In this document: positions 1 through 64,000 of the stretch, one piece after another | Layout of the letters: every line of letters begins with the position of its first letter | How positions within the stretch are numbered: position 1 is the stretch's first letter | Source: Anaerolineae bacterium | GTDB lineage: Bacteria; Chloroflexota; Anaerolineae; B4-G1 | Direction of reading: 5' to 3' | DNA length: 64,000 nucleotides | Assembly (NCBI GenBank): GCA_034432855.1 | Contig: DAOUBA010000058.1 | Coordinates: forward strand, 5,483 to 69,482 | The notes under the pieces: model-generated | What the model was told of the DNA's origin: nothing | The model's database searches: none | Seen by the model: the letters and a program-made list of their open reading frames with translations, nothing else | Program-made: the position numbers and the translations under genes

Positions 1-868
1 GCGGCAGATAGACGAACCGATCTGTCGGCATCACGCGCACCGTGTCGGTGAGAATGGGCGTGCTGTTTACCATTGCGTTGAGGGTGACGGTGTACCAGAC
101 GTAGTTGGTCAGCCCGGTCAGGGTGTAGGCGCGGGTGGGGTTGAGGATGCCGGTGATGGGCGAGGGCTGGTCGCCTGTTGGCCCCATGTAGCCGATGCGC
201 CAGGTGCTGGTGGGCGGCAAATCGGTGTGGACCTGCCAGGTCAGGTGGATGGCGCGGTCGGCCGGCGCGCCGTGGAGCACAAGCCCTTCGAGTGGGATTT
301 TGTAGATGTGAACGGCGTTGCGGGCAAAGGTGTCGCTGAATGAGCCGCCCACCACGGGCACGCTGCGGCCCTCGTCCACCACTTCGGCCAGACCGCTGAC
401 AGAGGTATCCAGCAGAAAGTTGACGTTGATGGTGGCCGGTTCGGTCACCGTGTAGAGCGCGCCGGGGATCGGGTCCGGCTCGGTCAGGCGGACGGCAAAG
501 ACATAGATGTAGCCGTCGTGGTAACGGACCATCGTGTCCACCCGGTTGGCCTGCGTGTTGGCATTATCGCTGACGTGGATGTTCGGCTCCGGGCCGAGAA
601 TGGCCGGCGCCAGGCGGGTGACCTGGTCGGTGAATTTGGCCATCGCGCCGTACCGGATGGTGTCGTATTCAAAGTAGTGAAACCAATTGATGCCTTTCAT
701 GCCGTGCACGACGTTCAGCCAGGCTTCCATAAACACCTGCTCCTCGGTTGGGGGAGGCGTTTCGTTCGCGCGGACATCGCAGACTTCGACGAAGGAGAAC
801 ATGGGGATCAGGTCATAGTTCCTGGCCACAAGGAGATCCATGGCCGCGGCACAGGTCCATCGGCCCCC
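1..868 (-). CDS. C-terminal portion of a secreted glycosidase-like protein; continues ORF 813..2945 in a different frame (probable frameshift) and runs off the window start; ends in an FN3-like domain with a ...RFVYLP tail
   Basis: Hand translation of the minus strand gives a stop-free frame from about 868 to position 1 reading MDLLVARNYDLIPMF...EQVFMEAWLNVVHGMKGINWFHYFEYD...IHLTWQVHTDLPPTSTWRIGYMGP...YTLTGLTNYVWYTVTLNAMVNSTPILTDTVRVMPTDRFVYLP. It is absent from the ORF track because it has no in-window stop. Confidence 0.45.
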
Positions 869-2945
869 GGTCGGCTTTGTTGAGGTTGACCTGCAGCCGA
901 CGCTCCAGCGGGTAAATGTCAAAGCCCATCACGTCTACGGTAAATTGCCTTTTGCCGCCAAAGATGAAGGCGTTGTTCAAAAAGTCATAGTCTGTCCCGT
1001 AAGAGCCATAGTGGGGCAAATAGGTGCCCGCCAGGTTGATGATGACGGGATGTTGTGGGTCGTGCAGATGGCTGGCATAAGTCCAGGCGCGCAGGACGGC
1101 CGGCGGCACCCGCTGGGAGTGACCGCCCAGGTCGGGCTCGTCCATCCACATCCAGCCGGCCAGCGCCGGCATATCGCGCGTGGCGGTGACATAGTCGGTC
1201 AACACGTTGATGTTGGCGTTGCGCGCAAAGTGCCGACGGCGCTCCGGCTTGAGCGGGAGGGGCAGGCCGACGTCAAACCAGCGTTCCGGGCCAAACGCGT
1301 AGAACCCGTACTTGTGGGCATTGGTCAGGTAGTCGGTCCACGTGGCGACGTTGTGCGTCTGATACCACCCTTCGGCATACAGAGCGTTAATGTAACCGTT
1401 GTTTTTCCACGCGGCCATTTCGCTCGTGTTCAGGATCCAGGGCGTCACGGGGAAGAAGGGTTGGCCGTCCACGCGGAACGCGTTGTTTTCGTCAATGCCC
1501 ACGCGCGGCGCGCCGTTGTAGGGCTTGTCCAGGTACTCGTTGATCTGGTCCAGGACGCCGCCGCCTGAATTGAGCAGTTGGGCCGTGAGGGTATAACTGC
1601 CGGCCGGCAGGTCGGCGTTGCGGAAGAGGAATTTCTCTTCAGCGGCAAGGCCGGTCTTTTCAAACACGATGGCACTGTAGCCATTGTTCCCGGCGATGCT
1701 GACCCTGAGGCGATTGGTCGGGTTGCCGTAGGCCGCGCTGGGAATTTGTGCATAGATGTACTGAGCAATGCGGGCGTGGAACGGCGCATGCCAGAGGTCA
1801 AAGCCGGTAAAAAGGTCGTTGAGGGACAGGGTACGATTGTAGATGCGCACTTCGTCCACATAGCCGTTGAACACCTGGGGATCGGAAGCCGACCGACCGA
1901 TCAGCAGGTTGCTGGTTGAGTTGGCAATCGTCCCGCTGTAGGGCAGCGTGGCCATTTCCTTGCCGTTTATAAAGGTACGCACCGCACTTCCGTCATACGT
2001 GAACGCATAATGATTCCAGTGGGTGTTGTCCACGTCATAGGCCAGGAACCAGTTCGCGCGGGCTGTGCCTCGCGTGGTGATGAGCTGGACATATAATGCG
2101 CGCCCGCTAATTTGCACGTTGAACTGCCCCGGCTTATCCAGCAGGGTCCCATAGGTGCTGGTCAGCGCCTTTTTTGCCCAGAAGGAGACGCTGATCTGGT
2201 TCAGGCCGGAAAAGACGCCGCTGTCGGTGACGCTGATGTAGGCGCCGCCGGTCAGGTTGGCGGCCTGGTTGGCAATACCGGCGACAAAACCGCCGGCGCC
2301 GCCCTGCCACTGTCCCACCAGCCCGCTGGGAGAACTGTCGGTCAGGTTGCCGTCCAGACGCATATCCAGGCGCGTGCCGGCATCAGGCCAGGGCGGGAGC
2401 TGAGGCGGCTGGCCGGTCACGGTGATGAAGGTGGTGGTGCTGGCCACCGCAGTCGGGCTGCCGATGGGGTTATCACCGGAATCAAATTGACTCCACACCG
2501 AGACGGTGAGCGTGACGGTGTAGACGCCGGGGCGCATGTAGAAATGCGAGATGGCGATCCCGCTGTCGCCGGAGTAATAGTAGGGATCGCCGAATTTGGC
2601 GACATAGTCGTCGCCAAAATCCCATTCGTAGCGCCCCTTAAGGAGCATCTGCGTGTCCGTGTAGGTGGTGCCGGTCGCATCGAACAGGACTTCCTCGCCC
2701 ACACGTATCGTGGAAGCAGGCCGCACGACAATGCGGGGTACGAGAGCAGAGGCCATACTTTCAGGGCCGTCCGCGGCCGTTGCCGCGCCGGTTAGCCATA
2801 CGTGGAGCAAGACAATGAAAGCGAGCGGGGCAAGCGTGACTGCCAAAAGCCGGGTGATTTTCATTTTTCCCTCCTTGCACAATGAAATCTGTTGCTTTAT
2901 GCACGGTGGCCGCATTCCTCCAGGTAGAGAAGAGCTACGAGCCAT
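813..2945 (-). CDS. Secreted multi-domain protein (signal peptide, PKD/Ig-like region, laminin-G/concanavalin-like domain, TIM-barrel glycoside-hydrolase-like C-terminal half); 710-aa ORF probably frameshifted into 1..868
   Basis: N-terminal signal peptide MKITRLLAVTLAPLAFIVLLHVWLTGAATAA; LamG-like motif NGYVDEVRIYNRTLSLNDLF; hydrolase-like region WMWMDEPDLGG...VINLAGTYLPHYGSYGTDYDFL. The ORF tail ...RGPMDLCRGHGSPCGQEL looks like out-of-frame read-through. Confidence 0.6.
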   Translation of the reverse strand: MARSSSLPGGMRPPCIKQQISLCKEGKMKITRLLAVTLAPLAFIVLLHVWLTGAATAADGPESMASALVPRIVVRPASTIRVGEEVLFDATGTTYTDTQMLLKGRYEWDFGDDYVAKFGDPYYYSGDSGIAISHFYMRPGVYTVTLTVSVWSQFDSGDNPIGSPTAVASTTTFITVTGQPPQLPPWPDAGTRLDMRLDGNLTDSSPSGLVGQWQGGAGGFVAGIANQAANLTGGAYISVTDSGVFSGLNQISVSFWAKKALTSTYGTLLDKPGQFNVQISGRALYVQLITTRGTARANWFLAYDVDNTHWNHYAFTYDGSAVRTFINGKEMATLPYSGTIANSTSNLLIGRSASDPQVFNGYVDEVRIYNRTLSLNDLFTGFDLWHAPFHARIAQYIYAQIPSAAYGNPTNRLRVSIAGNNGYSAIVFEKTGLAAEEKFLFRNADLPAGSYTLTAQLLNSGGGVLDQINEYLDKPYNGAPRVGIDENNAFRVDGQPFFPVTPWILNTSEMAAWKNNGYINALYAEGWYQTHNVATWTDYLTNAHKYGFYAFGPERWFDVGLPLPLKPERRRHFARNANINVLTDYVTATRDMPALAGWMWMDEPDLGGHSQRVPPAVLRAWTYASHLHDPQHPVIINLAGTYLPHYGSYGTDYDFLNNAFIFGGKRQFTVDVMGFDIYPLERRLQVNLNKADRGPMDLCRGHGSPCGQEL

Positions 2946-5442
2946 TTTTGAGAGCGAGCGGTAGATAAACCCGAAAGATGTCTTTTACGACATAAAACAT
3001 TTTCGGTGGCGTCTCCGTGCCGTTCGGCGGCGGGGCCGGATCGTAAACCGTCACCGGGAAACTGCCCACCGTGCTCACGTCGGCGGCCCTGATGGTGGCC
3101 CTCAAGCGCGTGCTGCTGACAAAAGTGGTCGGACGGTCGCTGCCGTTCCAGCGCACCACGCTATTGGCCGTAAAGCCGGCGCCGTCCACGGTCAGAGTGA
3201 AATCGGCCGCCTCGTCCACGTCGAAAAAGGACGGGTTAATGCTCAACAACGTGAGCGGGGCCGGGCCGTTGTCCACCAGGATTTTGGACGTAAATGGCGC
3301 AAGGGTCAGGCTGCCGATCACGGTGTTTTGATCCAGGTCCAGATATTGCCGGTCGCCCAGGTTGATGACTATTGCCGTCTTGCTGGCGTTGTAAAATATC
3401 TTGCCGCGCGAGGGCTCGCCCTGAGGTTGGGTAAACCAGTTGGTCTTGGAGTGGGCCTCCAGGCCGCTGAACGCCTTCCAGCCGGAGAACGTGTAGCGCG
3501 TCCAGGAGGGGCCATAGGCGATGTGATTGTTCACGTAGGGGTGAAACAGGTAGTTATAGTCCGAGGACACCCAGTTGCTGAGACTGCGCGAGTATATCGT
3601 CCAGGCCTTGCTGTTCAGCCCAAAGAGGATGTTGTTGGCTACGGTCGCGCGGGTCTCGTCGCCACCCAGGCTGATGTGCGCGGCGTACTCGGTGCCGTAG
3701 GAGGCATTGTACACCGTATTGCCGACGATGGTGCCGGTCGAGCGCTGGTAGTTGATGCCGGTGATTGTCGTGCTGATGACGGTGTTGCCACGCGCCTCCA
3801 CATCACGGGAATAGTGGTCTACGTACAGCCCCATCCCAAAGGCCGCGCGCGAGGGATGACAGCCGTCCACGTTGCCGGGGATGTCCACGATGATGTTGTT
3901 GAGCAATCGGACGTTGTACACTTCGGTCGCCGAGAGGTTGTCGGTGCCGAACGTCCTGACGCCGCCGCAGTCGGCTTTGGAATAGCAGGACTGGGTGATG
4001 AAATTCTTTTCCAGCGTCGTGTCGTGGCCGAACACATCTACGCCGTTGTAGCCGATCCGCTCCAGACGATTGTAGCGCAGCGTGTTGCCATAGCCGGAAT
4101 CGCGTGGGTCATATGTCCTGATCCGAATTCCGTCGCCGTTCTCGGTGCACTCGTCGCTGGTCTGGCCGCAGCCCATGCCGGATTTGCCCAGATTCTGGAT
4201 GAGCGCGATGTTGCGGATGACATTATCCTCGAAGGTGGATTCGGCGAAATAGCCGGTGATGCCGAAATGGTTGGCCCCATCAATGAGGTTGTTCGTGAAC
4301 GTCATATGATGTCCACCGCGCAACCCCTTGCGACCGTCGGAGGGCCGCTCCAGCCAACTGCTCAGCCGGACGCCGGCGGAATTCACGTCGCGGATGGTGA
4401 CGTTGCGCACCGTGATGTGATGATAGATATCTCGGCTCATCCCGCCCGGCGTGCCGATGCCGTGATTGAACCAGTTCTTGATCTCGAGATTGTCAATGAT
4501 GATATAGGCGGTTTCCGAGCCGTCGCTGAGCATGATGCCCCCATCCCTGATCCGGTTGGGGTCGGGGTCGGTCGCGAACACCACCGACCCTTCGATGTTG
4601 GCCGGCGTGCCCGAGTCCGAATACAGGTAGACCCGCCGCGTTCCGGCGTCATAGTACCACTCGCCGTCCCGGTCCAGCGTGGCCAGATGGTTGTTGATGA
4701 AATACCCCCAGCCGATACAATCGCCCCAACTGGAGATCAGGCAGGACAATCCTTTGTTCAGCGTCAGCGTGGTGCCGCTGGAGCCGGTGACCTGGCGTTC
4801 GAGCATGGACCAGCGGATGTTCTTGATGTGCACGATGGCGCCGGTCCAGTTTATGCCGGACGGCAGTTCGTTGTCTACAATCTGGTTGCTGCCGGCGCTG
4901 TGGCTGTCCACGAACGAATAGCCGCCGTTGGCCGTGCCCAGGTTGGGCCAGCGGCCCAGCGTCAAGCGTTGACCATTGCGGAACAACTGGTTGATGCCCA
5001 GCGGGAACGCGCTCTCCGGCACGCTGGCCCAGTAGATTTTGCCCGAGTAGACGGCCCAGCCGGTGATCGGCAGCGAACCGGAGAGGATCGGTTTATTGGC
5101 GCATCCCGCCGGGTACGAGCCGAAAGTGATCGGGGCGTCTGCCGTGCCCGCCCATTTGATGACCAGTTGCTCGGCCCGCCAGGTGTCGCCGCACTTGAAC
5201 AGCACCCGGTCGCCGGGCTGGAGGTTCAGCGAGTTGATCTTGGCAATGGTCTTGAACGGCGTTGACTCGGACCGGCCGTTGTTGCTATCGCTGCCGCCCG
5301 AACTGGAGACGTAATAGGTCGTCCCGCCAGCCCGCACAGGCCGGACCGGCATGATGGCGGCGAGCAGGGCCAGCGAGATGACAAACCGGAGGGGAAATCC
5401 CAAAATAGAAAAAACGGTCTTGTTCATAGCCACCTCACGCAT
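2935..5442 (-). CDS. Secreted right-handed parallel beta-helix (pectate-lyase-fold) protein, 835 aa, with a C-terminal Ig/IPT-like domain and a ...FRVYLPLALKNGS tail
   Basis: Signal peptide (true start possibly MNKTVFSIL.. at 5427); N-cap GTTYYVSSSGGSDSNNGRSESTPFKTIAKI..LQPGDRVLF typical of beta-helix carbohydrate-active proteins; repeated NN[IL]I / G-rich beta-helix rungs; the C-terminal region VTVYDPAPPP...YVVKDIFRVYLPLALKNGS. Confidence 0.6.
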   Translation of the reverse strand: MREVAMNKTVFSILGFPLRFVISLALLAAIMPVRPVRAGGTTYYVSSSGGSDSNNGRSESTPFKTIAKINSLNLQPGDRVLFKCGDTWRAEQLVIKWAGTADAPITFGSYPAGCANKPILSGSLPITGWAVYSGKIYWASVPESAFPLGINQLFRNGQRLTLGRWPNLGTANGGYSFVDSHSAGSNQIVDNELPSGINWTGAIVHIKNIRWSMLERQVTGSSGTTLTLNKGLSCLISSWGDCIGWGYFINNHLATLDRDGEWYYDAGTRRVYLYSDSGTPANIEGSVVFATDPDPNRIRDGGIMLSDGSETAYIIIDNLEIKNWFNHGIGTPGGMSRDIYHHITVRNVTIRDVNSAGVRLSSWLERPSDGRKGLRGGHHMTFTNNLIDGANHFGITGYFAESTFEDNVIRNIALIQNLGKSGMGCGQTSDECTENGDGIRIRTYDPRDSGYGNTLRYNRLERIGYNGVDVFGHDTTLEKNFITQSCYSKADCGGVRTFGTDNLSATEVYNVRLLNNIIVDIPGNVDGCHPSRAAFGMGLYVDHYSRDVEARGNTVISTTITGINYQRSTGTIVGNTVYNASYGTEYAAHISLGGDETRATVANNILFGLNSKAWTIYSRSLSNWVSSDYNYLFHPYVNNHIAYGPSWTRYTFSGWKAFSGLEAHSKTNWFTQPQGEPSRGKIFYNASKTAIVINLGDRQYLDLDQNTVIGSLTLAPFTSKILVDNGPAPLTLLSINPSFFDVDEAADFTLTVDGAGFTANSVVRWNGSDRPTTFVSSTRLRATIRAADVSTVGSFPVTVYDPAPPPNGTETPPKMFYVVKDIFRVYLPLALKNGS

Positions 5443-5502
5443 AAGGTCGTGAACTCGATCTGGGATAAGGTTCTCCCCCAGTTTTCGGTCAGCGCCCCCG
5501 CA

Positions 5503-5650
5503 ACACCAGCGGCAGGTACACGAACCGGTCCGTCGGCATCACCCGCACCGTGTCGGTGAGAAACGGCGTGCTGTTCACCATCGCGTTGAGGGTGACGGTG
5601 TACCAGACGTAGTTGCGTAGGAATGGCTGAATAGTTACCTTGTTCCTTCA
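5503..5650 (-). pseudogene. Remnant 3' gene fragment (about 48 codons, no start codon) duplicating the C-terminus of the window-start gene
   Basis: The minus-strand translation ...RNYVWYTVTLNAMVNSTPFLTDTVRVMPTDRFVYLPLVLRGR* is near-identical at DNA level to positions 1..110 (about 90% identity by eye). It lies in the intergenic space between the beta-helix gene start and the iclR stop. Confidence 0.55.
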
Positions 5651-5660
5651 ATATCTCCGA

Positions 5661-6428
5661 TTACTGCAACAAACAGCCCAAACGTTTCGAGATTTCGCAG
5701 GCGTGCCTCATCACCACCTCGCCTAGATGGGGAAGCGTCTCGACGGTCAGCCGGGTTGCCGGCCCCGAAATGCCCAGCGAGGCCAGCACCGTCCCGTCGT
5801 ACCCCCGGATGGGCGCCGCGATGCATCTGACGCCCGGATAGAGTTCCTCGTCGTCCACTGCATACCCCTGGGCGCGAATCTGCTGGCAGTGGGTCCGGAA
5901 CCGGTCGGGATCGGTGATCGTGGCGGGGGTGTAGCGCCGAAAATCCAGCCGCTCGATCACCGCTTCGCACTCCTCATCGGGCAAAAAGGCCACCAACGCC
6001 TTGCCGACCGCCGTACAGTGAATCGGCTCCCGCTGGCCGATCTCCGTGTTGACGCTCACTACTTCCGGACTGATCTCCTGGGCGATATAGACTACCTGGT
6101 TCTCCATCCGCATGGCCAGATGGACCGTCTCCCGAGTCTCTTGCAACAATTTCTTCATAGCCGGGCGTGCCTGAAGATAGACGTCGTTGTTGCCCAGAAT
6201 CCGGCTGCTCAAGGCGATCATTCTCGGACCAACCGTGTATTTTCTGGTCTCCGGGTCCTGCTCTACATACCCCCTGGTCCTCAGAATAGACAGCAGCCGA
6301 TAGACCGTGCCCTTGTCCAGGCCCAGTGCCCTGGACAATTCGGAGACTCCCATCGCCCGACCGGCATCTGCCAGGGCCTCCAGTAACCTTGTTCCTTTTG
6401 CAAGGGAACCGGCACTCACTTTGGTCAT
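5661..6428 (-). CDS. IclR family transcriptional regulator
   Basis: wHTH N-terminus GTRLLEALADAGRAMGVSELSRALGLDKGTVYRLLSILRTRGYVEQD plus an IclR effector domain. The start is refined to MTKVSAG (the ORF-track start at 6536 has an unlikely N-extension). Confidence 0.85.
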   Translation of the reverse strand: MTKVSAGSLAKGTRLLEALADAGRAMGVSELSRALGLDKGTVYRLLSILRTRGYVEQDPETRKYTVGPRMIALSSRILGNNDVYLQARPAMKKLLQETRETVHLAMRMENQVVYIAQEISPEVVSVNTEIGQREPIHCTAVGKALVAFLPDEECEAVIERLDFRRYTPATITDPDRFRTHCQQIRAQGYAVDDEELYPGVRCIAAPIRGYDGTVLASLGISGPATRLTVETLPHLGEVVMRHACEISKRLGCLLQ

Positions 6429-6550
6429 CGTCACGCCCCAGAAGGATTCTTGCTGCCGAGAGGGAGAGGAAAGCGCGATTCTGCAACGGCCACAGATCAT
6501 ACCGCAAGCCTCCTCACCCTCTCCCAGATTATACAAATATGTTGTGCTAT

Positions 6551-6592
6551 TGTCAACGCTTTATTGACATTTGCAACATAAAGTTATATAAT
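6551..6592 (+). promoter_or_regulatory. Consensus sigma70-like promoter TTGACA(6564-6569)-17 bp-TATAAT(6587-6592) overlapped by a perfect inverted repeat TGTCAA-N7-TTGACA (6551-6569), a candidate IclR operator
   Basis: Read directly: tgtcaacgctttattgacatttgcaacataaagttatataat. The region is AT-rich against a high-GC background and sits 58 bp upstream of the TPP-enzyme start, divergent from iclR. Confidence 0.5.
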
Positions 6593-6649
6593 TGTGAAAC
6601 AAGATGCCCCACAATGACGCTGCACGCACATCTCAAGAGAGGTTCCCCC

Positions 6650-8446
6650 ATGATATTGACCGGTGGCGAAATCGTCGTAGAGTTCCTTGTCCGTCATCGC
6701 ATCCCCTATCTGGTGGGTATCCCCGGCCACGGTTGCCTGGGCCTGGTGGATGCGCTGAGAAACTACCCGCAGCAAATCCAACTCCTTCAGGTTCGTCACG
6801 AACAGAGCGCCGTCCATCTGGCCGACGGCTATTACCGGGTCACCGGCACGCCCCTGGCTGTCTTGACTTCCATCGGCCCCGGCGCGATGAACACGGTGAT
6901 CGGCGTGGCCTCTTGCTTTGTGGATTCCATTCCCGTGCTGGTGCTCACCGGCAACGCACACACCCACATGGCCGGACGCGGCGTGCTGCAAGAGATCGAG
7001 CGCCGGCATGATGCCGATAGCCTCAGCGTGTTTGCGCCGATTGCCAAGCGTACATGGCGGCCCTCGCGGGTTGACCGACTGCCGGCCATCCTCCGGCGGG
7101 CCTTTATCGAGATGCTCGGCGGGCGGCGCGGCCCGGTCGTCGTTGACCTGCCGATGGATGTGCAATGCGACAGCGCCGAGGTGCGGGTGGAGGAACTGGC
7201 CAGCGTCCGCCCGCCGGGCTGCCCCATGCCCGACCCGACGTTGATCGAGCAGGCCGGGCGGCTGCTCCTGCAGGCGCAACGCCCCGTCCTGGTCGCCGGA
7301 GGAGGCGTCATCGCCGGCCATGCGTGGGACGAGTTGCGCGCGCTGGCCGAATTCCTCGGCGCGCCGGTGGTGACCACGATGATGGGCAAAGGGGCCTTTC
7401 CCGAAGACCATCCCCTTTCCGGATTTCACGGCGGCTCCAAAGGCACCACCTGCGGCAACGCGCTCACCGCCCGCGCCGACGTGCTCCTGGCCGTCGGCAT
7501 GCGCTTTGCCGACGAGTCCACGTCTTCCTACCGGCATGGCGTGACCTATGCCATTCCCCCCACGCGGTTGATCCACGTTGACCTGGACCCTGCCGAGATC
7601 GGCAAAAATTACCCGGCCGAGGTGGGCATCGTGGCCGATGCCAGGGCCGCGCTGGCGGCGCTGTTGGAGTGGCTGAGAGCCAGTAGCGCCCCACGAGATT
7701 ACCGCCGCAGCGCCTACTTCGCCGAAATTCAGCGCCTGCGGGAGGAATGGCTGGCCCGCGTGCGCGAACTCGCCACCTCCGATCACACCCCGGTCACCAT
7801 CTCCCGCCTGATCGCCGAACTGCGCGCTTTTCTCCGCCGGGATGCCATCGTCCTTACCTCGTCGGGGAACACCCAGGCCCAATGGTTCCAGGAAGCGATG
7901 GTCTATGAACCGCAGACCAACCTGACCACCGGGGGTTTTAGCACGATGGGCTGGACGCTGCCCGCCGCGTTGGGGGCCAAACTGGCTGCGCCGGAACGCC
8001 AGGTGGTCGGGCTGTTGGGCGACGGCGATTTCCTGATGACGGTGCAGGAACTGGCGACGGCGGTGCAGTACGACCTTCCCGTCGTCTATGTGGTGGCCAA
8101 CAACGCCGGCTGGATCGCCATCCGCGACCTGCAGGCGGCCGTCTATGGGCCGGCGCGGGCAGCCGGCGCCGAGTTCCTCAAGGATGGACGCCCTATCTCG
8201 CCCGATCTGGCAGCCATCGCCCGCGGCTTTGGCTGCTACGCCGAACGCATCTCGGCGCCTGAGGAGGTGCGTCCGGCGTTGGAGCGGGCCTTTGCCTCCG
8301 GGCAACCGGCGGTGATCGAGGTGCTGGTCGAGCGGGACTATCCTCTCTCCGGCAGCCCGGCGGTGGGCTGGTGGGATGTGCCGGTGCCCACCTATCTGAC
8401 CCAACAACGGGCCCGCTATGAGCAGGAACGGGCCGAGGAACAATAA
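6650..8446 (+). CDS. Thiamine-pyrophosphate-dependent enzyme of the acetolactate-synthase large-subunit / IolD-like family
   Basis: N-terminal TPP-enzyme fold (GIPGHGCLGLVDAL...VRHEQSAVHLADGYYRVTG...IGPGAMNTVIGVASCFVDSIPVLVLTG) and a C-terminal TPP-binding motif GLLGDGDFLMTVQELATAVQYDLPVVYVVANNAGW; RBS agagagg 7 nt upstream of ATG 6650. Confidence 0.8.
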   Translation: MILTGGEIVVEFLVRHRIPYLVGIPGHGCLGLVDALRNYPQQIQLLQVRHEQSAVHLADGYYRVTGTPLAVLTSIGPGAMNTVIGVASCFVDSIPVLVLTGNAHTHMAGRGVLQEIERRHDADSLSVFAPIAKRTWRPSRVDRLPAILRRAFIEMLGGRRGPVVVDLPMDVQCDSAEVRVEELASVRPPGCPMPDPTLIEQAGRLLLQAQRPVLVAGGGVIAGHAWDELRALAEFLGAPVVTTMMGKGAFPEDHPLSGFHGGSKGTTCGNALTARADVLLAVGMRFADESTSSYRHGVTYAIPPTRLIHVDLDPAEIGKNYPAEVGIVADARAALAALLEWLRASSAPRDYRRSAYFAEIQRLREEWLARVRELATSDHTPVTISRLIAELRAFLRRDAIVLTSSGNTQAQWFQEAMVYEPQTNLTTGGFSTMGWTLPAALGAKLAAPERQVVGLLGDGDFLMTVQELATAVQYDLPVVYVVANNAGWIAIRDLQAAVYGPARAAGAEFLKDGRPISPDLAAIARGFGCYAERISAPEEVRPALERAFASGQPAVIEVLVERDYPLSGSPAVGWWDVPVPTYLTQQRARYEQERAEEQ

Positions 8447-8460
8447 CTTCAGGAGGAGGC

Positions 8461-9531
8461 ATGTCGCCGATTCGCGTGGCCATTGTGGGCTGTGGCCGAA
8501 TTTCCGATTTGCACGCGCTGGGCTACCGTGACGTGGAAGGGGCGCGCATCGTTGCCGTGTGCGACACCAACCGCCGTCGCGCGCAGACGAAGGCCCGCGC
8601 ATGGGGAGCGGAACGGGTCTACACCGATTACCGGCAGGTGCTGGATGACCCGGAGATAGATCTGGTGGAGTTGCTGGTGCCGCACGACCTGCACGCTCCG
8701 ATGACCGTCGCCGCGTGTCGCGCCGGCAAGCACGTCTCGGTGCAAAAGCCGATGGCGCACACCGCTGCGGAGGCCGATCAGATGATCGCGGCGGCCCAAG
8801 AGACGGGGGTGGTGCTGCGGGTGTACGAGAATTTCGTCTTTTATCCACCGCACGTCCGGGCCAAGGAGATGATCGAGGCCGGCGAGATCGGCGAGCCGCA
8901 GATGATCCGCCTCCACGTGAGCACCGGCAGGAGCAAAACCGGCTGGAAGGTGCCGTTGAGCGCGTGGGCCTGGCGATTCGACGAGAAACGCTGTGGCGGC
9001 GGGCCGCTGGTTTTCGACCACGGCTATCATCTGTTCTCGCTGGCCTATCACCTGATGGGGCCGGTGGAGCGAGTGGTGGCCTGGATTGACCGCTCGCCGG
9101 TCATGCCGACCAAATATCTCGACGCGCCGGCGGTGATGATGTTTCAGTTCAAAGCCCCCCGTCGCTATGGGGTGATGGACTTTGCCCACACGCCCGAGAT
9201 GGTGATGGAGTCGCTCTATTACAACGACGACGACCGGGTAGAGGTGATCGGCGAACGCGGCATCATCCTGGTCAACCGCTGCACGGCCAAAACGGTGGAC
9301 CTGCCGCCGTTGATGCTCTTTCGGGACGGCAAAACCACCGCCATCCCCGTGGAACGCTTTGAATGGCACGACAGTTTTGTGGACTGCACCCGGCACCTGA
9401 TCAAGGTGCTGAGCAGCGGCGGGCAGCCGGTGCTGGACGGGCCGACGGGCAAAGCGGTGCTCCAGTTTACCCTTGCTGCCCACATCTCGGCCCGCGAAGG
9501 CCGCGAAGTGCGCCCGGACGAGGTACGTTGA
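8461..9531 (+). CDS. Gfo/Idh/MocA family NAD(P)-dependent oxidoreductase
   Basis: Rossmann N-terminus IRVAIVGCGRISDLHALGY...VVAVCD and the typical GFO_IDH_MocA core ...AGKHVSVQKPMA... Confidence 0.85.
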   Translation: MSPIRVAIVGCGRISDLHALGYRDVEGARIVAVCDTNRRRAQTKARAWGAERVYTDYRQVLDDPEIDLVELLVPHDLHAPMTVAACRAGKHVSVQKPMAHTAAEADQMIAAAQETGVVLRVYENFVFYPPHVRAKEMIEAGEIGEPQMIRLHVSTGRSKTGWKVPLSAWAWRFDEKRCGGGPLVFDHGYHLFSLAYHLMGPVERVVAWIDRSPVMPTKYLDAPAVMMFQFKAPRRYGVMDFAHTPEMVMESLYYNDDDRVEVIGERGIILVNRCTAKTVDLPPLMLFRDGKTTAIPVERFEWHDSFVDCTRHLIKVLSSGGQPVLDGPTGKAVLQFTLAAHISAREGREVRPDEVR

Positions 9532-9547
9532 TGCCGAAAGGAGACGA

Positions 9548-10900
9548 ATGATGAACGAGCAGACGGAAAAACTCTCGGTCAAAACCAAACTGCTCTACGG
9601 CGTGGGCGATGTCGGCAATGCCGTCGTCAACTCGGCCATTCAGTTCTTTCTGCTGGCTTTCTACACGGACGGCGCGCTCATTGCGGCGGGCTTAGCCAGC
9701 ACCGCCCTCTGGGTAGCCAAGTTCTGGGATGCGGTCAACGATCCCTTGTTCGGCTGGATTTCCGACCGCACCACCTCGCGGTTTGGCAAGCGCCGCGTCT
9801 ATATAATCTTTGGCGCCCTGCCACTGGCTATTTCCATCGCCTTGCTCTGGCGCGTGCCCCTCGGCCTATCCGAGTGGGGGTCTTTAATCTGGATTGCCCT
9901 GACCTTTGTGCTCTTCGACACGTTGTGGACGCTGACCAACGTGCCCTACTATGCGCTGACCGCCGAGTTGACCGAGGACTATGACGAGCGTTCCAGCCTG
10001 ACCGCCTTTCGTATGGTGCTCGGCGTGCCGGCGTACATCGTGGGCGCTGCCCTGACCCCCTTCCTGGTCGGCCTGTTCGCGGACAAACGGACGGGATACG
10101 GCGTGGTCGGCGTGGTCTACGGCCTTCTGGCTGCCATTGTGCTGTGGATCGCGGCCGCCGGCATTCGCGAACGCCAACAGATCGCCGCGAGCAAGGCCGA
10201 AACGCCCCCGTTGCGCACGTTTTTAGAAACCTTCCGCAACCGGCCGTTTGTGCGGCTGATTGTGGCCTTTTTGCTCGCCAACGTGGCCTTTGCGCTGATC
10301 AAGACGCTGCTCTACTATTTCCTCACCTACCAACTGGACATGGAAAAGCAGGTGTCGGTGGTGATGTTCATCCTGTTGCTCCTGGTGGTTCTGTTTCTCT
10401 TTCCCTGGAAAAAATTGTCCGAGCGCCTCGACAAGGGGCCGGCTTACGCCCTGGGGCTGCTCATCGGCGGGGTGGCCATGGCGCTGACCTTTTTCCTGCC
10501 GCATCGGCCGACGCCCTGGGTGTACGTCATCGCGGTTTTGGCCGGCATCGGCTTTTCGGCGCAGTGGGTCTTTCCCTGGGCGATGGTGCCCGATGTGGTC
10601 GAGATTGACCGGCTGGACACCGGCGAGCATCGCGGGGGAATGTATTACGGGGTCTGGGGGCTGGCTACCAAACTGTCCGATGCGCTGGGCCTGGTCGCTG
10701 CCGGTTGGGTCTTGCAGCTCTCCGGTTATGTGCCCAACGTGGCGCAGAGCGCCAGCACGCTGTTGGGCATCCGCTTGTTCTTCGGGCCGGTTCCATTGCT
10801 CTTTATCCTCTTCTCGCTGCCGTTGTTGTTCCGGTATCCAATCACCCGCCGGAGTCACGCCGCGCTGTTGGCGAAACTCGAGACGGCCGGGAAGGAGTAA
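9548..10900 (+). CDS. MFS transporter, glycoside-pentoside-hexuronide (GPH):cation symporter family
   Basis: GPH/MelB-like signature KLLYGVGDVGNAVVNSAIQFFLLAFYTDGALIAAG...DAVNDPLFGWISDRTTSRFGKRR; 12 predicted TM segments; RBS aaaggag before ATG 9548. Confidence 0.8.
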   Translation: MMNEQTEKLSVKTKLLYGVGDVGNAVVNSAIQFFLLAFYTDGALIAAGLASTALWVAKFWDAVNDPLFGWISDRTTSRFGKRRVYIIFGALPLAISIALLWRVPLGLSEWGSLIWIALTFVLFDTLWTLTNVPYYALTAELTEDYDERSSLTAFRMVLGVPAYIVGAALTPFLVGLFADKRTGYGVVGVVYGLLAAIVLWIAAAGIRERQQIAASKAETPPLRTFLETFRNRPFVRLIVAFLLANVAFALIKTLLYYFLTYQLDMEKQVSVVMFILLLLVVLFLFPWKKLSERLDKGPAYALGLLIGGVAMALTFFLPHRPTPWVYVIAVLAGIGFSAQWVFPWAMVPDVVEIDRLDTGEHRGGMYYGVWGLATKLSDALGLVAAGWVLQLSGYVPNVAQSASTLLGIRLFFGPVPLLFILFSLPLLFRYPITRRSHAALLAKLETAGKE

Positions 10901-10903
10901 CGG

Positions 10904-12568
10904 ATGAAAGGACGCGGGTTGGTCGGCGCGTATGCGCGTGGGTTGTACCATGCATGTGGGGTGCGACAACCGGAAGGACGGCCGCTCATCGGGATCGCCA
11001 ACTCGTGGAACGAACTGGTCCCCGGCCACATTCATCTCCGCCAGGTGGCACAGGCGGTCAAAAGAGGTGTGCGGGCGGCCGGCGGTATCCCGCTCGAGTT
11101 CAACACGATTGGGCTGTGCGACGGCATCTGCCAGGGTGCGGGGATGCACGCCGTCTTGCCCAGCCGCGAGATCATCGCCGCCTCGGTCGAGTTGACGGCG
11201 CGGGCCTACGGATTCGACGCCATCGTCTGCCTGGCCTCGTGCGACAAGATCGTGCCGGGGATGTTGATGGCGGCGGCACGGCTCGACCTGCCGACCCTCT
11301 TTGTCAGCGGCGGGTTGATGGCCGAGGGGGAATGGGAGGGCAAACGGCTGGTGACCAGCGACATCAAAGAGGCCATCGGCCGCGCCCGCCGGGGTGAGAT
11401 CAACCGCCGCCAGTTGCACCAGATCGAGCGGGCGGCGTGTCCCGGCCCCGGCATCTGCAATATGATGGGCACCGCGAACACGATGTGTATGGCCCTGGAG
11501 GCGGCGGGGCTGAGCATGCCCGGCAATGCGACGATCCAGGCCACCGAACCCGCCTCGCGTCGGGTCAACCCCGCACTGCTGGACATGGCCCGCGCTGCAG
11601 GGCAGCATGCTGTAGCAAACATAGAGCGCGGAATCGCCTTTCGTCAGGTCGTGACCGCCGCGACGCTGCGCAACCTCATTGGCGTGGTGCAGGCAGTCGG
11701 CGGTTCGACCAACGTGGTGTTGCACCTGGCGGCGCTGGCGACGGAGCTGGGCCTGACGCTCGACCTGGACGAATGGGACCGCATTGGACGGCAAACGCCT
11801 TTGCTGGCGCGCTTCAAGCCGTCGTCGCCGCGCCCGGTCTCCGACCTTGGACGGGCGGGTGGTGTGCCGGCCCTGCTTAAACGGCTGGCCCCGCTTCTGG
11901 ACATGGACATCCCCACCGCTTTCGGCGGCACGCTGGCCGAGGTAGCGGCGCAAGCCGAGATCGCCGACCCCGAAATCATCCGCCCGTTGGACGACCCGTT
12001 GTCTCCCCTAGGGGGTATCGCCGTGCTGCGGGGCAACCTGGCGCCCGACGGCGCCGTGGTCAAGATGAGTGGGGTCTCGCCGGCGATGATGCGTCACGTG
12101 GGGCCGGCGCGGGTGTTCGACCGTGAGGAGGACGTGCAGGAATGTCTGCTGGGCGGGCGGGTCCGGCCGGGGGATGTGCTGGTCGTGCGCTACGAGGGGC
12201 CGCGCGGCGGGCCGGGGATGCGCGAACTGTCGCTGCCGGCGGCGATCATGGTCGGCATGGGGCTGGCGGACTCGGTGGCAATGGTCACCGACGGGCGGTT
12301 TTCCGGCGCGACACGCGGGCCGTGTATCGGGCACGTCTGCCCGGAGGCCGCCGTCGGCGGGCCGCTGGCCGCCCTGCGCGACGGCGACATCATAGAAATT
12401 GACATCCCGGCCCGCACGTTGAACGTCCGCCTGAGCGACGAGGAACTGCGGGCGCGTCTGCGCGACTGGGTGCCACCATCGAAAGAAATCCCGCCGGGAT
12501 TCCTGCGCCTCTATGCCCGTCACGTTGGTCCCGCCAGCCATGGAGCGGTACTCGGGCTGGGCGAGTAG
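10904..12568 (+). CDS. IlvD/EDD family dehydratase (dihydroxy-acid / sugar-acid dehydratase)
   Basis: The conserved motifs [17 protein letters not shown], ...[10 protein letters not shown]... (Fe-S ligands) and ...[21 protein letters not shown]... match the IlvD/EDD family. Confidence 0.85.
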
Positions 12569-12688
12569 GGCCGGGGTGTTCGTGTGCGTCCTGTGCCACG
12601 CATGGCAGATTTTGCTTGCGCACACCTATACCCGGCACGAGGGCTGGATAGACTCAGTGGGTCGGGTCACGTCGTAGCGGGGCATCTA

Positions 12689-14821
12689 CTACGCCGTGCG
12701 CGGCAGCGTGAGCGTGACGCGGGTTGAGACGCCGGGGACGCTATCTACCGTGAGAGTGCCCCCGACGACGGCCATCAGCGTGCTGTGGAGCGCCAACCCC
12801 TGGCCGCTTGTTTCGGACGGGCTGAAAGCCTGATCCACGCCTACTCCGTCGTCCTCAACGGTGAGTACAAGTCCGCCTGTCCTGGAATCCACCGCAGGAT
12901 CGCGCCAGGCAGCGGCAATGCGGAGATGGAGCGGTCGCTCCGTGTCCTGGCCGCGTCCGTGACGGGCAGCGTTGCGAATCGCCTCGCGCGCTGCGCAAAA
13001 GAGCACCTCTGCAATGACCGGAGGGAGCAGACGAGCCTCCCGTTCCGCCTGGGGTTCAATATCCCACGCCACCCGGTCGAAGGTCTGCCCGAATTCCTCC
13101 TCCACGGCGCGGCGCAGCGCGTCCACCAATCCCCAACGGGCAACCTCCGGCACGACCGCCGTGGGCATCTCGCGCAAGAGATCGGCAATCTGGCGATGGG
13201 CCTGGGTCAGCAGCGCGGCGACCTCCTCCGGCCGGCCGCTGTCCAACGTGAGCAGCGCGGCGTGCAGGCGCGGGAGGACGTCGTCGTGCAGCGTGCGACG
13301 GGCGCGGTGGTCGAGCACCCAACTGTGGGCCAGCCGCTCGCGCTGCAGGGCCATCAGGCGGCGGGCCATCTCGGCGCCGGCCTGCGCGTCAATCAGCCGC
13401 TCTCCACCGGCGCGGGCGATTTCGATCTCCTCCTGGGTGTACAGGCCACCGTCGCGCTTTTCCCCCAACAGCAACACCCCGATCAGACCCCGTTCGCTCC
13501 ACAGGGGCACGGCCCACACGGCGCCCGCGTACTGCGCCGGATCGAGCGGCACGCACATCGTCTGCGGCGAAGTGAATCGTCCGGCGAGATCGCCGAGCGA
13601 CGGCGGTTCGCCGCCGGGGTAGGCCAGTGGCGCGCCTGCAAGCGGAGCAAGCGGCCCCAGGGCGATGAGGTAGGCCACACGCGCCCCCAGCACATCCGCG
13701 CACAGCGCGCGGAAAGGCGTGGCCGCGTCAGCGTCAGACGACGCCGCTGAAGCGAGCAGGTGTTCGTACAGCCGCTGGCTGCCGATGAAGGGGCGCAGGT
13801 TCTCGATGCTGCGCTCACGCTCGGCAAAGGAGCGCCAGCCGAACAGCGCATAGAAGGCAATGATCAGCAGTGTGCTCAAGAGAAGGCTGTAGGCCGGGCG
13901 CAGGTGGATGGCCAGGCTCCAGCCGGTCAGCGCACTGTAACCGGCAGCGAGAATCACGGCGCTACGCCACTGGCGGAAAAATCCACGCCGTGGCAGCGCC
14001 TTGCCGGTGAAAATCTCATAGGAGACGACGCCCTGTCCCAGCAGGATGACCGCTAGGCCGATCAGCATGGCGGTGACGAGGTCGAACCAGGCGACGGCGA
14101 GGGCAATGTCAGCATAACCGATGCCGGTACGAGAGAGTGAACCGTAGCGGAAAGTCAGTGCGACCCATCCCATCACCAGCGCCACGAGCAGGCTGACGGC
14201 GAGCAGCGCGAGCGAGGAGGCGATCAGCCAGGGGCGGGCGCGGCGGCGGGCGAGATCGCCCATCACGCGGGCCGAGGGCCCCGGACGGCGCAGTGCATCG
14301 AGTGAGAGCGTGATACACAGAACGATGTAGATGGGGTAGACCACGAGCAGGAGCGGGACGCCGCCTACCGCCAGCGTTCCGGGAAGAACCAACGCCGTCA
14401 CCTGCCAGAAAGAGGGAAGCGCCCCCGCAGCAAGCATCCCCAAGAGGCCCAGGCCAAGGAGGAGCACCAGGGGGAGCCAGAACCGGTGCCGGCGACGGGG
14501 CAGGGTCTGTGCGCCATCCCAGAAACCAGCGTACCAGAGCATTGCCACGTACCAGGCCGGCGGTGAGAGGATCACCGGCACCCAGCCCACGCGCCACCAA
14601 AACTCGAGCCCCCTTCCCAGGTAGTCCAGGCCGCGCCCCAGGATGGCGGTGTGGCTGATGAAGAACACGCCGCCCATCAGCAACCCTCCACCCGCAAGCC
14701 AGACGCCCCAGGAACGACGTTCGGCGTTGAGGAGCACCGTCAGCCCCAACCAGAGCAGCAGGAAGGTGTTGAACAGCGAGACGGCCAGCCCAGCCCAGTC
14801 GAGGAAAAAATCGCCGGTCAT
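12689..14821 (-). CDS. Sensor histidine kinase: polytopic membrane N-terminus (about 10 TM), GAF-like domain, HisKA_3 (NarL-type) and HATPase_c
   Basis: H-box HDDVLPRLHAALLTL; ATPase motifs EAIRNAARHG...LVLTVEDDGVGV; extensive hydrophobic N-terminal half. Confidence 0.8.
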   Translation of the reverse strand: MTGDFFLDWAGLAVSLFNTFLLLWLGLTVLLNAERRSWGVWLAGGGLLMGGVFFISHTAILGRGLDYLGRGLEFWWRVGWVPVILSPPAWYVAMLWYAGFWDGAQTLPRRRHRFWLPLVLLLGLGLLGMLAAGALPSFWQVTALVLPGTLAVGGVPLLLVVYPIYIVLCITLSLDALRRPGPSARVMGDLARRRARPWLIASSLALLAVSLLVALVMGWVALTFRYGSLSRTGIGYADIALAVAWFDLVTAMLIGLAVILLGQGVVSYEIFTGKALPRRGFFRQWRSAVILAAGYSALTGWSLAIHLRPAYSLLLSTLLIIAFYALFGWRSFAERERSIENLRPFIGSQRLYEHLLASAASSDADAATPFRALCADVLGARVAYLIALGPLAPLAGAPLAYPGGEPPSLGDLAGRFTSPQTMCVPLDPAQYAGAVWAVPLWSERGLIGVLLLGEKRDGGLYTQEEIEIARAGGERLIDAQAGAEMARRLMALQRERLAHSWVLDHRARRTLHDDVLPRLHAALLTLDSGRPEEVAALLTQAHRQIADLLREMPTAVVPEVARWGLVDALRRAVEEEFGQTFDRVAWDIEPQAEREARLLPPVIAEVLFCAAREAIRNAARHGRGQDTERPLHLRIAAAWRDPAVDSRTGGLVLTVEDDGVGVDQAFSPSETSGQGLALHSTLMAVVGGTLTVDSVPGVSTRVTLTLPRTA

Positions 14822-14825
14822 TCGT

Positions 14826-15224
14826 CTACTTTACTCGCAACTCCTCCCATTCGCCACCCCGGTTGATCTGGCACTCCCACCGGTAACCATCCAGCCCTTC
14901 ATTGATTCTGGCGCAATGGATGGTCACGGTGTGGTTCTGCGCTTGTTCGATGTATTGGTGGCCGATTCTTTCGACGATGGCATCGGCCAGGTCAACGATG
15001 GCAGGTTCGGGGATTTCGGGTTCCGTGACCTTGCAGTGGAGCCATTCGGCCATTTGACAGGAAACCGTCCAGGCATCGGCGTTGGGGTTGCTTGCGTGGA
15101 TATAGTCCATCACGGCGTCGGCGGTGTTCTCCGAGAGATATATCTCCCGTGGCAGCCAACCGCACGCCAGAAGGAGAATCGCGAGCGTCGTACCCAATAT
15201 AAGAATTCTCCAGAAGGATTGCAT
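14826..15224 (-). CDS. Small Cys-rich lipoprotein (hypothetical) encoded between the response regulator and the histidine kinase
   Basis: Lipobox LLLAC-G after a hydrophobic leader; four further Cys; no recognisable family; 5 bp from the histidine-kinase start. Confidence 0.45.
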   Translation of the reverse strand: MQSFWRILILGTTLAILLLACGWLPREIYLSENTADAVMDYIHASNPNADAWTVSCQMAEWLHCKVTEPEIPEPAIVDLADAIVERIGHQYIEQAQNHTVTIHCARINEGLDGYRWECQINRGGEWEELRVK

Positions 15225-15230
15225 GTCTCC

Positions 15231-15968
15231 CTACAAATCCAATTCCACCCACTTGCCCGACGGGTCCGCCACGCGAGGGATACCGTCTTCGTCCCACAGG
15301 ATCAACTGGCGGCGGTGGTAGATGAGCGCCGCTCGCGTGCGCGCCACCTTGTCGTCCGTCGTGCTGCCGGCCAAACCCCAGGCGGCATAGATCTGCCCGT
15401 TGGTGCGGCTGACGGCGCGCGCATCCCGAAAGCCCAGTCGTGCGGCGATTTGCTCGTTGGTCAGCCCCTGCGCCAGCAATGCCACCACCTCGCGTTCGTT
15501 CGGCTCCAACAGCGCCAGCGGGTCATATTCGTCTTTGTAGCGCACCTCCTGCACCCGCGCCTCGATTTCCGGGTCAATGAAGGAGCGTCCGGCGACGGCG
15601 TCGCGCAGCAGGGGCACGATGCTCTCCGGCAGCAGATAGTTGCTCTTGCGGACGTAGGCATAATGGCTCAGGATGCCCGAGCGCAGGAAATCGCGGTAGT
15701 AGGCATCATCGTCCTGGATGGAGTAAAAGACGACCGGCAGGCGCGGATATTCGCGCCGCAAGGCGACGGCGGCCTGGATGCCGTTCATCTCCCCGGCCAG
15801 TTGCACATCCATCAACACCACGTCGGGCGGAACGGAAAGGCAACACGCGAGCGCCTTCTCGCCGTTGGCGGCCTCGCCCACCACCTGCACACTGCCAGTG
15901 GCCTCCAGCCCAATTTTGAGCGCGCGGCGCAGTGCGGCGTTGTCTTCCACCAGGAACGTCTTGAGCAT
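15231..15968 (-). CDS. NarL/LuxR family two-component response regulator with a roughly 60-aa C-terminal extension beyond the HTH
   Basis: Receiver domain MLKTFLVEDNAALRR...VVLMDVQLAGEMNGIQ..; LuxR HTH ...EREVVALLAQGLTNEQIAARLG...; start refined to MLKTF at 15968. Confidence 0.85.
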   Translation of the reverse strand: MLKTFLVEDNAALRRALKIGLEATGSVQVVGEAANGEKALACCLSVPPDVVLMDVQLAGEMNGIQAAVALRREYPRLPVVFYSIQDDDAYYRDFLRSGILSHYAYVRKSNYLLPESIVPLLRDAVAGRSFIDPEIEARVQEVRYKDEYDPLALLEPNEREVVALLAQGLTNEQIAARLGFRDARAVSRTNGQIYAAWGLAGSTTDDKVARTRAALIYHRRQLILWDEDGIPRVADPSGKWVELDL

Positions 15969-16015
15969 TGCGACCTCGGTGCAGCCCATAATTGTAACCG
16001 ATTTGCCCCCGCGCA

Positions 16016-16077
16016 TCAAGCACTCAAGTGCATGCAGGTCGAATTGCCAATTCGAACTGCGTCAAGCACTCAAGTGC
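16016..16077. promoter_or_regulatory. Two copies of a 16-bp direct repeat TCAAGCACTCAAGTGC (16016-16031, 16062-16077) in the divergent region between the response regulator and the small-protein/rSAM operon, a candidate regulator-binding site
   Basis: Read directly; each copy contains a GCAC-N4-GTGC mini-inverted repeat; the copies are 46 bp apart and lie upstream of the putative promoter at 16100-16129. Confidence 0.4.
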
Positions 16078-16099
16078 GCGGAATTGTGACATCGAGGCG

Positions 16100-16129
16100 T
16101 GGACTCAGTCTCGCCTCTTGCGGTAGAAT
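16100..16129 (+). promoter_or_regulatory. Putative promoter TGGACT-18 bp-TAGAAT for the small-membrane-protein/radical-SAM operon
   Basis: tggactcagtctcgcctcttgcggtagaat, 28 bp upstream of ATG 16157. Confidence 0.35.
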
Positions 16130-16156
16130 GGTCGTAGAACGAAGGAGCAAGCGCCT

Positions 16157-16342
16157 ATGATAGACACAATATTCAACCTGTGCATCTGGCTGTTGTACCG
16201 GCTGGCCGGCCTGCTCCACACAACTTACCAGGCGGTCAATGTATGGATTTTTGTGGTGATCTGGCCGTTGATCACCCTCGCCCTGATCGTAGCCGTGGTG
16301 GTGCAGCGGTCGGAGATTCGGCGACTGCGCGCCAGGAGGTGA
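16157..16342 (+). CDS. Small hydrophobic protein (61 aa, two predicted TM helices, basic C-tail), translationally coupled to the downstream radical SAM gene
   Basis: Strong RBS gaaggag 8 nt upstream of ATG; sequence MIDTIFNLCIWLLYRLAGLLHTTYQAVNVWIFVVIWPLITLALIVAVVVQRSEIRRLRARR; its stop lies 5 nt before the rSAM ATG. Confidence 0.5.
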   Translation: MIDTIFNLCIWLLYRLAGLLHTTYQAVNVWIFVVIWPLITLALIVAVVVQRSEIRRLRARR

Positions 16343-16347
16343 GCCCG

Positions 16348-17793
16348 ATGAAAGTCAAGATGATTCTGCCGGCGCTGACCGAGGCCAAAAGCCCGTATTG
16401 GCGCCCCATCAAGTACTCGCTCTTCCCGCCGTTGGGACTGGCGACGCTGGCGGGGTATCTCTCCGCGGACGACGAGGTCGTAATCCAGGATGAGCACGTC
16501 GAGACGCTGGGCCTGGACGACGAGCCGGACCTGGTTGCGATTGAGGTGTACATCACCTCGGCGCGACGCGCCTACGAACTGGCCGACCACTACCGGGCGC
16601 GGGGGGCGCACGTGGCGCTGGGCGGCCTGCACGTGACCGCACTGCCCGAGGAAGCCACCCGCCACGCCGATACGATCTTTCTCGGCCCCGGCGAGGACAC
16701 CTGGCCCGCCTTCCTGGCCGATTTGCGGGCGGGACGGCCGGGGCGGGTCTACCGCTCAACCGTGCGCTGCCTGGCGGGGATGCCACGCCCGCGCCGCGAT
16801 CTCATCAAGCGCCACCTCTATCTTGCGCCCAATTCGCTCGTCGTCTCGCGCGGCTGCCCGCACCACTGCGATTTCTGCTACAAGGATGCCTTCTTCGCGG
16901 GCGGCAAGTCGTTCTACACCCAGCCGCTGGACGAGGCGCTGGCGGAGATCGAATCGCTGCCGGGCCGCCACCTGTTTTTCCTCGATGATAACATCTTGGG
17001 CGACGCGCGTTTCGCAGCGGCTCTATTCGACGCGATGCGTGGGATGGGGCGGGTATGGCAGGCAGCGGGAACGGTGCAGGCTGTTCTCCAACCCGGCCTC
17101 CTGGAAAAGGCCGCGGCGAGCGGCCTGCGCAGCCTGTTCGTCGGCTTCGAGACGCTTCATCCGGGCAATCTGAAGGCGCAGCACAAGATGCATAATCTCA
17201 ACCGTGATTACCGCGTCGCCATCCGCCGTCTGCACGATCACGGGGTCATGGTCAACGCGAGTTTCGTCTTTGGGATGGACGAGGACAACGAGACGGTGTT
17301 CGACCGCACAGTGGAATGGGCGCTCGAGCAGGGCATCGAAACGGCGACGTTCCACATCCTCACCCCCTACCCCGGCACGGCGCTCTTTGCGAGGATGGAG
17401 GCCGAGGGGCGTATCACGACCTACGACTGGGACCTCTATGACACGCGCCACGTGGTCTTCCGTCCGGCCAGGATGTCGGCAGAGGCGCTGGAAGCAGGCT
17501 ACTGGCGCGCCTACGAGCAGTTCTACCGCTGGGGATCCATCTTCCGCGCAGCCTGGGTGCAAGGTACGTGGCGCGAGCGGCTACGCCATCTGGCCTATGC
17601 GGGGGGCTGGAAGAAATTCGAGCCGCTATGGGACGTGATCATCCGCGCCGGTCAGGTCTCGCGGTTTCTGCCGCTGTTGGAGAGGGTGCTGGATGGGGCA
17701 AGTTTGCAAGTAGGCAAGTTTGCAAGTATGCAAGCATGCAAGTATGCAGGTGGGCAGAGGTATGCAGGGTGGCAAACGGGGGTGCGTTTATGA
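16348..17793 (+). CDS. B12-binding radical SAM protein (class B rSAM with a DUF4070-type C-terminal region)
   Basis: N-terminal cobalamin-binding domain (..VVIQDEHVETLGLDDEPDLVAIEVYITSARRAYELA..); CxxxCxxC cluster SRGCPHHCDFCYKD; DUF4070-like C-terminus. RBS aggaggtgag. The last roughly 30 codons read through the 8-bp tandem repeats. Confidence 0.85.
   Translation: MKVKMILPALTEAKSPYWRPIKYSLFPPLGLATLAGYLSADDEVVIQDEHVETLGLDDEPDLVAIEVYITSARRAYELADHYRARGAHVALGGLHVTALPEEATRHADTIFLGPGEDTWPAFLADLRAGRPGRVYRSTVRCLAGMPRPRRDLIKRHLYLAPNSLVVSRGCPHHCDFCYKDAFFAGGKSFYTQPLDEALAEIESLPGRHLFFLDDNILGDARFAAALFDAMRGMGRVWQAAGTVQAVLQPGLLEKAAASGLRSLFVGFETLHPGNLKAQHKMHNLNRDYRVAIRRLHDHGVMVNASFVFGMDEDNETVFDRTVEWALEQGIETATFHILTPYPGTALFARMEAEGRITTYDWDLYDTRHVVFRPARMSAEALEAGYWRAYEQFYRWGSIFRAAWVQGTWRERLRHLAYAGGWKKFEPLWDVIIRAGQVSRFLPLLERVLDGASLQVGKFASMQACKYAGGQRYAGWQTGVRL
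17695..17775. repeat. Tandem 8-bp repeat array, GCAAGTNT x about 9-10, at the extreme 3' end of the rSAM ORF
   Basis: gcaagttt gcaagtag gcaagttt gcaagtat gcaagcat gcaagtat gcaggtgg ... read directly. The period is 8, not a multiple of 3. Confidence 0.6.
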
Positions 17794-17941
17794 AGTGGTC
17801 ATTGGGTAAACAGGCTGGTCTGGTGCAGGAGCCCTTGTGGGCGGAGGCGCAGAGGAGCGGGAGAGCAGGGTAGCCGGGGTGAGAGGGAGACAGGGGAGGG
17901 GTCAATACTCTCGTCGGCCAGAAATCGCAAAGGGGTACCCA

Positions 17942-18190
17942 TCAGGCCGGCTGTAACAGGATAGTTTCGTGAGCCAGTGTATCCGCAGCGTAAGCCAGGG
18001 CTGCTAGGATCTCGGCGTGGGTCGGGCGAGGATAGGCATCCAGCAAGTCGGCTTCGGTGGCCCCTTCACCAAGTTTCTGGATGATGAGTTCGACGGAGAT
18101 GCGCGTGCCGCGAATGACGGGCTTGCCCATCATCACGTCTGGGTTGATCTCGATGCGATCCGCCAGGGATAGCGCGCTGATTAGCGACAT
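17942..18190 (-). CDS. DUF433 domain protein (antitoxin-like small DNA-binding protein), orphan
   Basis: MSLISALSLADRIEINPDVMMGKPVIRGTRISVELIIQKLGEGATEADLLDAYPRPTHAEILAALAYA matches the DUF433 pattern (GKPVI.GTRI.V..I). RBS gagg; no DUF5615/PIN partner downstream. Confidence 0.7.
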   Translation of the reverse strand: MSLISALSLADRIEINPDVMMGKPVIRGTRISVELIIQKLGEGATEADLLDAYPRPTHAEILAALAYAADTLAHETILLQPA

Positions 18191-18233
18191 CTCAACCTCC
18201 CTCGTTATCTGCAGGCGATTGTAACACACTTCG

Positions 18234-18488
18234 CTATAGACTGTCAAGACCGAGGCGGCAGTGGAGTTCATAGCCGTCCCGCTGAGGGGGCAGCCCCAGC
18301 ACCCGGACCGTCCCCCGGTCGGGGCGGCGCAGCCCCTCCACGCACTCAATGGTGGTGGTCTTCCCGGCGCCGTTGGGGCCGACCATGCCGAAAATCTCCC
18401 CCTCCTCCACGGTGAAGGAGACGCCGTCCACAGCGCGCACCGGCCCGTAGGATTTATGCAGGCCGTTGACCTCTATCGCGATGCTCAT
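18234..18488 (-). pseudogene. Truncated ABC transporter ATP-binding protein (N-terminal 84 aa only)
   Basis: Walker A GPNGAGKTT within MSIAIEVNGLHKSYGPVRAVDGVSFTVEEGEIFGMVGPNGAGKTTTIECVEGL.., but the ORF stops after about 80 aa with no Q-loop, signature or Walker B. Confidence 0.6.
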
Positions 18489-18492
18489 TGGC

Positions 18493-18663
18493 TCACTCCT
18501 GTAGAAATGTCAGCGCGAGGGCCAGCAGGCCGATCCCCAGCAGCAGGACCATCGTCCCCACATCCGCCGCGCCCAGGATGTGAAGAATAACCACCGCCAC
18601 ACCCATTGCCAGGGCCAGCGCCCTGAGGATCAGAGTGACCATTTTGTCGATCTTACTGCTCAT
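18493..18663 (-). CDS. Small membrane protein (56 aa, two TM)
   Basis: MSSKIDKMVTLILRALALAMGVAVVILHILGAADVGTMVLLLGIGLLALALTFLQE; RBS agggagg; overlaps the stop of the upstream regulator gene. Confidence 0.45.
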   Translation of the reverse strand: MSSKIDKMVTLILRALALAMGVAVVILHILGAADVGTMVLLLGIGLLALALTFLQE

Positions 18664-18967
18664 GCGTGCCTCCCTGTCTGGGATACAGGATATTTTCCAA
18701 TGCGTCCATATAGGCCGCAAACGCCGCCCGCCCCTCCGGGGTGGCCCACACCCACGTTTTGGGGCGCCGGCCGACGAAGGTCTTTTCCACCCGCACATAG
18801 CCTGCCTCTTCCAGCCGCTGTAGGTGCACGCTGAGGTTGCCGTCGGTCAGGCCCAGCAGGTCCCGCAGAAAGGTAAAGTCAGCCCGGTCGCCTTCATCCA
18901 GGCCGACCAGCGCGGCCATAATGCGCAGCCGGGTTGGCTGATGGATGACAGGGTCCAATTCCGGCAT
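18653..18967 (-). CDS. Winged-helix transcriptional regulator (PadR/ArsR-like)
   Basis: MPELDPVIHQPTRLRIMAALVGL..DFTFLRDLLGLTDGNLSVHLQRLEEAGYVRVEKTFVGRRPKTWVWATPEGRAAF is a wHTH with a wing; RBS gggaggtg; start refined from the ORF track. Confidence 0.6.
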   Translation of the reverse strand: MPELDPVIHQPTRLRIMAALVGLDEGDRADFTFLRDLLGLTDGNLSVHLQRLEEAGYVRVEKTFVGRRPKTWVWATPEGRAAFAAYMDALENILYPRQGGTHEQ

Positions 18968-18968
18968 G

Positions 18969-19307
18969 TCACCTCCCATACCGGAGGGCCCGGAGGCCGC
19001 CGCCGATGAGGGCCCCGCCGCCCAGGAGCGCGACACCCAGGTTGAAATACCCTGGCAACCACGTCGCCAGCGCCACGGCCAGCAGGCCGATGAAGAGCCC
19101 GATGATGCTGATGCTCCAGTGGGTGAAGAGGCCGAATTGGACGTAGCCCAGCGCGATGGTCAGGACGATGAGCAGGGCAAGGTGGAGCCCGCTGGTGTAG
19201 AGTTGTAACTTCCAGATGAGCACGCCGTCAAAGGCCGCCAGGGCCAGCCAGTAGAGGAGAAGAGACGACCAGAGGCTGGAGGATTTCGTCCGCGCCCGCT
19301 GGGCCAT
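18969..19307 (-). CDS. Membrane protein (112 aa, 3-4 TM), first gene of the regulator operon
   Basis: Hydrophobic sequence with a Gly-rich C-terminus; its stop is 1 nt from the regulator start. Confidence 0.45.
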   Translation of the reverse strand: MAQRARTKSSSLWSSLLLYWLALAAFDGVLIWKLQLYTSGLHLALLIVLTIALGYVQFGLFTHWSISIIGLFIGLLAVALATWLPGYFNLGVALLGGGALIGGGLRALRYGR

Positions 19308-19563
19308 CCGAATGCCCAGATAGATGCTGCCCAGGATGCCGAGGGTGTTGAGGGGCGCCCAGAGCCAGTTGATGGTCTGCTACCGCGTTTCTGCACGATT
19401 TGCGGCTGGGCGGGGTGGGGAGGCATTGCACTGCTGCTGGTGATTGCCCACATTTGCGGCACTTCTACCCGAGGGAGGGACTTTCGGAGGGGCGAGCGCT
19501 TCGCGCCCGCCCCTCCGATTTCTTCTTTCTCTGGACATGTGGGTAATCCCAGTGCGTTTGACC

Positions 19564-19606
19564 TTGACAAATCAAAGGGATCGGTGTATAATGTTGTTAT
19601 AACAAG
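19564..19606 (+). promoter_or_regulatory. Consensus sigma70-like promoter TTGACA(19564-19569)-17-TATAAT(19587-19592), immediately followed by the palindrome TTGTTATAACAA (19595-19606), a GntR/HutC-type operator candidate
   Basis: ccttgacaaatcaaagggatcggtgtataatgttgttataacaagac read directly; the palindrome GT-TATA-AC fits the GntR-family GT-N-AC operator architecture; 46 bp upstream of the gntR-like gene. Confidence 0.55.
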
Positions 19607-19651
19607 ACTACAGGATTACAGGATATTGACATATCAGGCGCGAGGAGCATT

Positions 19652-20419
19652 ATGGTTGATCGCGTTGAGATTGCTAACGTCGGAGCCATAAGCAAAGACA
19701 GCCCTATTCCCCTCTATTTTCAGCTCAAGGAACTCTTGCGGCAGGAGATGGAAAGTGGACGCTGGCTGCCAGGACAGCAAATTCCTTCCGAACCGGAGTT
19801 GTGCGAAGCCTTCGGCGTGAGCCGTACGGTTGTGCGTCAGGCGCTAAGAGAGTTGGAGTATCAGGGGCTGCTATATCGTGAGCAAGGCAAGGGCACTTTT
19901 GTAGCACAGCCCAAGATCAGCGAGAGCCTGATGCAAGACCTGTCTGGCTTCTACGAGGATACGGTGTCCAAAGGACTCGCGCCGGTCACGCAGGTGTTAA
20001 GGCAAGAGGTTCAACCAGCCTCTAAGAAAATCGCCGACTATCTCCAGATCGAGCCCGGTGACAAAGTTATTGTGATCGAGCGTCTGCGCTCTGTGGGCAG
20101 CGAGCCTATTGTGTTGGTGACGACCTACCTTCCTTATGACTTGTGTCCCGATCTCGTCAACGAGGACCTGAGCACTCAATCCCTTTATGCTCTGTTGGAG
20201 GGCAAATATGGCCTGTTGCTTTCTCACGGTCGGCGGACAATCGAGGCTGTGGCAGCAAATCAGTACGAGGCTGAGCACTTGCACATCAAGGTAGGATCGC
20301 CACTTGTTCTGCTGAACAGCGTTAGCTATCTGAAGGATGGTCGCCCTATTGAGTACTTCCATGCAGTACACCGTGGCGACCGAAGCCGATTTGAGGTGGA
20401 GGTCGTCCGCAAACGGTAG
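19652..20419 (+). CDS. GntR family (HutC/UTRA subfamily) transcriptional regulator
   Basis: N-terminal HTH PLYFQLKELLRQEMESGRWLPGQQIPSEPELCEAFGVSRTVVRQALRELEYQGLLYREQGKGTFV plus a C-terminal UTRA effector domain. Confidence 0.85.
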   Translation: MVDRVEIANVGAISKDSPIPLYFQLKELLRQEMESGRWLPGQQIPSEPELCEAFGVSRTVVRQALRELEYQGLLYREQGKGTFVAQPKISESLMQDLSGFYEDTVSKGLAPVTQVLRQEVQPASKKIADYLQIEPGDKVIVIERLRSVGSEPIVLVTTYLPYDLCPDLVNEDLSTQSLYALLEGKYGLLLSHGRRTIEAVAANQYEAEHLHIKVGSPLVLLNSVSYLKDGRPIEYFHAVHRGDRSRFEVEVVRKR

Positions 20420-20814
20420 AGGGAGTCTCCTTCGACCAAATGACAGAACCTGGTAGCGATTAGAGGTTCGCATCAACAGTGAAAAGGTCCGTCCCAGGCG
20501 ACCATTCGTATCCTCAACAGCATCACCGGCGTCGAACTCCTGGCCGTGGTGCCATCCTACTTTCCTCGGTCACCGGCACGGCAATTCAAGCCCGTAGTAG
20601 GGGATGACCTCTACCAGGCCCAGGTCTACCGGCGGCTGGCGACTCCGATGCAACGGCATACCGACCGTGTTAGGACTAGCAGATAGGGTATAACAGCAAA
20701 GGAGGAAATATGAGAGTGAAGATTTGACCCATTTTCCAGAACTCGGCTGACGAGCGTCCCCGTCCTCCGGCACATCTGACGGGGAAACTAGCAAGATAGA
20801 AAAAAGGAGGAAAA

Positions 20815-22269
20815 ATGGATACAAAGGGGTTAACCCGCCGTGAGTTCATTCGCGGCGCAGCATTGACCGGCGTTGGACTGGCAGCAGCAGCATGCGCCCC
20901 CAAACCCACACCGACTGCAGCGCCTGCTGTGGCTCCTGCCCCTGCACTCCCTGCTGAAGAGAAGGAGAGGGAAAGACTGGCCCAGCAATACAAGAACGCC
21001 GAGCCCGGGCAAAAGTTCATGATTGGCCACATCACTTGGGGGCTGGCGCAAGAATATCTGATGATGTGCTACCAGGCTTGTGAACAGGCGTGTAGACAAC
21101 TCAATCTGGATTTTGCCGGTGCGGTGGCCGAGACCGATGCGGCGTGGCTCGAGACAACCGAGAGCATGATCGCTGCTGGTGCAAAGGCAATAGTCTACAA
21201 CTGCCCATCCGCGGCTATCCTGGCCGAGCTGGCAAGGATCTGCAACGAGAACAACGTGTTCATGGCCACACACTTCGGATATACCGGGGATATGTTCCCA
21301 GGAGACCTTGGGCCGCGATGGGTCGTAGACAACACGCCGCTGTCGGACGAGCAGACTTTTCTCCCATTGATGCTGCTCTTCGAGAAGATGAGGCAAAATG
21401 GGAAGACCAAGTTACTGCACCACCAGGCGCACAAAACGGCCGCTACCTGCTCCACCGTCTACATCAACCTTGGAGTCTTCCAGGCCTGGAAGTTCTATCC
21501 CGAGATGCAGGTGTTAGGCCACCAGTACGGCAACTGGAACTTTGAAGGTGGGAGAGCAGCAGCCGAGGCCTCGCTGGCAGTTCGGACGGACTATGAGGCT
21601 CTATGGGGCGCCAACGACTCGCAAACTACGGGCGCCTTGAGGGCATGCGAAGACCGTGGCTTGAGGATCGGCCCCTACACGGCCTCGAGAGACATGGAGA
21701 TGACTACGGCGGAAGAGATCCTGAAAGGGAATTTCCTCGTGACCGCTGGATTCGCCATTCCCTACTTTGGCGGAAGAATGGTCCCCATGCTCTACGATAT
21801 GTGCGTTGGCGCCTGGTATCCGCTGAAGGACGAGATGGTTCAGGCCGGCAGGATAGATTGTTACGGCCGGCCTGGTGAAGTCGAGCAACTGGCCGAGGCT
21901 GCCCGTATCACTTACCATCCGAGTTTCAAGCTGGGCCCAACCCAGGACAATCTGAATCAGGTATTGAAGCAAATGAAAGCGTCGCCGCCGGAGTATCCGT
22001 ACGACTTCAGGCTAATCTCTGTCTCAAAGTGTAGGGAACTCGGTCTGACGTATGACCGCCATGCCGGTGGCGGAACCTATCTGGGCCAGCATGACTATTA
22101 TTTCCCAGCGAAACTCAAAAAGTTCGGCAGCATCGAGGCCCTCAAGGCCCACGTCGCCGCTCTCCATGAGCACTTTCTCGACTTCAGCTGGGCCGACACG
22201 TGGGAGCAGGCAGAAGAGTATGCGAAAAAGTTTCCGCCGGAACTGAAGACGGAGCCTATCTGGCTGTAA
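20815..22269 (+). CDS. Periplasmic sugar-binding protein (PBP type I fold) with a Tat-type signal and lipobox; substrate-binding component of the adjacent ABC transporter
   Basis: Twin-arginine leader MDTKGLTRREFIRGAALTGVGLAAAAC; type-I PBP core FMIGHITWGLAQEY...AKAIVYNCPSAAILAELARICNENNVFMATHF; strong RBS aaaaaggagg. Confidence 0.7.
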   Translation: MDTKGLTRREFIRGAALTGVGLAAAACAPKPTPTAAPAVAPAPALPAEEKERERLAQQYKNAEPGQKFMIGHITWGLAQEYLMMCYQACEQACRQLNLDFAGAVAETDAAWLETTESMIAAGAKAIVYNCPSAAILAELARICNENNVFMATHFGYTGDMFPGDLGPRWVVDNTPLSDEQTFLPLMLLFEKMRQNGKTKLLHHQAHKTAATCSTVYINLGVFQAWKFYPEMQVLGHQYGNWNFEGGRAAAEASLAVRTDYEALWGANDSQTTGALRACEDRGLRIGPYTASRDMEMTTAEEILKGNFLVTAGFAIPYFGGRMVPMLYDMCVGAWYPLKDEMVQAGRIDCYGRPGEVEQLAEAARITYHPSFKLGPTQDNLNQVLKQMKASPPEYPYDFRLISVSKCRELGLTYDRHAGGGTYLGQHDYYFPAKLKKFGSIEALKAHVAALHEHFLDFSWADTWEQAEEYAKKFPPELKTEPIWL

Positions 22270-22361
22270 TGGCGGATTGGCGATTCCCTTTTCCACCCTA
22301 TCTGCTAGTTCTAACACGGTTGGTATGCGAGTAGCAAGAGTCGTGATTGGAAGAGGCTAGT

Positions 22362-23894
22362 ATGGCAATGCCGATGGATGTCCCATTGTTGGAAGTCAAG
22401 AGCGTTTCCAAGACCTTCGACGGAGTCGTGCGCGCCTTAGACGATGTGAGTATAGCCGTCTACCCCAATGAAATAGTGGGCGTTGTGGGAGAAAACGGGG
22501 CCGGCAAATCTACGCTCATGAAGATTCTGGTAGGTGTTTATTCGCCAGATAAGGGGGAATTGTATTATCGGGGAAGAAAAGTCCCATTTCCCAAGAATCC
22601 CAAAGAGGCGGCTCAAAGGGGAATCTCGATTGTCTATCAGGAAAAAGGGGTCATCCCCCTCTTGAGGGTATACCAATTCCTCCTCTTGGGGCACGAGGAT
22701 AAGTATGTCAGATTCTCGGGGCTGCAGATAGACAAAATGAAGGGGCTTGCAAGCGAGATATTGGAGGAGTTTCATGTAAAGTGCGATGTCGAGAGTTTTA
22801 TGTATGAACTGCCGCTTTCCACCCAGAAGATGGTTGAAATCGTGAGGGCGATTCTGAGTGTAAGGTTGGAGCATGGGGATGACGACGTTACGTCGGTCAT
22901 CATACTCGACGAGCCAACCGCACCGTTAACCATCGAGGAACGTCGGGAGTTGTTCAGTGACATACTGAACATGAAGAAGAATGCCTCGTTCGTCTTTGTC
23001 TCACACATCATACCCGAAGTGATGGAATTCACAGACAGAGTACACGTGCTGCGGGATGGTCGGCTGGTGGCTCACTACGACCTATCCAGGGAGAAAGTAA
23101 CAGAGGAGGATCTGTTCAGGGCGATAGTCGGTAGAGAATCTTCCGAGTACGTCTACAGACCGGAAACTAGGGTGGTAGGCGAGGAGATCGTTTTAGCGGT
23201 CAGGAATTTGACTAAGAGTGGCTGCTATTATGATGTCTCGTTCGAACTGCAGAAGGGCGAATGCATAGGAATCTTTGGGCCGGCGGGATCAGGCAAGAGC
23301 GAGATCATACAGACAATCGCCGGCCTCGTAAGTTTTGACAAGGGGGGCCTGAGCGTCAAAGGCCAAGAAGTGATGGCCGACGAGCCCCCTCACGCTAGAT
23401 TAGAGAGGGGTATTGGATATTTCTCGGGAGAGACCGGAAAAGAACTGTTTCTGAACTGGCCGATCACGAAGAACATCTCTATAGTCAATATTGAGAAGAT
23501 ATCAGGAAGGTCCATCCCGGTGATCAGTTTCAAAGCCGAGAGGAAGATGGCAGAAGAGATCGTAAGGAGGCTGAGAATCAAAGCCCCAAGCGTTAGCGCA
23601 GATTGCTATTCTCTGAGTGGCGGCAACAAGCAGAAGGTCTCTGTGGGGAAATGGATTGAGCGGAACCCCGACATACTTTTGCTAGAGGATCCGACGATAG
23701 GAATAGATGTGGGAGCCAGAAGCGATATCTTTGAAACCATCTTGGAGATGAAGATGCGCGGCACCTCGATGATCCTTGTGAGCGACGACCCTAAAGAATA
23801 CTCCATACTGTGCGATAGGATCATGTTCATCAAGAACGGGATCGTTCAAAGAGTCCTCAGTCCGGAACAGTTCGGGGAGATGATGGTGGCATGA
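22362..23894 (+). CDS. Sugar ABC transporter ATP-binding protein with duplicated NBDs (CUT2/RbsA-MglA type)
   Basis: Two Walker A motifs (GENGAGKST ; GPAGSGKSE), two signature motifs (LSTQKMVEI ; LSGGNKQKV) and a D-loop. Confidence 0.9.
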   Translation: MAMPMDVPLLEVKSVSKTFDGVVRALDDVSIAVYPNEIVGVVGENGAGKSTLMKILVGVYSPDKGELYYRGRKVPFPKNPKEAAQRGISIVYQEKGVIPLLRVYQFLLLGHEDKYVRFSGLQIDKMKGLASEILEEFHVKCDVESFMYELPLSTQKMVEIVRAILSVRLEHGDDDVTSVIILDEPTAPLTIEERRELFSDILNMKKNASFVFVSHIIPEVMEFTDRVHVLRDGRLVAHYDLSREKVTEEDLFRAIVGRESSEYVYRPETRVVGEEIVLAVRNLTKSGCYYDVSFELQKGECIGIFGPAGSGKSEIIQTIAGLVSFDKGGLSVKGQEVMADEPPHARLERGIGYFSGETGKELFLNWPITKNISIVNIEKISGRSIPVISFKAERKMAEEIVRRLRIKAPSVSADCYSLSGGNKQKVSVGKWIERNPDILLLEDPTIGIDVGARSDIFETILEMKMRGTSMILVSDDPKEYSILCDRIMFIKNGIVQRVLSPEQFGEMMVA

Positions 23895-24859
23895 AGATGG
23901 AGAGAAATCGGCTGATCGCGGTCATGATGCAGACCGTGAAGGCTCACCCTGTCATTGTCGTGCTAATCGCTCTCGTTGCGATGTTTTCAGGTTTATATCC
24001 GGAAAGATTTCTATCACCCTTGAATTTCTCGACAATTCTGAAACAGTTTGTAACGCTTACATTATTTGCGCTTGGCCCTTCAATGATCGTGGTGACCGGC
24101 TCGCTAGACCTGTCGTTCGTGGGGATCTGGATGCTGGGAGGTATCCTGGTGTGGCTTTTCACGCCGATCCTGGGGACATTCTCAATTCTTGTCATTCCCT
24201 TATTGGGGTTAGTCACGGGGTTCTTCGTCGGCGTCGTACAAGTCAAGGCAAAAATACCCTCTTTCATCCTGACGTTGAGTTTATTGGTCACATACTGGGG
24301 ATTGACGGCCACGCTCTCAGGGGGATACCCGAGGCCCGTTCGTGGATACGAGTTTATCACTGCGCCGTTGATACCCTATCTGCCCACGGCCTTTCTATGG
24401 TCTATCCCAATCATAGCCGCTGCCGTGTTCATCATGAAACGCACCAAGGTAGGCACGTATCTATACGCCATCGGGTCAAACGAAGAAGGGGCCCGGTTAG
24501 CCGGAATCAACGTTGATAGGTACAAGATACTGGCTTTCTCGTTAAGCGGACTGTTTACGGGCATAGGGTCAATTATCCTGTTCCAACACCTCGGAGGCGC
24601 GGCGCCGGTGGAACTCAATCTAAATAACATGGTGTGGCCGCTCGTTGCCATCGTTCTGGGTGGAACGCCGCTCGTTGGGGGGAGCGGCGGGCCCCAAAGA
24701 ACGATACTTGGCGCGTTGACCTTTGCCGTGGTGAATCGCGGATTGGTCCTGTCGCTATTGCACCCCGAGGCGATACAACTCCTTTTGGGGTTATTGCTCA
24801 TCATCTCCATTGTAGTGGGGAGTAGGGGGTTGAAGTTGAAAGGGGTAACGATCACATGA
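23891..24859 (+). CDS. ABC transporter permease (RbsC/branched-chain-type BPD_transp_2)
   Basis: Polytopic; ..GSNEEGARLAGINVDRYKILAFSLSGLFTGIGSII.. conserved permease loop; 4-nt overlap with the ATPase gene. Confidence 0.85.
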   Translation: MKMERNRLIAVMMQTVKAHPVIVVLIALVAMFSGLYPERFLSPLNFSTILKQFVTLTLFALGPSMIVVTGSLDLSFVGIWMLGGILVWLFTPILGTFSILVIPLLGLVTGFFVGVVQVKAKIPSFILTLSLLVTYWGLTATLSGGYPRPVRGYEFITAPLIPYLPTAFLWSIPIIAAAVFIMKRTKVGTYLYAIGSNEEGARLAGINVDRYKILAFSLSGLFTGIGSIILFQHLGGAAPVELNLNNMVWPLVAIVLGGTPLVGGSGGPQRTILGALTFAVVNRGLVLSLLHPEAIQLLLGLLLIISIVVGSRGLKLKGVTIT

Positions 24860-25833
24860 AGGGCGAGAAAACGATGGTCAGACCACCGCTTGCCCAGGAA
24901 TGGCTTCGAAGCAATAGGACTACAGTCGGGCTGATTGTCGCTGCGCTGGTGATTATCGCCGGATTTCAGGTGGTGAACCCTTTCTTTCTCAGTTATGATG
25001 GAATACTCACGTTGGTCTACGCTATGTCATACTTCCTGATAGCCGCCTGCGGATTGACTTTCGTCATCATGATGGGCTCTTTCGACTTCTCGGTGGTCAG
25101 CGTATTGAAACTCGCTGCGCTCCTATGCGTCCTGTACATTGACCGGCTCGGACTCTGGGTAATTCCCCTGGCTTTACTGATCAGCGTGGGGTTTGGCTTC
25201 ATCAACGGGCTATTCTTCGCCAGATTCAACGTCCCCTCGTTCATGGCGACGCTCGGCGTTTCCGTCGTGGTCGAGGGAATCGCGTTGTATCTCTCGAAAG
25301 GCTTTCTCCACATCATGGGCAATGCGACCTTCAGAGCCCTGGCAACGACCTTTATAGCCGGCTTGCCCTCGATATTCTATTGGGCGATGGGCATCTGGCT
25401 CATCAGCACTTTCGTGGCTCTGTGCACGCCCTTCGGAAGGCGCATCTACGCGGTCGGAGGCAACCCGATAGGCGCCGGACTCTCGGGCATAGACGTGGAG
25501 AGGCACAGAATTTATGGCTTCATGCTCAGCAGTTTCTTTGCCGGTCTGGCAGGAGTTTTGTACATGGCGCAGTTGGGGGGCGGCTCTATGGAAATCGGTG
25601 CAGACCTGGCCATACCGCTTTTCGCGAGCGTGGTCGCAGGCGGCACAGCCCTCACGGGAGGCATAGGGGGGCCGCATAGGACTCTGCTTGGAGTGGTCAT
25701 CCTTACCTGGCTGCGAGCCGGGATGTTAATGCTTGCAATCGGTCGTGATGTGCAGATGATCACGTTTGGCCTGATCGCCCTGGCCGTGGCTATCGCCACA
25801 ATAGATAGGAAACGGATAAAGTTTGTCAAGTGA
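24856..25833 (+). CDS. ABC transporter permease (second BPD_transp_2 subunit)
   Basis: ..AVGGNPIGAGLSGIDVERHRIYGFMLSSFFAGLAGVL..; overlaps the upstream permease by 4 nt. Confidence 0.85.
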   Translation: MKGEKTMVRPPLAQEWLRSNRTTVGLIVAALVIIAGFQVVNPFFLSYDGILTLVYAMSYFLIAACGLTFVIMMGSFDFSVVSVLKLAALLCVLYIDRLGLWVIPLALLISVGFGFINGLFFARFNVPSFMATLGVSVVVEGIALYLSKGFLHIMGNATFRALATTFIAGLPSIFYWAMGIWLISTFVALCTPFGRRIYAVGGNPIGAGLSGIDVERHRIYGFMLSSFFAGLAGVLYMAQLGGGSMEIGADLAIPLFASVVAGGTALTGGIGGPHRTLLGVVILTWLRAGMLMLAIGRDVQMITFGLIALAVAIATIDRKRIKFVK

Positions 25834-25875
25834 GTTCGCCGATTACCTCCGATAACAGCATCTTTCCGTCCGTAG

Positions 25876-26640
25876 ATGGCAGGCGCGTACATGCAGGCCT
25901 TGAAGAATAAAGTGGCTATCGTCACGGGTTCGTCGAGGGGCATTGGCAGAGCAATTGCCATTGCTTTTGCCAAAGAAGGCTGCAAGGTGGTGGTGAACTA
26001 TTGCCATTCCAGAGAGCATGCCGTCGCAGTTTCAGGGGAGATCGAAAAAGTTAACCCGAAAGGAAGTATCGTTGTCCAGGCTGATGTATCGGTGGAAGAC
26101 GACGTGGAAAGAATGGTGAACGAAACCATTGCCGCATTTGGAACACTGCACATCCTGGTGAATAACGCCAGTATTGCTCATAGATGCGCGTTCCTCGATA
26201 TGTCACTTGGCGAATGGGAACGCATGATCCGCAACGACCTCACGAGCGTCTTTCTGTGTACCCGCATCGCTATTCCACATATTCTGAAAAACGGCTGGGG
26301 CAGGATCATCAACATTGCTTCGACGTCTGGAATAACAGGCGGAACCTCCGGTGCCCATTACGCGGCTGCGAAGGGCGGCGTGATTGCGTTGACAAAGGCC
26401 CTCAGCAGCGAGTTCGCACCGTATGGAATAACGGTTAACGCCATCGTGCCAAGTAAAATAGAGACGGATATGCTGTGGGAATCTCTTGATGAGAAAGGCA
26501 GGGAGGCGACACTCAAAAAGATTCCTGTAGGAAGGTTCGGCAGGCCGGAGGAAATCGCAAACCTCGCTCTTTTTCTCGCTTCTGACGACGCCGGATACAT
26601 TACGGGCGAAACGATTGTAGCGTCAGGAGGATACCGATAA
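25876..26640 (+). CDS. SDR family oxidoreductase (short-chain dehydrogenase/reductase)
   Basis: TGSSRGIGRAIA cofactor motif; NNAS..; catalytic YAAAKGG (YxxxK). Confidence 0.85.
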   Translation: MAGAYMQALKNKVAIVTGSSRGIGRAIAIAFAKEGCKVVVNYCHSREHAVAVSGEIEKVNPKGSIVVQADVSVEDDVERMVNETIAAFGTLHILVNNASIAHRCAFLDMSLGEWERMIRNDLTSVFLCTRIAIPHILKNGWGRIINIASTSGITGGTSGAHYAAAKGGVIALTKALSSEFAPYGITVNAIVPSKIETDMLWESLDEKGREATLKKIPVGRFGRPEEIANLALFLASDDAGYITGETIVASGGYR

Positions 26641-26911
26641 GGGTGGGGCACTCTCCCCGGTTTTCTGCGCCTCTGATGGAGTCGGCGCGGAGGCGATCCG
26701 CCGGATCGCCCCCACTGGCGCGAGCACCCCATGCAAGGGAAGGAGGTGCTGCCAAGAGTCGGATTCAGCAATCGCTCTATGTAGACCCAAGAATGCCGAA
26801 ACGTGGAGAAGGGAGGTGAAATGAAGGTCAGATTTCAGAACAGTTAGGTTGAGGATCGTAGTAACCAAAGCCGGAACGTCTAATTTTCAGAAACTTGAGG
26901 AGGAAGGAAAA

Positions 26912-28174
26912 ATGAAAAGGTCTGTGTATCTGTTGATCGCTGTTGCTCTGCTGTTGAGCCTGGTAGTGAGCGCCTGTGCTCCCCAGCCTGGTCCGACGGC
27001 CGTCGCGACAGCAGTTGTCACTAAGGTGGTCGAGGTGCCGGTTGAAGTCGTGGCCACGCCGACGCCGCTGCCGGAAAAAGTGGGGTGCCCCGATAATATC
27101 GTCATCTGCTGGACCCCGCCCGATATCACGGGCGTCTTCAGGACGGCGACCGACTTTTTCATGAAGTCGGCTTTGGATGCCCGAAGGGCCGGGATCAACG
27201 TCTCGCTCGTCTCTCAGGCGCCTACCAGCCACTTGGCCTTCGGAGATCAGGTGGCCATCATCGAGGACTTTGTGGCCCGGAAGTGTGATGTCATCGCCAT
27301 CTCCCCCATCGAGGTCGAGGTGGTCATCCCGGCCATCAAGAAGGCCAATGAGGCGGGCATTCCGGTGATCATCGTCAACCTGCTGGAACCCATCGCCGGC
27401 GTGGAGGTGGCTTCCTACATCGGCTTCGACAACACCGAAGCCGCGAGGATCACCGCCTTTGCCCTGGTGGACTACTTCGGAGGGCCGGGTATTCTGGGTA
27501 CAGGTCGTAAGGTGGACGTAGAACTGGACACGTATCTCGACCTGGCCTGGTGGGAGGCTCTCTACGAGACCATCACCGAGGAGGAGAGGGCAGCGGTCAA
27601 GGCCAAGGTGGCCATCATCGAGGGCGTCGCCGGGGGCTTCTTCTCCCAGGCGCGGCTGAATGGCTTCCATAGCGTCGTGGACGAGTTCCCGGGTATCGAG
27701 ATCGTGGGAGCGCCCTGCGCTGCGGACTGGAACCGCGAGAAGGGAATCAAGTGTGCCGAGGACTTTCTGACCGCCTATCCCGATCTGGACGGCATCTGGG
27801 CTGCTTCCAACGAGATGGGTCTGGGGGCCATGCTCGCTGCCGCGGGTGCTGGTCGGCTGGAGTTGGCCGGGGAAGGCCCGGTGCTGGGTGATGGTAAGGT
27901 GGCCATCTTCACCAACGACGTCACGCCCGAGTCTGCCGACCGGGTAGCCGAGGGGAAGATGATCGCCGAGACCACTCATGGCTTCCCAGACTGGGGGTGG
28001 TATGGAACCGAGTTTGGGGTGACTATGGCCTGCGGCGGGCAGGTGCCCAAGATCTTTGACATCCGGCCCCGCATCATGTATCAGGCAAACGCGCGTCTGT
28101 TCTATCCCGAACCGGCGCTGGAGCCCATTGACTGGGAGACCATTAGCCAGGGCGGGTCGCCGCGCATGCCATAG
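26912..28174 (+). CDS. Periplasmic sugar-binding lipoprotein (PBP type I), substrate-binding protein of the second ABC system
   Basis: Lipoprotein signal MKRSVYLLIAVALLLSLVVSAC; PT-rich linker; type-I PBP core ..ISPIEVEVVIPAIKKANEAGIPVIIVN..; RBS gaggaggaagg. Confidence 0.75.
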   Translation: MKRSVYLLIAVALLLSLVVSACAPQPGPTAVATAVVTKVVEVPVEVVATPTPLPEKVGCPDNIVICWTPPDITGVFRTATDFFMKSALDARRAGINVSLVSQAPTSHLAFGDQVAIIEDFVARKCDVIAISPIEVEVVIPAIKKANEAGIPVIIVNLLEPIAGVEVASYIGFDNTEAARITAFALVDYFGGPGILGTGRKVDVELDTYLDLAWWEALYETITEEERAAVKAKVAIIEGVAGGFFSQARLNGFHSVVDEFPGIEIVGAPCAADWNREKGIKCAEDFLTAYPDLDGIWAASNEMGLGAMLAAAGAGRLELAGEGPVLGDGKVAIFTNDVTPESADRVAEGKMIAETTHGFPDWGWYGTEFGVTMACGGQVPKIFDIRPRIMYQANARLFYPEPALEPIDWETISQGGSPRMP

Positions 28175-28371
28175 CCATAAGTGTGCAACTCGGCAAGGGA
28201 GGGTCGCATCCTTCTGCTGGAGGGGCGACCCTCCCCTCCGAATGGAAACTGAGGCTGTCCCTAGTACTCTGTCAACCATGATTGGGTGGTAGAAATCGGC
28301 GTCAGAGACTCCTACCGTAGTTTTGTACCGGAAACTAGCCCCTCGTGGGCTTGTGAGGAAGGAGACGCAAG

Positions 28372-29133
28372 ATGAGGCTGGTTGATAAAGTTGCAATCAT
28401 CACAGGTGCAGGCGCAGGGATCGGTCGTTCTACTGCGCTCCTCTTTGCCCGGGAGGGTGCCAGGGTCGTGGTTGCCGACCGCGATCCGCAAGAGGGAGCA
28501 AAGACCGTGAGCCTGATCGAGGAGAACGGCGGCGCGGCAATATTCGTTCAGGTGGATGTGTCTAAAGCGGCCGACGTGAGGAAGATGGTCGAGACAGCCA
28601 TCGAGACGTACGGTAAACTCGATATCCTGGTAAACAATGCCGGGATTTACGTGCAGGCCGACGTGGTGGAAACCACGGAAGAAGAATGGGATCGGATTTT
28701 GAACGTCAACCTGAAAGGGGCTTTTCTGTGTTCCAAGTACTGTATTCCTGAGATGATTAAGAATGGAGGCGGGTCTATTGTCAACGTCGGGTCTGAGGCG
28801 GGCATCGCGGGCATCAAGAACCAGGTGGCTTACAATGTATCCAAGAGCGGGATGATAGCTCTGACCAAGAGTACGGCCATAGATTTTGCGGCCCACAATA
28901 TCAGGGTCAATTGTGTCTGCCCCGGCACCACGGAAACACCCTTGGTCAAGATGGCACTGGAGAGAGCGCCAGACCCGGCAGCGGCGCGCCGCGCCCTGGA
29001 ACAAGTTCGTCCCGCCAACAGGCTGGGGCGGCCGGAGGAGATAGCCGCCGGTATTCTCTATCTGGCCTCTGATGAATCCCCGTACGCCACGGGTTCAATA
29101 CTCTCTATAGACGGCGGGTACACAGCTCAATAA
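28372..29133 (+). CDS. SDR family oxidoreductase
   Basis: TGAGAGIGRSTA; NNAGI; YNVSKSG (YxxxK). Confidence 0.85.
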   Translation: MRLVDKVAIITGAGAGIGRSTALLFAREGARVVVADRDPQEGAKTVSLIEENGGAAIFVQVDVSKAADVRKMVETAIETYGKLDILVNNAGIYVQADVVETTEEEWDRILNVNLKGAFLCSKYCIPEMIKNGGGSIVNVGSEAGIAGIKNQVAYNVSKSGMIALTKSTAIDFAAHNIRVNCVCPGTTETPLVKMALERAPDPAAARRALEQVRPANRLGRPEEIAAGILYLASDESPYATGSILSIDGGYTAQ

Positions 29134-29140
29134 GGAGGCC

Positions 29141-30637
29141 GTGCAAACCATGTCTTCGCTTATCTTGCGTACTGAGGCGATTGACAAGCGCTACCCGGGC
29201 GTTCACGCGCTGAATCACTTTGATTTCGATCTCTGCGAGGGAGAAGTCCATATTCTCCTGGGCGAGAACGGGGCGGGCAAGTCAACCTTCATGAAGATTC
29301 TCAGCGGCTCTGTGCCGCCGGATAGTGGCCGGATTTTCCTGCGCGGCCGGCAGGTTCACATCGTAAGCCCGCATCATGCACGAGAATTGGGAATAGGCAT
29401 GGTTTATCAAGAACTAAGCCTCATTCCCCGTCTTAGTGTAGCCGAGAATATTTTCCTGGGCAGACTCCCCAAGCGCAGACCATTCGGGACCGTTGATTGG
29501 CCCGCAGCCATGTCGCAGGCCAGGAGAATCTTGGATGATCTGGGCGTTGACATTGACCCCGGGGAACGCGTCGGCAACCTCAGTATGGGCGAGCAGCAAT
29601 TGATCGAGATCGCCAAGGCTTTGTCTATGAATGCGCAAATCCTGCTGCTGGATGAGCCTACCTCGGCCCTATCCGATGAGGAGCGCGAGCGACTCTTCAG
29701 CATCTTGCGAGGGTTTCAGGAGAGGGGGGTGGCGATCATCTATGTCTCCCACCGCCTGGCCGAGGTTCCTCGGATCGGGCATCGAGTGACCGTCCTGCGC
29801 GACGGCGCGAAGGTAGACACCCTTCCGGTAGACCAGGCTGATGAAGCCACCTTGATTCGGATGATGGTGGGCCGCGAGTTGGGAGAACAATTCCCCAAAG
29901 AGAAAGTGAAGCGTGGCCGGGAACTGTTGAGGGTTGAAGGTTTGACGGTAAAAGGGGTGCTGAACAACCTCAGCCTGAGCGTTCACGAAGGTGAGATTGT
30001 GGGCATTTCTGGCCTGTTGGGGGCGGGCCGCACAGAGTTTGCTCGCGCCCTCTTTGGGCTTGATCCGATTGACGGGGGTGAGATCTTTGTAGATGGAAGG
30101 AAGGTCAAAATCACTTCCTCCTCGGAGGCTATTGCGTTAGGCCTCGGTTATCTCACCGAAAGCAGGAGGGATGGACTCGTGCCGCGATTGCCCATCCCGC
30201 CCAACATCACTTTGGCCAACCTGAAAAGGATGTGTCAACTGGGCTTTCTCAAACGCAATGAAGAAAGAACGTTGGCAGAGACATACGTCAAAGAATTGAA
30301 CATCCATACATCCAGGTTGAGTCAAATGGTCGAGTTTCTCAGCGGCGGCAATCAGCAAAAGGTCGCCCTGGCCAAGTGGTTGTGTACTCAGGCAAAAGTC
30401 CTGATTTTCGATGAGCCTACCAGAGGGATCGACGTGGGAGCCAAGGCGGAGGTCTTCCGTCTGATGAACGACCTGGCGAAAAAAGGGGTGGGGATCATCT
30501 TGATTTCCTCCGAGATGCCGGAGATTCTAGCCATGTCCGACCGTATTCTGGTAATGGCCAGGGGTTCCTTCGTGGCCGAATATGCGGCCGGGCAGGCATC
30601 TCAGGAAGATCTCTTGAGAGACGCCGTAGCAAAATGA
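29141..30637 (+). CDS. Sugar ABC transporter ATP-binding protein with duplicated NBDs
   Basis: Walker A GENGAGKST and a second NBD (GLLGAGRTE); signature LSMGEQQLIEI / LSGGNQQKVAL. Confidence 0.9.
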   Translation: MQTMSSLILRTEAIDKRYPGVHALNHFDFDLCEGEVHILLGENGAGKSTFMKILSGSVPPDSGRIFLRGRQVHIVSPHHARELGIGMVYQELSLIPRLSVAENIFLGRLPKRRPFGTVDWPAAMSQARRILDDLGVDIDPGERVGNLSMGEQQLIEIAKALSMNAQILLLDEPTSALSDEERERLFSILRGFQERGVAIIYVSHRLAEVPRIGHRVTVLRDGAKVDTLPVDQADEATLIRMMVGRELGEQFPKEKVKRGRELLRVEGLTVKGVLNNLSLSVHEGEIVGISGLLGAGRTEFARALFGLDPIDGGEIFVDGRKVKITSSSEAIALGLGYLTESRRDGLVPRLPIPPNITLANLKRMCQLGFLKRNEERTLAETYVKELNIHTSRLSQMVEFLSGGNQQKVALAKWLCTQAKVLIFDEPTRGIDVGAKAEVFRLMNDLAKKGVGIILISSEMPEILAMSDRILVMARGSFVAEYAAGQASQEDLLRDAVAK

Positions 30638-30653
30638 GAAAGGAGCACACATA

Positions 30654-31688
30654 ATGATCAAGAATCTTTCGGGATCGAGCGTTTCGGACTTGGGACGGGT
30701 CAAGACGTGGGTGGCTACGCCTCAACTGCGGGTACGGCTGGTGATCCGAGCCGTACTGGTGTTGGCCGTGATGCTATTCATCTACTATGTTGCGACGGCG
30801 CCCCGCTTCTTCAGTGTTGCCAACGCAGCCAACGTGGCCGCGCGAACGGCGCCGGGCATCATCTTGGCCGTGGCGCAGACGATGGTTATCATCTCGGCGG
30901 GCATTGACTTGTCCGTAGGGGCCATCCTCGCCTTTTCAGGCTCGTTGGCTTCGATAGCCTATTGCTATTGGGGCGTCCCCGTCTGGCCGGCTATGCTGCT
31001 CGCCCTTGCAGCAGGCGCCCTGTTGGGCTGTATCAACGGCCTGATTATCATGAAGGGCAAGATTCCCGATTTTATCGCTACACTGGGGATGATGGGCACA
31101 GCCCGTGGCATAGCCCTCATCCTGACCGGTGGGTTGCCTGTCCCTTCTCACCTGACCGCCGTTACTCTCAAGGCTTATCTGCCCAATGAGATCATTTGGA
31201 TGGGGAGCGGGAACATCCTTGGCTTCCCGGCAGGTGCCCTTATCGCCTTGCTGGTCGTCGTTGCCGGTTGGGTGATCCTGAGGCACACCGGTTTTGGACG
31301 CGCTATCTATGCCGTCGGTGGGAATAGAGAGGCGGCCAGGGTCTCGGGCATTGATGTTGACCGTACCAAGATCATGGTCTACACCCTCTCGGGATTGCTG
31401 GCGGGGCTGGCCAGCCTAGTGCTAGTAGGGCGCATGAACTCTGCCAACGCTCTGATGGCAGAACCGGCGAATCTGGAAAGCATCTCGGCTGCGGTCATCG
31501 GGGGCACCAACCTCTTCGGGGGCGAGGGTGGCGTGATCGGCTCCTTGATCGGTGCTCTCATCATGGGCATCCTGGGCAACGTTCTGAACCTGCATAATGT
31601 GCAGGATTTTGCGCAGCGGGTCTTTATGGGGTTGCTGATTATCGGCGTCGTACTGTTCGATCAGTTACGGAGAAGGTACGGCGCCTGA
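30654..31688 (+). CDS. ABC transporter permease (BPD_transp_2)
   Basis: ..AVGGNREAARVSGIDVDRTKIMVYTLSGLLAGLASLV.. polytopic. Confidence 0.85.
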   Translation: MIKNLSGSSVSDLGRVKTWVATPQLRVRLVIRAVLVLAVMLFIYYVATAPRFFSVANAANVAARTAPGIILAVAQTMVIISAGIDLSVGAILAFSGSLASIAYCYWGVPVWPAMLLALAAGALLGCINGLIIMKGKIPDFIATLGMMGTARGIALILTGGLPVPSHLTAVTLKAYLPNEIIWMGSGNILGFPAGALIALLVVVAGWVILRHTGFGRAIYAVGGNREAARVSGIDVDRTKIMVYTLSGLLAGLASLVLVGRMNSANALMAEPANLESISAAVIGGTNLFGGEGGVIGSLIGALIMGILGNVLNLHNVQDFAQRVFMGLLIIGVVLFDQLRRRYGA

Positions 31689-31712
31689 AACTGGTGAAAG
31701 GTGAGGGAGGCT

Positions 31713-32576
31713 ATGAAGTATTCTATAAGCAACTGGATATATGCCGACGAGCCCTTGCGGATCACTTTCCAACGCCTGCAGAAGTACGGTTACGACGGTG
31801 TAGAACTGGTAGGCGAGCCTCAGCGTTACAACGTCCAGGAGATCAACGGGCTTTGCCAGGAGTTCGGGCTTTCCGTCCTCTCCGTCCTCGGCTGGGCCAT
31901 CTGGCCCCTGGAGAGAGACCTGGCTCACCCGGACCCTCAGATGCGCCGGAAAGCCCTCAAGTACGCCGCCGAATGCGTGGACCTGGCCGTGGCCGTAGGG
32001 GCCCCCCTGGTGGTGGTTATCCCCGCCTCGGCAGGGAGAACCAGCCCGATTGGCCGGCTGGATAGCGGGGAAGCCTGGAAGGAGGCGGTGGCGAGGGAAT
32101 GGGACTATGCTGTGGAATCCGTCAAGGCCGCAGCAGCCTGTGCTGAGGAATACGGCGTGCTGATCGCCGTAGAGCCCATTAATCGGTACGAGAGCTTTCT
32201 CGTCAACAACGTGGATCAGGGCCTTCGCTTCGTCCAGGAGGTGAACTCTACAGTGGCAAGGCTGCATCTCGATGCGTTCCATATGAACATCGAAGAGAAG
32301 GATGTGGCCGAGGCTGTCCGCAAGGCCGGTGATCTCCTGGTCAACATGCACATTTCCGATTCCAACCGGGCGGCAGTGGGCCACGGCCACACCGACTTTA
32401 GGGCCATCATGCAGGCTTTGCAAGAGATCAACTACCAGGGTATACTTACCATGGAGCCTGTGCCGCCGGTGCCCGATGCCTTCATGGCTATCTCGATGGA
32501 AGAGTTCCTGCCCCTCAGGGATGTTTACGCTGAGGAGTGCATCACGCGCCTTCGCCAATACGAACGAGAGGTCTGA
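31713..32576 (+). CDS. Sugar phosphate isomerase/epimerase (xylose-isomerase-like TIM barrel)
   Basis: AP_endonuc_2 / XylA-like fold: ..LIAVEPINRYESFLVNNVDQGLRFVQEV..LHLDAFHMNIEEKD..; RBS gagggagg before ATG 31713. Confidence 0.75.
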   Translation: MKYSISNWIYADEPLRITFQRLQKYGYDGVELVGEPQRYNVQEINGLCQEFGLSVLSVLGWAIWPLERDLAHPDPQMRRKALKYAAECVDLAVAVGAPLVVVIPASAGRTSPIGRLDSGEAWKEAVAREWDYAVESVKAAAACAEEYGVLIAVEPINRYESFLVNNVDQGLRFVQEVNSTVARLHLDAFHMNIEEKDVAEAVRKAGDLLVNMHISDSNRAAVGHGHTDFRAIMQALQEINYQGILTMEPVPPVPDAFMAISMEEFLPLRDVYAEECITRLRQYEREV

Positions 32577-32622
32577 ACGCATCAGCCTGCTTGTGTGCGG
32601 ATTGTAGGGATAAAGGTTAAGA

Positions 32623-33486
32623 ATGAACAAGATCGGCATATACTATGCCTATTGGACGCACGATTGGGACGCGGACTTTCACCCTCTCATTGACAAGGTC
32701 GCTGAACTGGGATTTGATGTTCTGGAGGTCAATGCGGGTACCATAGCCGGCATGACATTTGAAGAACGCCAAAGCCTGAAAGCACACGCCGACGATAGGA
32801 ACATCATCCTGTCGCATTGCATTGGTCTTCCCCACCAATACGATATCGCCTCTGTAGACAAAGCCATCCGGGAGAATGGCATTGCCTACCTCAAGAAAAT
32901 CGCCAGGGCGATAGGCGAAATGGGTGGAGGGAATCTGGGTGGGATCATCTATGGTTCCTGGCCCGCAACGATGCCCGCAGGCGAGACGGATAAACGACCC
33001 TATGTCGAGCGCAGCGTTGTCAGCATGAAAGAAGCGATCAAGGCTGCAGAAGACAACAACGTCATTTTCAACGTGGAGGTGGTCAACCGTTTTGAGCAGT
33101 TCCTCATAAATACGTGTGAAGAAGCAATTGCTTACGTGGAAGCGGTTGCTAGCCCTAATGTCAAGATTCTGCTAGATACCTTTCATATGAACATCGAGGA
33201 GAATTTCATTGGCGAAGCGATCCAGAAAGCCGGTGACAAGTTGGGGCATCTCCATGTTGGGGAGAACAACAGGATGCCGCCCGGCTATGGCCATATCCCT
33301 TGGACAGAGGTCGGCGCTGCGTTGCGGAAGGTTGATTACCAGGGATACGTCGTTATGGAGCCCTTCCTGATGCCTGGCGGGGAAGTAGGACGCGACATCA
33401 AGGTTTTTCGAGACATGAGCGCCGATCTGGAGTTGGATGATGAAGCGCGAAAGGCTTTGATGTTCATTCGCGGTGTTTTGAAATAG
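32623..33486 (+). CDS. Ketose 3-epimerase (D-psicose/D-tagatose 3-epimerase family)
   Basis: Near-motif-by-motif match, from memory, to characterised D-psicose 3-epimerase: GIYYAYW..W.AD....I.KVA.LGFD.LE ; EV[VL]NRFE.[FY]LINT ; [ML]LDTFHMNIEE..IG.AI..AG..LGHLH.GE.NR.PG.G.IPW ; VVMEPF...GG.VG..IKV[FW]RD. Confidence 0.75.
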   Translation: MNKIGIYYAYWTHDWDADFHPLIDKVAELGFDVLEVNAGTIAGMTFEERQSLKAHADDRNIILSHCIGLPHQYDIASVDKAIRENGIAYLKKIARAIGEMGGGNLGGIIYGSWPATMPAGETDKRPYVERSVVSMKEAIKAAEDNNVIFNVEVVNRFEQFLINTCEEAIAYVEAVASPNVKILLDTFHMNIEENFIGEAIQKAGDKLGHLHVGENNRMPPGYGHIPWTEVGAALRKVDYQGYVVMEPFLMPGGEVGRDIKVFRDMSADLELDDEARKALMFIRGVLK

Positions 33487-33579
33487 GTGAAGTGAGGTGG
33501 GGCGCATGTAAATCTTGCGGGGGGACGAACGTCGGTTGAGCGCCGCCGTGTGCTCAAAGCACACGGCTGAGCCCACCGA

Positions 33580-33600
33580 AAGCCCTGCCGGGCTTATTTT
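33580..33600 (+). terminator. Putative intrinsic terminator (AAGCCC-tgcc-GGGCTT + TATTTT) after the epimerase gene, within a hairpin-rich 220-bp intergenic region
   Basis: Read directly; a further perfect 10-bp-stem hairpin sits at 33545-33567 (gccgtgtgct-caa-agcacacggc). Confidence 0.4.
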
Positions 33601-33706
33601 CAGCCCCTTAAGGAGGCTTTTGCCTGTTCAGCCCGGTGCTTTAGCGCCGGGCACGAGACAGTCAGCACTTCCCCCCCAAGTGCTACATGCGCCCAGTGAG
33701 GTGCAC

Positions 33707-34753
33707 ATGGAACACATGGAATCAGTCCGCATCTGTCTGGTAGGGGCCGGGCGTGCCGGTATGGTGCACGCCTTCAATTTCCGTCATCGCATCGCTGCGG
33801 CCCAACTGGCGGCCATCGTGGATGCCGACCAGACGCTGGCCCGCAGGCAGGCTGACGAACTGGACGTCCCGCACGTTTTCGAGAGCATCGAGGCGGCGCT
33901 TTCGGGGGTGGACTTTGACGCCGTCTGCATTGCCACACCGACGTTCACCCACGCCCCCATCGCGGTGGCAGCGGCGCGGGCCGGGAAACACGTCCTGTGC
34001 GAGAAGCCGATGGCGCTGACGCTGGACGAGGCGGACGCGATGATCGTCGCGGCCCAGGAGGCGGGGGTGATCCTGCAGATGGCCTTTATGCGCCGCTTTG
34101 ACCCGGCCTTTCGCGTGGCCAAGGAGCAGATCGAGGCCGGCGCTATCGGCGAGCCGATCATGATCCGCACGCTCACTCGGGGGCCGGGCCTGCCGCCGCG
34201 CTGGGCGTGTGATCCGGCTACCAGTATCGGCATGCTGGCCGAGGTGAACAGCCACGATTTCGATACCGTCCGTTGGCTGACAGGCAGCGAATTCGCCCGC
34301 GTCTACACGGAGGCGGCCACCTTCAAGGTTCCGCAACTGAGAGAAGAGTTCCCCAACTTTTACGATACCGCCGTGGTGAACATCCGTCTGGACAGCGGGG
34401 CGCTGGGCGTCATTGACGGTTGCTGTCCGGCAGAGTACGGCTACGATGCGCGGGCCGAAGTCCTCGGCACCAGAGGGGTGCTCTTCATCGGCGAACTGCG
34501 GGAGCGTGCGCTGGTGCGCTGCACGCGGGAGGGCGGTGTGGTAACGAAACAGTTCACCTCCTGGCCCACGCGGTTCGAGGCGGGCTATCTGGCGGAGGAC
34601 GAGCACTTTGTCAACTGCGTCCGTACCGGCGAACCGCCGGCGGTGACCGGCGAGGACGGGAAGCGGGCGCTGGAAGGGGTGTTGGCGGCGACCCGCTCGA
34701 TTCAGACGGGTGCCTCGGTGGCCCTTCCCCTTGGCGAAGGCGCGGGGGAGTAG
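33707..34753 (+). CDS. Gfo/Idh/MocA family oxidoreductase
   Basis: VRICLVGAGRAGMVHAFNF..; ..AGKHVLCEKPMA..; start refined to MEHMESVRI (RBS gtgagg). Confidence 0.8.
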   Translation: MEHMESVRICLVGAGRAGMVHAFNFRHRIAAAQLAAIVDADQTLARRQADELDVPHVFESIEAALSGVDFDAVCIATPTFTHAPIAVAAARAGKHVLCEKPMALTLDEADAMIVAAQEAGVILQMAFMRRFDPAFRVAKEQIEAGAIGEPIMIRTLTRGPGLPPRWACDPATSIGMLAEVNSHDFDTVRWLTGSEFARVYTEAATFKVPQLREEFPNFYDTAVVNIRLDSGALGVIDGCCPAEYGYDARAEVLGTRGVLFIGELRERALVRCTREGGVVTKQFTSWPTRFEAGYLAEDEHFVNCVRTGEPPAVTGEDGKRALEGVLAATRSIQTGASVALPLGEGAGE

Positions 34754-34757
34754 CCTG

Positions 34758-35810
34758 ATGGAGACTATGCTGGCTGCCGTGTATCATGGCCCCCATGATG
34801 TCCGATTGGAGGAAGTGGCGCGTCCACAGCCGGGCCCGGGAGAGGCCATGATGCGCGTTCGCGCAGCGTCCATCTGCGCGACCGACCTGCGTATCTTCAA
34901 CCACGGCCACTTCAAGATTCCGCCAGACACGGCTCGCATCCTGGGCCACGAATTGGCCGGAGAGATCGTGGCCGTGGGCGAAGGAGTCATCGGCCTGACA
35001 CCCGGCATGCGCGTCGCGGTGGCCCCGAACGTCGGTTGCGGCAGTTGTTGGGAGTGCATCCAGGGGTACAACAACCTCTGTCCCGACTACGACGCCTTGG
35101 GGATCACACTCGATGGCGGCTTTGCGGAAACCATGCGCATCACCGCGCCGGCGGTGCGGCAGGGGAACGTGGTCGCGATACCGGAGGGCCTCTCGTTCGA
35201 GGAGGCCGCTCTTGCCGAACCCCTGTCCTGTTGTTTCAACGCGCAAGAGGTCTGCCACCTATCGCCTGGTGAGACACTGCTCATCATCGGCGCGGGTCCC
35301 CTGGGCCTGATGCACCTGCTCCTGGGCCGCTACAGCGGGGCGGGCCAGGTCATTGTGAGCGAGGTGCAGGAAAAGCGCGCGCAGCAGGCCGCTGCGTTGG
35401 GCGCGGACCTGGTTGTGAATCCCAAAGAACAGGACTTGAAGAGTGCAGTCCTGGAAGCGACCGGTGGACACGGTGCGGATGTGGTCATGGTCGCCGTCGG
35501 ATCAGCAGAGTTGCAGGAACAGGCGGTGGAACTGGCTGCAAGGCGCGGCCGGGCGTGCTTCTTCGCCGGGCTGGCTGCCGGGCGCGACCGCGTCGGCATC
35601 AACGCCAACCACATCCACTACGGGCAGGTGACGGTCGTCGGCACCACCGGGTCGAACCTTCGCCAGTATCGCCAGACCATGCAGATACTCGGATCGGGCC
35701 GGCTCTCGCTTGCATCGCTGGTGACGGCCAGGCGACCGCTGCAGGAGATCGCGCAGGCACTTGCCGACGCGGCATCGGGTGAGCAATTCAAGGTGGTCGT
35801 CGTCCCGTGA
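34758..35810 (+). CDS. Zinc-dependent alcohol dehydrogenase (MDR family; sorbitol/threonine-dehydrogenase-like)
   Basis: Catalytic Zn ligands C..H..E (ICATDL..GHELAGEIV); structural Zn GCGSCWECIQGYNNLC; Rossmann IIGAGPLGL. Confidence 0.8.
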   Translation: METMLAAVYHGPHDVRLEEVARPQPGPGEAMMRVRAASICATDLRIFNHGHFKIPPDTARILGHELAGEIVAVGEGVIGLTPGMRVAVAPNVGCGSCWECIQGYNNLCPDYDALGITLDGGFAETMRITAPAVRQGNVVAIPEGLSFEEAALAEPLSCCFNAQEVCHLSPGETLLIIGAGPLGLMHLLLGRYSGAGQVIVSEVQEKRAQQAAALGADLVVNPKEQDLKSAVLEATGGHGADVVMVAVGSAELQEQAVELAARRGRACFFAGLAAGRDRVGINANHIHYGQVTVVGTTGSNLRQYRQTMQILGSGRLSLASLVTARRPLQEIAQALADAASGEQFKVVVVP

Positions 35811-35829
35811 ACGGCAAAAGAGAGGCGCT

Positions 35830-36402
35830 ATGGAAGTCATGAAACCATTTGCAACGACGTTGTCCTTCGCTGAACGGACCATCACACCGTACAGCCAGAG
35901 GATCGTGCGGCGGCTGAGCAACATGCGCGGGATGTACCAGGACGCAGCCGCGACTGAGGCGATCCTGGCGCAGCACGACCCCCTCATCTATGAGGTCTAC
36001 ACGGTGGATGTCCCGGAAAGTGAGGGGCATTTGCTACACTGTCTCACCGTGCTCTATCCGGGCCGGGTGGGGGATGAATACTATATGACCAAAGGCCACT
36101 TTCACGTTGCGATGGGCACGGCCGAGATCTACCTGGGGCTGGAAGGCGAGGGTTATCTGCTGATGCAGACCAAAGAGGGCGATGTGCAGGCGTTGAAGAT
36201 GGAGCGCGGGACGATAGCCTACGTGCCCCCCGATTATGCCCATCGCACCGTGAACACGGGGCAAGGCCCCTTTGTCTTCTTTGCCGTCTGGCCCGGTCAC
36301 GCCGGCCACGATTACGGCACGATCGAGGAGTGCGGTTTCATGCGGCTCATGGTGGAGCGGGACGGCCAACCCGTGCTGATCCCCAGCCCCCGTTACACCT
36401 AA
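35830..36402 (+). CDS. Cupin-type glucose-6-phosphate isomerase (cPGI, archaeal-type)
   Basis: Strong motif-level resemblance, from memory, to Thermococcales cPGI: VRRLS.M.G.[FY]..E..DP.[IV]YEVY.V......G.L...T.VLYPG.VG.E...TKGHFH...AE.Y..L.G.G..L.QT.EGD.....ME.GT..YVPP..AHRTVN.G..PF.F.A..P..AGHDYGTI.E.GF. Confidence 0.75.
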   Translation: MEVMKPFATTLSFAERTITPYSQRIVRRLSNMRGMYQDAAATEAILAQHDPLIYEVYTVDVPESEGHLLHCLTVLYPGRVGDEYYMTKGHFHVAMGTAEIYLGLEGEGYLLMQTKEGDVQALKMERGTIAYVPPDYAHRTVNTGQGPFVFFAVWPGHAGHDYGTIEECGFMRLMVERDGQPVLIPSPRYT

Positions 36403-36429
36403 AAGTGGCGCAAGAGAGGAGGACGTCGG

Positions 36430-37992
36430 ATGAACCCCTGTCTGATCGGCGTAGACCTGGGTACGATGGGCACCAAGGCGGCGATTTTCGACGCCGAGGG
36501 GCAATTGCTGGCCAGCGCCTACGAAGAGTCACGGCTGCACTACCCGCAGCCCGGCTGGGTGGAACAGGATCCAGAGGACTTTTACGGCGCCGCAGTGCGC
36601 ACGATCCGCCAGTGCGTGGAGTCGAGCGGCATTGACCCGGCGCAGGTAGCCGCTATCGCCTTCGACGGGCAGATGGCCGGCATCGGTACGGTGGATAAGG
36701 ACTGGGGCACTCCCACAGTCTACGATTCCTGGCTGGATACCCGCTGCAAGCCGGCCATCGAGCAGATGCGGCCCTTCGAGGAGACCATCATCCAGCGCGC
36801 AGGCGGCCCGCCGACCTACTCTCACGGCCCCAAGATGCTGTGGTGGAAGCAAGAACGGCCCGAGGTCTTTCGCAAGATTCACAAGTTCGTCGTCCCCGGC
36901 GGTTACGTCGCTGGGCGTATGGCCGGACTCAAGGGGGAAGACGCCTTCATGGATTATACCTACATTCACTTCTCATGTCTCAGCGACACGGTGAAGGCGA
37001 CCTGGGACGAAGACCTGTGCCGCGAGTTCGGCATCCCGCTGGAGAAACTGCCCCGCATCGTGTCCCCCTGGGAGGTGATCGGCAAGTTGACGCCAGCGGC
37101 GGCCAGGGACTGCGGGCTGAAGGCCGGGACGCCCATCGCCGCCGGGGCAGGCGACCAGGCGGCGGGAATGTTAGGCGCTGCGATGGTCGAGCCGGGCCTG
37201 GTGTTCGACGTGGCGGGCACTGCTTCCGTCTTTGCGATCTGCGTGGACCGCTTCGTGCCGGACGTGACGCACAAGACGCTGTTCACCGCCCGGCTGGTGC
37301 CGCGGGACCTGTGGTACGCGCTGGCCTACATCAACGGGGGTGGGCTGAACCTGCGCTGGTTCCGCGACGAGTGGGCGAACGAGGTCAAGGAAGAAGCCAG
37401 GGCGCGAGGCGAGAGCGAGTACGTGATCCTCGACCGGCTGGCGGCAGAGGTGCCGCCTGGTTCAGATGGCCTGCTCTTCCTGCCTCACCTGCAAGGGCGG
37501 GTCTGCCCCAGCGACGCCGACGTGCGCGGCTTGTGGATGGGCTTCACCTGGGCGCACCGCAAGCCCCACTTCTACCGGGCGATGCTGGAGGCGGTGGCAT
37601 ACGAGTACGCTTACTATCTGGGCATCGAGAAGGCGCTCCTGCCGGAGGCTGAGTTCAGGGAGGCGCGCGTCATCGGTGGTGGCGCCCGCAGCCGGCTGTG
37701 GAACCAGATCAAAGCGGATGTGCTGGGACTGCCTTACGTGCGCTTGAACCGGGAAGAGTTTTCGGTACTGGGCTCTGCCATCGTCGCAGGGTATGCGGTG
37801 GGAGTGTTCGACGACCTCAAGGCCACTGCCCGCCGCTTCGTGGCGGCCACCGAGCGGATCGAGCCGCAGTCGGAACACCATCGGTTCTATCAACCCTACG
37901 TCGAGCAGTACGTTGCCCTTCTGGCCGAGACCGCGCCATTTTATCGGCGGCTGGCGACCCTGCCAGAACCGCCTGATGGCGGGGCGTCGTGA
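36430..37992 (+). CDS. FGGY family carbohydrate kinase (xylulokinase/glycerol-kinase-like)
   Basis: N-terminal LIGVDLGTMGTKAAIFD; FGGY_N and FGGY_C conserved blocks (..GGGARSRLWNQIKADVLGLP..). Confidence 0.85.
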   Translation: MNPCLIGVDLGTMGTKAAIFDAEGQLLASAYEESRLHYPQPGWVEQDPEDFYGAAVRTIRQCVESSGIDPAQVAAIAFDGQMAGIGTVDKDWGTPTVYDSWLDTRCKPAIEQMRPFEETIIQRAGGPPTYSHGPKMLWWKQERPEVFRKIHKFVVPGGYVAGRMAGLKGEDAFMDYTYIHFSCLSDTVKATWDEDLCREFGIPLEKLPRIVSPWEVIGKLTPAAARDCGLKAGTPIAAGAGDQAAGMLGAAMVEPGLVFDVAGTASVFAICVDRFVPDVTHKTLFTARLVPRDLWYALAYINGGGLNLRWFRDEWANEVKEEARARGESEYVILDRLAAEVPPGSDGLLFLPHLQGRVCPSDADVRGLWMGFTWAHRKPHFYRAMLEAVAYEYAYYLGIEKALLPEAEFREARVIGGGARSRLWNQIKADVLGLPYVRLNREEFSVLGSAIVAGYAVGVFDDLKATARRFVAATERIEPQSEHHRFYQPYVEQYVALLAETAPFYRRLATLPEPPDGGAS

Positions 37993-38016
37993 AATGATGA
38001 GAGGTGGAGGTGAAGG

Positions 38017-38769
38017 ATGAGATTCCAGGGGAAAATTGCTATCGTGACCGGAGGGGGCCGAGGGATGGGGCAGGCAATTGCCCGCGCCCTGGCAAAGGAA
38101 GGCGCGACCGTCGCCATCTTCGAGAAGGACGTGGAGGCCGGACGCGAGACGGCGGCGCAGATCGAGGCCGAAGGGGGAAAAGCGTTCTCTCTCCAGGTGG
38201 ACGTCAGCGACAAAGAGCAGGTGCTACGTGCCGTCGGCGAGACGGTTGAGCACATGGGGCGAATTGACATCCTGGTCAACAACGCGGGCATCCATACAGC
38301 GGCGCCTTTCGAGCAAGAAACCCGCTCCGATTGGCTACGGCTCTTCGAGGTGAACGTGCTGGGGACGGTCTTCCCCTCCCAGGCGGTTGCGCCCTATATG
38401 ATCAAGCAGGGCAGCGGGCGCATCGTCCACATCTCGTCCAAGGCGGCCGTAGTGGGGGAGCGCGGACACGTGGCCTACAGCGCATCCAAGGGGGCGGTGC
38501 TCTCCATGACGCGGGCCATGGCGGTGGACCTGGCGCCCCACAACATCACCGTAAACGCCGTGTGCCCAGGGCCCGTCGTCACCGACATGTTGCTGACCGC
38601 CATGCCGGACGCTGCCGACCGCCAGGCGTTGGCGCAGAAAGCCCCGCTGGGACGGCTGGGGCAACCTGAGGACATAGCCGCGGCAGTGCTCTACCTGGCG
38701 TCGGACGAGGCCGGCTGGTGCACCGGACAGGCGATTTCAGTGGATGGCGGTTTTTCGATCCTGTTATAA
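38017..38769 (+). CDS. SDR family oxidoreductase
   Basis: TGGGRGMGQAIA; NNAGI; YSASKGA (YxxxK). Confidence 0.85.
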   Translation: MRFQGKIAIVTGGGRGMGQAIARALAKEGATVAIFEKDVEAGRETAAQIEAEGGKAFSLQVDVSDKEQVLRAVGETVEHMGRIDILVNNAGIHTAAPFEQETRSDWLRLFEVNVLGTVFPSQAVAPYMIKQGSGRIVHISSKAAVVGERGHVAYSASKGAVLSMTRAMAVDLAPHNITVNAVCPGPVVTDMLLTAMPDAADRQALAQKAPLGRLGQPEDIAAAVLYLASDEAGWCTGQAISVDGGFSILL

Positions 38770-38782
38770 CTGGGAAGAAAAA

Positions 38783-39706
38783 GTGAACAAAGTATTGGTC
38801 ACCCCGAGGTCGTTGACCAAAAAGGGACATCCTGCGCTCGACGCGCTCCGGGATGCCGGTTACGAGGTGATATTCTCCACACCGGGCGTGCAGCCGGATG
38901 AGGAGGAATTGTTGCGGCTACTCCCCGGTTGTGTAGCATACCTGGCCGGCGTAGAGAAGATTTCGGCGAGAGTGCTGGAGGCGGCACACGACCTGCGTGT
39001 GATCAGCCGTAACGGGACAGGAATAGACAACATTGACCTGGAGGCAGCCAGGCGGTTAAACATCACAATTTGCGTTGCTAGGGGCGCCAATGCCAACGGT
39101 GTGGCCGAACTGACGATCGCGCTGATGTTCGCGTTGGCGCGCGCCATTCCGTTCAGCGACGCAAGTATGAAGAGCGAGCAGTGGGCAAGACGCGAAGGAA
39201 TTGAACTTACGGGTCGTACCCTCGGGCTGATCGGCTGCGGCATGATCGGGAAAAAAGTCGCCGTACTCGGCTCCGCCATCGGGATGCAGGTCGTGGCGTT
39301 CGACCCTTACCCCGATCCCTCCTTCGCACCGGCCAACTTCTGCTGGGGTTCTCTGGACGAGGTGTATAAGCATTCGGACATCGTCAGCCTGCATTGTCCG
39401 GCGCCAGCAGACGGAAAGCCGCTCATTGACCGGGACGCCATCGCAAAGATGAAGCCCGGCGTTTACCTGATCAACACAGCCAGAGCCGCTTTACTCGACG
39501 AGGAGGCCGTGCTCGAAGGGCTGGCGAGCGGGCAGATCGCGGGCGCGGCGGTTGACGTGTTTGCGAAAGAGCCGCCGGAAGACTACCGGCTGGTGAAACA
39601 TGACCGCGTGATTGCGACGCCTCACATCGGAGGCTACACCGCCGAGAGCGTCCAGAGGGCGACCCAAGAAGCGGTGGATAACATCCTCAAGAATCTGGGA
39701 GGCTAG
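38783..39706 (+). CDS. D-isomer-specific 2-hydroxyacid dehydrogenase (phosphoglycerate/glyoxylate-reductase-like)
   Basis: NAD-binding GLIGCGMIGKKVA; catalytic ..ATPHIGGYTAES..; start placed at GTG 38783, just after the SDR stop (the ORF-track ATG at 38744 would overlap the SDR). Confidence 0.75.
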   Translation: MNKVLVTPRSLTKKGHPALDALRDAGYEVIFSTPGVQPDEEELLRLLPGCVAYLAGVEKISARVLEAAHDLRVISRNGTGIDNIDLEAARRLNITICVARGANANGVAELTIALMFALARAIPFSDASMKSEQWARREGIELTGRTLGLIGCGMIGKKVAVLGSAIGMQVVAFDPYPDPSFAPANFCWGSLDEVYKHSDIVSLHCPAPADGKPLIDRDAIAKMKPGVYLINTARAALLDEEAVLEGLASGQIAGAAVDVFAKEPPEDYRLVKHDRVIATPHIGGYTAESVQRATQEAVDNILKNLGG

Positions 39707-39711
39707 CCTAA

Positions 39712-40377
39712 ATGGGGTACACCGAGTTATTCGAGACGTTACGCCAGTATGGGGTCGTGCCGGTCATCGCCATCGAGTCCCCTGAATCCGCCCTACCCCT
39801 GGCCGACGCTTTGATCGCCGGGGGCTTGCCCGTAGCGGAGATCACGTTCCGCACAGCGGCTGCCGGAGAGGTCATCGCCACGCTCAAGAAGGAGCGGCCC
39901 GAACTGATTCTGGGGGCAGGGACGATCCTGTCGCTGGAGAACCTGAGGCTGGCGCATGAGCACGGCGCGCAGTTCGGCGTGGCGCCGGGGTTGAATCCGG
40001 AGATCGTCAAAGAGGCGCAGCGGCTGGGCCTGCCCTTCATCCCGGGAGTGCTCACCCCAAGCGAGATCGAGCATGCGATGGGATTGGGCGCAAGAGTGCT
40101 CAAGTTCTTCCCGGCGGAAGAGAGCGGCGGCGTGGCCATGCTCAAGGCCTTGGCTGCGCCCTATCGGCACACGGGCGTCAGGTTCGTGCCCACGGGGGGC
40201 GTCACAGCCGCCAACCTCGAGAGTTATCTGGCACAGGACGTGGTCCTGGTCGTGGGTGGCACGTGGGTGGCGAAGAAGGAGGTCATCGCCACACAGGGTT
40301 GGGACGCGATTCAGACAAACTGCCGGCAAATACGTGAGATCGTCGCGCGCGTCCGGGGCCAGAAACACAAGTCATAG
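39712..40377 (+). CDS. 2-dehydro-3-deoxy-(phospho)gluconate aldolase (KDPG/KHG aldolase family)
   Basis: Family pattern ..VVPVIAIESPE.ALPLADALIAGGLPVAEITFRT..GAGTILS..GAQF.V.PG; Schiff-base Lys context ..RVLKFFPAE.. Confidence 0.8.
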   Translation: MGYTELFETLRQYGVVPVIAIESPESALPLADALIAGGLPVAEITFRTAAAGEVIATLKKERPELILGAGTILSLENLRLAHEHGAQFGVAPGLNPEIVKEAQRLGLPFIPGVLTPSEIEHAMGLGARVLKFFPAEESGGVAMLKALAAPYRHTGVRFVPTGGVTAANLESYLAQDVVLVVGGTWVAKKEVIATQGWDAIQTNCRQIREIVARVRGQKHKS

Positions 40378-40388
40378 GAGGTTCGTAA

Positions 40389-42215
40389 ATGTTCCAAGGC
40401 GGATACCTGGGCAAAATTCTTCGGGTCAACCTCTCCGCGCGGGAACACCGCGTCGAGCGGCTGGAGGAGAGCGAGGCGCTCAAACTGCTGGGTGGACGCG
40501 GCCTGGCAGCCAAGAGGTACTATGACGAGATCGGCCCCGAGGTGGAGCCGTTCGACCCGGCCAACGAGGTCATTCTGATGACCGGCCCGCTGACGGGAGT
40601 GGACCTGCCATCCACAACCAAGATCGGGTTCAGCACCAAATCGCCGGAGACTGGCATCTATCTGTGCGCTAATAGCGGCGGCGATTTTGGCCCCCAACTC
40701 AAGTGCTGTGGCTTCGACGGGCTAATCATCGAGGGACAGGCCAACGATTGGACGTACCTGCTTATCAGGGACGGTGAAGTGACTTTTGGCGACGCCCGCC
40801 CCTGGCAAGGCCTGACCACGAGTGAGACGCAGGAGGCGCTGAAAGAAGCCATGGGCGATCGGCGGGCCACGGCGCTCTCTATCGGCCCGGCCGCCGAGCG
40901 ATTGGTGTGCTTTGCCTACATCAACGTGGACTCGCGTGCCGCCGGACGGGGAGGAGCCGGGGCCGTGCTTGCCTCGAAACGGCTGAAGGGTATCGCTATT
41001 CTGGGCAGCGGCAGGATTCCCGTGGCCGATCCGGACAGGGTCAAGGAGATTCGGCGAGCCGCCATCGCGGACCTACGCCAGTCGCGGGCCAATCACACCA
41101 AGTACGGCACCCCGCAATATATCGAGGTCATCAACGAATTGGGCTGCATGCCCACGCGCAACTTCCAGACCGCCTATTTCGAGGGCGCGGACAAGATAGA
41201 CGCCCACGTGATGCGCGCGAAATACTGGACGAAAAACTATGGCTGCTATCACTGTCCGGTCGCCTGCGGCAAGGTGTGCGAGGTGAAGGATGGCCCCTTC
41301 GCCGGAGCGCGCGCGCGGACCGAGTTCGAGACGGTCGCGCTCCTGGGCCCCAACTGCGGCGTGGACGATTACGGCGCCATCGTCGCAGCCAATCAGGCCT
41401 GCGACGAGATCGGCATAGACACCATCTCGGCGGGCAACGCCGTCGCCCTGGCAATGGAACTGTACGAGCGCGGGCTGATCACCAACGCGGATACGGAAGG
41501 CATCGAGGCCCGCTTTGGCAACGGGCAGGCGCTCGTGGACCTGATCCGGCTGATCGGGGAGCGGCGCGGGATCGGCGACCTGCTGGCCGAGGGGATGCGG
41601 CACGTGGCGCGCGCGCGACCGGAATGGCGTCGCTACATCCTGGCGGTCAAGGGGCTGCCCTTCGCGGGCTACGATCCGCGCGGCTTTCACGGCAACGGCC
41701 TGACCTACGGCACCTCCAGCCGTGGGGCCTGCCACAACGTGGGTGGTTGGACGATCCGCGCCGAATTGCAGAGCGGGCAGTACGACCGCTTTGCCCTGAA
41801 AGGCAAAGGGGTGCTGGTCCAAACCCTACAGGACAACCGGGCCTACGTGGACAGCCTGGGCCTGTGCACCGTGGTCAGGGGTGCGCTGGGCTTTGGCGAC
41901 ACGCCCGCAGGCGACGTGCTCGCCGCCGTGACCGGCCACGATTTTACCCCCCAGTTGATGGAGATCGGCGCCCGCATCTATACCCTGGAGCGGTTAATCC
42001 TCAACCGTGAAGGCATACGGAGAAAGGACGACCTGCTGCCCGAACGCATCACCCAAGAGGCCATTCCGTCCGGCCCGACCCAGGGACGCATCCTGACAGA
42101 GGAGATGTATGCCGTTATGCTGGACGAGTACTACGCGGTGCGCGGCTGGGACGAGGACGGCGTGCCCACGCCGGAGACGATTCACAGACTGGGCCTGGAT
42201 GAACTGCTTGCCTGA
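40389..42215 (+). CDS. Aldehyde:ferredoxin oxidoreductase (AOR family, tungstopterin enzyme)
   Basis: AFOR_N: GKILRVNLS...RGLAAK...GPLTG...KSPETG...GGDFGP.LK..G.D.L...G; Fe-S Cys cluster ..YHCPVACGKVC..; AFOR_C tail ..DEYYAVRGWDEDGVPTPETIHRLGLDELL. Confidence 0.9.
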   Translation: MFQGGYLGKILRVNLSAREHRVERLEESEALKLLGGRGLAAKRYYDEIGPEVEPFDPANEVILMTGPLTGVDLPSTTKIGFSTKSPETGIYLCANSGGDFGPQLKCCGFDGLIIEGQANDWTYLLIRDGEVTFGDARPWQGLTTSETQEALKEAMGDRRATALSIGPAAERLVCFAYINVDSRAAGRGGAGAVLASKRLKGIAILGSGRIPVADPDRVKEIRRAAIADLRQSRANHTKYGTPQYIEVINELGCMPTRNFQTAYFEGADKIDAHVMRAKYWTKNYGCYHCPVACGKVCEVKDGPFAGARARTEFETVALLGPNCGVDDYGAIVAANQACDEIGIDTISAGNAVALAMELYERGLITNADTEGIEARFGNGQALVDLIRLIGERRGIGDLLAEGMRHVARARPEWRRYILAVKGLPFAGYDPRGFHGNGLTYGTSSRGACHNVGGWTIRAELQSGQYDRFALKGKGVLVQTLQDNRAYVDSLGLCTVVRGALGFGDTPAGDVLAAVTGHDFTPQLMEIGARIYTLERLILNREGIRRKDDLLPERITQEAIPSGPTQGRILTEEMYAVMLDEYYAVRGWDEDGVPTPETIHRLGLDELLA

Positions 42216-42483
42216 GAAAGCCAGCATCACGGTGCAGATCAAGTATCTATCCACTCTGCGAGACCGGACGGGACGCCGGCAAGAGACGGTCGGTTTCCCG
42301 CTGGGCGCTACTTTGCAGGACGTGGCCGACTGGCTGAATCAGCGTTATGCCCTCTCGCTGCCTGACCCCCAGGTGATGGCGACCCTCAATGGGAAGGGGT
42401 GGGAGCAGTTCCCGGCGAAACTGTCTACCGAGATCAGGGAAGGAGACGTCATCTATCTGTTTCCCCCTATCGCCGGTGGGTAG
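42199..42483 (+). CDS. MoaD/ThiS-like beta-grasp protein ending in Gly-Gly; overlaps the 3' end of the AOR gene
   Basis: ..ITVQIKYLSTLRDRTGRRQETVGFPLGATLQDVADWL...EGDVIYLFPPIAGG* (MoaD pattern, C-terminal GG). The start is ambiguous (ATG 42199 or GTG 42232). Confidence 0.55.
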   Translation: MNCLPEKASITVQIKYLSTLRDRTGRRQETVGFPLGATLQDVADWLNQRYALSLPDPQVMATLNGKGWEQFPAKLSTEIREGDVIYLFPPIAGG

Positions 42484-42515
42484 TACCCGCTGTTCTTCAG
42501 AGACCGCGTTTCCCC

Positions 42516-42553
42516 AACCACGCTGCTGTGAATGGACGGCGTGGTTGTTTTTT
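42516..42553 (+). terminator. Rho-independent terminator after the AOR/MoaD-like genes
   Basis: aaccacgc-(15 nt loop)-gcgtggtt followed by gtttttt, read directly. Confidence 0.6.
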
Positions 42554-42599
42554 CATAAGAGGCCCCACCAACGCCGGTCCTTTCCAGGCCGTTCGGGGC

Positions 42600-43268
42600 T
42601 TATGGATGTGGGCCTGATTTGCCGGAGTAGGCGGGCCGGTAGAGCCCGGCGGGGTTGGCGCCGAGAAAGCCGGCCTCGTAGGTGCGCGCATCCACCGGCG
42701 AGAGCGCGGCGGCCATCTGCGGTGTGATGACGGGAAAGCGCCGCAGTTCCCCCAGGCGGCGGATGATCGGCTCCAGGCCATTGTCGCTGCACGTCCAGTC
42801 CAGGGGGTCGAAGGATTTCAGGTTTAGCGGCACCGTGTACTCGCGTAGCGTCTTTTCCCCCTCGACGTTGAAGTAGAACTCGAAGTACGACATCACCAGT
42901 TCGCGCAGGCTGCGATAGATCGGCTCGCGGAAGCGCAATCCGACGCAGTTCGACTTGGCGACAGCGCCGAGAAATCCGTCGCGCCGGTAGATGGCGATGG
43001 TGTGGTCGTCGTCGGTTCCGGGCGCAGCGAGCAGGTCCACGATCACCGGTGGGTGGCCCAGGCGGCGCAGGGCAGCGGCGGCGAACATGGCGCCGTCGAA
43101 GCAATTGCCCCGCCCATCCTGCAACACCCGCAGCGGGCAGCGGTTGAATTTCTCGTCGGTGTATGGCAGCGCATCCAGGAAGGCTTGAATTCGATAGGGG
43201 CTGTCCAGGCTGGTGAGAATCCGACGCTGATCGGGGGTCAGGTGCTCTTCGAAGGTTTCGCTCATCAA
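42600..43268 (-). CDS. Transglutaminase-like (cysteine-protease fold) domain protein
   Basis: Core-like motif RGNCFDGAMFAAAALRRLG (G-x-C-x-x-x-A..R) with downstream His/Asp candidates; family assignment is tentative. Confidence 0.4.
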   Translation of the reverse strand: MMSETFEEHLTPDQRRILTSLDSPYRIQAFLDALPYTDEKFNRCPLRVLQDGRGNCFDGAMFAAAALRRLGHPPVIVDLLAAPGTDDDHTIAIYRRDGFLGAVAKSNCVGLRFREPIYRSLRELVMSYFEFYFNVEGEKTLREYTVPLNLKSFDPLDWTCSDNGLEPIIRRLGELRRFPVITPQMAAALSPVDARTYEAGFLGANPAGLYRPAYSGKSGPHP

Positions 43269-43286
43269 ACGTGCTCTCTCCGGCCG

Positions 43287-44726
43287 TCACTTCTCCCAAT
43301 GTGGTTGGGGCACAATACGCAGGGCGTGTGCCGGCCAAGGGGATAGCCGCTCAGGGAGTGTGATCATCAGCCGACCGTCGTCCTGTGTCCAGGGCAGCGG
43401 CCCCTCGTGGCCCAACAGGTGTACACGCGTGGCAGGTGCGGCCACGAGCGATTCAATGGCAATCTGGGGGCCGTGCGGTGTGCCGAGCAAGATGGCATAC
43501 AGCGCTTCGCCCTTCTGGGTGAAGCGGATCGCCGTACCGTCCGTCGTGCGTCCTTCGGCCCGAAGCCACGGGTACGTATCGAATACTGCGTCGCCGTTCA
43601 CGGCCAGCCAGGCGCCCAACCCCAGCAACCGCTCCTGCTGCACCTGCGGGATGGTCCCGTCGGCAGTCGGCCCGACGTTCAGGAGCAGGTTGCCGTTCTT
43701 GCTGACAATGTCCACGAAAAGGTGCACAAGTTCCTCGACCGAGAGCATGTGCTCTGGCTGCTCCTGTTGGTTGTAGCCGAACGAGTAGCCCAAACCGCGT
43801 GTGGCCTCCCATTTCCCGCGCACGATCCTCTTGTACGATGTGTATTCAGGTGTTCTGAAGTCGAAGTGGATGCCGCTGGACGTCCCGCCGCCGGTTTTCA
43901 ATGCCAGCCGGGCCGCTAGGCGAAAGAGGGCTTTAACAAACCGGTGGTCAGGGATGCGGAGTTGGACGAAGCGGTCGTTGATCACGCCATCGGGCACGGC
44001 GTTGTAATAGTCGGCGAAGAGGCGTTTGACGTTTGCCGCTGCCGGATAGCCGATGTCGTTCCATATCACCGCCGGCTGATAGCGGGCGATCAACTCGCGC
44101 CAGTGACTGTCGGCATAACGGACGTACTCGTTGCTCTGCGGGATGGTGGTGAAGAGTTCGGCCACGTCGCGGATGGGGCCGGGGTTGAAGGTCCAATCCA
44201 GCCCGCCGGAGTAGTACAACCCCATACGCAGGCCGCGCGCTTGCACTGCCTGGGCCACTTCCCCCACCAGATCGCGCGTGGCGTGATAATCCGGTCTGTG
44301 TGGGTTGGGGTGCACACTTGGCCACAGGAGAAAACCGTCGTGGTGTTTGGCTGTCAGCACGACGTAGCGGGCGCCGGCGTGTGCGAACAGGTCGGCCCAG
44401 GCGGCGGGATCCATCCGCGCGGCAGCCTGGTCGAAGAGCGGAGCAAACTGCTCGTAGGTGAAATCGGCGCCGTAGGTGGCAACATGGTGCCGGTGTGTGG
44501 GGCTGCCCTCGATCCTGATCGAGTTGCCGTACCACTCGGCGTAGGGATTATGGGCGAACCAATAGGCCCAACCCTTACGGGCGACGATTTCCTGAAAGTT
44601 GCCGACCACCGGTGCCCAGGCGGGGACGGAGTATAGCCCCCAGTGGACAAAGATGCCCAGTTTGGCCCCGGCGAGCCAGGGGGGCAGGGGATGCCGGCGC
44701 AATGAGCGAAGGGTGGGGTGGTACAT
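43287..44726 (-). CDS. Alpha-L-fucosidase, glycoside hydrolase family 29 (no signal peptide)
   Basis: GH29 N-terminal block W..AKLGIFVHWGLYSVPAW..., ..AGARYVVLTAKHHDGF.LW.S..., ..MGLYYSGGLDW... Confidence 0.85.
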   Translation of the reverse strand: MYHPTLRSLRRHPLPPWLAGAKLGIFVHWGLYSVPAWAPVVGNFQEIVARKGWAYWFAHNPYAEWYGNSIRIEGSPTHRHHVATYGADFTYEQFAPLFDQAAARMDPAAWADLFAHAGARYVVLTAKHHDGFLLWPSVHPNPHRPDYHATRDLVGEVAQAVQARGLRMGLYYSGGLDWTFNPGPIRDVAELFTTIPQSNEYVRYADSHWRELIARYQPAVIWNDIGYPAAANVKRLFADYYNAVPDGVINDRFVQLRIPDHRFVKALFRLAARLALKTGGGTSSGIHFDFRTPEYTSYKRIVRGKWEATRGLGYSFGYNQQEQPEHMLSVEELVHLFVDIVSKNGNLLLNVGPTADGTIPQVQQERLLGLGAWLAVNGDAVFDTYPWLRAEGRTTDGTAIRFTQKGEALYAILLGTPHGPQIAIESLVAAPATRVHLLGHEGPLPWTQDDGRLMITLPERLSPWPAHALRIVPQPHWEK

Positions 44727-44740
44727 TCTCTGACCGGGGG

Positions 44741-45814
44741 CTATTGGCCGGTGGCTGGGTTCCTGACAGGCAGGCGCACAGTGAACGTCGTCCCCTTACC
44801 GACCTGGCTCTCGACGGCGATCTCGCCGCCCAGCAACCGGCAGTACCGTTGACTGACCATCAGCCCAATGTCGCCATATTTCAGCGTGTCAGAATTGCCG
44901 GCCTCGGCAAGCCGCTGCACCTGTTCGGGCGTCATGCCGAGACCGGTATCGGCAATCTGTAGGATGACCCATTCGGCCCCGTCAACTATGTCGCGGGAAA
45001 TGGTCAGTGAGACGTTGCCCTTTCGGGTGAACCTGGCTGAGTAGCCGAGCAGGTTCATCAGCACCTGCTTGAGCAGGTTGGGATCAGAATGCATATACGC
45101 CGGGGTGTCCAGGTAATGAACTTCCAGGGTGTTGCCGGACTCGTCAAACAGGGGTTGGAGTTCAGCGGCCACGGCGCCGACCAGGGTTGCCAGGTCGAGT
45201 TCCTTTGCTTCCACGTCCAGCACGTCTGCCTCGATTTTTTCGATGTTGAATACGTCGTTGATAAAGTTGAGCAGTTTTTGGCCGCCCTCGTAGATGGCCG
45301 TCAGGTCCTGTGTCTGCAAATCGGTAAGCGGCCCGTCAACCCCCTTCAGAATGACGCGGGAAAAGCCGATGATCGCGTTGAGCGGAGCGCGCATGTCGTG
45401 ACTGGTGGTGGAGAGAAACTGGCGGCGCACCGTTTTGACGTATCTGGCATTCTCGCGGACGAAACCGATCGCCAATTCGCTCAGAATCCCGGCGACGAGG
45501 GGGTGAAGCGCCGTGACCTGTTCTGCGGAAAGCCCTTCGACGAATTGCCGGGCCAGCACGTCCTGGGTGACTCCCAGGATCGGCGCTTCTGGGGAGATGT
45601 CATGCGCCAGCGCCTCTCCGATGGCCTGGGCCTTCTCGCGTTCGAGGGGTTCGGCGAGGAGGTTGATGGCCTGCTGCGTCCATTCGGCAAGACGCGCCCG
45701 CGCCTCGGCCACGTTCAGTCCGGGGACGAGCGGCACGATGGCCTTATACCAGCGGTCGGCAATGGTTGCCTGGTGGCCACGTAGGATTTCCCGATAGTCC
45801 TGGTTCTCACTCAT
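44741..45814 (-). CDS. Cytoplasmic sensor histidine kinase (HisKA + HATPase_c)
   Basis: H-box TTSHDMRAPLNAIIGFS; N/G boxes ..NLLGYSARFT.. GLGMTPEQ.. GKGTTFTVRLP. Confidence 0.8.
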   Translation of the reverse strand: MSENQDYREILRGHQATIADRWYKAIVPLVPGLNVAEARARLAEWTQQAINLLAEPLEREKAQAIGEALAHDISPEAPILGVTQDVLARQFVEGLSAEQVTALHPLVAGILSELAIGFVRENARYVKTVRRQFLSTTSHDMRAPLNAIIGFSRVILKGVDGPLTDLQTQDLTAIYEGGQKLLNFINDVFNIEKIEADVLDVEAKELDLATLVGAVAAELQPLFDESGNTLEVHYLDTPAYMHSDPNLLKQVLMNLLGYSARFTRKGNVSLTISRDIVDGAEWVILQIADTGLGMTPEQVQRLAEAGNSDTLKYGDIGLMVSQRYCRLLGGEIAVESQVGKGTTFTVRLPVRNPATGQ

Positions 45815-45854
45815 GCCACCCCTCCGCGCGGATGGACGCCGTGTAGCGCAGGCT

Positions 45855-46619
45855 TCACCGGGGCTGGCGTTTTCCCTGGAGGAACATGCCCACGAACAGC
45901 ATCGCGGCTGCCACCCCCGCCATCACCCAGGCGGTCATAGCGACCGGTGGAGTACCGGCGTGCTTGACAGCGATGCCTGTGAAGGCCCAGATGATGACCA
46001 GCGTGTAGGGGACATCGGCCCGTGTGAGGCTTACCGCCGAGGCGACGCCCGCTCCTACGATCAGCATAATGATCGCCCATACTTCCGGGCTGATCCCCCA
46101 ACCACTCCAGCGCAGGTAGTCCAGCACGGCCGTCACGTTGGCGATGGTCGCCACAGTGATCCAACCCAGATAGAGGCTGAAGGGGATGTGGATGCACCAC
46201 TTGTCGGCCAGAGACACCCGTGCGCGGCCAATGCCCACGCGCAGGTAGATGGCGATCAGGAGCAGCAGAAGCGCGAACATTGCGACCAGGGTGAGCACAA
46301 AGACCTCATAGTGCCAGAGGAACAGCCAGGCAATGTTCGCCACGCACGAGAGGGCAAACAGGTAGCCGATGCGGCGCAAGAGCGGGTTCTCTCGTTGGGC
46401 CGGCAGCGCCTGATAGACCGCGAAGGCGATCAGGCCCAGGTAGATGAGCCCCCAGATGGAGAAAACGTAACCCGCCGGCACAAAGTAGACCTGGAAGCGA
46501 TCCGAGATCTCGCCGGTGGTCTGGCCATTGAGCGGGAGCGCGTTTGCCAGCCCGTTGACCACGATGGTGGCGAGCACGGCCAGCACATTGATCGTCTGTC
46601 GCACGATGTCTTTCTTCAT
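45855..46619 (-). CDS. TspO/MBR-like tryptophan-rich multi-pass membrane protein
   Basis: TspO-like blocks F.VYF.PAGYVFSIWGLIYL, ANIAWLFLW, IPFSLYLGWITVATIAN; longer than canonical TspO (about 255 aa). Confidence 0.5.
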   Translation of the reverse strand: MKKDIVRQTINVLAVLATIVVNGLANALPLNGQTTGEISDRFQVYFVPAGYVFSIWGLIYLGLIAFAVYQALPAQRENPLLRRIGYLFALSCVANIAWLFLWHYEVFVLTLVAMFALLLLLIAIYLRVGIGRARVSLADKWCIHIPFSLYLGWITVATIANVTAVLDYLRWSGWGISPEVWAIIMLIVGAGVASAVSLTRADVPYTLVIIWAFTGIAVKHAGTPPVAMTAWVMAGVAAAMLFVGMFLQGKRQPR

Positions 46620-46657
46620 TCCGCGCCTCCTTTTGTGTGGATGGCCTTTTGGCACAA

Positions 46658-47761
46658 CTAAAAGTACGCTTCGTAACCGGTCAGGCCCAACTCGTCGCGC
46701 ATCACCTGGAACTCGTGGCGCAGGTTGGGGTTGGTGGGGATACCCTGCGCGCGCACGTGCTGCTCGCTCTCGTATTCCTTCTCGCCCGCCACGTAAATGC
46801 GTTCTGCGCCAGGGGCCTTGCGCGCCGCCTGCAACGCGCGCATAATCTCGCCGGTGATGTGGCGCGATTCCTCCAGCGGGATGAAATGCGCGATGTCAAT
46901 CGCCAAGAAAAAGTGGCCCAGCATAAAGGGGCGGCGGGAGCCATCGGGAGCGCGCCCCAGCAGGTCCTTCATGAACATCCCGCCACAGAGTGAAGCGCAG
47001 AGGATTTCGACCATCGTGGCCAGGCCGTACCCCTTGTACCCGGCAAATTCTTCTCCTGCGCCGCCGAGTGGCAAGAGCGCCGCTGCCCCCTTGTCCAGGT
47101 CCACCAGGATACGGCCGGGGTCGGTCAACGGGTTGCCCGTGCCGTCAATCACGACGCCTTCAGGCAGCGGCTTTTCGGCGCGCGCGGCGACTTCGACCTT
47201 GCCACGCTGGATGATCGAGGTGGCCGCGTCGAAGCAAAAGGGGTGTGGTCCGTCGGAGGGTGCAGCGAAAGCGATAGGGTTGGTGCCCAGCATTGGTTCG
47301 ACGCCGAATGTGGGCGCGATGGAAGGGCGGGCATTGGTCACGGTAAAGCCCATCATGCCCTCCCGGGCCGCCATCAGCGCGTAGTAACCGGCGATGCCAT
47401 AGTGGGTCGAGTTGCGCACGGCAACCGCTCCCAGCCCATAGCGGCGGGCTTTGTCTATCGCCATCTGCATCGCACGGTGGGCGATGACGTGGCCCATGCC
47501 GTGATGGCCGTCTATCAGCGCGGTGGTCTCGGTCTCCTTTGTGACTTCGATCTCGGTCCTGGTAGACTGAACGCCGGCCTTGATGCGGTCGTAGTAGTAC
47601 TTGAGACGGGCCACGCCGTGCGACTCGATGCCGCGCAGGTCGGCGGCGATGAGCACATCGGTGCAGATGCGGGCGTCCTCGGGGGGGACGCCCAAACCCA
47701 CGAAAACGTCGTACATAAAGGCTTCGATGATGGGGACGGGGATGTAAGTTACTTCTGTCAT
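46658..47761 (-). CDS. Ldh_2 family (malate / L-lactate / L-sulfolactate type-2) dehydrogenase
   Basis: ..DLRGIESHGVARLKYY.., ..HHGMGHVIA.., ..NSTHYGIAGYYA.., ..GTNPIAFAAP.. family blocks. Confidence 0.85.
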   Translation of the reverse strand: MTEVTYIPVPIIEAFMYDVFVGLGVPPEDARICTDVLIAADLRGIESHGVARLKYYYDRIKAGVQSTRTEIEVTKETETTALIDGHHGMGHVIAHRAMQMAIDKARRYGLGAVAVRNSTHYGIAGYYALMAAREGMMGFTVTNARPSIAPTFGVEPMLGTNPIAFAAPSDGPHPFCFDAATSIIQRGKVEVAARAEKPLPEGVVIDGTGNPLTDPGRILVDLDKGAAALLPLGGAGEEFAGYKGYGLATMVEILCASLCGGMFMKDLLGRAPDGSRRPFMLGHFFLAIDIAHFIPLEESRHITGEIMRALQAARKAPGAERIYVAGEKEYESEQHVRAQGIPTNPNLRHEFQVMRDELGLTGYEAYF

Positions 47762-47786
47762 AGGTCTCCTTCCAGGTTAGTGGGTT

Positions 47787-47824
47787 ATTCGTTCATTCGT
47801 GCATTCGTGCGATTCGCGTGATTC
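47787..47824. repeat. Tandem 8-bp repeats (ATTCGTKC x about 4) in the 5' leader of the Ldh_2 gene
   Basis: attcgttc attcgtgc attcgtgc gattcgcgtg attc, read directly, 26 bp upstream of the Ldh_2 start codon. Confidence 0.5.
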
Positions 47825-48455
47825 AAAGATGTCGGGTGATGAATCCTCTCTCGTGCACCCTGTTCTTATCGGGCCACCTGTTTAGGGCGGCCCGGCGAGA
47901 TTCGATTCTTGAGGACCTGGTGTGATGTGGTAACCCAACTACGGGTGCCTATGGACAAGTTGATACATTTTACACCTGACCGTGTATCCTGGCAAGAACC
48001 GCGGCTTGGTGATATCGGCTTGCGCAAAACCGCTTGTAAGCCTGCTCTGGATTCTGGCCTGATCTAGAGTATTGCTCGCGAAAAACATCACAACCGCGAA
48101 GATTTTTGGAGCGTAGATTCGCGCAGATTTTCGCAGAATGAAGAAAAAAACCAGCGTTCATCTGCGTTTATCTGCGTCCGCGCTTTTTAGGTTGCGGACG
48201 GAGGCCGCGTTATGCAATAGCCTTGTCTCTTCCCACGGATCTGGTCTTGAGCGTAGCGCAAAACTAACCCTGTGGGCGTGGCGCTAATGCTCCGCTCACA
48301 TTGCCTGCGTCGGGTCTGCAAGTGGTGGCAGGCTTTCAGCCTGCCTGCACGGGCTGGAAAGCCCGTGCCACTCCCGCTGTCACGAGACTTTGCCGTGCCG
48401 GCCGGACCTGCCGGGTTGTGACCCGGCAAGCACAGCCGGCGCGCGATGCAGTGGT

Positions 48456-48483
48456 TTGACTAGCGTGAGAGGCGGGGTATAAT
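48456..48483 (+). promoter_or_regulatory. Near-consensus sigma70-like promoter TTGACT(48456-48461)-16-TATAAT(48478-48483) driving the DNA methyltransferase gene
   Basis: ggtttgactagcgtgagaggcggggtataatcgagg, read directly, 9 bp upstream of the ORF start. Confidence 0.55.
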
Positions 48484-48491
48484 CGAGGACG

Positions 48492-49565
48492 ATGCAGAGG
48501 GTCGTTACCTACCAACAACCGCTCTTCCCTTGCCTGGTCGCCGGCTTTCCCTCCACGCGCTACCAGGGCAGCAAGGCGAAATTGGTAGACTGGATATGGG
48601 AGCAAATTGCTGTCCTGGATTTCGACACCTGCCTGGATGCTTTCGGCGGCACCGGTGCCGTCGCCTACCGCCTGAAACAAGAGGGCAGGGCAGTGACGTA
48701 TAACGACCTGCTCCGGTTCAACTACACCTTCGGCTTGGCGCTCATTGAAAACGCGAGAGTGCGGCTCGACTCCAGCGACCTGGATTGGCTCCTTCAGTGG
48801 CATCCTGACGTCACCTACCCCCGCTTTGTGCAGGATACTTTCCCCAACATCTATTTCACCGATGAGGAAAACGCCTGGATTGACCGGACCATCACCAACA
48901 TTCGCCGACTCGCCGATCCATACAAGTTTGCCCTGGCTTTCTTTGCATTGTGTCAGGCGTGTCTCGTGAAACGGCCCTTCAACTTGTTCCATCGCAAGAA
49001 TCTCTACCTTCGCTTTGCTGACGTGGAGCGCTCTTTTGGGAACAAGGCCTCTTGGGACAGGCCATTCGAGGAATGGTTCTGTACCTTTGTCGAGGAGGCG
49101 AACAAGGCTGTTTTCGATAACGGTCGGACGAATCGCGCGCTGAACTATGACGCAGTGGGCGTGCCAGGGGAATATGACCTGGTGTATGTAGACCCGCCTT
49201 ACATCTCGGCGCGTGGCGTTGCAGTGGACTATCGAGACTTTTACCATTTCCTGGAAGGGCTGACGATGTACGATGATTGGGAGCGATATATTGACCGTCA
49301 CTCCAAACATCGCCGCCTGAAACCGCAGCCGAACGGGCGGACGGATAGGCGATGTATCTATGAAGCATTCGACCGGCTGTTTCGGCGCTTCCGCAAGAGT
49401 ATTCTGGTCGTCTCCTACCGTAGCGATGGCATTCCGTCCGAACCAGAACTGGTTTCTCTTCTCAGACAGTACAAACGCAACGTGCGTGTCGAGCACTATG
49501 GTCAGTACAAGTACGTATTGTCCACTAACTCGGAGTCAAAAGAAATCCTCTTGATCGGAGTGTAA
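48492..49565 (+). CDS. DNA adenine methyltransferase, D12 class (Dam family), orphan (no restriction partner in window)
   Basis: Family motifs ..TRYQGSKAKLVDWI.., ..LDAFGGTGAVA.. (FxGxG AdoMet motif), ..DLVYVDPPY.. (DPPY catalytic motif); coding GC lower than the neighbours. Confidence 0.8.
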   Translation: MQRVVTYQQPLFPCLVAGFPSTRYQGSKAKLVDWIWEQIAVLDFDTCLDAFGGTGAVAYRLKQEGRAVTYNDLLRFNYTFGLALIENARVRLDSSDLDWLLQWHPDVTYPRFVQDTFPNIYFTDEENAWIDRTITNIRRLADPYKFALAFFALCQACLVKRPFNLFHRKNLYLRFADVERSFGNKASWDRPFEEWFCTFVEEANKAVFDNGRTNRALNYDAVGVPGEYDLVYVDPPYISARGVAVDYRDFYHFLEGLTMYDDWERYIDRHSKHRRLKPQPNGRTDRRCIYEAFDRLFRRFRKSILVVSYRSDGIPSEPELVSLLRQYKRNVRVEHYGQYKYVLSTNSESKEILLIGV

Positions 49566-49624
49566 GGCATGGGTGTAGACGATTTCCGGAAAAAGTGAGA
49601 GCCCGCCTCCTGGAAGGAGTACCA

Positions 49625-50353
49625 ATGGACTATACCTACGAACAAATTGCCAAGATGATTGACCATTCGCTGCTGAACCCCACTCTGACGGCGGACGATC
49701 TGGAACGGGGCTGCCAGATTGCGCGGCAATACGACGTGGCGAGCGTGTGCATTATGCCCTATTACCTGAGACGCTGCGCCGAGATCCTGGCCGGGAGTTC
49801 GGTCAAGCCGACTACGACGATTGGCTTCCCGCATGGCGGGCACACCACCGCCGTCAAGATTGCCGAGGCAAAGCAGGCGCTGGCCGACGGCGGCCAGGAA
49901 CTGGACATGGTGGTCAACATCAGCAAGGTGCTCAGCGGCGACTGGGCCTATGTGCGCGCCGACATCCAGGCCGTCGTGGATACTGCTCACGCGGAAGGAA
50001 AGAAGGTCAAGGTCATCTTTGAGAACTGCTACCTGCAGGACGAGCACAAGATCAGGCTGTGCGAGATCTGCGGCGAAGTGGGCGCCGATTGGGTCAAGAC
50101 CTCGACCGGATACGGGACGGGTGGCGCGACCGACGGGGACGTCCAATTGATGCGCCGGTACAGCCCGCCGCACGTGCAGGTCAAGGCCGCGGGTGGCATC
50201 CGCACGCTGGACCGATTGCTGGAAATGCGGGCGTTGGGGGTTACCCGTGTGGGGGCTTCTGCAACGGCGGCGATTCTCGACGAATGTCGCAGACGGCTGG
50301 GACTTCCGGCCATTGCAGGCATCGGTGGAGAGCATAACGCACAGGGATATTGA
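49625..50353 (+). CDS. deoC: Deoxyribose-phosphate aldolase
   Basis: ..IDHSLLNPTLT.., ..ASVCIMPYY.., ..LDMVVNIS.., Schiff-base region ..ADWVKTSTGY.. match DeoC. Confidence 0.85.
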   Translation: MDYTYEQIAKMIDHSLLNPTLTADDLERGCQIARQYDVASVCIMPYYLRRCAEILAGSSVKPTTTIGFPHGGHTTAVKIAEAKQALADGGQELDMVVNISKVLSGDWAYVRADIQAVVDTAHAEGKKVKVIFENCYLQDEHKIRLCEICGEVGADWVKTSTGYGTGGATDGDVQLMRRYSPPHVQVKAAGGIRTLDRLLEMRALGVTRVGASATAAILDECRRRLGLPAIAGIGGEHNAQGY

Positions 50354-50368
50354 AGCCAAGGAGGAGCG

Positions 50369-51247
50369 ATGGAACCGATCTGGGAATGGGGGTTGGAGGT
50401 CATTCGTACCATCCAGCAGGTACACGGACCGGCGCTGGATGCGTTCTTCAAGGCCATCACCTTTATGGGCGAGGCTGAATTCTTTCTTCTGCTGTTACCG
50501 GCGGTCTTTTGGAGCGTGGACCTGGCGGTGGGTGTGCGGATGATTTTCGCCTTCCTGCTCTCCACCTACGTGAACAGCGGGCTCAAGTACCTGTTTGCCC
50601 ACCCGCGCCCGCCCGATCTTGATCCCGCCGTGCGGCTTGCCAGCGCAGAGGGCTATGGATTGCCCAGCGGTCACGCCCAATCGGCGGTGATCGTGTGGGG
50701 CTATCTTGCCTCCGCTTTCCGCAAGACCTGGCTGTGGATCGTCGCGCTCCTGCTGATCCTGCTGATCGGCTTTTCCCGTATCTACCTGGGGGTGCATTTT
50801 CCTACCGACGTACTGGGCGGCTGGATCGTCGGCGTCATCTTCCTGCTGGCGTATCTGGCGCTCGAGTTCCGGGTGGAGACCTGGCTGAAGCGCCTCAGCC
50901 TGGCTGCACAACTGGCGCTGGCCGTATTCGTGCCGCTGGTCTTGTTGCTGCTCTTCCATTCCGGGGATGCGCCCAAGGTGATGGGCGCCATGCTGGGGGG
51001 CGGCGTGGGGTTGGTGTGGCTTGTGCGCACGGTGCCCTTCCGCACTGCCGGCCCGCTGTGGCAGCGCGTTGTGCGCTTCCTGGTCGGTGTCGTCGTCCTG
51101 TTCGTCATCTATTTCGGCCTGAAGGCAATCTTTCCTGCCGAGGGGGAACCGCTCTACCTGTCCTTTAGCATTGTGCGTTATGCGCTTTTGGGGCTGTGGA
51201 TGAGCCTGGGCGCGCCGTGGCTGTTCCTGCGGCTGCGGCTGGCGTAG
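50369..51247 (+). CDS. PAP2 superfamily membrane phosphatase
   Basis: Acid-phosphatase motifs KYLFAHPRPP ; LPSGHAQSA ; ..GVHFPTDVLGG..; 6-7 TM; RBS aaggagg. Confidence 0.8.
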   Translation: MEPIWEWGLEVIRTIQQVHGPALDAFFKAITFMGEAEFFLLLLPAVFWSVDLAVGVRMIFAFLLSTYVNSGLKYLFAHPRPPDLDPAVRLASAEGYGLPSGHAQSAVIVWGYLASAFRKTWLWIVALLLILLIGFSRIYLGVHFPTDVLGGWIVGVIFLLAYLALEFRVETWLKRLSLAAQLALAVFVPLVLLLLFHSGDAPKVMGAMLGGGVGLVWLVRTVPFRTAGPLWQRVVRFLVGVVVLFVIYFGLKAIFPAEGEPLYLSFSIVRYALLGLWMSLGAPWLFLRLRLA

Positions 51248-51381
51248 CGCGCTGCGTAGACGGATTGCCAGGATCGGCTTCAAAGACGCCTCCTGCTCGC
51301 ATTTTGTACCGGAAACCAGCGGCGATGATGGTGCCCGCCAGACATCGCAGTACACACCAGGCAACCGGGATTTCTGCGTCT

Positions 51382-53145
51382 CTATACCGTGTCGTCAGCC
51401 TGACGCTTGAATGCCGTACCGATGAAGACGGCCAGGATCAGAAGGATCGCCAACCCCAGCAGGATCGGCCAGGCGGGCTCGGCGGACGTCGTGGGAGCAG
51501 GTGACATCGGTGTGGGCGGGGCGGTGGGTGGGGCCAGCGTGGCGGTGGGGGATGGTGTATCGGTAGGCAGCGGGGTGGGAGACGGTGTCTCGGTTGGGAG
51601 TGGGGTGGAGGTCGGCGTTTCGGTGGGGGTCGCCGTCGCTGTCGGTGTGGGCACGGGAGTGGGAGATGGCGTCACAGTCTCCCCGGCCACGGCGGGCGTC
51701 CCGGTAAGCACAGGCGTGGCCGTCGGGGTTGGAAGTGGTGTGCCGCCAACCTCTTCGACGAGCAGGTACGTCTTGCCGCCGATGATGCAGGGAGGGTGTG
51801 GGATATCCGCATTGGGGGATACCGGCGGGCAGCGGGCCCCGGAAAGGTTCAGCATATATTTCCCGCTCACCGGCGCGATGATCTGCTCCACCCCGGCCTG
51901 ATCAACCAGCCGGGCGTGGGCTGCGATGGCAGGTAATGAGACTGTGACGTCCCTCTGCTTGCGCGCCCACACGACGCGCGTCGTGCGATCGCCCCGATTG
52001 AGCGTGACCACGCTGTAGAGCGCATGGCGCTCCTCACGGGCCGAGATGGTGCCGGCGTAGTGGGTTGTGATCAGCCGGTAGGCGTCGAATGCCGGGCGGC
52101 GGCTATGGTCTAGGCGGATGATGCCGAACGGCTCCTCTCCCACCCGTGGTGCGTTGTCCACCCACCTGTAGACCGCGATGCGCTCCACCCCCTGGCTGAG
52201 CGCCAGCGCGAATGCCTGGAGCAGAAAACCGGCCTGTTCTTCCAGCGTGATGTCGAAATTCGCCCCCGGCAGGCTCCAGTAGGGCGGGTCGGCGTTGGAT
52301 GGCGCGTTGGTCTCGTTGATCCAGATGGGTTTGGTCAGCCCGTGGGCGGAGAGCGTCGCGCGGGTCTCGCCGACAATCGCAGGGATCGTTTCGGTCTGGA
52401 AGTAAATGTGCAGCGTGACGACGTCGAAATAGTAGCCGTGTTCCGGTCCGCTGGGGTCCTGTTTGGCGACCGCCAGAAAGCGAGCCAGGTAGGTCTTGTC
52501 GTGATGGAAGGTCAGGCCGGCCAGGTGGATGACGACGTTGGGGTTGGCCTGGTGGGCAGCAAGGTAGGCGACCTTGAGCAGTTGGTAGTATTCCTCTACC
52601 GAGCCGCACCACTCGGCGCCAAACGTGGCGGGCGGAATATTCGGCTCGTTCCAGATGATCCAGCGATTGATGCGCCCGGCGTACCTGCCGACGACGCGAC
52701 GCACGACCGCTGCCCACGCGTTGCCGGGATCGTCTAGCGGCAAATCCAGGCCGCGAGGGACGCCGCAATCAGGCAACCCATCGGTGGCCCAGGCCGGGGT
52801 GTTGATCAGGAGACCGACCACCTCGCGTCCGGCGGCCTCGTCCCGCGCCAGCCATACGTCTCGCTCCTGCAGGTGCGTTTCGTTCCAGTCCTGGGCGCTA
52901 TGAGGTTGCAGTTGCGACCAGTCGAACAGGATGCGTTCCCAGCCCACGCCGGCTTCGGTTGCAGCAGCCACATCCCAGAATGCCTCGACCGCGCCGAAGC
53001 GCCGGTCAGGAGGCGGGGTCTGGGCGAGAGCCGGCACGGTCAATAATGAGCACAGGACAGATGAGCAAATGACAAATGAGCGAAAGGCGAAAGGCGAAAG
53101 GCGATAGGCGATATGTGATTGGGGCTTGGTGTGAGGTTCGATCAA
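51382..53145 (-). CDS. Cell-anchored glycoside hydrolase (GH5-like TIM barrel, WNEPN motif) with Pro/Thr-rich linker and C-terminal TM anchor
   Basis: Signal peptide; ..RWIIWNEPNIP.. (NEP catalytic acid/base context) and ..IWINETNAPS..; linker PTPTATPVLTGTP...TPSPTPLPTDTPSPT; C-terminal WPILLGLAILLILAVFIGTAFKRQ. Confidence 0.6.
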   Translation of the reverse strand: MIEPHTKPQSHIAYRLSPFAFRSFVICSSVLCSLLTVPALAQTPPPDRRFGAVEAFWDVAAATEAGVGWERILFDWSQLQPHSAQDWNETHLQERDVWLARDEAAGREVVGLLINTPAWATDGLPDCGVPRGLDLPLDDPGNAWAAVVRRVVGRYAGRINRWIIWNEPNIPPATFGAEWCGSVEEYYQLLKVAYLAAHQANPNVVIHLAGLTFHHDKTYLARFLAVAKQDPSGPEHGYYFDVVTLHIYFQTETIPAIVGETRATLSAHGLTKPIWINETNAPSNADPPYWSLPGANFDITLEEQAGFLLQAFALALSQGVERIAVYRWVDNAPRVGEEPFGIIRLDHSRRPAFDAYRLITTHYAGTISAREERHALYSVVTLNRGDRTTRVVWARKQRDVTVSLPAIAAHARLVDQAGVEQIIAPVSGKYMLNLSGARCPPVSPNADIPHPPCIIGGKTYLLVEEVGGTPLPTPTATPVLTGTPAVAGETVTPSPTPVPTPTATATPTETPTSTPLPTETPSPTPLPTDTPSPTATLAPPTAPPTPMSPAPTTSAEPAWPILLGLAILLILAVFIGTAFKRQADDTV

Positions 53146-53148
53146 CGG

Positions 53149-53544
53149 CTACTCCGGTAAGCCCAATTTGTCGCGCACGAAGTGGCGTACAGTTTTCATT
53201 GCTTTTACCGCCTCGCGGGCTTCTTCATCGGTTGCCCCTTCGCCAGGGTAGCGAAACTCGACAGCATAGGGATTCAAAAGCAGCAGCAGGTCGGTGATCA
53301 GATCGAAGGCAGGGTCAACCGCCAGCGCCAGGCGGCGTAGTTCGCGCAAGTCGTGAGTTTTGGGGAATGTTGCTCCTCGCTGTACGAGGAAAGCCTTGAG
53401 ATATTTCTCGGCACATTGCTGGCAGTGGAAACAAACGGTATTCGGTGTTGGCCGTTTCCGTTTGCGGATCAATGTGACGGCGGTGTCATAGTCCTCTTCC
53501 GCTTTACGCACCCACTCTGCCAGGTGTTCATCGGTCCCGTTCAT
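53149..53544 (-). CDS. HEPN domain protein (toxin-like partner of the nucleotidyltransferase)
   Basis: ..DYDTAVTLIRKRKRPTPNTVCFHCQQCAEKYLKAFLVQRGATFPKTHDLREL.. is a HEPN fold with an R-x(4-6)-H-like motif; start placed at MNGTDEH, overlapping the nucleotidyltransferase stop by 17 nt. Confidence 0.65.
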   Translation of the reverse strand: MNGTDEHLAEWVRKAEEDYDTAVTLIRKRKRPTPNTVCFHCQQCAEKYLKAFLVQRGATFPKTHDLRELRRLALAVDPAFDLITDLLLLLNPYAVEFRYPGEGATDEEAREAVKAMKTVRHFVRDKLGLPE

Positions 53545-53848
53545 AGAGTACCTGTCCCCGTTGAATGATTTCTTGAATAAAGCAGTCGCCAATGCGCAAG
53601 CGGTGCTGGATTTCTTCTGGCGTGCGTACCAGGATGTCCATAGGGAAGGGGATATCCAGCAGGGCGCGAGCGATGCGAGCGCTGCGCCGGGCAGGCCGAT
53701 CGCTATCTTCCATTACGACCAGCAGGTCTATGTCGCTGTCTGGCGTGGGCTGGCCCCAGGCGTAGGAGCCGAACAGGATGACTTGTTCTGGTTTGAACGT
53801 TTGCGCGATGCGTTGCGCCACTTCCGCGATCTGTTGCTCTGTGATCAT
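53528..53848 (-). CDS. Minimal nucleotidyltransferase (MNT, Pol-beta-like), antitoxin-like partner of HEPN
   Basis: MITEQQIAEVAQRIAQTFKPEQVILFGSYAWGQPTPDSDIDLLVVM.. (GS..x..DxD NTase motif); RBS ggagggagg; the ATG overlaps the recJ stop (ATGA). Confidence 0.75.
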   Translation of the reverse strand: MITEQQIAEVAQRIAQTFKPEQVILFGSYAWGQPTPDSDIDLLVVMEDSDRPARRSARIARALLDIPFPMDILVRTPEEIQHRLRIGDCFIQEIIQRGQVLYERDR

Positions 53849-55608
53849 TTTGCGCCTTCCTCCCTCCGGTTGAGCCAGAGGCGAGCAACGGCGTCGTCCA
53901 GTACAGCAGGTCGCAGGTCCTGTACGTTCAGTTGCAGCCGCTGCTGACCGTTCCACTCGTTGGCTTCGAGGTGGTAGACGATGTCCACCCGGTCGGGCAG
54001 TTTGCCGGCCCATTCTCCCTGCCGGAAAGCGATGCCGTCCCAGACCACCCGGCCGTCGGAGAACGTGAGCCGAAGATGCCTGCCGTCACCACCGATAGCC
54101 CGCTGGCCCAGCAGGCGGACGCTCCGGCTGAGGAAGAGGGGCTGGGGATTGGCGTAGCCACAGGGCTCCAGCCTGACCAACTCGCGGTACAATTCCCCCG
54201 ACATCTGTGCGAGTTCTACCTCGGCATCTACCGCCAAGACGGGGGTCAATTCCAGACCGGCCAGTTGCTCGGCGGCCAGTCTATGCAATCGCTCCGCCAA
54301 TTCATCGAGGTGTTCGTTCGAGACGGTAAAACCGGCGGCGGCAGCGTGCCCGCCGTGGCGTACCAGCAGGTCGGCGCATGCGTCGAGCGCGGCGGTGATG
54401 TGGAATTCGGGGATAGAGCGGGCGGAGCCTTTGCTGTACTTTTTGTCCACTTCGACGATGACCGCCGGGCGGTAGAACTCGTCCACCAGTCGGCTGGCGA
54501 CCAGCCCGACGATGCCGGCCAGGAAATCGGGCGCGGCGGCGAAGAGCAGCGGCGTGTCCTCACCTGCCTTTAATACCATTTCACGGGCGCGCTCGTGCGT
54601 TTCGAGCGTGAGTTGCTGGCGCTCGCGATTCAGCCGATCCAGTTGCCCGGCCAACTGCTCTGCCTCGGCAGGGTACTCGGTCTCCAGCAGCCGGTAGGCC
54701 TCCTGCGCGTGGGTCAGTCGCCCGGCGGCATTGAGCCGCGGCCCCAACGCAAAGCCGATAGCGGTGGCGTCCACCTGCCCGGCCTTGAGCCCGGCCTGCC
54801 GGCAGAGCGCCTCGACGCCTGGGCGCTCCATCCGATTGATGGATGCCAGCCCGCGCCGTACCAGGGCGCGGTTCTCGCCTAACAGGGGGGCCAGATCGGC
54901 CACCGTGCCCAGCGCGACCAGGTCGAGCAGGTCGTCTTCCTGTAATCGCACCCCATGGCTGGTCACCGGTGTCTGAGAGTGGCTGCGTAGCAGGGCCTGG
55001 GCCAGTTTATAGGCCACGCCTACGCCGGCCAGTTCGCACGGGTATGGGCAGTCGGTGCGCTTGGGATCAATTACGGCTACGGCGTCGGGGAGTCGCGGGC
55101 CAACGGAGTGATGGTCGGTGACGATGACCTCGAGGCCCAGCCGTCTGGCGTAGGCGACCTCGTCCACCGAGCGGACGCCGCAATCCACGGTGACGACGAC
55201 ACGCACCCCCTCGCGCGCCAGTTGCGCCAGCGCCGGCTTGTGCAGGCCATAGCCTTCGTCCACGCGATGGGGGATGTAGTGGCATACGTTGCCACCGAGC
55301 GCCCGTAAAATCTGTACCAGGAGCACTGTAGCGGTGACCCCATCAGCGTCGAAATCCCCGTACACGGCGATCTGCTCGCCCTGGCGCAGGGCGCGGCGCA
55401 GACGGGTGACGGCGGCGGGTACTCCCTCGACGGCAAAAGGATTGGCCTCGCCGCCTTCGCCGCTGAGGAAAGCCGCCACGTCGGCCGGGTCGGTGACGCC
55501 ACGGTTGTAAAGCACCTGCACGATGAGCGGGTGCAGGTGGGGAAAACGAGCGATGTGGCTGGGCGGGGCAGGTGGTGCGATCTGCCAGCGTTTGGGGCGT
55601 AGAGCCAT
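53845..55608 (-). CDS. recJ: Single-stranded-DNA-specific exonuclease RecJ
   Basis: DHH motifs ..IAVYGDFDADGVTA.., ..VVTVDCG.., ..VIVTDHH..; DHHA1 region ..GGHAAAAGF..; OB-fold C-terminal region. Confidence 0.9.
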   Translation of the reverse strand: MALRPKRWQIAPPAPPSHIARFPHLHPLIVQVLYNRGVTDPADVAAFLSGEGGEANPFAVEGVPAAVTRLRRALRQGEQIAVYGDFDADGVTATVLLVQILRALGGNVCHYIPHRVDEGYGLHKPALAQLAREGVRVVVTVDCGVRSVDEVAYARRLGLEVIVTDHHSVGPRLPDAVAVIDPKRTDCPYPCELAGVGVAYKLAQALLRSHSQTPVTSHGVRLQEDDLLDLVALGTVADLAPLLGENRALVRRGLASINRMERPGVEALCRQAGLKAGQVDATAIGFALGPRLNAAGRLTHAQEAYRLLETEYPAEAEQLAGQLDRLNRERQQLTLETHERAREMVLKAGEDTPLLFAAAPDFLAGIVGLVASRLVDEFYRPAVIVEVDKKYSKGSARSIPEFHITAALDACADLLVRHGGHAAAAGFTVSNEHLDELAERLHRLAAEQLAGLELTPVLAVDAEVELAQMSGELYRELVRLEPCGYANPQPLFLSRSVRLLGQRAIGGDGRHLRLTFSDGRVVWDGIAFRQGEWAGKLPDRVDIVYHLEANEWNGQQRLQLNVQDLRPAVLDDAVARLWLNRREEGAK

Positions 55609-55720
55609 CTGGACTGACCTTCGTGCGTTTTTATGACGCTAATCTTACCACAACGCGCACAAAAGGAAAAGCCCTTCTCCGCTACGGAAGAGGGCTTTCC
55701 TGTCGGTGCAGGGCGCGAGT

Positions 55721-56050
55721 TTAGCCCTTGGTGGCCCAACCCTGCTTCTGGACCAGGTCGGTGATCACCGGCACGTTCACCCACTCGCCTTTGTAGGCTT
55801 TGATTCCCAGGACAACGGCGTAGATCCACGCGATCAGGCCGATGCATGCCCAGCCCAGGAGAACGACGATAACGCCCAGCCAGATGGATACCCAGGCATT
55901 GTACTTGATGAATGGGCGCTTCTTCTTGTCCTCGATCAGCAGCATGATGATGCCGATCACAGGGCAGAAGATGTAACTCAAGAGTGCCCATAACTTGTCG
56001 TCCTGAGTGATCTCGCCGCCGCCCATTGGTGCTCCAACCATTTCTGCCAT
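55721..56050 (-). CDS. DUF4870-type small membrane protein
   Basis: ..DDKLWALLSYIFCPVIGIIMLLIEDKKKRPFIKYNAWVSIWLGVIVVLLG.. pattern; RBS gaaaggtgg; a hairpin with flanking A/T tracts downstream. Confidence 0.5.
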   Translation of the reverse strand: MAEMVGAPMGGGEITQDDKLWALLSYIFCPVIGIIMLLIEDKKKRPFIKYNAWVSIWLGVIVVLLGWACIGLIAWIYAVVLGIKAYKGEWVNVPVITDLVQKQGWATKG

Positions 56051-56158
56051 GCGTTTCACCACCTTTCCGCCCGGCACGCGTGGGATTTGGTGAAGCACCC
56101 ACGTGTCGTGCTCCACCGCCGGAACTGGGTGTTATTTTAGCAAATCCCGATGTAGATG

Positions 56159-56989
56159 TCAAATCCGTCGTGTTTCCAGCAACCCATCCCCTACCAGGTT
56201 CGCTGCCAGCACGGTCAGCGTCAGCGCCAGGCCGGGGAAGAGGCTGACCCAGGGCGCGTCGCGCAGGTAGCCGCGGCCTTCGGCCAACATGGCGCCCCAC
56301 TCCGGGATACCAGGGGGCACACCCAATCCCAGAAAGTGGAGGGCGGCGCCGTTCAGCAGCACCCAGCCTAACTGCGCAGCGGCGAACGCCACCAGAGGTG
56401 CTGTTGCGTTAGGCAGGATGTGATATCTCAAAATGTACCACTCGCTGCACCCTACCGCTCGCGCAGCCTCGACATAGGGCTGCATGCGCACCTCCAGTGT
56501 GGCGCTGCGGGCCACACGCGCGTATGCGGGCGCTGCCGCCAGCCCCACCGCCACGGCCACCGCGCCCGCGCCCGGCCCCAGCACGGCTACTGTCGCCATC
56601 GCCAGCAACAGGCCGGGGAAGGCCAGACACGCATCGGTCAGACGCATCAGCAGGGCCTCGATCCAGCCGCCGAAAAAGCCGGCCAGCAGCCCGACCGGCA
56701 AACCCAGCCCCACGGCGAGCGCCAGCGCGGTCAGGCCCATCCCCAGCGTCCAACGTCCACCCCACAGCAGCCGCGCCAGCACGTCCCGGCCCAGGGGATC
56801 CGTCCCCAGTGGCCTGCCGGGGGCCGGTGGCAGGAGCGCACGGGCCGGGTCAGCAGCCCAAGGCCCTGCGGGAGCCAACAGCGGCGCAGTGAACGCCCCG
56901 AGGGCGATCAGCACCAGCCAGGCCAGCGCGGCCAATGTGACGGCCTGACGCCGTAGAGGACGGCGGGGTGGGGCGGCCCAGCGGATCAC
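56159..56989 (-). CDS. ABC transporter permease, DppC/OppC-like (BPD_transp_1)
   Basis: EAA-like loop ..YVEAARAVGCSEWYILRYHILPNA..; start at GTG 56989 overlapping the upstream permease stop (GTGA); RBS gaggagg. Confidence 0.8.
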   Translation of the reverse strand: MIRWAAPPRRPLRRQAVTLAALAWLVLIALGAFTAPLLAPAGPWAADPARALLPPAPGRPLGTDPLGRDVLARLLWGGRWTLGMGLTALALAVGLGLPVGLLAGFFGGWIEALLMRLTDACLAFPGLLLAMATVAVLGPGAGAVAVAVGLAAAPAYARVARSATLEVRMQPYVEAARAVGCSEWYILRYHILPNATAPLVAFAAAQLGWVLLNGAALHFLGLGVPPGIPEWGAMLAEGRGYLRDAPWVSLFPGLALTLTVLAANLVGDGLLETRRI

Positions 56990-57918
56990 ACGGCCTCCTC
57001 GCGCAAGCGTGGATCCAGCCACAGTTGTGCCAGGTCTGCGAGCAGGTTGACCAGCACGTAGACGAGTGCTGTGAACATGACCACCCCGCGCACCACCGGC
57101 AAATCGCGCCATAGGATCGCCTGCACGGCCAGTTTTCCCAGCCCGGCGCGGGCAAAGACCGATTCGGTGATCACGGCTCCGCTCAGGAGAAAACCGAATT
57201 GCAGGGCGACGACGGTGAGGGCCGGAGCGAGAGCGGCCCGCAGCACGTGACCGAGGAGCACCCGCCAGGCTGGCAGGCCGCGCGCTCGCGCGGCCAGTAC
57301 GAAAGGCTGCACCATCACCTCTGCCACGCGAGCGCGCACCAGCCGGGCGATGGGGCCGGAGAGGGCAAAGCCCAACACGAGCGCGGGCAACACAAGGTGG
57401 CGCAGGTCGCCTGAACCGGTGGCGGGCAGCCAGCGCAGGTGCAGCGAGAACAGCAAGATTGCCAGGAGACCCGACCAGTAGGTGGGGGTGGAGAGGCTCA
57501 CGACCGAGATGGCCGTGACCGCCGTGTCCAGCCAGGTACCACGCCGGATCGCCGCCAGGGTTCCCAGCGTCAACCCCAATGCGGCGGCGACGATGATCGC
57601 GGCGACGGCAAGTTCCGCCGTCGGCGGGAGTTGTTCGAGGATCATCTGACCTACCGGCCGGCCGTGTAGCCAGGATTGGCCCAGGTCACCGCGCGCGAGG
57701 TCCGCCAGAAAGCGGATGTACTGCCCAGGCAATGGGTCGTCCAGGCCCAGTTGGGCGCGGCGCTCGGCGACCTGCGCAGGGGTGGCGCCGGAGGCGGCCA
57801 GGAGCGCCTGGGCCGGATCGCCCGGCGCCAGTTGCAGGGCGGCAAAGGCCAGCGTCGCGGCCAGCCAGAGGACGAGGATTGCCTGTGCGAGTCGCTGCCC
57901 TACGTGTGTGAGCGCCAT
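56986..57918 (-). CDS. ABC transporter permease, DppB/OppB-like (BPD_transp_1)
   Basis: ..ILVLWLAATLAFAALQLAPGDPA.. N-terminus and the conserved ..FVLAARARGLPAWRVLLGHVLR.. loop. Confidence 0.8.
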   Translation of the reverse strand: MALTHVGQRLAQAILVLWLAATLAFAALQLAPGDPAQALLAASGATPAQVAERRAQLGLDDPLPGQYIRFLADLARGDLGQSWLHGRPVGQMILEQLPPTAELAVAAIIVAAALGLTLGTLAAIRRGTWLDTAVTAISVVSLSTPTYWSGLLAILLFSLHLRWLPATGSGDLRHLVLPALVLGFALSGPIARLVRARVAEVMVQPFVLAARARGLPAWRVLLGHVLRAALAPALTVVALQFGFLLSGAVITESVFARAGLGKLAVQAILWRDLPVVRGVVMFTALVYVLVNLLADLAQLWLDPRLREEAV

Positions 57919-57930
57919 TCCGCGGTCATT

Positions 57931-59013
57931 TTACCACAGGGGAAGGGAACGGCAACTCATAGCACGGACTTTGATTCCGGGCGGCAATCTGCGTTTCAGC
58001 TGATCCCATAGACGCACAAGGCGATCCGTCAGTGCAACGACTCCAACCGTCAGAAGTATGAGCACCGGGATGCTGTGCCGGGTGTGGCCGATGAGGCCGA
58101 TGCCCCAACCGAGCAGGAGCCAGTGAACGAAGTAGAAGGCGGTGATGCGCGCACCCCAGTAAGAGAGCAACCGCAAGGGCGCGTTCTCGCGGAACCGTTT
58201 GACCAGCCAATGGCACACCGAGAGCCACGCGAGTACGAAGCCGGTGCAGGCGATCACCATGCCGGGGCCGCTGCGAAAATAGTCGCCGATGTGAAAGGCA
58301 GGTCGGTACAGGATCAACAGGGTGCCGGCGAGAAACAACGTCACACCCATACCCGCCGCGCATTGGTATACTGCGTCCCGGTCGGTGCTGGCGGCCAGCC
58401 ACGCTCCGAACGTCATCCCGGCGAGCGGGTAACTGATCCACGGTAGTACGGGGAATTGCACCATCTCACCGGTTCCCCACAGCGGAACGAGCCATCGGTC
58501 GAGGGGAGGCCAGCCGCTCATCCGTCCCCACAGCGCCGGCGCCCCCATCGCCACTGCCGCTGCCAGCACAACCCATATCCATGGCCTGGGCAGGAAACGC
58601 TGTACAGCGATGAGGATCATCAGCGAGAGTCCAGCACAGTGGAGGATATCCACGATCCAGAACAGGTCGGCCGGCGTGTGGAACATCAGGTCGCGGGGCG
58701 CGATGATACCCAACCGCAAGCCCAGGAAAGCGGGCAGAGTTCCACGCAGCAGGTTCAGCAGGTAAGCCAGTGCGATCAGGAAGAGGCTGCGGCGCAGGGT
58801 GGGGCGTCTCGAGAACGCCAGCGACGTGCCCATCAGGAACAGGAAGAGCGGTGCGGCGGGCGGCCCGCCCAGAAGCCGGACGGCGGCGCCGTAGATGGAG
58901 TGATTGGCCGCGCTATCCCCATACAGGAGCAGGACATGCACGGCGACCATGCCCAGTGCCCCCACACCCCGCGCTACATCGAAGGAGAGCACGCGTTCCC
59001 GGTTTCCGCTCAT
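57931..59013 (-). CDS. Polytopic acyltransferase-family / DUF1624-like membrane protein
   Basis: N-terminal RVLSFDVARGVGALGMVAVH.. typical of acyltransferase_3/DUF1624 proteins; about 10 TM. Confidence 0.5.
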   Translation of the reverse strand: MSGNRERVLSFDVARGVGALGMVAVHVLLLYGDSAANHSIYGAAVRLLGGPPAAPLFLFLMGTSLAFSRRPTLRRSLFLIALAYLLNLLRGTLPAFLGLRLGIIAPRDLMFHTPADLFWIVDILHCAGLSLMILIAVQRFLPRPWIWVVLAAAVAMGAPALWGRMSGWPPLDRWLVPLWGTGEMVQFPVLPWISYPLAGMTFGAWLAASTDRDAVYQCAAGMGVTLFLAGTLLILYRPAFHIGDYFRSGPGMVIACTGFVLAWLSVCHWLVKRFRENAPLRLLSYWGARITAFYFVHWLLLGWGIGLIGHTRHSIPVLILLTVGVVALTDRLVRLWDQLKRRLPPGIKVRAMSCRSLPLW

Positions 59014-59171
59014 CCTGACGATTGACGACCGACCACTGTGGTTGTGCTGCCTTCGCTCAGGGTCCGCCCGGGATGCTCACCCTCCCGCAGATCCAGGAAT
59101 CGGGAGATACAGCCCGCCTTGGGCGCTTGCTCGCGGGGTTAGTGCGGGAGGGTGAGCGGTTTCCCTCGGTG

Positions 59172-60581
59172 CTATTCCAGGGCGCATGCGAAGTACAGCC
59201 ACGGCGACTGCGGGCCGTGATTGCCGGCGTTGTCAATCGCCCATACGGCCCAACGGAGAGTGTGAAGGTACTCATGCGGCCTCGTCCACTGGGTCACATC
59301 CGCCGAAGTGCCGTAGATGATGAAGTACGGCTCGCTACTCTGCCACTGGTTGCCATCGTACCACTGCAGGTTGACCCGGTAGCCCTGGATGCCGCTGGGA
59401 TCGGAGACGCTGTTCCAGCGCAACACAGTGGTGCCACACTGCTGGGTCGGATCGTTCGGATTGTTGCTGCCTGGGCCGATGGGGACAGGAGCGGGTGGCG
59501 GGGTCTTGTCCTCAGGTGGCGGCTGAGTGGACGGCGGCTGTGTGGGTTGTGGTGCGCTGAGGCAGATGGTCAGGGTGCGGATGTCGTGGGAGCCGTCTCG
59601 CAATACAACATCCAGGGTGTAGGTCTCGCAGGTGGTACTGGGACAGGCCCGGTAGGTTCCCACACCGGCGACGCCCTGCCCGTTGAAGTAGACCGCCTGG
59701 ACGTTAGCCGTCTCCCAGTGGATGGTGGTGCAGGAGCCGGCAGGGACGGTGGTCGCCTCGGCCCAGAAGTTGATCAGGGCCTGAGGTGTGGAAGTGGGAA
59801 GGGGGGTGTTGGTGGGCCGTGGAGTGGGAACCGGTGTTCTGGTAGGCTGTGGGGTGGACGTCGCACAGGAACCGGTGACGTTGATGGTCACGCTCTGCAC
59901 GTATTTATCTTCTGCCAGGACAATCAGGTTATAGGTCGTGGTCTGGCAGGGGCAGACCTGGAGCGAACCTTCTGAGGCTACCGGTTGCCCGTCCAGATCG
60001 ATGCTCTGGGGCTGGACGTTGGAGACTCTCCAGCGCAGGAAGGTGCAACTGCCGGCAGCGAGTGAAGTGGCGTCGGCCGTGAGTTCGAGCACGGGACCCA
60101 GAGGTATGGCTGTCATCTCGAGAGGAGTGACCATCAGCCCCGGCGTTCCCGTGGGTGCTGCAAGGAGCGGAGCAGGGGTCGGTTGTGCGACCACGTGGAT
60201 CTCGATGGACTCTGAGGTGGCCTCCCCGTCTTCTGCCTGTGCGCGGACGCTCAGGGAGTGGTCTCCGGGGATGCCCGGTGTCCACATTGCCATCCCCTGC
60301 CACAGGTCTGCGCCGGCCCCGCTCACCGAGAGAGGTATCGTATCGTGTCCATCTACCCGCAGCCACATATCCACCGCGGCGCTGCTTGCAGCCCGTGCTT
60401 GTACGGCAACCGGCTGATTGACGGCCACTGCTGCGCCATCTGCCGGAGCGTCAATCCAGACACCGTTGATCGGACCGGTTTCATCGTCTTTGTTGCTATA
60501 GTACAGGCTACATCCCGAGGCGAGCGGAACCGCGACCAGCAATAGTAGGACGATGAGCCTGTAGATTCTGTTCTTATCCAT
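59172..60581 (-). CDS. Secreted lipoprotein with internally duplicated Cys-framed Ig-like domains, PT-rich linkers and a C-terminal fibronectin-III-like domain
   Basis: Lipobox LASGC; duplicated modules CTFLRWRVSNVQPQSIDLDGQPV..VCPC vs CTTIHWETANVQAVYFNGQGV..ACP; ..GYRVNLQWYDGNQW..WAVWAIDNAGNHG (FN3-like). Confidence 0.6.
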   Translation of the reverse strand: MDKNRIYRLIVLLLLVAVPLASGCSLYYSNKDDETGPINGVWIDAPADGAAVAVNQPVAVQARAASSAAVDMWLRVDGHDTIPLSVSGAGADLWQGMAMWTPGIPGDHSLSVRAQAEDGEATSESIEIHVVAQPTPAPLLAAPTGTPGLMVTPLEMTAIPLGPVLELTADATSLAAGSCTFLRWRVSNVQPQSIDLDGQPVASEGSLQVCPCQTTTYNLIVLAEDKYVQSVTINVTGSCATSTPQPTRTPVPTPRPTNTPLPTSTPQALINFWAEATTVPAGSCTTIHWETANVQAVYFNGQGVAGVGTYRACPSTTCETYTLDVVLRDGSHDIRTLTICLSAPQPTQPPSTQPPPEDKTPPPAPVPIGPGSNNPNDPTQQCGTTVLRWNSVSDPSGIQGYRVNLQWYDGNQWQSSEPYFIIYGTSADVTQWTRPHEYLHTLRWAVWAIDNAGNHGPQSPWLYFACALE

Positions 60582-60612
60582 CGCTTTCCTCCCATTTCAC
60601 GAGTGCGTTCCA

Positions 60613-62358
60613 TCAAGGGCAAGAGTCTCGACAGATTTGATAGTAGAGCGTGAACGTGTGATTGGCTCCTTCACTGGTTGCCTCCAGGGCCGTGCCGCTC
60701 CAGTCGTCGCGGGGGTGATGACGCGTTATGCGTCCAAGGCTGACCGGTGGGCCGACCAGGTCCGGCATCCCATAACATTCTATGGAAAGGCTCAAGACCA
60801 TCTCCTCTGTTGTCAAGTGGAGGCTTCGATGCTGGCGGTCGCCCAGTTTCCAGACCGAGGAGGCCTCCCTGTCCAGATACTGGTCATCCACAGGCAACCG
60901 CGCGGACGGCACGCCTTCCACCTCTGCATAACAGTAGACCCCGTGCCAGTCCCGATTGGTGTACAGCCGTTCGCCCAGGCGGATTTCCACGTCTACCGGC
61001 AGTCCGACCGCCACTCCCCCAGGCTCCAGGGAGCCCCGGCAGCCCAGTATGTCGCCCGGACTATCGGGACAGCCGTCCTCATTGTCCATGAACCCGTCGT
61101 TGTCAGAGTCGGTGCAGGCCGCCGGGGCGATAGAGCACCAAAGCGGCGAAAGCCCGCCGTTGATGATGGCGATGCCCTGTCCAGCCGGCGAGGAACAGCC
61201 CCCCCAGATGGCCGGGCCCGCTTCCTGGGGACAGCGATCGTCGGCATCCGTCAGCCCGTCGTCATCAGAGTCGTTGCAGAAGGGCGGCAGTTCTCCCCCT
61301 CCCAAGCGGGCCAGCGCGCAAAACAGGCCATCCGCCCAGTCGGGCACAGGGAATTGTGGGTCATTTCCTGCAACCGGGCAGCCGTCGTCTTCACCCCCGG
61401 GCCAGAGGGGACAATCGTCCTGGTCGTCCACGTTCCCGTCGCCGTCCTGATCGTCGGCGTCCACCAGCGGACAGCCCGCATTTTCCTCCGGCCCGGCCAC
61501 GTCGCCGCACTGGTCCTGGTCATTGAGCACACCGTCGTTGTCCCGGTCGTCGCTCTGGCCGGGGCATCCCAGGCTGCCGCCGGCACCGGGTTGATCGTCG
61601 CACTGGTCCTGGTCGTCGGGCACGCTGTCGCCGTCCTGGTCGCCTGCCCCCGGGTCGGGAGAACCCTGGGATTCGAGTGGGCCGGCCTGGTCGGGGGAGG
61701 CGTCCACATTGTTCGGCAGCCCGTCTCCATCTCCGTCGGCAGGCTGCGGACACCCCTGATGTTCACCCAGGCCAAACTGGTCGGGACAGCGGTCCTGGGA
61801 ATCGGCGATGCCATCCCCGTCCCTGTCGGTTGCGCTTGCCGTTGGACAGCCCTGGGCGGGGATGAGACCTGCTTCGTCGGGGCAGGCATCCTGTTCATCC
61901 GGGACCCCATCTCCATCTCGATCGGGGGCCTGGAGGGCCTGGACGCGGATGGAGGTGTTGGCCGAGCCGCCGGGGCGGGTGTAGGCCCAGGCGGTTAGCG
62001 TGTGGTCGCCGGGCGTGCGGGAGACCCAGAACCAGACGGCCTGCGCGCTGGTAGACATGGCCGGCATATCGCCGATCAGTTGCCCATCGGCCCAGAGTTG
62101 CAATCGGACGAGAGGCTCGTCGGCAGAGGTTGCCTGGACATGTACCGGCACTGCGGCGCCGAGTCCGATTTGCGCGCCGTGTGCCGGGCTCAGGAAGGAG
62201 ACAATAGGTGGGGTGGCTTCCCGGCGTGCGATCGCTTTGGCGCCGGCCCGTTGCAGGGCCAGTAACCCCGACGCCGCTATAAGCAGAAACACGCAAAGGC
62301 ATGCTGCCGTGATCCATACGAGGATCGTCAGTACGCGAAGGTTTTTAGTTCTACTCAT
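60613..62358 (-). CDS. Secreted/anchored protein with about 8 thrombospondin type-3 (TSP3) calcium-binding repeats
   Basis: N-terminal TM/signal; repeated D-x-D-x-D-G-x-x-D-x-x-D modules: DRDGDGVPDEQDACPD, DRDGDGIADSQDRCPD, DGDGDGLPNNVD, DQDGDSVPDDQDQCDD, DDRDNDGVLNDQDQCGD, DDQDGDGNVDDQDDCP, DSDDDGLTDADDRCP, DSDNDGFMDNEDGCPD. Confidence 0.75.
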   Translation of the reverse strand: MSRTKNLRVLTILVWITAACLCVFLLIAASGLLALQRAGAKAIARREATPPIVSFLSPAHGAQIGLGAAVPVHVQATSADEPLVRLQLWADGQLIGDMPAMSTSAQAVWFWVSRTPGDHTLTAWAYTRPGGSANTSIRVQALQAPDRDGDGVPDEQDACPDEAGLIPAQGCPTASATDRDGDGIADSQDRCPDQFGLGEHQGCPQPADGDGDGLPNNVDASPDQAGPLESQGSPDPGAGDQDGDSVPDDQDQCDDQPGAGGSLGCPGQSDDRDNDGVLNDQDQCGDVAGPEENAGCPLVDADDQDGDGNVDDQDDCPLWPGGEDDGCPVAGNDPQFPVPDWADGLFCALARLGGGELPPFCNDSDDDGLTDADDRCPQEAGPAIWGGCSSPAGQGIAIINGGLSPLWCSIAPAACTDSDNDGFMDNEDGCPDSPGDILGCRGSLEPGGVAVGLPVDVEIRLGERLYTNRDWHGVYCYAEVEGVPSARLPVDDQYLDREASSVWKLGDRQHRSLHLTTEEMVLSLSIECYGMPDLVGPPVSLGRITRHHPRDDWSGTALEATSEGANHTFTLYYQICRDSCP

Positions 62359-62517
62359 TTCTGTCCTCCTACAAGTTTATTATTTTCCGGGCGAGGTGCA
62401 GAATCCCATTCTTCCCTGCTTCCCTGATTCCCTTCCTGGCCTTTCCCAGAAGCGGAGGTCTTTCCCCTCCTCCTGCCGGGTGGCGGCGCAGCCGCCGGGG
62501 TGGGGCGAGGATGTATA

Positions 62518-62597
62518 CCCCCTTTCCCCACCCCCATCCCCCTCCCCTTTCCCCCGCTGCGGGGGAAAGGGGAGGGGGTAGGGGAGGGGTTAGGGGG
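62518..62597. repeat. Long G/C-tract palindrome; the core is a perfect 19-bp inverted repeat CCCCCTCCCCTTTCCCCCG-ctg-CGGGGGAAAGGGGAGGGGG (62538-62578) with imperfect extension
   Basis: Read directly; immediately 3' of the stop of the minus-strand gene 62598..62864; six runs of four or more G on one strand. Confidence 0.7.
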
Positions 62598-62864
62598 TCA
62601 ATAACCCCTCATCACCAGCGGCAGGTAGACCAGGTACTGTGCCGTGCCGCACCAGAAGCCGGCGCAGAGTTCATAATTCCCTTGCGAGACCGTGCCTACG
62701 ATCGGCTGGCCGATGGTGCCGTCCAGGGAGATGCCCCCGGCCTCCGTGTGCCCGCCCCCGCCGCCGAGGACGGACCAGGGGATGGCTGTTGTGCCCTGCG
62801 CCAACGCTGTGCCGGCCAGCATAAGGAGAGCCAGCGCCGTTGCGAAAAGTGCCATCCGTTTCAC
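62598..62864 (-). CDS. Small secreted protein (88 aa) ending in the ...YLVYLPLVMRGY tail motif
   Basis: Signal peptide MKRMALFATALALLMLAGTALA; mature part GTTAIPWSVLGGGGGHTEAGGISLDGTIGQPIVGTVSQGNYELCAGFWCGTAQYLVYLPLVMRGY. Confidence 0.5.
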   Translation of the reverse strand: MKRMALFATALALLMLAGTALAQGTTAIPWSVLGGGGGHTEAGGISLDGTIGQPIVGTVSQGNYELCAGFWCGTAQYLVYLPLVMRGY

Positions 62865-62879
62865 GGTTCACCTCCGGCG

Positions 62880-64000
62880 CTATGGGCAGGTGTAGGCGTT
62901 GTAACTGCCGTCGTACACCTGAAAGCAGGTGCGCGTGCCGCCGGTGCGGTTGAGGCCGCCGTCCAGTTGGCTGACGGCAAGGTAGAGGACTCCGCTGTTC
63001 TCTCTCACTGCTGCGGTGCTGCCTCTGAAGCGGCAGGAGTCGGCCCGCACTGTACCATATGACGTGTAGAGGCCGTAATTGGATGTGCCGTTCTCCCCCA
63101 GCGCGAAGGCGCCCTGAACGGTCAGGTCGCCGACGTTGTGCATCCCGGCTGCCAGGTTGCCGCCCTGGGCGATGAAGGAGCCGCTGTAGACCCGGGCCAC
63201 AGAAGTGCCCACTTCGTTTCTCAGCCCCTGGTTATTGGTGGTTCCTCCCCACGCTCGCGCCGTCACGTCGTGGGCCTCCAGGACGGCGCCGTTGGTATTG
63301 TGAATCGCCCAGGCGTAGGTTTCCCCCGCCGCATTGGCAGTGAAAGAGCCGCCCCGCAGGATGGCGTTTCCATCTGCCTTGTTGTTGCAGAAGGCAGTCG
63401 CTGAATATGTTGCATTTTCTCCCTGCGCCGTCACTCCCTCGGCTTCCAGGTGGGCATCAGAGTTGTAGATGCCGTAGGCAGAATGTCCCCCGCTGCCCAG
63501 GAAGAAGCCACCCTGTAGGAGAACGGTGGGATAGGTGTCGCTCTCCAGGCCGACGTTGGTGGTGCTGGCACCTGTGCCGCTGGCGCGCACATCTGCTGCA
63601 CCCAAGAAGGTGCCCAAGCCGCCGTACACCCGGATGCCATAGGCGTTGGTGCCTCCGGTGCCGGTGAACGTCCCGCCGTGCAGTGTGACTTCCGGTCCAC
63701 CATCCGTATCGGCTTCAACGCGCAGGCCGACGTTGTCGGTGCCGGTCTTGCCTGCAAAGGCCGTGACATTCTCCAGCGTAATTTGGGTGTCGCCCGTTAG
63801 GTAGATAGCGATGTTGGAGGTGCCGGTCCCTCCGGCCTCCACGTACACATTGGACACCCGCACGTTGGTGACGTCCGCGCCGTATATTCCATAGTTCGTC
63901 GCGCCGGTGCCGACGTTGGAGATGCTCAGGTCGCGCACGGTGGTATCACTGGCCAGTTCCAGTGTCCGCCCGCCGTCAAACGAAGGCGCCGCCTGGATGA
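62880..64000 (-). CDS. Secreted repetitive beta-helix-like protein (partial; N-terminus lies beyond the window end)
   Basis: About 20-residue Gly/Thr/Asn-rich rungs (..TNYGIYGADVTNVRVSNVYVEAGGTGTSNIAIYL.. ; ..NAYGIRVYGGLGTF.. ; ..SAYGIYNSDAHLEA..); Cys-containing C-terminus ..CFQVYDGSYNAYTCP. Confidence 0.55.
   Translation of the reverse strand, partial: IQAAPSFDGGRTLELASDTTVRDLSISNVGTGATNYGIYGADVTNVRVSNVYVEAGGTGTSNIAIYLTGDTQITLENVTAFAGKTGTDNVGLRVEADTDGGPEVTLHGGTFTGTGGTNAYGIRVYGGLGTFLGAADVRASGTGASTTNVGLESDTYPTVLLQGGFFLGSGGHSAYGIYNSDAHLEAEGVTAQGENATYSATAFCNNKADGNAILRGGSFTANAAGETYAWAIHNTNGAVLEAHDVTARAWGGTTNNQGLRNEVGTSVARVYSGSFIAQGGNLAAGMHNVGDLTVQGAFALGENGTSNYGLYTSYGTVRADSCRFRGSTAAVRENSGVLYLAVSQLDGGLNRTGGTRTCFQVYDGSYNAYTCP

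Follow-up and report, generated by a model that had tools for sequence, protein, structure and literature searches.

A class II HEPN/MNT gene pair retained behind recJ in Anaerolineae

In a 64,000-nucleotide stretch of DNA from an Anaerolineae bacterium (hereafter the window), a minimal nucleotidyltransferase (MNT) gene and a HEPN gene directly follow recJ, and eight Anaerolineae sequence lineages, the window's and at least seven others, carry this recJ-MNT-HEPN arrangement. By its families and motifs the pair is a class II HEPN/MNT module: a PF05168 HEPN protein with a PF01909 MNT encoded upstream, no RX4H motif and a conserved Tyr. The reading we lean to, with modest confidence, is that the module arrived behind recJ in one ancient insertion, that it would be expressed by read-through and held under an AMPylation-type control, and that its link to RecJ is one of position.

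Layout of the recJ locus

The genes run on the minus strand in the order recJ, MNT, HEPN and a fourth gene, with open reading frames where the first-pass annotation had placed them. The features of the locus, in the direction of transcription, are as follows.

55721..56116, minus strand: open reading frame for a small membrane protein (DUF4870/MamF_MmsF-like; weak PF09685 match)
55658..55700, minus strand: G+C-rich hairpin followed by a U-run (RNA fold MFE -38.9 kcal/mol, z = -2.1)
55642..55650, minus strand: candidate operon promoter TGGTAAGAT, extended -10-like, 34 nt ahead of the recJ ATG, as read from the sequence
53845..55608, minus strand: recJ, 587 aa
53855..53867, minus strand: Shine-Dalgarno (SD)-like GGAGGGAGGAAGG in recJ's final codons, 6-18 nt ahead of the MNT ATG
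53845..53848, minus strand: recJ/MNT overlap ATGA, in which the MNT ATG (53848-53846) shares bases with the recJ stop TGA (53847-53845)
53528..53848, minus strand: MNT, 106 aa, stop TGA 53530-53528, PF18765/PF01909
53528..53544, minus strand: 17-nt overlap of the MNT 3' end and the HEPN 5' end, from the ORF coordinates
53149..53544, minus strand: HEPN, 131 aa, ATG 53544, stop TAG 53151-53149, PF05168
51382..53145, minus strand: fourth gene, 587 aa, TTG start 3 nt past the HEPN stop
53056..53111, no strand assigned: heptanucleotide tandem repeats GCGAAAG x4.6 and GACAAAT x3.3 (Tandem Repeats Finder)

The recJ product belongs to the ssDNA-specific 5'-3' exonuclease family, scoring 518.1 bits against TIGR00644, above the equivalog cutoff of 396.9, and contains the DHH (PF01368), DHHA1 (PF02272) and RecJ_OB (PF17768) domains. 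Both overlaps described in the first-pass annotation, that of the recJ stop with the MNT ATG and that of MNT with HEPN, are present and co-directional. Because the genes are co-directional and overlapping, the shared transcription and ribosome coupling of recJ, MNT and HEPN, which had been taken as given, are very plausible. Carriers other than the window have comparable GGAG or AAGGAG runs ahead of the MNT ATG. On the gene strand, a scan with the sigma-70 consensus found neither a promoter nor a terminator between recJ and MNT. The TGGTAAGAT box was not called by that scan and may serve as the operon promoter.

Upstream, the small membrane protein gene is a conserved neighbour of recJ by tblastn synteny, and the same family is called in relatives. 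The consensus scan placed a sigma-70-like promoter beside it at 56162-56134, and the hairpin at 55658..55700 is likely the intrinsic terminator of this gene, which is probably transcribed separately from recJ.

Downstream, the 3-nt spacing between the HEPN stop and the TTG start of the fourth gene, a detail absent from the first-pass annotation, means that tight packing runs beyond the MNT-HEPN pair. The fourth-gene product has no Pfam match and is predicted to be an exported, glycosidase-like protein. Its sequence shows the motif WIIWNEPN, a linker rich in P and T, and a TM helix at the C terminus. Its orthologues lie directly after recJ, or after an epimerase, in many Anaerolineae. The heptamer repeats fall in the first ~30 codons of this gene, and different heptamer runs stand at the corresponding place in two related loci (L003 and L081). 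Rfam and tRNA scans of the window gave no matches.

The MNT and HEPN proteins

The MNT protein matches PF18765 (E = 2e-13, 50.8 bits) and PF01909 (E = 1.9e-11, 44.6 bits) and keeps the GSx10DxD motif as G27-S28-(10 residues)-D39-I-D41, plus D71; across 39 homologues G27, S28, D39, D41 and D71 are invariant. The best PDB matches of its AlphaFold model (pLDDT 93) are the MNT antitoxins 8xeh/8xeo, 7bxo and 7ae9, plus HI0073, and it also resembles the N-domains of aminoglycoside adenylyltransferases. Its score against NF047752, the MntA equivalog model, is 41.5 bits, under the cutoff of 60; despite this, it appears MntA-like in modelled fold and in motif. A PADLOC scan gave hits of MNT to several models of PDC-S09, a candidate defence system (best E = 1.7e-12), and no hit of HEPN to any model.

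The HEPN protein matches PF05168 over 114 of the 117 profile positions (E = 7.3e-27; 94.3 bits, cutoff 22). No other Pfam family was matched at E ≤ 0.01, DUF86 (PF01934) and PF08780 included, and there was no match in NCBIfam. Translation is assigned to ATG 53544 and not to the upstream TTG 53592, as homologues of 126-137 aa align from residue 1; public gene calls (GCA_964605935.1, CAZSEQ010000001.1) agree. The two-gene module with toxin-antitoxin (TA)-like architecture that the first-pass annotation recognized is thus borne out by the Pfam families, the gene order and the overlaps.

The R-x4-6-H motif of the RNA-targeting HEPN protein proposed there, whose absence that annotation had named as refuting its reading, is missing. 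In an alignment of 64 homologues neither Rx4-6H nor RX4HXY is present: the residues after R98 are YPGEGAT, and positions +5 to +7 contain no His. R98-Y99-P100-G101 forms a loop between helices 4 and 5, in which Y99 is invariant in all 64 sequences. The invariant or near-invariant residues are D18, H40, Q42, Q43, C44, E46, K47, H64, D65, R98, Y99, P100 and G101, with H40 and H64 at least 90% conserved. The AlphaFold model (pLDDT 92.6) has five helices in the helical-bundle HEPN fold, and Foldseek matched it with probability 1.00 to 4nqf, 1wol, 1ufb, the sacsin HEPN domain 3o10, 1o3u and 2hsb; among its best 50 matches there was no HepT chain. Modules combining PF05168 with PF01909 were defined as class II by Yao et al. 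2020, NAR (PMC7641770), and the HEPN type was named 'HEPN-T' by Anantharaman et al. 2013 (PMC3710099), whose Table 1 records that the His of the motif is often replaced and another conserved His is present. RNase toxicity has been demonstrated for class I pairs only (PMC7641770, PMC11586414).

Occurrence of the pair behind recJ and elsewhere

Besides the window, recJ-MNT-HEPN occupies the same slot in loci L081, L082-087, L088-093, L174/175, L176/177, L178/179 and L194/195. Identity to the window is 68-77% for recJ where full length, 73-89% for HEPN and 64-85% for MNT. The recJ/MNT junction is ATGA also in L081, has a 1-nt spacer (TGAgATG or TGAaATG) in L082, L088, L174, L178 and L194, and has a 17-nt spacer in L176, where recJ ends at an earlier TAA; MNT and HEPN overlap by 14-17 nt in all carriers. 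A RecJ C-terminal tail of 19-20 aa (VLDDAVARLWLNRREEGAK) is confined to the clade whose members carry the module or have lost it.

In a neighbour-joining tree all HEPNs linked to recJ group into a single clade. At dS values close to saturation or past it, dN/dS is 0.03-0.18 for HEPN, 0.08-0.22 for MNT and 0.15-0.20 for recJ, and among carriers HEPN is as conserved as recJ or more so. Module GC is 0.56-0.58 and GC3 0.61-0.66, against 0.66 and 0.78 for recJ and a window mean GC of 0.615; despite long residence, module GC3 lies 0.1-0.2 under that of recJ in every carrier.

Losses are also seen. L003, which nests among the carriers in the recJ tree, keeps TGAgATGACC, that is, the first bases of MNT, and then continues into unrelated DNA; this junction appears to be a deletion scar. 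The module has gone and recJ has stayed in L003, also in L002 and apparently in L001. Among the carriers, L176 branches apart from the main clade in the recJ tree, which calls for either one or more lateral transfers through flank homology or several losses; the trees were built from MAG data by simple neighbour joining.

Elsewhere the two parts occur separately. The pair is absent at 80 of 80 other Anaerolineae recJ loci (species representatives), and recJ is absent at all 80 more distant MNT-HEPN loci. A one-off insertion, suggested by the 80 pair-less recJ loci, was overturned by the loci encoding the closest HEPN and MNT proteins. In 77 of the 80 distant loci MNT lies directly upstream of HEPN, the other three being cut by a contig end. 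In about two thirds of the distant loci the pair is tightly packed, and co-directional, with unrelated genes: a long co-directional ORF abuts upstream in 35/55 and downstream in 34/53 (each ~64%), against 22% in an opposite-strand control. Tandem extra copies of the module occur in L176, L129 and L134. The recJ stop itself overlaps the next gene's start (ATGA-type) in ~16 of 67 Anaerolineae loci, whatever the downstream gene; in the non-carriers L004 and L029, for example, that gene is the epimerase.

A different, PIN_3 pair fills the post-recJ slot in L012; this pair, in L011/L012, is the only second TA-like insertion. Seven downstream ORFs match PF04014 (MazE_antitoxin); a TA hot spot after recJ was rejected because these encode AbrB-fold proteins followed by a conserved two-TM protein, which is no toxin, and all belong to one clade. 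Searches for mobile carriage gave no phage match and three weak IMG/VR matches only; the best plasmid matches are ~40% identical and come mainly from Bacillus (B. anthracis/B. cereus) plasmids.

Interpretation and comparison with known systems

On the reading we lean to, a single, ancient insertion would have put the module precisely into the junction that follows recJ, in an Anaerolineae ancestor whose operon may have been compact and mixed (recJ, an NAD-dependent sugar epimerase and an exported glycosidase-like protein). Mostly vertical inheritance under purifying selection, with occasional loss, would have followed, and the epimerase would subsequently have been lost in the window's lineage. 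The pair, apparently without a promoter of its own, would be transcribed from the recJ promoter. Translation of MNT would be coupled through an ATG that overlaps or abuts the recJ stop behind an SD embedded in the recJ tail, and that of HEPN through an ATG inside the MNT 3' end. MNT would be an active MntA-like nucleotidyltransferase that binds HEPN and keeps it inactive by nucleotidylylation, with Tyr99 in the R-Y-P-G loop as the likeliest target. The ligand of HEPN itself may be RNA or another nucleotide, acted on at a site other than the canonical Rx4-6H; H40, Q43/E46, H64 and R98 are candidates for this site. The RecJ link would be positional (operon hitch-hiking for expression) and not functional. 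No toxicity or AMPylation experiment on a class II pair was found in the literature searched, so the TA mechanism is extrapolated here from class I. Against this reading, retention at one position over genus- or family-level divergence is unusual for a selfish mobile TA system; such retention would also be expected from a host-beneficial function, possibly one connected to the operon. The lower GC3 that the module keeps in every carrier and the place of L176 in the recJ tree also count against it.

It is rather unlikely, in our view, that the pair is no TA system and that MNT and HEPN form a two-subunit nucleotidyltransferase whose HEPN subunit binds the substrate, as in kanamycin nucleotidyltransferase. 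MNT-HEPN pairs were originally viewed in this way, as PMC3710099 summarises; the target could be a small molecule, a protein or RNA, in a housekeeping or resistance role. The missing Rx4-6H, the structural grouping of HEPN with HEPN-T and the nucleotide-binding sacsin HEPN domain, the likeness of MNT to aminoglycoside adenylyltransferases, the stable chromosomal position and the strong purifying selection are all consistent with such an enzyme. However, the MNT-first order, the overlaps, the promiscuous contexts and the tandem copies are typical of TA systems, the loop with the invariant Tyr corresponds to the Y-loop that is AMPylated in class I HEPN toxins (PMC7641770), and the conserved His, Gln, Glu and Arg suggest that HEPN has a catalytic or ligand site of its own.

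We regard as improbable a functional coupling in which recruitment to the recJ operon makes the activation of HEPN, or its ratio to MNT, track DNA damage or the expression of RecJ, or in which MNT modifies RecJ or a RecJ substrate. In its favour, at least eight lineages keep the arrangement, each with the MNT start tightly coupled to the recJ stop, dN/dS shows HEPN to be more constrained than recJ, and there are precedents in yafNO of the dinB operon and mazEF after relA. Set against these are the 0/80 counts in both directions, the loci that lost the pair and kept recJ, the presence in the operon of envelope and sugar genes unrelated to repair, the overlap of recJ with any gene that comes next, and a literature search that found no RecJ-HEPN link. 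The tie to DNA damage or RecJ levels raised in the first-pass annotation is therefore unsupported: the operon is mixed, relatives of the module sit in many unrelated operons and recJ-stop overlaps are common.

Distinctly improbable is a pair domesticated as a fixed part of the recJ operon in this clade, with translational coupling setting the RecJ:MNT:HEPN stoichiometry and the pair serving as a checkpoint on, or regulator of, steps tied to the processing of ssDNA. The effector could be an MNT-controlled HEPN, or the MNT itself with RecJ or the ends of nucleic acids as its target; if true, a class II HEPN/MNT module would thereby have its first physiological role.

That a mobile TA cassette landed here recently and by accident, without history at the site, is hardly credible and is refuted by the carriers: module GC and GC3 lie under those of recJ, module GC is under the window mean and the pair is missing from the 80 species-representative loci, but the same junction recurs in at least seven further lineages whose synonymous divergence is saturated, the HEPNs found behind recJ are monophyletic and the low GC3 is common to all carriers. 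In this respect the first-pass annotation, which would not have held for a stray recent arrival, stands.

Class II pairs occur in great numbers in archaea, thermophiles and Chloroflexota. The locus reveals no new DNA-repair mechanism; it is a clean natural case of an apparently promoter-less copy in a housekeeping operon, long kept under strong purifying selection, with relatives that lost it, and is therefore a convenient entry point for asking whether class II pairs are TA systems and why they persist in operons.

The closest known systems are the class II modules, from which the pair does not differ structurally. They share its Pfam families, an MNT gene upstream of and overlapping the HEPN gene, a retained GSx10DxD, and a HEPN without RX4H that has the conserved Tyr and a conserved His elsewhere. 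Their solved single proteins, Thermus TT1696 (1ufb) with the MNT 1wot, ST0689 (1wol), TM0613 (1o3u) and AF0298 (2hsb), are the best sequence and fold matches of the window pair. In the literature searched no class II member has an experimentally shown activity, so the likeness is one of architecture only; what is new is a copy fixed in the recJ operon across a clade.

The type VII HepT/MntA systems (class I) have the same MNT fold and catalytic motif and the same two-gene order, and since the window HEPN has a conserved Tyr in the loop, their AMPylation logic is plausible here. They differ in that the toxin is DUF86/PF08780 and has RX4HXY, whereas the window HEPN is PF05168 and has none; in that the window MNT falls short of the type VII MntA model; and in that toxicity of the window HEPN is putative.

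TA pairs are also known in housekeeping or stress operons, for example yafNO in the E. coli dinB operon (dinB-yafN-yafO-yafP) and mazEF after relA. As would be the case here, a small two-gene module is co-transcribed behind a DNA-metabolism or stress gene. The toxin families are different, however, and regulation by LexA and ppGpp is known there; those pairs stand at the operon end, whereas the window module lies mid-operon.

The recJ gene array in the window

On the minus strand of the window, four genes lie tightly head to tail, and their coordinates agree with the public annotation of the source contig (GCA_964605935.1).

Features of the recJ array (window positions)
55658-55700, minus: strong hairpin with U-run, after a DUF4870/MamF-like small membrane-protein gene, 5' of recJ
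55642-55650, minus: extended -10-like box TGGTAAGAT, between hairpin and recJ
55608-53845, minus: recJ, 587 aa; TIGR00644, 518 bits (cutoff 396.9); DHH, DHHA1 and RecJ_OB domains
53848-53528, minus: MNT (minimal nucleotidyltransferase), 106 aa; PF18765, PF01909
53544-53149, minus: HEPN, 131 aa; PF05168, 94 bits
53145-51382, minus: exported glycosidase-like protein, 587 aa; no Pfam match

The MNT start codon and the recJ TGA stop share an ATGA, and a GGAGGGAGGAAGG run lies 6-18 nt 5' of the MNT ATG, within the final recJ codons. The 3' end of MNT contains the HEPN ATG in a 17-nt overlap, and the fourth gene starts at a TTG 3 nt past the HEPN stop. The hairpin with its U-run and the TGGTAAGAT box are likely the boundaries of the recJ transcription unit; between recJ and the pair, a consensus scan of the gene strand turned up neither promoter-like nor terminator-like sites. 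From the gene packing, the overlaps, the public gene calls and the absence of such intervening sites, the overlapping recJ-MNT-HEPN array described in the first-pass annotation is confirmed in its gene positions and both junctions. Co-transcription of recJ and the pair with translational coupling is what we infer as the natural reading.

The first ~30 codons of the glycosidase-like gene contain heptanucleotide tandem repeats (53056-53111; GCGAAAG x4.6 and GACAAAT x3.3), and relatives have different heptamer runs at the same place (L003:2560-2640, L081:850-900; L-numbers denote relatives' loci or contigs). Because slippage by one 7-nt unit would change the frame, phase-variable expression of this gene is possible.

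Distribution and history of the pair behind recJ

The window comes from an Anaerolineae organism, and the best species-representative match to its RecJ is 77% identical. No MNT or HEPN relative turned up in 80 species-representative recJ loci, whose conserved order is small membrane protein, recJ, NAD-dependent epimerase (in some), 587-aa gene and convergent PAP2 gene. This suggested a one-off accidental insertion, a reading overturned by the loci encoding the closest HEPN and MNT proteins: seven further sequence lineages have recJ-MNT-HEPN at the same slot, and this shared synteny does not bear out a recent accident.

Carrier lineages and sequence sources
L081: Logan
L082-087: JGI and ENA
L088-093: GCA_964653285.1 and JGI
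L174/175
L176/177: GCA_054923675.1
L178/179
L194/195

Full-length carrier RecJs share 68-77% identity with that of the window (L081, for which only the last 46 residues are available, is 87% identical), HEPN 73-89% and MNT 64-85%. In the window and L081, MNT start and recJ stop overlap; the MNT start follows by 1 nt in L082, L088, L174, L178 and L194, and by 17 nt in L176. A gap of 3-5 nt separates the HEPN stop from the next gene. In a neighbour-joining tree of HEPN, every recJ-linked copy falls in one clade, set apart from copies found by TPR/PMT genes, in a LarA/FAD-oxidase/HAD operon, by ftsK or after btpA. At synonymous sites, carriers differ to near or past saturation, and dN/dS is 0.03-0.18 for HEPN, 0.08-0.22 for MNT and 0.15-0.20 for recJ. 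Such low ratios at near-saturated divergence indicate that the MNT and HEPN genes are functional and have long been in place.

GC3 of the module (53528-53848 and 53149-53544 in the window, and all carriers) is 0.57-0.72 versus 0.71-0.81 in the adjoining recJ; this deficit of 0.1-0.2 in every carrier, at saturated synonymous divergence and despite the module's long residence, amounts to a lack of amelioration. A RecJ C-terminal tail of 19-20 aa (VLDDAVARLWLNRREEGAK; window 53845-53905, residues ~568-587) occurs only in the clade carrying or having lost the module, and the carrier L176 is without it. The tail's codons contain the Shine-Dalgarno sequence of MNT, and the tail may have arisen together with the module insertion.

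In the recJ tree, five carriers share a clade with L001-L003. In L003, just 175 nt separate recJ from the 587-aa gene; this stretch looks like a deletion scar of the module, since it opens with TGAgATGACC, the carriers' recJ-stop/MNT-start junction, and continues as unrelated DNA. L002 has a sulfatase gene 3' of recJ, and no MNT start was found in the 50 nt 3' of recJ in L001. The carrier L176 lies outside this clade, which implies either several losses or a transfer by flank homology.

Two tandem MNT-HEPN pairs lie 3' of recJ at L176:3900-5402. The first has a divergent middle (53% and 57% identical to the window), but its MNT over the N-terminal half and its HEPN at the C-terminal end are nearly identical to those of the second. 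Near-identical ends around a divergent middle suggest that recombination within conserved motifs has replaced a cassette, or that the MAG is misassembled here. In L082, a 37-aa ORF 3' of HEPN (5400-5513; MNINDYYDPVRKRANATPL...) is an epimerase gene remnant, so this lineage lost the epimerase through a deletion of its own; the gene is wholly absent from the window lineage.

The HEPN and MNT proteins

PF05168 is the sole Pfam family matched by HEPN, which has no DUF86/PF08780, NCBIfam or PADLOC match. Across an alignment of 64 homologues, D18, H40, Q42, Q43, C44, E46, K47, H64, D65, R98, Y99, P100 and G101 are invariant or at least 90% conserved, and the canonical Rx4-6H RNase motif was not found, because R98 is followed directly by Y-P-G-E-G-A-T. 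This type of HEPN appears in Anantharaman et al. 2013 (PMC3710099) as HEPN-T, where the motif's His is frequently substituted and a different His is conserved. AlphaFold models the protein (pLDDT 92.6) as a bundle of five helices, placing R98-Y99-P-G in the helix 4/helix 5 loop. In the PDB, the model is matched by the uncharacterised HEPN-T proteins 4nqf, 1wol, 1ufb, 1o3u and 2hsb, as well as by the HEPN domain of sacsin, with no HepT toxin among the first 50 structural matches. RNase toxicity and AMPylation have been demonstrated for class I (type VII HepT/MntA) pairs only (PMC7641770, PMC11586414), and our literature search turned up no experiments on class II pairs (PF05168 HEPN with PF01909 MNT). 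Given the missing motif and a label unproven for class II, the earlier description of HEPN as an RNA-targeting toxin is not supported.

In MNT, G27-S28-x10-D39-x-D41 and D71 are invariant across 39 homologues. Structural matches to the MNT model (pLDDT 93) are HI0073 and the MNT antitoxins from type VII systems of Legionella, Shewanella and Aphanizomenon; the protein scores 41.5 bits on the NCBIfam MntA model, below the cutoff of 60.

The pair is most likely a type VII-like module relying on the recJ promoter. That promoter would drive the pair, and MNT, made first, would bind HEPN and nucleotidylylate the invariant Tyr99 of its R-Y-P-G loop, which occupies the same position as the Y-loop of class I toxins, and so block its activity. 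Free HEPN would use a non-canonical site to act on RNA or a nucleotide ligand; Q43-x-x-E46 resembles, by analogy only, the Q44/E47 Mg2+ site of Legionella HEPN (PMC11586414). The main rival, in which MNT and a HEPN without Rx4-6H would form a two-subunit nucleotidyltransferase and no toxin, we consider unlikely.

Linkage to recJ

Among 80 distant MNT-HEPN loci (HEPN 44-70% identical), recJ occurs in none; MNT is upstream in 77, and a contig end cuts the other three. By rough, ORF-based counts, a long co-directional ORF ends at the MNT start in 35/55 (~64%; opposite-strand control 22%) and opens just past the HEPN stop in 34/53 (~64%), with abutting co-directional ORFs on both sides in 17/43. 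The family seems to lodge habitually within gene arrays. The recJ junction was tight before the insertion, since recJ stops of non-carriers such as L004 and L029 overlap the epimerase ATG; ATGA-type overlap with any following gene occurs at ~16 of 67 recJ loci. The operon's other genes, for a sugar epimerase and the exported glycosidase-like protein, have no bearing on recombination.

The slot has also received a second, independent toxin-antitoxin-like insertion: a 99-aa ORF and a PIN_3 protein (PF13470, 70 bits) lie between recJ and the 587-aa gene at L012:7845-8610, and the same small ORF recurs at L011:7989-8288, in another Anaerolineae clade. In a further clade (L015, L017, L020, L022, L024, L027, L037 and L043), recJ is linked to a different conserved pair of small genes: an ~85-aa AbrB/MazE-fold protein (PF04014) directly 3' of recJ, and after it a two-TM protein of ~89 aa that is conserved and is no toxin.

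The evidence favours a positional over a functional linkage between recJ and the module. That the module is truly tied to RecJ in function is improbable: the distant loci, the mixed operon, the recJ overlaps with other following genes and the literature, in which our search found no RecJ-HEPN link in a toxin-antitoxin context, leave the suggested dependence on DNA damage or RecJ levels unsupported. The first-pass interpretation is thus borne out in part: the pair and its coupling stand, and the linkage proves to be conserved in a clade, whereas the RNA-targeting label is unproven for class II and the DNA-damage tie is unsupported. The pair exactly fits the class II HEPN/MNT description of Yao et al. 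2020 (PMC7641770) and adds to this known, uncharacterised class a member with an unusually stable operon context.

Follow-up and report, generated by a model that had tools for sequence, protein, structure and literature searches.

A two-sided C-tract/G-tract palindrome of the intrastrand-triplex type directly behind the stop codon of a gene for a small secreted protein in an Anaerolineae contig

One of the questions raised by this locus regards what a very long C-tract/G-tract palindrome does directly behind the stop codon of a small secreted-protein gene. In this paper we looked at this element, which we name HP-B as a whole (62518-62597 of the window, the window being the full 64 kb stretch of DNA), at its relatives and at the genes around them. 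On the + strand HP-B reads C5 TTT C4 A C5 AT C5 T C4 TTT C5 G-CTG-C G5 AAA G4 A G5 TA G4 A G4 TTA G5. A first-pass annotation had described a perfect 19-bp palindrome with a CTG loop and an imperfect extension to about 80 bp, and this description is exact: 62538-62556 pairs with 62560-62578 without interruption around the loop CTG, and when mismatches are allowed the arms reach 39 nt each with 82% complementarity. The six G-runs of four or more that had been counted on the + strand are all found in its right arm, and the left arm contains six more on the minus strand. HP-B is the sole long G/C-tract palindrome in the window. The same sequence, without a difference, is found in the NCBI MAG GCA_964605935.1 (on a contig of 80 kb) and in the Logan assembly of SRR11582151, which is independent of it. 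An assembler fold-back was considered and rejected, since the two assemblies are identical, the element lies in the middle of the contig and its flanks are not inverted copies.

All genes of the HP-B neighbourhood are on the minus strand (Table 1). The order of transcription is a 598-aa beta-helix-like protein, the 88-aa secreted protein, HP-B, a GGCGGC-TGC-GCCGCC hairpin, a purine-rich spacer, a Shine-Dalgarno (SD) sequence and the TSP3/Big_7 gene. The position of HP-B, previously given as directly 3' of the small secreted-protein gene and upstream of the TSP3 gene, holds to the base: the TGA stop codon of the 88-aa gene occupies 62600-62598, HP-B begins at the very next base (a gap of 0 nt), and the ATG of the TSP3 gene at 62358 follows 160 nt past the element. 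An open reading frame on the + strand (62511-63062) overlaps the conserved minus-strand gene and was treated as spurious. The hairpin behind HP-B is part of a second family module, of which by our reading of the sequences ~31/33 bases match the 5' module of a non-orthologous element in another locus (L173, 3445-3480). HP-B itself was seen in one organism only, and the closest homologue contig (76% identity) stops 63 nt past the stop codon.

Table 1. Coordinates of HP-B, its parts and its neighbours in the window, and of the sister element HP-A.
Feature	Position	Strand	Description
HP-B	62518-62597	.	Palindromic two-sided class II intrastrand-triplex-type C-tract/G-tract repeat
HP-B inner left arm, CCCCCTCCCCTTTCCCCC(G)	62538-62556	.	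Pyrimidine (Y) domain of the + strand; its complement serves as minus-strand R1; perfect 19-bp stem, triplex scan
HP-B apical loop, CTG (CAG on the transcribed minus strand)	62557-62559	.	
HP-B inner right arm, (C)GGGGGAAAGGGGAGGGGG	62560-62578	.	Purine domain R1 of the + strand
HP-B outer right arm, GGGGAGGGGTTAGGGGG	62581-62597	+	Mirror of R1, i.e. reverse-Hoogsteen R2; 17/17 allowed triplets after a 2-3 nt loop (G)TA; last base adjoins the stop codon
HP-B outer left arm, minus-strand reading GGGGGTGGGGAAAGGGGG	62518-62535	-	Mirror of minus-strand R1; loop AT, then 18/18 allowed triplets
Second family module, CCTCGCCCCACCCC-GGCGGC TGC GCCGCC-ACCC	62478-62510	-	6-bp hairpin at 62482-62496
88-aa secreted small-protein gene	62598-62864	-	Signal peptide, G5, GQ, CAGFWCG, C-terminal YLPLVMRGY; TGA directly before HP-B
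581-aa downstream gene, TSP3 repeat and Big_7 domains	60613-62358	-	SD GGAGGA at 62364-62369
HP-A	L001 6419-6490, just outside the window		Stop codon TAG, then CCCTCACCCACCCCCAACCCCCTCCCTCTCCCA-GGTT-TGGGAGAGGGAGGGGGCGAAGGGGGAGGGTGAGGG, then CAGGAGGTGCCC, then the next ATG

The stability that had been suggested for the hairpin can be put in numbers. As minus-strand RNA (116 nt) the element folds at -89.5 kcal/mol (z = -7.5), with 0/200 shuffles as good, and as DNA at -44.1 kcal/mol (z = -5.9). When a 90-nt fold was slid along the entire window on both strands, HP-B gave -75.5, whereas the mean was -28.3 (sd 7.5) and the runner-up reached -53, which makes it the strongest fold of the 64 kb by a large margin. 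A search of the window against Rfam gave nothing at the gathering score and returned only sub-threshold microRNA-precursor models, as generic long hairpins do. The first-pass annotation also pointed to a G-quadruplex (G4), and the G4 predictions agree that the sequence has this potential. G4Hunter reaches ~3.0 (absolute) at HP-B, the maximum of the window (next best 2.28), and canonical quadruplex patterns (at least four G-runs of at least three, loops of 1-7 nt) lie at 62561-62589 on the + strand and at 62518-62542 on the minus strand. Yet when G4 formation is allowed in ViennaRNA the whole element still folds as a hairpin (-78.7 kcal/mol), and the best G4 of the isolated G arm is put at -38.7 to -40.8 kcal/mol, so that in RNA the prediction clearly favors the hairpin over a much weaker G4.

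A second symmetry is found on top of the palindrome. Each outer G arm of HP-B mirrors the inner purine arm perfectly; what had been taken as an imperfect extension is this mirror, a repeat that the first-pass annotation missed. Both strands read, in order, a pyrimidine arm, a loop, a purine arm, a 2-nt loop and a mirror-image G arm. The outer arms can pair with each other only via their G and C runs, and by our reading 1/4 of the A/T spacer positions is Watson-Crick paired. This is the layout of the class II (pyrimidine, purine, reverse-Hoogsteen) intrastrand triplex motif that was named BoxC, later PIT and later TM (Hoyne et al., 2000; Holder et al., 2015, PMC4666352). Its pyrimidine domain is present as 18 nt of C/T (62538-62555) with 18 nt of G/A (62561-62578) around GCTGC, and its reverse-Hoogsteen domain is present on both strands, behind a loop that lies within the ranges of ITxF (1-6 nt) and of Hoyne (0-10 nt). 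With R1 at 62561-62577 on the + strand and GGGGGAAAGGGGAGGGGG as R1 on the minus strand, every position of both mirror arms gives an allowed triplet (G.G:C, A.A:T or T.A:T; Table 1). When the 64 kb window is scanned for the class II layout, each strand yields a single motif, both of them at HP-B, and 20 shuffled windows yield none of at least 9 triplets. HP-B is a double-length, two-sided relative of the BoxC/PIT/TM motif, in which both strand-specific motifs share a single 19-bp hairpin.

HP-B belongs to a family of C-tract/G-tract palindromic repeats of Anaerolineae/Chloroflexota contigs. The 80 kb of the source contig hold two full copies, HP-B and the sister element HP-A, and one partial module, and both full copies follow paralogous small genes. 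Metagenomes were searched with the pattern CCCCNCCCCN{1,4}CCCCCGNNNCGGGGGN{1,4}GGGGNGGGG, in which the N positions also matched C or G; the matches are mostly polyC/polyG junk, often at contig ends, and the real relatives among the matches listed are L071, L145 and L158. One and the same element is present in two samples, as L071 and L145; it has a core, CCCCTCCCCCTTCCCCCCG-CWG-CGGGGGGAAGGGGGAGGGG, that is nearly the core of HP-B and an overall identity of 0.79, and it lies in frame within an ArsP_1 permease gene. The L158 element has 27-bp perfect arms and lies in frame within an NDH-2-type oxidoreductase gene, where the Pfam match covers ~20 more residues of protein than of profile and the match to solved NDH-2 structures begins just past the insert. 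These in-frame copies add Pro-rich and then Gly-rich peptides; protein searches with the element-encoded peptides, queries that are short and of low complexity, gave nothing at E <= 1 and nothing in a representative library. Further intergenic copies are found in the same conserved gene cluster, in L173 (at 3445 and 8143) and L171 (at 8358). Most of the family copies that were found adjoin intergenic gene ends, and the C arm comes first in every real C/G-tract palindrome found in Anaerolineae-type loci. The concern, raised at first pass, that such palindromes could be a generic repeat family was thus half borne out: the family is real, but most of its copies are tied to intergenic gene ends and only two are present in the 80 kb.

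The 19-mer arm has 21 matches in 185,579 species genomes (a set that does not include the source genome), all of them single, non-palindromic and in unrelated phyla, and we read them as chance-level. The metagenome pattern gave 5 matches in viral contigs, all homopolymer-dominated, and BLAST of HP-B against plasmids gave no match, for which the low-complexity filter is probably responsible. Neither in the window nor in L158 is the element flanked by a direct repeat of the kind that a MITE leaves as target-site duplication, and in a test for REP/REPIN tags HP-B has neither a terminal GTAG nor CGTC, and its arms are not palindromic themselves. Contigs of the viral collection do carry a shorter, 9-bp hairpin, CCCTCTCCC/GGGAGAGGG, in two orientations, with at least 120 matches in each. 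Among the matches listed, the C-arm-first form stands in DNA of 61.5% GC, has a T tail in 3% and is often present in several copies, whereas the G-arm-first form stands in DNA of 47.5% GC and has A/T tracts in 33-39%, like ordinary terminators. Going by this contrast between the orientations, the C-arm-first class, to which HP-B conforms, is not the canonical terminator class.

HP-A was found by an unbiased palindrome scan of all fetched DNA and lies on the source contig (L001) directly after the stop codon of a 93-aa gene. It folds at -74.2 kcal/mol (z = -7.6). The 93-aa gene is a paralogue of the 88-aa gene of the window, the two loci being 3.8 kb apart, and the two proteins have in common a signal peptide, a glycine run, GQ, a Cys-x-Gly-aromatic-Trp-Cys-Gly motif and a C-terminal YLPLV(L/M)R. 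The family of the 93-aa protein has 635 members, some of which are labelled by source as Anaerolineae, Chloroflexia or Chloroflexota. HP-A stands right after the stop codon in 6/6 orthologous locus groups (L026, L027/28, L165-170, L171/172, L173/174 and L175-177), across which protein identity falls to as low as 69%. In all loci but one the gap to the next SD/ATG is 84-137 nt and the hairpin fills most of it; in the source contig HP-A ends 12 nt before the next ATG. Such gaps leave little room for a promoter, and the downstream genes therefore probably depend on read-through, which argues against a strong terminator.

The HP-A element of L171/L172 is the exact reverse complement of the L001 element in 72/72 bases, beside a gene whose DNA identity is 81% overall and 71% at third codon positions. 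This indicates a strong constraint, or homogenisation, together with a flip of the whole element. In our reading, the run lengths of HP-A vary among clades yet match between the two arms of each element, so that pairing is maintained, and the self-complementarity within the variants is mostly high (0.68-1.00). These values come from pairwise comparison of the arms, as the low complexity left a MAFFT alignment that was not good enough for a covariance model. The strict triplex rule holds for HP-A and most relatives as well, with 12-18 triplets. The loop and bulges appear to us to have flipped independently in L026 in comparison with L001 and L171.

Homologues of the 88-aa gene in other lineages add another kind of evidence. 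In L033, L034, L032/35 and L037/38 they are followed by strong hairpins that are unrelated to HP-B (z = -2.6 to -5.6): a 13-14 bp stem and then a T/A run in L033 and L034, two hairpins and a T-tract in L032 and L035, and a 22-bp stem in L037 and L038. No hairpin follows the homologous gene in L026-30, L031, L036 and L039, nor the 87-aa gene in the P0003 clade. The unrelated hairpins may be functional replacements, and we count them in favor of a role for hairpins at this gene end, which the comparison makes plausible.

The reading that best fits these data, to which we give a probability of about 0.5, is that HP-B is a family repeat that was co-opted as an intercistronic or 3'-end RNA hairpin and that serves as a stability barrier or a leaky attenuator. 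We infer that the RNA hairpin is the working form. Inside the minus-strand cluster HP-B would be transcribed as a hairpin of ~-79 kcal/mol, 0 nt after the stop of the small gene. Such a structure would block 3' exonucleases, either at a 3' end or between cistrons, and would also be a leaky brake on read-through. The message of the small gene could thereby be kept at a higher level than those of the large genes downstream. An effect of HP-B on RNA stability or on attenuation is, in this sense, what we would deduce from its fold and its place. The triplex and G4 potentials belong to the repeat family at the DNA level, and the local role of HP-B does not require them; purine-motif triplexes were reported to be excluded from RNA (PMC4666352). 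Several points weaken the hairpin reading. HP-B was seen in a single organism, the P0003 clade lacks a hairpin at this place, and the E. coli PIT/BoxC elements had no terminator or promoter activity in earlier work. A hairpin role also does not explain the upkeep of the mirror (third-strand) arm, for which either the spread or upkeep of the family would depend on single-stranded DNA structure, or the triplex would have a role of its own. In addition, the copies that lie in frame inside coding genes have the look of selfish spread.

The main rival, a serious option that we nevertheless consider unlikely, is that HP-B is a selfish or neutral repeat of the BoxC/PIT type without local function, which persists and spreads, or regenerates by template switching at G-tracts, through its DNA hairpin and triplex properties, with at most some local genome instability as a consequence. 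A class II triplex architecture on both strands is what such a repeat could have, and relatives sit at the non-orthologous intergenic sites of L173 and L171 as well as in frame in the ArsP permease gene (L071/L145) and the NDH-2 gene (L158). The flip of the entire HP-A between L001 and L171 fits as well, as do the multi-copy C-arm-first hairpins of the GC-rich viral-collection contigs, of which L256 has 8 in 10 kb. In E. coli, too, the copies have no known function and mark locally variable regions, with no positional trend (PMC4666352). A repeat without function would, however, hardly account for the post-stop position of HP-A, constant in all orthologous loci examined, nor for a 72/72 identity beside third positions at 71%. 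The source contig holds only the two copies and the partial module in 80 kb, both copies after paralogous small genes, and in other lineages the same place is held by unrelated hairpins.

Another hypothesis, which is improbable in our view, is that the mirror-repeat (triplex) architecture itself is selected directly after stop codons. The non-template single-stranded DNA, or a replication template, would then adopt an intrastrand triplex of 18 triplets, by which read-through or polarity in the operon is modulated. If true, BoxC/PIT motifs, which have been without a function since the 1990s, would gain their first one, and the exact 72/72 inversion of HP-A would be that of a flip-flop element with two functionally equivalent strands.

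It is very doubtful that HP-B is a full Rho-independent terminator with the TSP3 gene expressed from its own promoter. A GC-rich hairpin does stand at the gene end, the 160 nt to the next ATG leave room for a promoter, and a 7-nt A/U-rich stretch (UAUACAU) follows the stem. However, the tail, UAUACAUCCUCG, has 3 U in its first 8 bases and no U-tract, and a consensus terminator scan does not call HP-B; the same scan finds a hairpin with a T-run elsewhere in the window (56699-56678), and in the 8-kb region it gives four sites against a shuffle mean of 3.6, i.e. no excess. A promoter scan of the gap between HP-B and the TSP3 gene gave no promoter-like site. We would also expect the G-rich 3' arm to form a very stable RNA:DNA hybrid that should oppose release. 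HP-A, with its 12 nt to the next ATG in the source contig, is probably read through, the U-tract-bearing form in viral contigs is G-arm-first, i.e. in the opposite orientation, and the E. coli PIT/BoxC elements had neither promoter nor terminator activity (Hoyne and Maher, 2002, as cited in PMC4666352). From the original proposal of a terminator or stabiliser without a U-tract, the absence of the U-tract stands and a role at the gene end is plausible from the comparative data, while a full terminator is disfavoured.

Slightly less probable again is a DNA-level cis site, such as a protein-binding site, a cruciform or an invertible segment, that would regulate a cluster linked to a two-component system. 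The family recurs at several intergenic positions of the conserved cluster, after regulator and small genes (L173, L171 and L001), the element is exactly inverted between two lineages, and the loop and bulges seem to flip on their own. Yet no binding protein is known for it, the inversion of a near-perfect palindrome alters almost no sequence, and copies within unrelated coding genes (L071, L158) do not fit an operator that is specific to one cluster.

The least probable of all is the G-quadruplex or i-motif as a switch or roadblock that regulates the flanking genes in DNA or RNA, the working form originally proposed: the six long G-runs in the 3' arm of each strand, the G4Hunter value and the predicted energy of the isolated arm speak for it, but a full complement precedes each G arm, the hairpin has about double the stability of the G4 in RNA, transcription of either strand reaches the C arm first, so that we expect pairing to win co-transcriptionally, HP-A and other relatives hold the mirror/triplex layout though their run lengths vary from 3 to 6, and NMR of the related E. 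coli motif showed in vitro no G4 but a triplex, with a duplex on addition of the complement (PMC4666352). A hairpin or triplex repeat family is the better explanation for the striking G4-like sequence of HP-B.

Several known systems can be compared with HP-B. By its GC-rich stem-loop at a gene 3' end it resembles Rho-independent terminators, from which it differs in the missing U-tract and in its C-arm-first orientation, opposite to the G-arm-first form that carries U-tracts in viral contigs. The REP/BIME sequences (for example in malE-malF) and the 'decay terminator' of the Rhodobacter puf operon are stable intercistronic hairpins that protect the upstream message and result in unequal expression within an operon. 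In the REP case the hairpin is also supplied by a genome-wide repeat family, as in our preferred reading of HP-B. REPs are imperfect palindromes of 20-40 bp in which a GTAG or CGTC tag at one end defines superfamilies (PMC3733652). HP-B lacks these tags and instead has homopyrimidine and homopurine arms with mirror symmetry. The Rickettsia palindromic elements (RPE) are palindromic repeats inserted in frame in protein genes. They are mentioned in PMC1779305 and PMC2229807. The in-frame relatives of HP-B in the ArsP permease and NDH-2 genes are similar in this respect, whereas HP-B is intergenic, the sequences are unrelated, and the HP-B family is much shorter and made of G/C tracts.

The closest known system is BoxC/PIT/TM. 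Its E. coli form is CCCTCTCCC-TGT-GGGAGAGGG-CCG-GGGTGAGGG, with 23 copies in E. coli K-12 that are always intergenic, and the motif is found in >260 genomes, including those of cyanobacteria; the triplex was not detected in vivo (PMC4666352). HP-B has the same layout and only the triplets G.G:C, A.A:T and T.A:T, and in both cases the C arm leads and no U-tract follows; among the copies found, the family of HP-B also seems to be mostly intergenic. Inverted pairs of motifs are present in E. coli too. HP-A contains the exact E. coli 9-mers CCCTCTCCC, GGGAGAGGG and GGGTGAGGG, and HP-B departs from the strict E. coli BoxC consensus in its run pattern, C5 T C4 TTT C5. The HP-B stems have 17-18 triplets against 9 in E. 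coli, beyond the ITxF search range of 6-15, and its two strand motifs share a central hairpin to form a single 80-bp palindrome. Its host belongs to the phylum Chloroflexota, which is unmentioned in PMC4666352. BoxC/PIT/TM motifs are abundant in many bacteria without an accepted function, and the E. coli copies follow no positional rule and lie at unstable loci. Here, a double-length, two-sided version stands right after the stops of two paralogous small secreted-protein genes, and the position of HP-A, in one pair with its exact sequence, is kept across the Anaerolineae-type lineages examined. With this post-stop position of HP-B and constant position of HP-A, set against the variable loci of E. 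coli, the setting may be a concrete and testable case of co-option of the motif, as a stop-adjacent hairpin in a surface-protein operon.

The small secreted proteins whose genes precede HP-B, the 80-bp C-tract/G-tract palindrome of the window, and its sister element HP-A on the source contig L001, belong to one family. Its members are 87–110 amino acids long, have a signal peptide, a glycine run, a GQ motif and a Cys-x-Gly-aromatic-Trp-Cys-Gly motif, and end in an extreme C-terminal tail of the form (V/I)YLPL(V/I)(L/M)R(N/G)x. The branch of the 93-aa protein counts 635 members; the 88-aa protein gave no match in Pfam or NCBIfam. Such a tail, LPLIIRGW, also terminates a 1178-aa protein of L071, a locus with an in-frame copy of the palindrome family, and this common ending suggests a lineage-specific C-terminal sorting signal.

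On L001 the small-protein gene lies in a conserved cluster. Its products are a histidine kinase (Y_Y_Y/PAS), two response regulators, one GerE-type and one single-domain, a ~330-aa protein, the small secreted protein, beta-helix proteins of Pel9A-like type, another small protein, and proteins of the CARDB or TSP3/Ig-like type. The cluster is possibly an operon for surface fibres or a sheath. Triplex-type hairpins occupy several of the gaps between its genes.

In the window, the frame of the 88-aa gene meets no stop for 80 codons beyond its TGA; the TGA that finally closes it shares bases with the start codon of the downstream TSP3 gene (ATGA). An open frame of this length past the TGA has a chance expectation of ~0.1 by our own estimate; no comparable frame was found at HP-A.

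Features of the window and of related contigs
Feature	Location	Details
Tandem repeat, intergenic	window 17698-17748	8-nt unit GCAAGTAT, 6.4 copies, 83% matches
Third C-arm-first inverted repeat	window 59075-59157	14 nt past stop of 469-aa gene; stem 15 bp, GCTCACCCTCCCGCA / TGCGGGAGGGTGAGC; loop 53 nt
Open frame past 88-aa gene	window 62355-62597	minus strand
Small secreted-protein genes	window 62598-62864; L001 6137-6418	
Conserved gene cluster	L001 654-12036	syntenic loci L165, L166, L173
Composite palindrome	L173 8075-8300	~210 bp; outer arms ACCACAGAGGACACGAAGGACAC... / ...GTGTCCTTCGTGGT
HP-A copy with nested hairpin	L027 604-710	CCCTCCCCCA-aca-TGGGGGAGGG within loop
Composite repeats	L256 1661-7031	CCCTCTCCC-loop-GGGAGAGGG, flanks CCCTCACCC/GGGTGAGGG

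The arms of the third inverted repeat are similar to the family motifs (CTCACCCTCCC); the whole gap that holds it does not fold significantly (z = -1.6).

Metagenome assemblies may break at long G/C-tract palindromes, which may as a result be under-represented in MAGs. The L177 locus, with an HP-A orthologue, stops at 10349, the contig end, and the contig of the closest 88-aa homologue (L024) stops 63 nt past the small gene; both breaks fall within or just past hairpins. Among the matches listed, metagenomic and viral, polyC-polyG junctions occur on more than 100 public contigs (L040-L164), many of them at the contig end, and these appear to be artefacts of sequencing or assembly, not a biological feature.

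Comparison of the copies indicates that the palindrome family is modular. The L027 copy of HP-A carries an extra nested hairpin in its loop relative to the copy at L026 1191-1261, and in the L165-170 copies there is a small hairpin, GCCGCC-TGC-GGCGGC, which is the one at window 62482-62496 in flipped orientation. The larger L173 palindrome, with AT-richer outer arms, encloses a nested family hairpin, and this composite looks MITE-like. L256, an IMG/VR contig (67% GC) labelled viral, has four paired copies of its repeat, or eight hairpins in 10 kb; these BoxC-like composite repeats are thus densely packed.
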